IMG/VR virus record: IMGVR_UViG_3300045988_071232
Coordinates: 1-5,446 of that record
Source of the DNA: a virus
DNA length: 5,446 nucleotides
Direction: 5' to 3' (one strand)
Shown: piece after piece, positions 1-5,446 of the stretch
Position numbering within the stretch: position 1 is the stretch's first letter
Layout: the number at the start of each line of letters is the position of its first letter
Program-made: the position numbers and the translations under genes
The notes under the pieces: model-generated
Database searches by the model: none
What the model saw: the letters and a program-made list of their open reading frames with translations, nothing else
Told to the model about the DNA's origin: nothing

Positions 1-95
1 AGAAGATGGAGTCCTCCATCTCCTGCTGAACTTCATCAAGAAATTCAAAAAACAAATCATTATTCATCAAAATACCTCAAAAGCCTAAAAAAAAC
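1..95. repeat. Terminal redundancy of a circular assembly, identical to 5352..5446. It carries the first 67 nt (minus strand) of the C-tail-anchored ORF.
   Basis: The two 95-nt ends match exactly, base for base. This implies a circular 5351-nt unit. Confidence 0.9.
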
Positions 96-303
96 AATCA
101 TAAGGCAAATATACATCGGAATTATCAAAAATATAAGGATTAGTCCGCAAAAGACAAGATGGATCATAAATGAACGGAATTAAACCATTATTTTCACGGA
201 TCAAACGCCGATAAGTACCATATGACATACACGGATCAGACGGATCTAAAACAACATTTGTATAAAAACCATGCTCTCCAAAAACTTTAAATTTGATTTT
301 CAT
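85..303 (-). CDS. Hypothetical protein, 72 aa (MKIKFKVFGEHGFY...), 3 Cys, function unknown.
   Basis: ATG at 303..301 is preceded by SD GGGAGG 6 nt upstream. It overlaps the upstream ORF by 17 nt. Stop is TAG at 87..85. It lies on the same strand as all the hallmark genes. Confidence 0.5.
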   Translation of the reverse strand: MKIKFKVFGEHGFYTNVVLDPSDPCMSYGTYRRLIRENNGLIPFIYDPSCLLRTNPYIFDNSDVYLPYDCFF

Positions 304-478
304 GCTCTACCTCCCATATTACATTTAAAAGAGAAGGGCTATAACTATAATCCTTAATTTCAGCAGAAATACAATCTAACTGATATTTATTAAATTCAAC
401 AATAACTTCTCCTTCATTCGTAAAAAAGGAAATAAAATCACTACCAATCTCATAACCTTCAACAGATCTTTTTTTCAT
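287..478 (-). CDS. Hypothetical acidic protein, 63 aa (MKKRSVEGYEIGSDF...), function unknown.
   Basis: ATG at 478..476 is preceded by the strong SD AAAGGAGAA 8 nt upstream. It is the first gene downstream of the consensus promoter. Confidence 0.55.
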   Translation of the reverse strand: MKKRSVEGYEIGSDFISFFTNEGEVIVEFNKYQLDCISAEIKDYSYSPSLLNVIWEVEHENQI

Positions 479-508
479 TATTTCAATTCTCCTTTCATTT
501 GATAATTT

Positions 509-537
509 AATTATACATCAAATAAATCAAAATGTCA
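509..537 (-). promoter_or_regulatory. Perfect consensus sigma70-type promoter on the minus strand: -35 TTGACA (537..532), 17-nt spacer, -10 TATAAT (514..509). An AT-rich UP-like tract lies at 538..566.
   Basis: Read directly on the minus strand: CTTCTTGACATTTTGATTTATTTGATGTATAATTAAATT. It begins immediately after the VP1 stop and sits about 30 nt upstream of the ORF63 SD. Confidence 0.6.
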
Positions 538-566
538 AGAAGTAAATCAAAATAAATCTAAAAATA

Positions 567-2258
567 TTAATGATGATCTATTAAACCTGGTATACTAAAT
601 ACAGGCATAGGACGAGTACACAGATTTTTAATATAAAAATCACCGAAAAACTGATTAGCAACAGAAGACGTAACAGCTAACGCACGATCTACATTAGTCT
701 TATCCTCAACGATCCACTCAGGAGAGAGCTTAGGAAGATCAGAATAATCGTCAGCCAAATGCCAAGCATCAAGAGATTTCTTCGATAAAGAACGCATTTC
801 AGCACACACCCTATTAGGTTTGTACCGGTAATCTGCCCATGCTTCTTGATAACCAAAAACGCCATCATCAGCAGCCGTACCTTTTGCAAAAATTTCACGA
901 TTATATACAGGCTGCTCGCCAATATTGGCCAGCGACGGCCAATAATAATCAAAGCGAGTTTTACGGCTAAAGAAACGTTCAATACCGCACTGATACGTAT
1001 GATCATAACGCGCCACACAAAGACCGATCAAAAATCCATGTTCAACGAACGACTGCGTAAAATCCGAATGAGTGTCAACGGTCAAAGAATAAGCGGTAGT
1101 AGTGCCCTGAGGAGTCGTCGCCGATTCAGAATTCTGAACGACCTGATTAACATTAATTAACATACGATTTCCGCCAAGGTACTCCGGGCGCTGGAGCCTA
1201 CTATCAGGGGAAGTAACGCCGAAATGATTAGACAAAATTTCAATATACCTCGTACCACCTCGGGCATCTTTCTCATATATCCTCTGAATTTGAAAAGCCA
1301 AGCGCAATTGATTAATAGTAGCAGCAGTCGCCTGTGTTAAATCCGTCCACAAATTAGAAGGATAAATATCAACACCATCGCCACTATTGCTACCAGCATA
1401 AGTAAGAGAAGAATTATGAAACTTAGCAGCATAATCGCCGATGATAGAAGAATTATCATTAGCATTCCTAAACATCAAAGAAGATGGCTTACCATTAGAA
1501 TCAAGAGACCACTCAGGCCTATGATCATAACTAACTAAATTACCAGTATTACCACCATATACAGGGGCCTGATTACCTAATGGCAATAATACATCAGGAC
1601 CTTTTTGAGGTGATGGAAGACAAGAGGTAAAATAATCTCTAAACTTACCAGCCTTCAAAGGATAACCACCTCTCACGGCCTGAAAAAGACCGGAAGAATC
1701 GTTAGAACCAGCAGTAACATCATCACCTAAAGGAATAGACTGAGGAGTCTGAAGACTTTCATCACGAAACCACTCATTATATATCAAAGCATAAGCACGA
1801 AAAGGAAGAGCAGAAACAGAAAGCTCACCAATATAAGGAGGAATACCCATATAATCGGCTATAGTACCTTCAGCCCAACCGAATTGAGAACTACCACCAC
1901 CAGAACGAACCGGAGAAGTAACCTGAGGAACTGAATACTCGACCTCCGGAAACCAAGGAGCAGAAGTATTTTCGCCCATCATCTCTCGCCAATGCTCCCA
2001 TACCAGACGACAAGGAACGAAAAAATAATACGTATCGAGATAAATATTATCCATCACAGGAGTAACAAGGGTCTGCAAGCGGATAAGCTTAGAAGTATCT
2101 ATCTGAAACGTATCACCAGGAAGAACCTCATCACAATAAAAAGGAATAAGGTCACCAACATTGCCAGAAAGTTTAACACTATGCGAACGATCAAACCTCG
2201 AACGCTGTATATCAACTTGCGGATTTTTAGAAAAATGTGAATTCTGATTCCTATTCAT
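567..2258 (-). CDS. VP1: Major capsid protein VP1 (F-like) of Microviridae/gokushovirus type, 563 aa.
   Basis: The N-terminal signature is ...RSRFDRSHSVKLSGNVGDLIPFYCDEVLPGDTF... The conserved stretch INQLRLAFQIQRIYEKDARGGTRY follows a Ser/Asn/Gly-rich variable loop. SD GGAGG lies 8 nt upstream. There is an 8-nt overlap with the VP3 stop (ATGAATAG). Confidence 0.93.
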   Translation of the reverse strand: MNRNQNSHFSKNPQVDIQRSRFDRSHSVKLSGNVGDLIPFYCDEVLPGDTFQIDTSKLIRLQTLVTPVMDNIYLDTYYFFVPCRLVWEHWREMMGENTSAPWFPEVEYSVPQVTSPVRSGGGSSQFGWAEGTIADYMGIPPYIGELSVSALPFRAYALIYNEWFRDESLQTPQSIPLGDDVTAGSNDSSGLFQAVRGGYPLKAGKFRDYFTSCLPSPQKGPDVLLPLGNQAPVYGGNTGNLVSYDHRPEWSLDSNGKPSSLMFRNANDNSSIIGDYAAKFHNSSLTYAGSNSGDGVDIYPSNLWTDLTQATAATINQLRLAFQIQRIYEKDARGGTRYIEILSNHFGVTSPDSRLQRPEYLGGNRMLINVNQVVQNSESATTPQGTTTAYSLTVDTHSDFTQSFVEHGFLIGLCVARYDHTYQCGIERFFSRKTRFDYYWPSLANIGEQPVYNREIFAKGTAADDGVFGYQEAWADYRYKPNRVCAEMRSLSKKSLDAWHLADDYSDLPKLSPEWIVEDKTNVDRALAVTSSVANQFFGDFYIKNLCTRPMPVFSIPGLIDHH

Positions 2259-2760
2259 TCAAAGTACCTCCATTTCCACTAGACGAATTACCATCGTTAT
2301 TACTGCCGCTATTATTAGAGCTATTAGCTGCCTTTTTCTTAGATCCTTCGGCAGCAGTAAATTTATCAAACTTCTCAAGAAATTCAGGCGTTCCGGCTTG
2401 CCGCCAGAATTCAACAGGGGAATTATTGAAAAGATCTCTGAGTCCGGGGGGTAAGTCATTAAAACTATTCTCAGCGTCTTTAACATACTCATAAATATCA
2501 GCAAGAGTCTTAGGAGAATCAACAATATCCTCATATACACCTTGAACCTTGTTAAGAGCAGTCTCATCACCTTGGGCATAGCGCTGTAAAAGGACAGAAA
2601 GCTCTACAGACTCTCTGTGAGACTGAATCTCCTCATACCTATTATTAACACCAGACACAACAGGATTACCATCATCATCAACGGTATATACTTCATATTC
2701 TTCACGTCCAGACTCACATATAAATCTTTCATGATCATCAAATTGGGTACGATAATCCAT
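2251..2760 (-). CDS. VP3: Internal scaffolding protein VP3-like, 169 aa, with a Ser/Asn/Gly-rich C-terminal tail.
   Basis: Motifs FDDHERF, LQRYAQGD and P.EFW are typical of the gokushovirus scaffold family (Chlamy_scaf-like). The start overlaps the upstream stop as TAATG. SD GGAGG lies 9 nt upstream. Confidence 0.75.
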   Translation of the reverse strand: MDYRTQFDDHERFICESGREEYEVYTVDDDGNPVVSGVNNRYEEIQSHRESVELSVLLQRYAQGDETALNKVQGVYEDIVDSPKTLADIYEYVKDAENSFNDLPPGLRDLFNNSPVEFWRQAGTPEFLEKFDKFTAAEGSKKKAANSSNNSGSNNDGNSSSGNGGTLNE

Positions 2761-2999
2761 TATAAAGTACCTCCATCACAAACAAGCTCAATAGTAGGAC
2801 AAAGAACTATCTCACCAGTAGCAGAATCAAACTCACCAAGCTTATAAAGCTTAAAATCACTCTTATTAGCATTAAACAAAGAGCCTTCGGCCGTTATAGC
2901 ATGGGTAAAATTCCTAACAGCTGTATAATCATTAACGTCCTGAGTAACCTGAAGATAACCCACTTTCTCATCTTTCATAGTATATAAACCATATTTCAT
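2760..2999 (-). CDS. Hypothetical protein, 79 aa (MKYGLYTMKDEKVGY...). Its position is analogous to gokushovirus ORF5/VP5, but no similarity is asserted.
   Basis: The preferred start is the ATG at 2999..2997, with SD AGGAGG 9 nt upstream and an ATGA overlap with the stop of the 33-aa basic ORF. The ORF track extends it to the ATG at 3020, which has no SD. Its stop overlaps the VP3 start (TAATG). Confidence 0.55.
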   Translation of the reverse strand: MKYGLYTMKDEKVGYLQVTQDVNDYTAVRNFTHAITAEGSLFNANKSDFKLYKLGEFDSATGEIVLCPTIELVCDGGTL

Positions 3000-3097
3000 A
3001 ATCTTATTCCTCCTCTCCATTCTCCGGGTTTAACATTAATTTGCTTGGTCTTGCCAGCCGTGCGAGAAAAAACTCTCTTATCTTTACACCTACTCAT
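2996..3097 (-). CDS. Small basic protein, 33 aa (MSRCKDKRVFSRTAGKTKQINVKPGEWRGGIRL), a candidate J/ORF8-like DNA-binding packaging protein. It is absent from the ORF track because it is under 60 aa.
   Basis: Translated by hand from the minus strand. It has 10 Lys/Arg against 2 acidic residues. Its ATG lies 11 nt after the VP4 stop. Its stop TGA overlaps the next ATG (ATGA). A small, very basic J-like protein is expected in Microviridae. Confidence 0.5.
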   Translation of the reverse strand: MSRCKDKRVFSRTAGKTKQINVKPGEWRGGIRL

Positions 3098-3108
3098 TCT
3101 TCTTCGTC

Positions 3109-4137
3109 TCATACTTTACTCCTTTCTTTAAGATGGCCAAGACGATTAATAAGAGTATCCTCCTCTATGGCCAACATTTCCAGATAACTAAGATCTGTTC
3201 TTTTTAACTTATTAGTTTTAACCTTCTCTGCGACAAACTGCCTATTTAATTTTATAGCAGCCATATCAGAAGGATACTCTACGTCATACAATCTATCATA
3301 ATACCTTGGTGGCTTAAAAGATCTACCACCAACAGAAGTTGACAATAAAATCTTATCATAATCATATATCTTATCCTTATTATCATCGTAATAATAACGA
3401 GCAATACCAGGATCACGAGACATACGAACAAAAGGGGGATAAATACCTAAGTCCTCATATATCTCAGAAGACTTACCTTTAAGCTTCTTAGTAACATAAC
3501 GAGCCACATAGCAACAAGTATCCCATGAACACTCAGCAAGAACAGCATGACCACGCTGCTGCCAAGCCTTATCAATAGTAGGAGAATTATATAATATTTC
3601 TCCACGAAAATTAGTTTTATATATCTTAAGATCATTAAGATGAAGACCAAAAATAATAACATGATAATGAGGTCTATGAGTCTCGTCACCATATTCACCA
3701 CAACCAAAAAAACGAATCTTCTGACCTGTATTCTTTCGCAAGCGTTTCATAAAAGAAGAAAGTTCGTCCTTATTAAGCGATACAATAGGAGAGGGGACTA
3801 TCTCTCCGGTATCACAATTTACAAGTTCATGACGATCAGGAAGATGATCATCATCATAAGTTAAAGTTAAGAACCAATTCTCATCATGATACTGAGCTTC
3901 AAGCATGCAACGATTAGCCCAGTCACGAGCATACTGCAAACGACATTCAATACACTGTCCGCAAGGAATTTCAATAAATTCAGAAACGTAATCACCGAAA
4001 GGAACACCTTGCAGAGCATGCCAATGATCACCATCAAAGCGAACAAAATCAATAGCATATGAAACAATCTTATATTTAGGTTTACCAGAATCAGGCCAAA
4101 TACCTACAGGAAAACCTTTTAAAGGATGTTTACACAT
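3109..4137 (-). CDS. VP4: Replication initiation protein VP4 (rolling-circle HUH endonuclease), 342 aa from the ATG at 4137. The ORF track used a TTG at 4167.
   Basis: The N-terminus reads MCKHPLKGF, and a Cys cluster CGQCIECR is present. The motifs are FLTLTYDD (motif 1), HYHVIIFG (HUH motif 2) and CCYVARYVTKK (catalytic Tyr pair, motif 3). Stop is TGA at 3111..3109. Confidence 0.92.
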   Translation of the reverse strand: MCKHPLKGFPVGIWPDSGKPKYKIVSYAIDFVRFDGDHWHALQGVPFGDYVSEFIEIPCGQCIECRLQYARDWANRCMLEAQYHDENWFLTLTYDDDHLPDRHELVNCDTGEIVPSPIVSLNKDELSSFMKRLRKNTGQKIRFFGCGEYGDETHRPHYHVIIFGLHLNDLKIYKTNFRGEILYNSPTIDKAWQQRGHAVLAECSWDTCCYVARYVTKKLKGKSSEIYEDLGIYPPFVRMSRDPGIARYYYDDNKDKIYDYDKILLSTSVGGRSFKPPRYYDRLYDVEYPSDMAAIKLNRQFVAEKVKTNKLKRTDLSYLEMLAIEEDTLINRLGHLKERSKV

Positions 4138-4138
4138 T

Positions 4139-4309
4139 TTAAAAACCTTCGAAAACTTCTTCAACAAGATAAAAATCTATACCACGATCAGATGCAGCTT
4201 CATCAAGATCAGCATAAAAATCATCAGAAGCAACGTCATAATCACTATAAAAGTGAAAAGTTATATAATCATCTTTATACACATCATACAAACTAACAAG
4301 ATAATCCAT
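4139..4309 (-). CDS. Small highly acidic Asp/Tyr/Phe-rich protein, 56 aa (MDYLVSLYDVYKDDYITFHFYSDYDVASDDFYADLDEAASDRGIDFYLVEEVFEGF). It is absent from the ORF track because it is under 60 aa.
   Basis: Translated by hand. SD GAGGTG lies 5 nt upstream of the ATG at 4309. Stop TAA at 4141..4139 ends 1 nt before the VP4 ATG. It has about 16 Asp/Glu against 2-3 basic residues. Confidence 0.5.
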   Translation of the reverse strand: MDYLVSLYDVYKDDYITFHFYSDYDVASDDFYADLDEAASDRGIDFYLVEEVFEGF

Positions 4310-4398
4310 AATAACACCTCATAGCCGGAAAAAACGGCAAAATTCATATTAATAATATACGCTATAAACGTTTAATAAGTGTTTTAAATTCAATAAAT

Positions 4399-4427
4399 AT
4401 TTTAATATTATTCTAAAATAAATACAA
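4399..4427 (-). promoter_or_regulatory. Candidate sigma70-like promoter for the acidic-ORF/VP4 operon: -35 TTGTAT (4427..4422), 17 nt, -10 TAAAAT (4404..4399).
   Basis: The hexamers and spacing were read on the minus strand in the AT-rich intergenic region just downstream of the terminator-like hairpins. The AT-rich context makes chance matches likely. Confidence 0.3.
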
Positions 4428-4442
4428 CGTCAGACTACTTTT

Positions 4443-4498
4443 TTTCAAAAAGGTGTCAGTCAGCCCAGTTACATCAAGAGGGTAACTGGGCTGACTGA
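4443..4498 (-). terminator. Perfect 17-bp stem (4456..4472 with 4482..4498) and a 9-nt loop. On the mRNA strand it is followed by CACC-TTTTT-G-AAAAAAA. This is a candidate intrinsic terminator after VP2 and/or an ssDNA origin hairpin.
   Basis: tcagtcagcccagttac / atcaagagg / gtaactgggctgactga was read directly. The T tract is complementary to 4447..4451. Confidence 0.45.
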
Positions 4499-4500
4499 TG

Positions 4501-4524
4501 CACTGTCCTATTTATAGGACAGTG
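4501..4524. other. Second perfect hairpin: a 10-bp stem (cactgtccta / taggacagtg) with a 4-nt loop ttta. It lies 4 nt after the VP2 stop.
   Basis: Read directly. It is separated from the first hairpin by only 2 nt. Confidence 0.6.
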
Positions 4525-4528
4525 TACA

Positions 4529-5137
4529 CTACTTTTTAAATAAAGAACTAATAAAGTTCGCAAAAGGTTGACCAATATACTTCTGATAACCTTGATATAC
4601 TGAACCAAGCAAGGAGAAAGGACTTGAAGGAAAGTCACGCTTACTTGCATAAGACTTATTAGAAGCATACCGGGAAGCACTACTCGAAAGCGTTGAACCT
4701 AAAATAGAAGCGACGGAGCTACGATCTGCACCATACCGGGAAGCAGCAGCGCTCATAGAAGCAGAACCGAGCATAGCATTAGCACTAATCTGTGCGGCAT
4801 TAATCTGTGTAGCAGAAGAAATAAGAGACTGGAGATAACCAGCTATAGCAGAAGAATAAGACTCATCAACTTTACCAGATTTACCGGTAGCGGTGGCACC
4901 GGAAGGAGTAGCAGCTCCTTGTCCACCGGTAGATAAAATAGGGTTAAGACCGGCGGCGATCAAGTCTTTAACCTCTCTTTGATGGGCCGTATTGGACATA
5001 TTCTCTTGCCAAGAACGAGTAAGAGCAGCCTGTTCAGCATTAAAAGCCATCTCCTCACGTGCGAAAGCCTGAGACTGCGCCGTATTCGCTGCAGAGCTCT
5101 CTTTGATGGAATTAAGTAAATCGTCATACATTGCCAT
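4529..5137 (-). CDS. VP2: Minor capsid / DNA pilot protein VP2, 202 aa.
   Basis: The conserved N-terminal region reads ...AFNAEQAALTRSWQENMSNTAHQREVKDLIAAGLNPILS. A long Ala/Ser/Gly-rich low-complexity region follows. SD GAGGTG lies 5 nt upstream of the ATG at 5137. Stop is TAG at 4531..4529. Confidence 0.82.
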   Translation of the reverse strand: MAMYDDLLNSIKESSAANTAQSQAFAREEMAFNAEQAALTRSWQENMSNTAHQREVKDLIAAGLNPILSTGGQGAATPSGATATGKSGKVDESYSSAIAGYLQSLISSATQINAAQISANAMLGSASMSAAASRYGADRSSVASILGSTLSSSASRYASNKSYASKRDFPSSPFSLLGSVYQGYQKYIGQPFANFISSLFKK

Positions 5138-5165
5138 AATAACACCTCTTAAAAATGAAAATAGA

Positions 5166-5201
5166 GCCTTGGCAAGGGCATCGCTCTGCTTATGCCAAGG
5201 C
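5166..5201 (-). promoter_or_regulatory. GC-rich hairpin (9-bp stem gccttggca/tgccaaggc, 18-nt loop) between the tail-anchored ORF and VP2. On the mRNA strand it is followed by the T-rich tract TCTATTTTCATTTTT, then the VP2 SD.
   Basis: The inverted repeat was read directly. It is a GC island in an AT-rich spacer. Confidence 0.4.
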
Positions 5202-5223
5202 AGCTTATAAGGAGAAAATTACT

Positions 5224-5418
5224 TCATAGTAGGAGCAGCAGCAGGATCAAGGCCATGACGCTCAAAAAAAGAGGTATATAAGCGTTAAACCAAGCGCAAA
5301 CGTCGCTAACATCCAAACTGATGTGAAAACCTTCAAAAGTATAATAACGGCAGAAGATGGAGTCCTCCATCTCCTGCTGAACTTCATCAAGAAATTCAAA
5401 AAACAAATCATTATTCAT
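5224..5418 (-). CDS. Hypothetical C-tail-anchored membrane protein, 64 aa from the ATG at 5418. It has an acidic N-terminal domain and a C-terminal hydrophobic segment AWFNAYIPLFLSVMALILLLLLL ending at the stop codon.
   Basis: The ORF spans the circular junction, and its start lies in the terminal repeat (equivalent to 67..65). SD GAGGT lies 6 nt upstream. Stop TGA is at 5226..5224. The ORF track's first M is a TTG. Confidence 0.5.
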   Translation of the reverse strand: MNNDLFFEFLDEVQQEMEDSIFCRYYTFEGFHISLDVSDVCAWFNAYIPLFLSVMALILLLLLL

Positions 5419-5446
5419 CAAAATACCTCAAAAGCCTAAAAAAAAC
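5352..5446. repeat. Second copy of the terminal redundancy (= 1..95).
   Basis: Exact 95-nt identity with the window start. Confidence 0.9.

Follow-up and report, generated by a model that had tools for sequence, protein, structure and literature searches.

Why does a small phage carry a textbook bacterial promoter immediately behind its major capsid gene, and which genes would such a promoter serve? The window, i.e. the whole stretch of 5,446 nt analysed here, carries a 95-nt terminal repeat (1..95 = 5352..5446), and the genome is therefore a circle of 5351 nt. The virus is a gut gokushovirus, a small ssDNA phage. The minus strand carries all its real genes, which follow each other on the circle in the order o56-VP4-VP5-VP3-VP1-gap-o63-o72-o65-VP2. 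The same order, VP4-VP5-VP3-VP1-VP2, has been reported for human-gut gokushoviruses (PMC3394797), except that the present genome has three additional small ORFs between VP1 and VP2. The closed circle contains only five non-coding gaps, about 570 nt in total, and a strong Shine-Dalgarno sequence precedes every gene of the window. The features discussed below are listed in Table 1.

Table 1. Positions of the promoter elements, hairpins and genes in the window.
Feature	Position	Strand	Remarks
A/T-rich upstream tract	566..539	minus	phased repeats of ~10 bp: TAGATTTATT (560..551) and TTGATTTACT (550..541)
-35 hexamer TTGACA	538..533	minus	6/6 consensus match
Spacer, 17 nt	532..516	minus	holds one TTGATTTATT repeat copy (530..521); no TGn extended -10
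-10 hexamer TATAAT	515..510	minus	6/6 consensus match
Predicted transcription start, A	503	minus	7 nt past the -10; from the sequence and the standard -10-to-start spacing
Shine-Dalgarno AAAGGAG	495..489	minus	10 nt upstream of the ATG of the 63-aa ORF
o63, first accessory ORF, 63 aa	287..478	minus	ORFan; diversity by codon position follows a coding pattern
o72, second accessory ORF, 72 aa	85..303	minus	ORFan; overlaps the end of o63
o65, third accessory ORF, 64-65 aa	5224..5421	minus	C-terminal hydrophobic tail
Pre-VP2 hairpin and U-rich tract	5201..5166 and 5165..5151	minus	9-bp GC-rich stem; centroid -21 kcal/mol
VP2, DNA pilot protein	4529..5137	minus	PHROG pilot-protein matches
Double hairpin and CCUUUUUG	4524..4446	minus	after the VP2 stop; -46.6 kcal/mol, z -9.4
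Weak promoter candidate TTGTAT-17-TAAAAT	4427..4399	minus	8/12; canonical post-VP2 position
VP4, rolling-circle Rep	3109..4167	minus	Pfam match
ORF5/VP5	2760..3020	minus	Pfam match
VP3, Chp2-type scaffold	2251..2760	minus	Pfam match
VP1, major capsid protein	567..2258	minus	Pfam Phage_F, E 2e-166; directly upstream of the promoter gap

The first-pass annotation had read TTGACA, 17 nt and TATAAT on the minus strand just after the VP1 stop. Both the sequence and the location were confirmed: the promoter begins 28 nt past the VP1 stop codon (569..567) on the coding strand, within a non-coding gap of 88 nt (566..479) that separates VP1 from o63. The end of the -10 hexamer lies 31 nt from the ATG of o63 (478). 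A transcript initiated at the predicted start would have a 25-nt leader carrying the AAAGGAG motif. The promoter points into the accessory ORFs, as first proposed, and the proposed succession of 63-aa ORF, 72-aa ORF, tail-anchored ORF and VP2 behind it holds on the closed circle. The element thus combines the two hexamers, a spacer within 17 +/- 1 nt and a position on the same strand upstream of a gene with translation signals, as sigma-70/sigma-A promoters do. It shares with the promoters of E. coli, Bacillus and Clostridium the hexamers and the optimal 17-nt spacer, a purine 7 nt past the -10, A/T-rich upstream DNA and a non-coding placement just before a Shine-Dalgarno sequence and a start codon. 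It differs from them in having neither a TGn extended -10 nor a significant UP match. The TGn motif is common in Gram-positive promoters; the candidate for it in the gap, GATGTATAAT, was rejected, since no base separates its TG from the hexamer.

Natural promoters rarely match all 12 consensus positions. The claim that a full-consensus promoter is rare by chance was borne out. The element is the sole 12/12 match on both strands of the genome, and the next-best match on the sense strand scores 9/12. The number of exact matches expected per genome on both strands, calculated analytically under mononucleotide or first-order Markov models, is 0.0019-0.0027 for a 17-nt spacer and 0.006-0.008 when spacers of 16-18 nt are allowed. 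Promoter-like matches of at least 9/12 are not enriched (17 found versus 16.0 expected from shuffles). The unusual feature is therefore the perfect match only, and not generic resemblance to a promoter.

Relatives carrying the same cassette were gathered by searching viral and metagenome contigs with VP1 and the cassette proteins, searching for homologs of o72 and o63, and retrieving the encoding contigs. The resulting set comprises 21 distinct haplotypes of the VP1-o63 gap; the seven genomes that were compared in full are 88-96% identical to each other. The promoter is intact (12/12) in 17 haplotypes and scores 11/12 in 3. The single-change variants, TATAGT (L002/L083), TATTAT (L084) and TTGATA (L085), all retain TTG and TAnnnT, the bases that matter most. 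The -35 hexamer is identical in 19/21 haplotypes, the spacer measures 17 nt in every relative that retains both hexamers, and AAAGGAG is invariant across all relatives. The promoter also stays at 12/12 in three genomes (L132-L134) with a shortened o63 of 39-54 aa. The remaining haplotype, found in two independent samples (L128/L129), carries a 20-nt deletion that removes the -35 hexamer together with part of the spacer, while TATAAT and the ORFs are kept. This deletion is the sole indel in the gap and falls between direct-repeat copies; the same lineage has an in-frame deletion of 27 aa in o72. The first-pass annotation had held that loss of the hexamers from close relatives with the same gene content would speak against the promoter. 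Conservation at 11/12 or better in 20 of the 21 haplotypes agrees with its proposal, whereas the L128/L129 haplotype is a loss of precisely that kind. Since L128/L129 lack the -35 hexamer and yet circulate, the promoter is dispensable for viability; its loss in 1/21 haplotypes shows dispensability, not absence of function.

Nucleotide diversity was computed over 16 genomes. It amounts to 0.0215 at the 12 hexamer positions, where all variants are singletons, 0.063 in the gap outside the hexamers and, in the flanking genes, 0.171 at third codon positions. The hexamers are significantly less diverse than the flanking third codon positions (permutation P = 0.004). Between the hexamers and the rest of the gap no significant difference in diversity was found among the 16 genomes (P = 0.17), so constraint cannot be assigned to the hexamers specifically; the total divergence is too small for a statistical distinction. 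The gap is constrained as a whole, and the hexamers are its least variable class.

A wider survey covered 80 related gokushovirus genomes (428 kb; VP1 51-94% identical) and recorded matches of at least 11/12. The sense strand yielded 37 matches (9 perfect and 28 at 11/12) and the antisense strand 5, all at 11/12 and none perfect. The expectation for each strand was 0.085 perfect matches and 3.3 matches at 11/12, mononucleotide composition predicting equality of the strands; these counts come from genomes that share phylogeny and are not independent, and the matches span several unrelated positions and lineages. Most matches are located outside coding sequence, with a ribosome-binding site 20-30 nt downstream, and about 35/80 relatives have a near-consensus promoter, about one per genome. 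The commonest position is the post-VP2 gap, where a tiny ORF and VP4 follow (e.g. L089, L030, L042-L063 and L075). In a second group, the match comes after VP4 and is followed by ORFs of 55-68 aa. A few matches, probably incidental, overlap with the VP1 end and the VP2 start. The promoter of the window has the hexamers, the spacing, the sense-strand orientation and the distance to the ribosome-binding site of a small ORF in common with these gut gokushovirus promoters, but they usually occupy the VP2-to-VP4 gap or follow VP4. Among the surveyed relatives, only the window's lineage has its promoter after VP1. The recurrence in this clade of a near-consensus, coding-strand promoter before a very small ORF supports function here. 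By the same token, it makes the element ordinary.

The phage encodes no polymerase, and the closest integrated relatives reside in genomes of Bacillota/Clostridia, which supports the earlier suggestion that expression is driven by the host RNA polymerase. Integrated relatives were found on long contigs of Peptostreptococcaceae, Oscillibacter sp. PC13, Muriventricola aceti and other Bacillota/Clostridia. One of them (L089; 68% VP1 identity), on a 317-kb contig of a Peptostreptococcaceae MAG, is a 5.06-kb prophage lying between 32-nt dif-like imperfect palindromes; an attachment site of this dif-like type is absent from the window. We infer from these integrated relatives, which share only 57-68% VP1 identity with the window, that the host is a clostridial Bacillota. 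The sigma-A factor of clostridia and other Bacillota uses the TTGACA/TATAAT consensus, and the promoter consensus of Bacteroidota differs from it. In all likelihood the element is a true promoter, recognized by the housekeeping RNA polymerase holoenzyme (sigma-70/sigma-A) of the host.

Two other readings of the gap would deny the hexamers their role or make it secondary. One holds that they are a chance match in A/T-rich non-coding DNA and have no promoter function. The gap is indeed 83% A+T, matches of at least 9/12 are as frequent as in shuffled sequence, conservation of the hexamers does not significantly exceed that of the remainder of the gap, and one lineage has lost the -35. However, an expectation of 0.002-0.008 perfect matches per genome is difficult to reconcile with chance, as are the correct strand, position and Shine-Dalgarno distance, the 17-nt spacing that is fixed in the 20/21 haplotypes scoring at least 11/12, and the excess of perfect matches on the sense strand of the family. 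We therefore regard chance as very improbable. The other reading makes the gap mainly a protein-binding or replication element, with iterons or operators for VP4 or for a regulator encoded in the cassette; in a variant of it, the gap is a site on ssDNA that primes complementary-strand synthesis, as in filamentous phages. It draws on the T(T/A)GATTTAYT repeats, three in-phase copies of which lie within 40 nt (560..551, 550..541 and 530..521), one of them within the promoter spacer, and on the observation that the entire gap, not the hexamers alone, is about 3-fold less diverse than the flanking third codon positions. Against it, the motif is not over-represented in the genome (4 matches versus 2.8 expected), and the copies differ among relatives (TTAATTTAC, TTGATTTAG, TTTTATTTAT and TTGGTTTGT); on these grounds the iteron or operator interpretation of the repeats was rejected. 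A hairpin mimicking a double-stranded promoter on ssDNA, as at the M13 complementary-strand origin, was rejected as well, the region folding no better than shuffles (z -1.17). Moreover, outgroups replicate without the whole gap. This reading and its variant appear to us scarcely credible.

The tract upstream of the -35 had been described as A/T-rich and UP-like. The former description is accurate, since the 30 nt upstream of the -35 are 87% A+T. The latter is not: the match to the E. coli UP consensus NNAAAWWTWTTTTNNNAAANNN, which represents the alpha-CTD binding site at -59 to -38, reaches 8/14 specified positions, a score reached by 10% of the 22-mers of the genome, and a UP element was rejected. 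A comparison with Rfam matched no family.

The transcription signals around the promoter bear on its role. No terminator or hairpin was detected between the VP1 stop and the promoter, nor any terminator-like site in 479..580, and the region folds no better than shuffles (z -1.17). VP1 transcripts should therefore run on into the cassette, and the promoter would add to an existing flow of transcription and not begin an insulated unit. The idea that it defines a unit separate from a VP4-to-VP1 operon is accordingly not supported. Nor is its companion, that the cassette and VP2 form one unit, because a conserved hairpin and a U-rich tract stand between them. This hairpin is followed by UCUAUUUUCAUUUUU and then directly by the VP2 ribosome-binding site. 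In the window its folding exceeds that of shuffles only by a modest margin (z -1.55). In 16 genomes its stem occurs as either GCCTTGGCA/TGCCAAGGC or GCCCTGGCA/TGCCAGGGC, i.e. with a T-A or a C-G pair, and the two are never mixed. The paired switch is compatible with selection for pairing; the substitutions are about 27 nt apart, so linkage rather than selection could also explain it. We regard the structure as a putative leaky intrinsic terminator or attenuator, and VP2 probably receives attenuated read-through. An outgroup genome without the cassette (L003) has a hairpin and a T-run between VP1 and VP2, and the pre-VP2 hairpin of the window may therefore be an ancestral post-VP1 attenuator.

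Downstream of VP2 the signals are stronger. Both stems of the double hairpin show compensatory changes, and its tail motif is kept in the prophage L089. It is likely, from these features, to be the main terminator for transcripts from the post-VP1 promoter. Beyond it, the weak candidate TTGTAT-17-TAAAAT lies in a 50-nt block that is invariant across seven genomes, and the homologous position after the hairpin in L089 carries TTGACA-17-TATATT. This candidate is probably the resident promoter of o56-VP4-VP5-VP3-VP1.

The genes that follow the post-VP1 promoter are not shared by the family at large. In most relatives at ~60% VP1 identity, and likewise in the prophage L089, the VP2 ribosome-binding site lies within ~10 nt of the VP1 stop. 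VP1 and VP2 are adjacent, or separated by a hairpin only, in the outgroup genomes L003-L020 and in L089. The gap with o63 and o72, and sometimes o65, is therefore a lineage-specific insertion with the promoter at its 5′ edge, a moron-like block of ORFans with a low GC content. GC content is 17% in the gap, 27% in o63 and 31% in o72, compared with 35-44% in the core genes. The composition of o65 deviates in the opposite direction (GC3 0.49 versus 0.1-0.3 in the other genes). On the closed circle o65 starts 14 nt past the o72 stop; it is present in some close relatives only and is replaced by a short GC hairpin in others. In some close relatives o63 and o72 are truncated.

The origin of these ORFs was sought in several ways. 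Close copies of o63, o72 and o65 were found solely on microvirus contigs of ~5-5.5 kb, those of o72 on contigs of ~5-5.4 kb. None of the three proteins matched a family in Pfam or PHROGs. AlphaFold2 models were weak (pLDDT 50 for o72 and 66 for o63), and a Foldseek comparison of the cassette-protein models with PDB and BFVD gave no match at E < 0.1; no function was recognized for the cassette proteins. As to a donor, the gap with o63 and o72 had no DNA match in GenBank phages, and whole-genome megablast matches were restricted to parts of VP1 and VP4.

Taken with the signals on both sides, these observations lead us to favour, with a probability of roughly 0.78, a functional promoter whose role is that of an internal booster heading a moron-like cassette. 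The host sigma-70/sigma-A holoenzyme would bind TTGACA-17-TATAAT (538..510) on the double-stranded replicative form and initiate at about A503. The transcript would open with the 25-nt leader and its strong Shine-Dalgarno sequence and continue through o63, o72 and o65. A fraction of the transcripts would end at the conserved hairpin and U-tract before VP2, and the remainder would cross VP2 and end at the strong double-hairpin terminator. The promoter would thus boost the downstream genes within a continuous flow of transcription, like pB and pD of phiX174.

The main rival to an internal booster concerns this role and not the promoter itself. The element could be the principal promoter of the whole genome, moved in this lineage from the post-VP2 to the post-VP1 gap, in which case read-through at leaky hairpins round the circle would also express VP2, VP4, VP5, VP3 and VP1. 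Such a shift would agree with the usual single near-consensus promoter per genome in relatives, mostly in the VP2-to-VP4 gap, a position where the window itself offers only an 8/12 candidate; retention of the perfect match where o63 is truncated and the leakiness of phiX174 terminators point the same way. However, the double hairpin after VP2 is very stable and is followed by a U-run, so that it is apparently an efficient terminator, the invariant post-VP2 block probably holds a resident promoter for VP4 to VP1, and L128/L129 survive without the -35 hexamer. For these reasons we consider a displaced principal promoter unlikely. A bolder proposal would go further in the direction of the cassette and see in it a true moron of an ssDNA microvirus. 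The unit would be mobile and drive its own expression, and o63, o72 and the tail-anchored o65 would be produced at a higher level than any other phage gene product. We regard this as rather doubtful. If it were true, these products could fill a role as yet unassigned in gokushoviruses, such as host lysis, superinfection exclusion or anti-defence, and a near-consensus promoter joined to a tiny ORF would be a general route by which microviruses acquire accessory genes.

The booster reading has a close parallel in phiX174, also of the Microviridae. In that phage, pB and pD raise transcription ~2-2.5-fold, and no more than 20-40% of transcription is stopped by the terminators TJ, TF and TG (bioRxiv 10.1101/2020.03.05.979765). 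Both are small circular ssDNA phages with genes on one strand and a promoter downstream of an unterminated gene. In phiX174, hairpin terminators lie between structural genes and nested transcripts set the gene dosage; the anatomy of the window is alike, and comparable read-through would be expected. The two phages differ in subfamily and in host phylum, and the promoters of phiX174 are non-consensus and modest. Furthermore, the promoter of the window precedes non-essential accessory ORFs, whereas the internal promoters of phiX174 precede replication and morphogenesis genes.

The cassette itself may be compared with the morons of tailed phages, which the definition quoted from PMC4378225 describes as extra DNA between adjacent genes, with its own promoter, a 3′ hairpin and a deviant composition. 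The cassette likewise lies between genes (VP1 and VP2) that are adjacent in relatives. It has a 5′ promoter, recognized by sequence only, and a hairpin with a U-tract at its 3′ end, it has a lower GC content than its neighbours (o63, o72 and the gap), and its gene content varies among close relatives (o65 present or absent, o63 and o72 truncated). It differs in that the carrier is a 5.3-kb ssDNA microvirus and not a tailed dsDNA phage, that it contains two or three genes where a moron is one gene, and that the hairpin at its 3′ end may represent the post-VP1 terminator of the ancestor. Morons of temperate phages are also characterized by expression outside the phage programme, e.g. from a prophage, and by a benefit to the host. 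Overall, the cassette resembles a moron closely, with incomplete membership of the class.

Gokushoviruses are among the most abundant ssDNA phages of the gut, and their transcription is, to our knowledge, almost undescribed. Transcription of SpV4 was reportedly mapped around 1990. In the literature covered, our search on gokushovirus promoters, SpV4 promoters and microvirus morons returned nothing usable, and two microvirus surveys are silent on promoters. The element itself is a textbook promoter in a biologically sensible place and changes no concept. What it adds is the recurrence of strand-specific promoters in the clade, the positional shift in one lineage and the moron-like cassette. It could also be considered as a strong-promoter candidate for clostridial genetics. 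The data suggest that a single near-consensus host promoter on the coding strand is typical of Clostridia-associated gokushoviruses, that its position can shift between lineages and that it often fronts tiny ORFan genes. Such promoters would offer a simple signal from which transcription units can be predicted, and accessory genes of recent acquisition recognized, in metagenomic microvirus genomes.

Among 80 related genomes (L001-L080), sigma-70-type promoters matching at least 11 of the 12 hexamer positions show a strong coding-strand enrichment, with 37 occurrences against 5 antisense, and perfect matches number 9 on the coding strand where 0.085 are expected. The near-consensus promoters of this set usually precede a tiny ORF (35-68 aa), lying 20-30 nt 5′ of its ribosome-binding site. 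Several relatives carry a shortened o63 of 39-54 aa (L132, L133 and L134), the L132-type truncation being present on 8 contigs; in every one of these relatives the promoter upstream of o63 is retained at 12/12. The -35 hexamer is gone from the L128/L129 relatives, a single lineage recovered from two independent samples, through a 20-nt deletion between direct-repeat copies. The o72 gene of this lineage also carries an in-frame deletion of 27 aa. The public contig L135 begins with a Nextera transposase adapter (…AGATGTGTATAAGAGACAG) joined to phage sequence within the promoter spacer. This fusion is an assembly artefact and the contig was left out of the counts.

The exact 95-nt direct repeat at the contig ends indicates that the genome is a circle of 5351 nt. 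Once the ends are joined, only 14 nt separate the o72 stop from the start of o65, the tail-anchored ORF. The GC3 of o65 is 0.49, far higher than that of all other genes (0.1-0.3). This ORF is found in the close relatives L082, L085, L088, L120, L128 and L130; other close relatives have in its place the short hairpin GGAGGCC-TTTTT-GGCCTCC.

The VP2 stop is followed by a double hairpin whose 3′ end is CCUUUUUG. Comparison of relatives revealed compensatory substitutions in both stems, and the TGACACCTTTTTGAAAAAAAGT tail motif is retained even by the prophage L089 (68% VP1 identity). The gap between VP2 and o56 contains an A/T-rich block of 50 nt that is invariant in seven genomes differing overall by 4-12%. 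Inside it lies TTGTAT-17-TAAAAT, the same position being occupied by TTGACA-17-TATATT in L089. The block could be the promoter of the VP4 operon, an origin, or both. The mechanical ORF call for VP4 (352 aa) starts at TTG 4167 and overlaps o56. In relatives the gene is called as 342 aa, with a start directly after the o56 stop. ATG 4137 is probably the true VP4 start.

Coordinates of the features in the window and in related sequences
Feature	Sequence	Position	Strand	Remark
Terminal direct repeat	window	1..95 and 5352..5446		
VP4 start codons (TTG 4167, ATG 4137)	window	4137..4167		
A/T-rich block	window	~4380..4431	minus	
Double hairpin	window	4446..4524	minus	-46.6 kcal/mol, z -9.4; very stable
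o65	window	5224..5421		
Deletion loci	L128	~1067..1136 and 1311..1448		
Hairpin replacing o65	L001	3262..3300		example
Truncated o63	L132	5284..5409		
Truncated o63	L133	3658..3777		
Truncated o63	L134	3901..4065		
Adapter	L135	1..29		
Flanking palindromes	L089	3587..3618 and 8644..8675		

L089 is a gokushovirus prophage of ~5.06 kb within a Peptostreptococcaceae MAG. It is bordered on both sides by 32-nt imperfect palindromes in which a 6-nt centre separates 13-nt arms, the same architecture as that of dif/Xer sites. With up to 3 mismatches allowed, a search of the window for this motif gave 0 matches. The genomes of two cultured Bacillota isolates, Oscillibacter sp. PC13 and Muriventricola aceti, harbour integrated relatives (L095 and L114) with 57% VP1 identity. 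These isolates are possible experimental hosts for the gokushovirus clade of the window.

Follow-up and report, generated by a model that had tools for sequence, protein, structure and literature searches.

The closest described counterparts of the gene analyzed here are the VP8 (or ORF8) genes of gokushoviruses such as EC6098, phiMH2K, Chp2, and SpV4, the product of which has been presented as an Arg/Lys-rich analogue of protein J of phiX174 (PMC11281519) and as the product of a conserved core gene linking the gokushoviral subfamilies (PMC9239249). In the capsid of SpV4, residues 9-38 of VP8 line the interior with the N-terminus pointing towards the DNA, and a hydrophobic pocket of VP1 near the two-fold axis takes up the C-terminal residue; in the phiEC6098 capsid, deposited as 8DES, VP8 is found on the inside in the same orientation, its C-terminus buried in VP1 and its basic N-terminus directed at the DNA. 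Only the last 10 residues of EC6098 VP8 are ordered, and the last four are structurally conserved even with phiX174 J (PMC11281519). VP8 and J are described as proteins that bind single-stranded DNA and replace the internal scaffold upon genome packaging (PMC11980548).

The window, by which we mean the whole stretch of 5,446 nt that was analyzed, begins and ends with the same 95 nt (positions 1-95 and 5352-5446), an exact terminal direct repeat, and thus represents a complete circular gokushovirus genome, circularly closed in the assembly, with a true length of 5351 nt plus the 95-nt overlap. All its sizeable ORFs lie on the minus strand in the order VP2-VP4-small ORF-VP5-VP3-VP1, as follows:

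4529-5137, minus strand: VP2-like pilot protein, from a PHROG match
3109-4137, minus strand: VP4 replication initiator (PHROG 942, E=1.8e-118; Pfam PF23343)
2996-3112, minus strand: VP8 (ORF8) coding sequence, 38 codons plus TGA, from the ORF list, PHROG 10695, profile searches, and dN/dS
2760-2999, minus strand: VP5 (Pfam Phage_ORF5), 79 aa from ATG 2999
2251-2760, minus strand: VP3 scaffold (Pfam Chlamy_scaf)
567-2258, minus strand: VP1 capsid protein (Pfam Phage_F)

For VP4, which begins at TTG 4167 in the ORF list (3109-4167), ATG 4137 (MCKHPLKG...) is the likelier start. A megablast comparison of the whole window with phages recovered short stretches of VP1 and VP4 only and no close annotated genome, while a promoter and terminator scan of positions 2600-4400 stayed at the level of shuffled sequence, and we claim no internal promoter. 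Three further small ORFs of the minus strand deserve mention. An acidic one of 56 aa at 4139-4309, ending 1 nt before the VP4 ATG at 4137, is preceded by a GAGG site of its own, and its conservation in four relatives (L004-L007) amounts to 95-100%; family scans against PHROG and Pfam gave no match for it. Downstream of VP1 there are two more, 85-303 (72 aa) and 287-478 (63 aa), each with a GGAG-type site and 82-96% conserved in close relatives, which had no significant family match in the same scans and are probably lineage-specific accessory genes.

Our analysis concerns the small ORF between VP4 and VP5, in which an earlier note, made from the sequence alone, had seen a candidate J/ORF8-like DNA-condensing protein of 33 aa. 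The peptide in question, MSRCKDKRVFSRTAGKTKQINVKPGEWRGGIRL, is indeed encoded by the minus strand at 2996-3097 (the earlier note gave no strand); its computed net charge agrees with the +8 that had been estimated, and on that strand 11 nt separate the VP4 stop codon (3109-3111) from ATG 3097, as described. The existence of the ORF thus stands, but its boundary does not, since the frame remains open upstream to ATG 3112 and gives a product of 38 aa, MRRRRMSRCKDKRVFSRTAGKTKQINVKPGEWRGGIRL. With 14 basic and 2 acidic residues this product has a net charge of +12, a pI of about 12 (12.0), and a mass of 4.56 kDa, so that its length, Arg/Lys richness, and pI all fall within what is typical of the VP8 family (about 36-44 residues, pI about 12). 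The small ORF is a real gene, an ordinary copy of VP8 belonging to a family of arginine- and lysine-rich proteins packed with the genome.

Several lines of evidence carry this identification. PHROG 10695 matches the product over its full length (residues 1-38) with E=2.1e-8, and tblastn against 50,697 phage records finds VP8 matches in 596 of them at E<=0.01 and in 897 at E<=10, all of these records being Microviridae without exception. More telling is a profile built independently, with both the window's own clade and EC6098 left out, against which the ORF of the window scores 56.4 bits, followed by ORF8 of phiMH2K (47.3), VP8 of EC6098 (44.8), and ORF8 of Chp2 (42.8); VP8 of SpV4, read with genetic code 4, scores weakly at 6.4 bits, and J of phiX174 obtains -0.7 bits, that is, no homology detectable in sequence. 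These scores make the ORF a genuine member of the VP8/ORF8 family of gokushoviruses and only a functional analogue of J. The earlier proposal is therefore borne out in a stronger form than it was made, the protein being a sequence homologue of ORF8/VP8, while the J half of the comparison survives as functional analogy only.

Structural databases agree with this picture. A single-sequence search of the PDB returned one chain, 8DES_E, a "Putative DNA binding protein" of 39 aa, with a marginal E-value of 0.026; it aligns end to end with VP8 and has an identical RGGIRL tail. A profile search gave E=5e-13 for the same chain, a value that is partly circular with an EC6098-identical sequence in the alignment; when the EC6098-like sequence was removed and the clade of the window kept, EC6098 VP8 scored 45 bits, with E=6.5e-11 at the search-space size of the PDB. 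In these PDB searches 8DES_E was the sole chain returned, the VP8 chain of SpV4 not being among the matches. The Pfam scan placed VP8 in no family at E<=1, and NCBIfam matched neither VP8 nor VP5. Among representative proteins, a single-sequence search with E-values scaled to 1.8 billion proteins produced 20 matches at E<=0.001, which are 37-69 aa long and aligned end to end, except for one. The exception, the top match P0001 (1842 aa, four repeats), was rejected as an artefact: it derives from contig CATQJL010000275.1 of GCA_958299035.1 (L091:1-17101), where a microvirus genome of 5098 nt is repeated in tandem about 3.35 times within a genome assembly, and it is a spliced gene model fusing pieces of VP4, VP8, VP3, and VP2.

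In a 40-member alignment of the family, positions R3, N26, R33, G34, G35, and R37 are invariant and F15 is nearly so. The family tail has the form RGG-[IWF]-R-[LF] directly before the stop codon, and the window conforms with RGGIRL followed by stop, encoded as follows:

2999-3016, minus strand: codons of the RGGIRL tail, the capsid-anchor motif of the family, with invariant R33, G34, G35, and R37

Considering this evidence together, we regard it as very probable that the ORF at 2996-3112 on the minus strand is the gokushovirus VP8/ORF8 gene, encoding a strongly basic protein of 38 residues which, by analogy with its homologues, would reside inside the virion.

The distribution and variation of the gene were followed in relatives that had been chosen by VP4 alone, a choice which is blind to the small ORF. 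The closest are three IMG/VR contigs (L004-L006) with VP4 proteins 95-98% identical to that of the window, and the VP8 frame is open in all of them; the in-frame stop codons that would have spoken against a gene were looked for in these close relatives and none was found, nor does the window contain a second VP8-like ORF elsewhere. Among the window and these three contigs, 14 of the 18 variable sites of VP8 fall at third codon positions, 11 of the 15 variable codons are purely synonymous, and dN/dS ranges from 0 to 0.11 over the six pairs (0.06-0.08 for two of the three pairs involving the window), whereas the other two frames across the gene both contain stop codons. This pattern of substitution points clearly to purifying selection on the VP8 frame. 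As side observations on the sequence, Cys9 (3086-3088) of the window is replaced by Arg in its three closest relatives, and Trp32 (3017-3019) is shared with the same three and with P0002, the residue being Met in 26 of the 40 aligned family members.

On a wider scale, an HMM search of stop-to-stop ORFs in 84 sources (the window, 80 loci selected by VP4, and 3 GenBank loci) detected one clear VP8 homologue on the coding strand in 62, nearly all of 36-41 aa, and two weaker candidates besides (L032 and L033). The sources without a homologue are loci cut off beside VP4, the clade L035-L053, and a few others, for example, L016 and L022. Within that clade, the retrieved DNA of L035-L038, L041, L043-L047, and L051-L053, with VP4 at about 36% identity, has no recognisable VP8, which may lie elsewhere, have diverged, or have been replaced. 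In 11 of these 13 loci we observed upstream of VP4 merely a 28-aa ORF that lacks an RGG tail and shows only a weak resemblance ("KTRAINV").

Where does translation of VP8 start? Three elements around the 5' end of the gene are pertinent:

3119-3124, minus strand: AAGGAG ribosome-binding site, 6 nt upstream of ATG 3112, within the 3' end of VP4
3109-3112, minus strand: ATGA overlap of the VP4 stop TGA (3109-3111) and the VP8 ATG (3110-3112), read from the sequence
3095-3097, minus strand: internal ATG (Met6), most likely a plain internal codon

Most likely, translation begins at ATG 3112 and yields the 38-aa protein. The same ATGA overlap between VP4 stop and VP8 start recurs in L003-L006 and is annotated likewise in Dulem virus 117. 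A GGAG/GAGG motif lies 5-9 nt upstream of seven of the eight starts in the window that we took as genuine (VP2, orf56, VP8, VP5, VP3, VP1, orf63, and orf72, the TTG-initiated orf65, for which an upstream GAGG is listed, being left out of the count); ATG 4137 of VP4 is preceded only by a weak GAAGG. The best surviving alternative is that the product is instead the 33-residue peptide from ATG 3097, or that both forms are made. This ATG is present and conserved in L004-L006 and Met is common across the family at the position of Met6, but no Shine-Dalgarno motif precedes it, whereas AAGGAG stands 6 nt ahead of 3112. Moreover, codons 2-4 vary among close relatives only by AGA/AGG, CGA/CGT, or Arg/Lys exchanges and hence are under coding constraint; PHROG 10695 and the family alignment span residues 1-38, with members of 36-41 aa aligned from residue 1; and Met6 gives way to Val, Leu, or Ile in many homologues, as expected of a conserved hydrophobic residue rather than of an initiator. 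With Dulem virus 117 also annotated from the equivalent ATGA-overlap start, we consider a 33-residue product, alone or alongside the longer one, very unlikely.

The opposite end of the gene is intertwined with the start of VP5, for which the ORF list gave an 86-aa frame and the earlier note had argued for a shorter one:

3009-3014, minus strand: AGGAGG, putative VP5 ribosome-binding site, formed by the codons of VP8 Arg33-Gly34-Gly35
2996-2999, minus strand: ATGA overlap of the VP8 stop (2996-2998) and the VP5 ATG (2997-2999), read from the sequence

The overlap is present as it had been described, the TGA stop sharing its letters with the downstream ATG, and AGGAGG is located 9 nt upstream of ATG 2999, in keeping with the idea that it serves that start. 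Profiles, the starts of relatives, substitutions, and spacing all favor the VP5 start at 2999 (79 aa) over that at 3020 (86 aa), as had been argued. The conserved element could, in principle, be the 86-aa VP5 itself, with the conservation of the 3' part of VP8 reflecting an N-terminal extension (MERRNKI) of its neighbor. It is true that ATG 3020 shares the reading frame of VP5 and is conserved in L004-L006; however, the VP5 profiles align only further downstream, position 1 of PHROG 1670 to Met8 of the 86-aa ORF and Pfam PF20577 from residue 12, and in L001, L025, and MG945728 the ATGA overlap with the VP8 stop is the only in-frame start that VP5 has. The constraint on the extension, which it had been suggested to check, gives a concordant answer: the sole substitution in its 21 nt, GGA to GGC, is silent for VP8 but changes Asn to His in the extension. 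The GGAGA ahead of ATG 3020 stands at zero spacing, and a VP5 extension would account for only 21 of the 117 nt of the small ORF. An 86-aa VP5 is thus unlikely, and the notion that it explains the conservation of the small ORF is more improbable still than the 33-residue product.

The view that the ORF arose by chance, or is a spacer for translational coupling without a functional product, is effectively refuted despite the shortness of the ORF, its position between two ATGA junctions, and the fact that about half of the database records leave it unannotated, for dN/dS ranges from 0 to 0.11 and most variable sites are third codon positions, the protein is conserved in sequence across hundreds of genomes and homologous to one resolved inside a capsid, and it is conserved also where it lies upstream of VP4 (48 of 62 sources), hence independently of the VP4-VP5 junction. 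We considered also a lysis or membrane peptide and rejected it, as VP8 has no hydrophobic stretch.

The gene has one of two positions with respect to VP4. In 48 of the 62 sources VP8 is found just upstream of VP4, as in Chp2, EC6098, and phiMH2K, while the window and 13 other sources have it after VP4 and before VP5, an arrangement (VP4-VP8-VP5) that annotated GenBank genomes already show. The ATGA junction between the VP8 stop and the VP5 start is present also in OM869545, MG945728, L001, and L025; in the latter two the RGG codons would likewise provide the VP5 ribosome-binding site. In L008-L013, RGG codons of the GGAGG/GGGGG type precede a TTGA junction, with VP5 detectable only in L008. 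Wherever VP8 precedes VP5, the RGG codons, AGAGGAGG or CGTGGAGG, appear to form the VP5 site, next to an ATGA or TTGA overlap. One possible account, to which we would give somewhat less than even chances, is that in a gut lineage VP8 moved from upstream of VP4 into the VP4-VP5 junction, where it became chained to its neighbors by ATGA overlaps and the Arg-Gly-Gly codons of its anchor (AGAGGAGG) came to double as the ribosome-binding site of VP5. If this were true, a structural motif of a protein would be under mutual constraint with a translation signal, and production of VP4, VP8, and VP5 would be linked.

How the protein most likely works can be sketched from its homologues in EC6098 and SpV4 and from the analogy with phiX174 J. 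About 60 copies of VP8 would accompany the single-stranded genome into the procapsid. The invariant RGGIRL tail would plug into a hydrophobic pocket that VP1 presents on its inner face, and the N-terminal two thirds of VP8, rich in Arg and Lys, would bind the DNA backbone, neutralizing part of its charge and tethering the genome to the shell. Assuming 60 copies at a net charge of +12, the resulting +720 would neutralize about 13% of the 5351 phosphates. Expression would be chained from VP4 through VP8 to VP5 by the two ATGA overlaps, the AAGGAG of VP8 itself, and the RGG codons serving as the AGGAGG of VP5. What the sequences themselves document is the ORF with its homologues, the selection on it, its neighbors, and its start signals; the place of the protein in the virion, its copy number, its binding to DNA, and the coupling of translation are predictions of this scheme, and the role of the RGG codons as VP5 site, read from motif and spacing, is likewise putative.

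What emerges is a known core gene, represented in the window by an ordinary orthologue. In this respect the novelty that the earlier note implied falls away, VP8 having already been recognized as a core gene of gokushoviruses (PMC9239249, PMC11281519), whereas its remark that annotations often omit the gene proves accurate for roughly half of the records. Of 60 records sampled at even spacing from the 596 matching ones, 18 have a "DNA binding protein" and 11 a "hypothetical protein" at this place and 31 no CDS, counts which are approximate because any feature overlapping the VP8 match was listed. Sigmofec virus OM869545, bajarodmic virus 1118, and Dulem virus 117 are among the genomes that carry, in the same slot, a CDS of 37-52 aa labelled "DNA binding protein". 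The labels of the families are crossed: PHROG 10695, which is VP8, is given as "unknown function", and PHROG 1670, which is VP5, as "DNA binding protein", so that automated pipelines can mark the wrong gene as DNA-binding. In GenBank both Chp2 ORF8 and EC6098 vp8 go by the name of "nonstructural protein", although VP8 has been seen in capsids. Labels of the "unknown function" or "nonstructural" kind predate or ignore the cryo-EM data. ORF callers with a floor of 60 aa miss VP8 altogether, which constitutes a systematic gap. The proper annotation for the window is VP8, DNA-binding and packaging protein, 2996-3112 on the minus strand, with VP5 starting at 2999. This is a routine correction for a known family, of practical value, and changes no open biological question.

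Compared with known systems, the most distant resemblance is to J of phiX174. The J protein encoded in the phiX174 record has 38 aa, 12 of them basic, and shows a Gly-Gly pair shortly before a hydrophobic C-terminus (VGGQQF in J vs RGGIRL in VP8); the proposed role would be the same, with about 60 copies inserting their C-terminus in a pocket of the coat protein and laying their N-terminus on the DNA. In contrast, the J gene lies between D/E and F, and structural conservation is confined to the last four residues (PMC11281519). The small basic peptide of the window does have a hydrophobic C-terminal anchor as J has, a functional resemblance rather than membership of the same family. Much closer are the reference VP8/ORF8 proteins of Gokushovirinae (EC6098, phiMH2K, Chp2, and SpV4), which have 38-44 aa vs 38 in the window, 12-19 basic residues, and net charges of +12 to +19 vs +12 here. 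They share with the window the Phe near residue 15, Asn26, and the C-terminal RGGIRL/F tail, and their genes likewise adjoin VP4 on the same strand in a genome of the VP1-VP2-VP3-VP4-VP5 type. The differences are that VP8 is upstream of VP4 in Chp2, EC6098, and phiMH2K but between VP4 and VP5 in the window and, to a minor extent, that the window has Cys9 and a Trp32 instead of Met. Close as well are the annotated proteins of Dulem virus 117 (XCD04167.1), bajarodmic virus 1118 (XHH72355.1), and Sigmofec virus (UPW41110.1), which are 59-63% identical to the VP8 of the window over the full length and are encoded in the same order, Rep-DNA binding protein-nonstructural protein VP5-scaffold. These "DNA binding protein" genes are orthologues in sister lineages, with no difference of substance from the gene described here.

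Follow-up and report, generated by a model that had tools for sequence, protein, structure and literature searches.

A conserved, covarying stem-loop as a candidate rolling-circle origin in gokushoviruses

The intergenic region between VP2 and VP4

The window, meaning the whole 5,446-nt stretch of DNA analyzed here, is a complete circular gokushovirus genome of 5351 nt with 95 nt of terminal redundancy, and all of its genes are carried on the minus strand. One of these, VP4 (3109–4137, minus strand), codes for the rolling-circle replication initiator, which matches PF23343 and phrog_942 and displays the motifs FLTLTY, HYHVII (HUH) and YVARYVTKK (YxxxY). In VP4, the window itself specifies a cognate HUH Rep of superfamily I whose active site is YxxxY. 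The VP2 ORF (4529–5137, minus strand) terminates in ...SSLFKK-stop, with its stop codon at 4529–4531, and the largest gap on the coding strand that lacks an ORF of at least 40 aa stretches from there to the region upstream of VP4 (4310–4528). The part of this gap lying between the hairpins described below and the small ORF/VP4 is an AT-rich non-coding stretch (4310–4432, minus strand) that is near-invariant across five close relatives and is likely to be a promoter or regulatory region. Elsewhere in the genome, a perfect sigma-70-type promoter is found at 538 to 510 on the minus strand. A scan of the entire window with the Rfam 15 covariance models returned no match at E≤1.

The remainder of the gap is occupied by a structured block, in which the original prediction had described twin perfect hairpins and a 10-nt direct repeat; all of these elements were recovered at the coordinates predicted. 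Hairpin 1 (4456–4498, minus strand) is a 17-bp perfect stem, whose arms at 4456–4472 and 4482–4498 are 100% complementary, closed by a 9-nt loop (4473–4481) that reads CCTCTTGAT on the coding strand. At its 3' foot lies a TGACACC box (4452–4458, minus strand), the TGAC of which starts 16 nt after the TTG of the loop, and whose first three bases double as the base of the stem in the window genome. On the coding strand, hairpin 2 (4501–4524, minus strand), an accessory hairpin, starts 4 nt past the VP2 stop codon, and 2 nt separate it from hairpin 1, which lies 3' of it. Its 11-nt arms (4501–4511 and 4514–4524) are 100% complementary with 2 nt between them, which in practice amounts to a 10-bp stem with a 4-nt loop. 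As DNA, hairpin 1 folds with −19.0 kcal/mol (z −9.1) and hairpin 2 with −8.7 kcal/mol (z −7.4), while the 121-nt block has a z of about −10 on either strand. No perfect short-range inverted repeat in the whole window is longer than these two, and both hairpins are far above the chance level.

A weak third hairpin (4433–4457, minus strand), of the form GACACCTTTTT-gaa-AAAAAGTAGTC, has 9 of 11 positions paired and folds with −4.4 kcal/mol (z −1.9). Its 5' arm contains the TGAC box and its 3' arm corresponds to the left copy of the direct repeat. It is unchanged in the loci L001–L004, which also retain hairpin 2. Counted by eye, roughly 30 of 82 loci have a short hairpin whose 5' arm is made by the TGAC box. 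In general, the stability of this downstream hairpin is not significant by window-energy percentile, 7% of the loci placing it in the top 5%. In our proposal, both the weak third hairpin and hairpin 2 play an accessory part in an origin region, where hairpin 2 may assist Rep loading or the priming of the complementary strand.

The direct repeat itself is an exact 10-nt match, ACTACTTTTT, present on the plus strand at 4434–4443 (left copy) and 4528–4537 (right copy); as had been pointed out in the original prediction, the right copy doubles as the VP2 C-terminus, taking in the final codons of VP2 along with its stop. The close relative L002 lacks this right copy and L001 has it with one mismatch, although each of them possesses both hairpins. 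About nine separate 10-mer direct repeats spaced by no more than 150 nt occur in the window, and at least one such repeat arises in ~10% of 251-nt regions simulated with a first-order Markov model. The repeat thus looks like a chance-level, incidental feature. A role for it as a conserved closing helix was considered and rejected on the same two counts, namely its loss or decay in L002 and L001 and its chance frequency.

A single-copy stem-loop conserved across gokushoviruses

A blastn search with the intergenic region matched 317 Microviridae records. Among the matches listed, coverage was limited to about 4426–4513, and in most of the matched records this region is unannotated. Outside the intergenic region, the genome was matched in 17 records, and there only in patches of VP1 and VP4. 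A covariance model of the hairpin gave a match at E≤0.05 in 79 of 83 gokushovirus loci, with a single top match in each genome. Three weaker matches among these 83 loci also seem genuine, and a further 21 of 22 loci were matched as well. The window's own match spans 4448–4503 on the minus strand (58.9 bits, E 3e-11). Since the seed sequences were chosen with a filter for TTG...TGAC plus a hairpin, the invariance of these bases inside the seed alignment is partly by construction, and the independence of the case comes from the first blastn search and from the matches outside the seed. The loci matched by the model include ones not used as seeds, as well as Chp2, phiMH2K and SpV4, with modest E-values for Chp2 (0.013) and phiMH2K (5e-4), where the box takes the variant forms TGAT and TCAC, respectively.

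The stem is variable in sequence, and each of its 12 modelled pairs has undergone compensatory changes on both sides. Covariation across the stem scores 0.51, as against 0.05–0.09 when the partner is slid, and none of 500 shuffles reached 0.51; a plain MAFFT alignment gave the same result. The original prediction had held the structure to be functional and had named compensatory changes in relatives as the evidence to look for. That evidence is strong for hairpin 1 and weak for hairpin 2, which shows one compensatory pair, in L002. The conserved sequence is strand-specific and consists of a pyrimidine-rich run followed by C-T-T-G-(A/T)-T in the loop, with CTTG being present in 76 of the 76 distinct motif rows kept, and of a TGAC that follows the TTG at 16 nt, or at 17 nt in a few loci. 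The exact pattern CTTGWT-N14-TGAC occurs in 56 of the 83 gokushovirus loci, against an expectation of 0.03 per genome. The window has a second exact match inside VP1 (750–773, minus strand), which lacks a hairpin and is common only to the window, L001 and L004; across all loci there are three independent extra matches of this kind, where ~2.5 are expected by chance.

The usual place of the element is 15–650 nt upstream of VP4. Six loci have it ahead of VP1, and it comes after VP4 in SpV4, after VP3 in Chp2 and after Vp5 in phiMH2K. In L005–L010, the hairpin ends ~6 nt before the VP4 ribosome-binding site (AAGGAG, followed by the VP4 start codon). Such a position suits a cis-acting element of the genome and not a gene-specific signal. 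Phages with hosts as different as Chlamydia, Bdellovibrio, Spiroplasma and gut bacteria share its CTTG...TGAC signature. In hairpin 1, the window has its own version of a stem-loop that nearly all gokushoviruses carry, single-copy and ancestral to the subfamily; the "twin hairpins" of the window are an ordinary, expected part of a replication region and no oddity of one genome. The motif is undescribed in the literature that we searched, and an earlier mention, for instance in the original phiMH2K and Chp2 papers, is possible.

As a separate matter, the TGACA within the box resembles a sigma-70 −35 hexamer. This candidate was rejected by eye, there being no consistent −10 element at 16–18 nt, and the position and orientation of the element relative to the genes vary.

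Likeness to mapped nick sites and a predicted VP4 cleavage site

We know of no experimentally defined origin for the Gokushovirinae, which are among the most abundant single-stranded DNA phage groups in gut and ocean viromes. We propose, with a probability of roughly 0.7, that hairpin 1 and, at its 3' foot, the TGACAC box make up the VP4-nicked rolling-circle viral-strand (double-strand) origin. The loop of hairpin 1 presents, on the coding strand, the nick-site consensus CTTG↓AT(A) (the arrow marking the cut), and the TGAC supplies a second conserved box at a fixed distance 3' of it. CTTG↓ATA is the mapped nick site of both the phiX174 A protein and the pC194 Rep. The window, Chp2, phiMH2K, SpV4 and most loci carry the motif on the coding/deposited strand, and in three isolates the deposited strand bearing it is also the coding strand; by Microviridae convention, the deposited strand is presumably the encapsidated one.

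By analogy with the phiX174 gene A protein, VP4, as a two-tyrosine HUH endonuclease, would recognize the stem-loop, either extruded or single-stranded, along with the TGAC box. It is predicted to act on hairpin 1 by cutting the coding strand in the loop at CCTCTTG↓AT, that is, between G4475 and A4474 of the minus strand, and would become covalently joined to the resulting 5' end, with the 3'-OH being extended by the host polymerase. After one round, VP4 would cut and re-ligate the regenerated site, thereby freeing a circular single strand for packaging.

The 30-nt viral-strand origin of phiX174, which lies in gene A and reads CAACTTG↓ATATTAATAACACTATAGACCAC, offers the closest point of comparison. 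It shares with the gokushovirus element the CTTGAT after a pyrimidine-rich run, on the viral strand of phiX174 and the presumed viral strand of the gokushovirus, a GAC at an equal offset (18–20 nt after the TTG), and the presence of one origin copy per genome alongside a cognate two-tyrosine HUH Rep. The strict gokushovirus pattern has no match in phiX174. CTTGWT-N15-GAC, which is that pattern loosened by one base (the T of TGAC to N) after inspection of the phiX174 origin, has exactly one match there, at 4302–4325, coinciding with the annotated origin of viral-strand synthesis at 4306. The phiX174 site differs in being inside the Rep gene, with an AT-rich spacer and no hairpin, whereas the site in the window is intergenic, with the 3' arm of a covarying stem for its spacer and with its predicted nick site in the loop. 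As the phiX174 origin is not a hairpin, the likeness rests on ~9–10 shared positions; for the same reason, the structured model misses it, with a best score of 8.9 bits in phiX174 as the negative control, and the linear pattern alone finds it.

The double-strand origin of the pC194/pUB110 plasmid family, TTCTTTCTTATCTTG↓ATAATAAGG, likewise has a pyrimidine run followed by CTTGAT(A) and is served by a Rep of the same superfamily, but it differs in its plasmid context and its other flanking binding sequence, and has neither a TGAC box at the gokushovirus spacing nor a long covarying stem. A nick in a hairpin loop is familiar from IR-II of pT181, which is flanked by IR-I and IR-III, and from the nonanucleotide stem-loops of CRESS-DNA viruses. 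These origins share with the gokushovirus element the nick site in the loop, neighboring inverted repeats and the combination of a variable stem with a constant loop, yet their loop sequences and Rep lineages are unrelated, so the likeness is one of working and not of membership. For pC194, the published origin contains TCTTATCTTGATAATAAG (PMC7072734). Within the Microviridae, the roodoodoo- and reekeekeeviruses carry conserved intergenic hairpins next to Rep that show compensatory substitutions and are of unsettled function (PMC9865509). These belong to different clades and are likened here to hairpin 1 by description, the portion of that report drawn upon mentioning no CTTG/TGAC signature (PMC9865509).

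That a conserved, covarying stem-loop should hold constant the very bases of the phiX174 nick site yields a precise prediction, namely that VP4 cuts at CTTG↓AT. If the element is the viral-strand origin, it ties together the origins of Bullavirinae and Gokushovirinae, the two subfamilies that have been studied best, and would also supply a rational zero coordinate for circular microvirus genomes and the cis element for gokushovirus phagemids or replicons.

Alternative functions and the orientation of the motif

Three functions had been put forward for the block in the original prediction, namely complementary-strand priming, termination and insertion, and none of them is the best-supported one; hairpin 1 is probably neither a terminator nor an inserted element. 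A conserved, strand-specific hairpin could instead be a complementary-strand origin or a packaging signal. In the former case, the hairpins would act as those of G4 and phiX174 do, recruiting host primase, PriA or RNA polymerase to the SSB-coated virion strand. The part of this idea that stands is the presence of stable intergenic hairpins on the virion strand, a clustered arrangement shared with the G4 primase origin and the phiX174 n' (PriA) site, and 45% of the loci have an additional very stable hairpin directly 5' of hairpin 1, the place taken by hairpin 2 in the window, against 5% expected. In rolling-circle plasmids, the single-strand origin is typically just upstream of the double-strand origin. 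Negative-strand priming has also been suggested for hairpins upstream of Rep in other microvirus clades (PMC9865509). What fails is the fit of the conserved bases: the CTTG(A/T)T loop and the TGAC box match a Rep nick site, as at the viral-strand origin, and not n'. The comparison of the intergenic region with phiX174 gave short matches at chance level, none of them significant in the F-G intergenic n' region. Moreover, host priming signals should track the host, yet CTTG...TGAC is constant across diverse hosts, and inverting just the single-strand origin would be lethal, while a viral-strand origin can be inverted self-consistently. We hence regard a complementary-strand origin as an unlikely explanation of hairpin 1. 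Such priming stays reasonable for hairpin 2, and both functions could reside in one cluster.

Likewise unlikely is an intrinsic (rho-independent) terminator ending the VP2 message, with the RNA hairpins followed by CACC-UUUUU. The hairpins do start 4 nt past the VP2 stop codon, a run of five T's lies 3' of hairpin 1 on the coding strand, several clades have four T's after the box (e.g., GACAGCTTTT), and a transcript running from the promoter at 538 to 510 through the small ORFs and VP2 could need an end there. However, the T-run begins 4 nt after the stem, where a terminator would have its U-tract within 0–2 nt of a G+C-rich stem, and a consensus scan makes no call for hairpin 1 on the coding (minus) strand. 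Nor is the T-run conserved in relatives; in L005–L010 the corresponding tail is the VP4 ribosome-binding site. The gene upstream of the element differs between genomes (VP2, VP3, Vp5 or VP4), six loci have the element ahead of VP1, and termination leaves unexplained the invariant CTTG loop, the near-fixed spacing of the TGAC and the agreement with the phiX174 origin. In the window genome, partial termination may nevertheless be a secondary role of the hairpin.

A small palindromic insertion of the MITE or REP kind, with the 10-nt repeat as its target-site duplication, is rejected as very improbable. The block is indeed bracketed by the exact repeat, but repeats of such size and spacing are common in this genome, the right copy is missing or mismatched in loci that have both hairpins, and the left copy is accounted for by the weak third hairpin, whose 3' arm it forms. 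The element is furthermore single-copy in each genome, no terminal inverted repeats were seen by eye, and hairpin 1 is subfamily-wide with a varied stem sequence. That the hairpin is an XerCD/dif-like attachment site, of the sort used for lysogeny by enterobacterial gokushovirus prophages, can scarcely be credited either: some gokushoviruses do integrate at dif (PMC7062461) and the stems of several relatives read GCACATAT, which is loosely XerC-arm-like, but the window has no match to a dif-like 28-mer with up to 3 mismatches allowed, its arms are separated by 9 nt (8–15 nt overall) against 6 nt between the 11-bp arms of dif, variable arms with a conserved loop and flank are the reverse of a recombinase site, and dif motifs occur only here and there in the subfamily (PMC7062461), unlike the near-universal hairpin motif.

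The element also exposes a clade with a possibly reversed encapsidated strand. In eight genomes forming this clade (L045, L046, L055, L058, L061, L085, L086 and L089), the whole motif is oriented opposite to all genes. With the motif on the non-coding strand, the viral-strand origin model implies that the non-coding strand would be the one packaged. Tentatively, and with considerable reservation, we raise the further possibility that the stem-loop is the ancestral Microviridae origin, homologous to that of phiX174, and that its orientation sets which strand is encapsidated; if so, these eight genomes would be the first negative-sense microviruses, packaging the non-coding strand.

Gene layout and the hairpin block

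The window is a gokushovirus (Microviridae) sequence, the first 95 nt of which are repeated exactly at its end (1-95 = 5352-5446), indicating a circular genome that is complete at 5351 nt, with ends that overlap in the assembly. The minus strand carries all its sizeable ORFs: the major capsid protein VP1 (567-2258; PF02305), the scaffold VP3 (2251-2760), ORF5/VP5 (2760-3020), the replication initiator VP4 (3109-4137/4167; PF23343, phrog_942) and the pilot protein VP2 (4529-5137). The coding strand is the reverse complement of the window and, by family convention, the virion strand. VP4 displays the motifs FLTLTY, HYHVII (HUH) and YVARYVTKK (YxxxY), as in the phiX174 A-protein superfamily.

Every element listed in the original prediction is present at its given position. 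Hairpin 1 (4456-4498, minus strand) has a perfect 17-bp stem and a 9-nt loop; hairpin 2 (4501-4524, minus strand) formally has 11 bp and a 2-nt loop, in practice 10 bp and a 4-nt loop; and the direct repeat ACTACTTTTT occurs at 4434-4443 and 4528-4537, its right copy overlapping the last VP2 codons (FKK-stop). Both hairpins are far beyond chance: their DNA folds reach -19.0 kcal/mol (z -9.1) and -8.7 kcal/mol (z -7.4), respectively, the whole block has a z of about -10 on both strands, and the two are the top perfect short-range inverted repeats genome-wide.

Conservation and covariation of hairpin 1 across gokushoviruses

A sensitive blastn search of GenBank phages with 4300-4560 as the query matched 317 Microviridae records, and among the matches listed coverage was restricted to ~4426-4513, mostly in unannotated stretches; the rest of the genome found matches in 17 records only, confined to patches of VP1 and VP4. 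We then compared 80 IMG/VR genomes, picked by VP4 similarity alone (30-98% identity), together with the cultured isolates phiMH2K, Chp2 and SpV4. Many of these contain a hairpin with a genome-specific stem sequence, the loop of which consists of a pyrimidine-rich run followed by CTTG(A/T)T. On its 3' side is found (A/G)(C/G)TGAC(A)(C/G), the TGAC box, starting 16 nt (in a few loci 17 nt) past the loop TTG. A covariance model, R1, built with 42 of the comparison loci as seeds, recovers a single top match per genome at E<=0.05 in 79 of the 83 gokushovirus loci, including many non-seed loci and all three isolates; three weaker matches also look genuine, and 21 of 22 further loci were matched.

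All 12 modelled stem pairs show two-sided changes. In the model-fitted alignment 81.6% of the cells pair, as against 26-42% with the partner slid, and the covariation score is 0.51 versus 0.05-0.09 when slid, a value reached by none of 500 shuffles; a plain MAFFT alignment leaves this picture unchanged. On these grounds the stem is clearly conserved and covarying in relatives, which the original prediction had proposed as the check on a functional role, and hairpin 1 is a subfamily-wide element. As the R1 seeds were preselected by a filter for TTG...TGAC plus a hairpin, part of the invariance of these bases within the seed alignment follows from the selection; independent support comes from the initial blastn search, from the non-seed matches, whose loops all contain CT(T/A)G, and from the C preceding the TTG, which is invariant without having been selected for. 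The strict pattern CTTGWT-N14-TGAC is present in 56 of the 83 loci (0.03 expected per genome), and the number of extra matches over all loci is what chance predicts. A second exact match in the window (CTTGATGCTTGGCATTTGGCTGAC; 750-773, minus strand), inside VP1 and without a hairpin, is common to L001 and L004 only, two of the loci closest to the window.

The element, i.e., hairpin 1 with the TGAC box, is usually situated 15-650 nt upstream of VP4 (311 nt in the window), ending ~6 nt before the VP4 ribosome-binding site in L005-L010 and ~35 nt before the VP4 start in L033; it precedes VP1 in six loci and lies just after VP4 in SpV4. The gene preceding it is VP2 in the window, VP3 in Chp2 and Vp5 in phiMH2K. 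This varied context fits a genome-level cis element rather than a signal tied to VP2.

No Rfam family corresponds to the element, most matching GenBank records leave its region unannotated, and it is undescribed in the searchable literature, including the enterogokushovirus paper (PMC7062461) and the global microvirus survey; an earlier mention in the original Chp2 and phiMH2K papers, which lie outside that scope, is possible. For roodoodoo- and reekeekeeviruses, one account reports other hairpins upstream of Rep, with their function unsettled (PMC9865509).

A putative rolling-circle origin and its inverted form

In the phiX174 record, the viral-strand origin is annotated at nt 4306, within ccccCAACTTG|ATATTAATAACACTATAGACCACC. 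Upon alignment on CTTG, the constant gokushovirus positions coincide with this origin: both have C-T-T-G-A-T at the nick, a 5' flank rich in pyrimidines and, at offsets 18-20 past TTG, GAC. Both the phiX174 A protein and the pC194 Rep are established to nick at CTTG|ATA. The strict pattern has no match in phiX174, because the latter has an A at the gokushovirus T of TGAC; a one-base loosening to CTTGWT-N15-GAC, chosen after the phiX174 origin had been inspected, yields exactly one match on either strand, at 4302-4325, which is the origin (0.12 expected). The pC194 plasmid origin likewise reads TCTTATCTTGATAATAAG (PMC7072734).

Given the HUH and YxxxY motifs of VP4, the match to the phiX174 origin and the likeness to that of pC194, hairpin 1 with its TGAC box is most likely the rolling-circle (viral-strand) origin. 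Whereas the conservation, the covariation and the phiX174 match are direct results, its cleavage by VP4 and its origin activity are inferred, with the nick predicted at CCTCTTG|AT (minus strand, between 4475 and 4474). The element would work like the phiX174/pC194 class of origins, with which it has constant bases in common, but differs from them by presenting the predicted nick site within the loop of an intergenic hairpin whose stem covaries, an architecture reminiscent of the origins of pT181 and the CRESS-DNA viruses. Any phage that replicates by rolling circle needs an origin, so the element is ordinary as biology; its use is that the gokushovirus origin becomes directly testable.

In L045, L046, L055, L058 and L061 the motif is opposite in strand to VP1, VP2 and VP4 (e.g., L045 4613-4667 and L055 2052-2108, both minus), and the L045 VP4 led to three more such genomes (L085, L086 and L089). 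All eight genomes sharing 61% or more VP4 identity with L045 have the inverted orientation, and at least in L045, L046 and L058 a stable hairpin adjoins the motif on the same strand; in L087 and L088, the next relatives (51% identity), the motif has the usual orientation. Inversion of a viral-strand origin would be self-consistent, since it would simply switch packaging to the other strand; the same does not hold for a priming site inverted on its own. This pattern mildly favors a viral-strand origin over the complementary-strand priming proposed earlier, and raises the possibility that the eight-genome clade comprises microviruses packaging the non-coding strand.

Hairpin 2, termination and the flanking sequences

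Hairpin 2 is kept in the five close relatives (the window and L001-L004; VP4 94-98% identical), with one compensatory pair in L002 (CCTAT/ATAGG to CCCAT/ATGGG) and one C-G to T-G change in L003/L004; its sequence was not found in relatives beyond these. In 45% of 82 loci, the 34 nt directly 5' of the putative origin stem are in the top 5% of same-genome windows for stability, and the "twin hairpin" layout is thus recurrent. Candidate roles for hairpin 2 are complementary-strand priming, Rep loading and insulation of the upstream gene.

Partial termination at hairpin 1 may occur in the window genome, and is kept as a candidate because a perfect TTGACA-17-TATAAT promoter, 538->510(-), would direct transcripts through VP2 toward the hairpins. 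However, the coding strand continues after hairpin 1 as CACC-TTTTT-G-AAAAAAA with the T-run starting 4 nt from the stem, this tail varies among relatives, and a consensus terminator scan did not call hairpin 1 on the coding strand; termination of the VP2 message, as first proposed, is therefore not its conserved function. The sigma-70 consensus promoter (510-538, minus strand; 12/12) closely follows VP1 and precedes a small ORF (287-478), which suggests that the host uses canonical sigma-70 promoters and that a transcript extends across the small ORFs and VP2 in the direction of the hairpins. The small ORF 5224-5421 contains a near-perfect 13-bp hairpin, GCAGGAGATGGAG-GA-CTCCATCTTCTGC (minus strand, 5350-5377 and 1-24), which was flagged as terminator-like and has no clear T-run.

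The idea of an inserted palindromic element flanked by direct repeats is rejected, as the repeat is within chance (~9 separate 10-mer repeats spaced <=150 nt in the genome, and such a repeat in ~10% of trials with a simulated region of like composition) and its right copy is absent in L002 and mismatched at one position in L001. The repeat is best treated as incidental. On the coding strand, a weak third hairpin, GACACCTTTTT-gaa-AAAAAGTAGTC (z -1.9), has the left copy of the repeat as its 3' arm. Its 5' arm contains the TGAC box, a layout paralleled, by eye, in roughly 30/82 loci; in the minimum-energy fold the right copy can pair with the same T-tract, closing a three-way junction. Between L002 (~1240-1300) and the window (4525-4560) the VP2 C-terminal sequence differs and similarity resumes at hairpin 2, so that the edge of the hairpin cluster marks a boundary of either recombination or divergence.

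A 56-aa ORF (4139-4309, minus strand), very acidic and Asp/Tyr-rich (MDYLVSLYDVYKDDYITFHFYSDYDV...), abuts the VP4 start on the upstream side; it has no Pfam or PHROG match, and its start region is kept in L001-L004. The AT-rich non-coding DNA that separates this ORF from the hairpins (4310-4432) is almost invariant among the five close relatives, a conservation exceeding that expected of spacer DNA, and includes a small GCCG-TTTTTT-CGGC hairpin (~4322-4335) just before the ribosome-binding site of the ORF.
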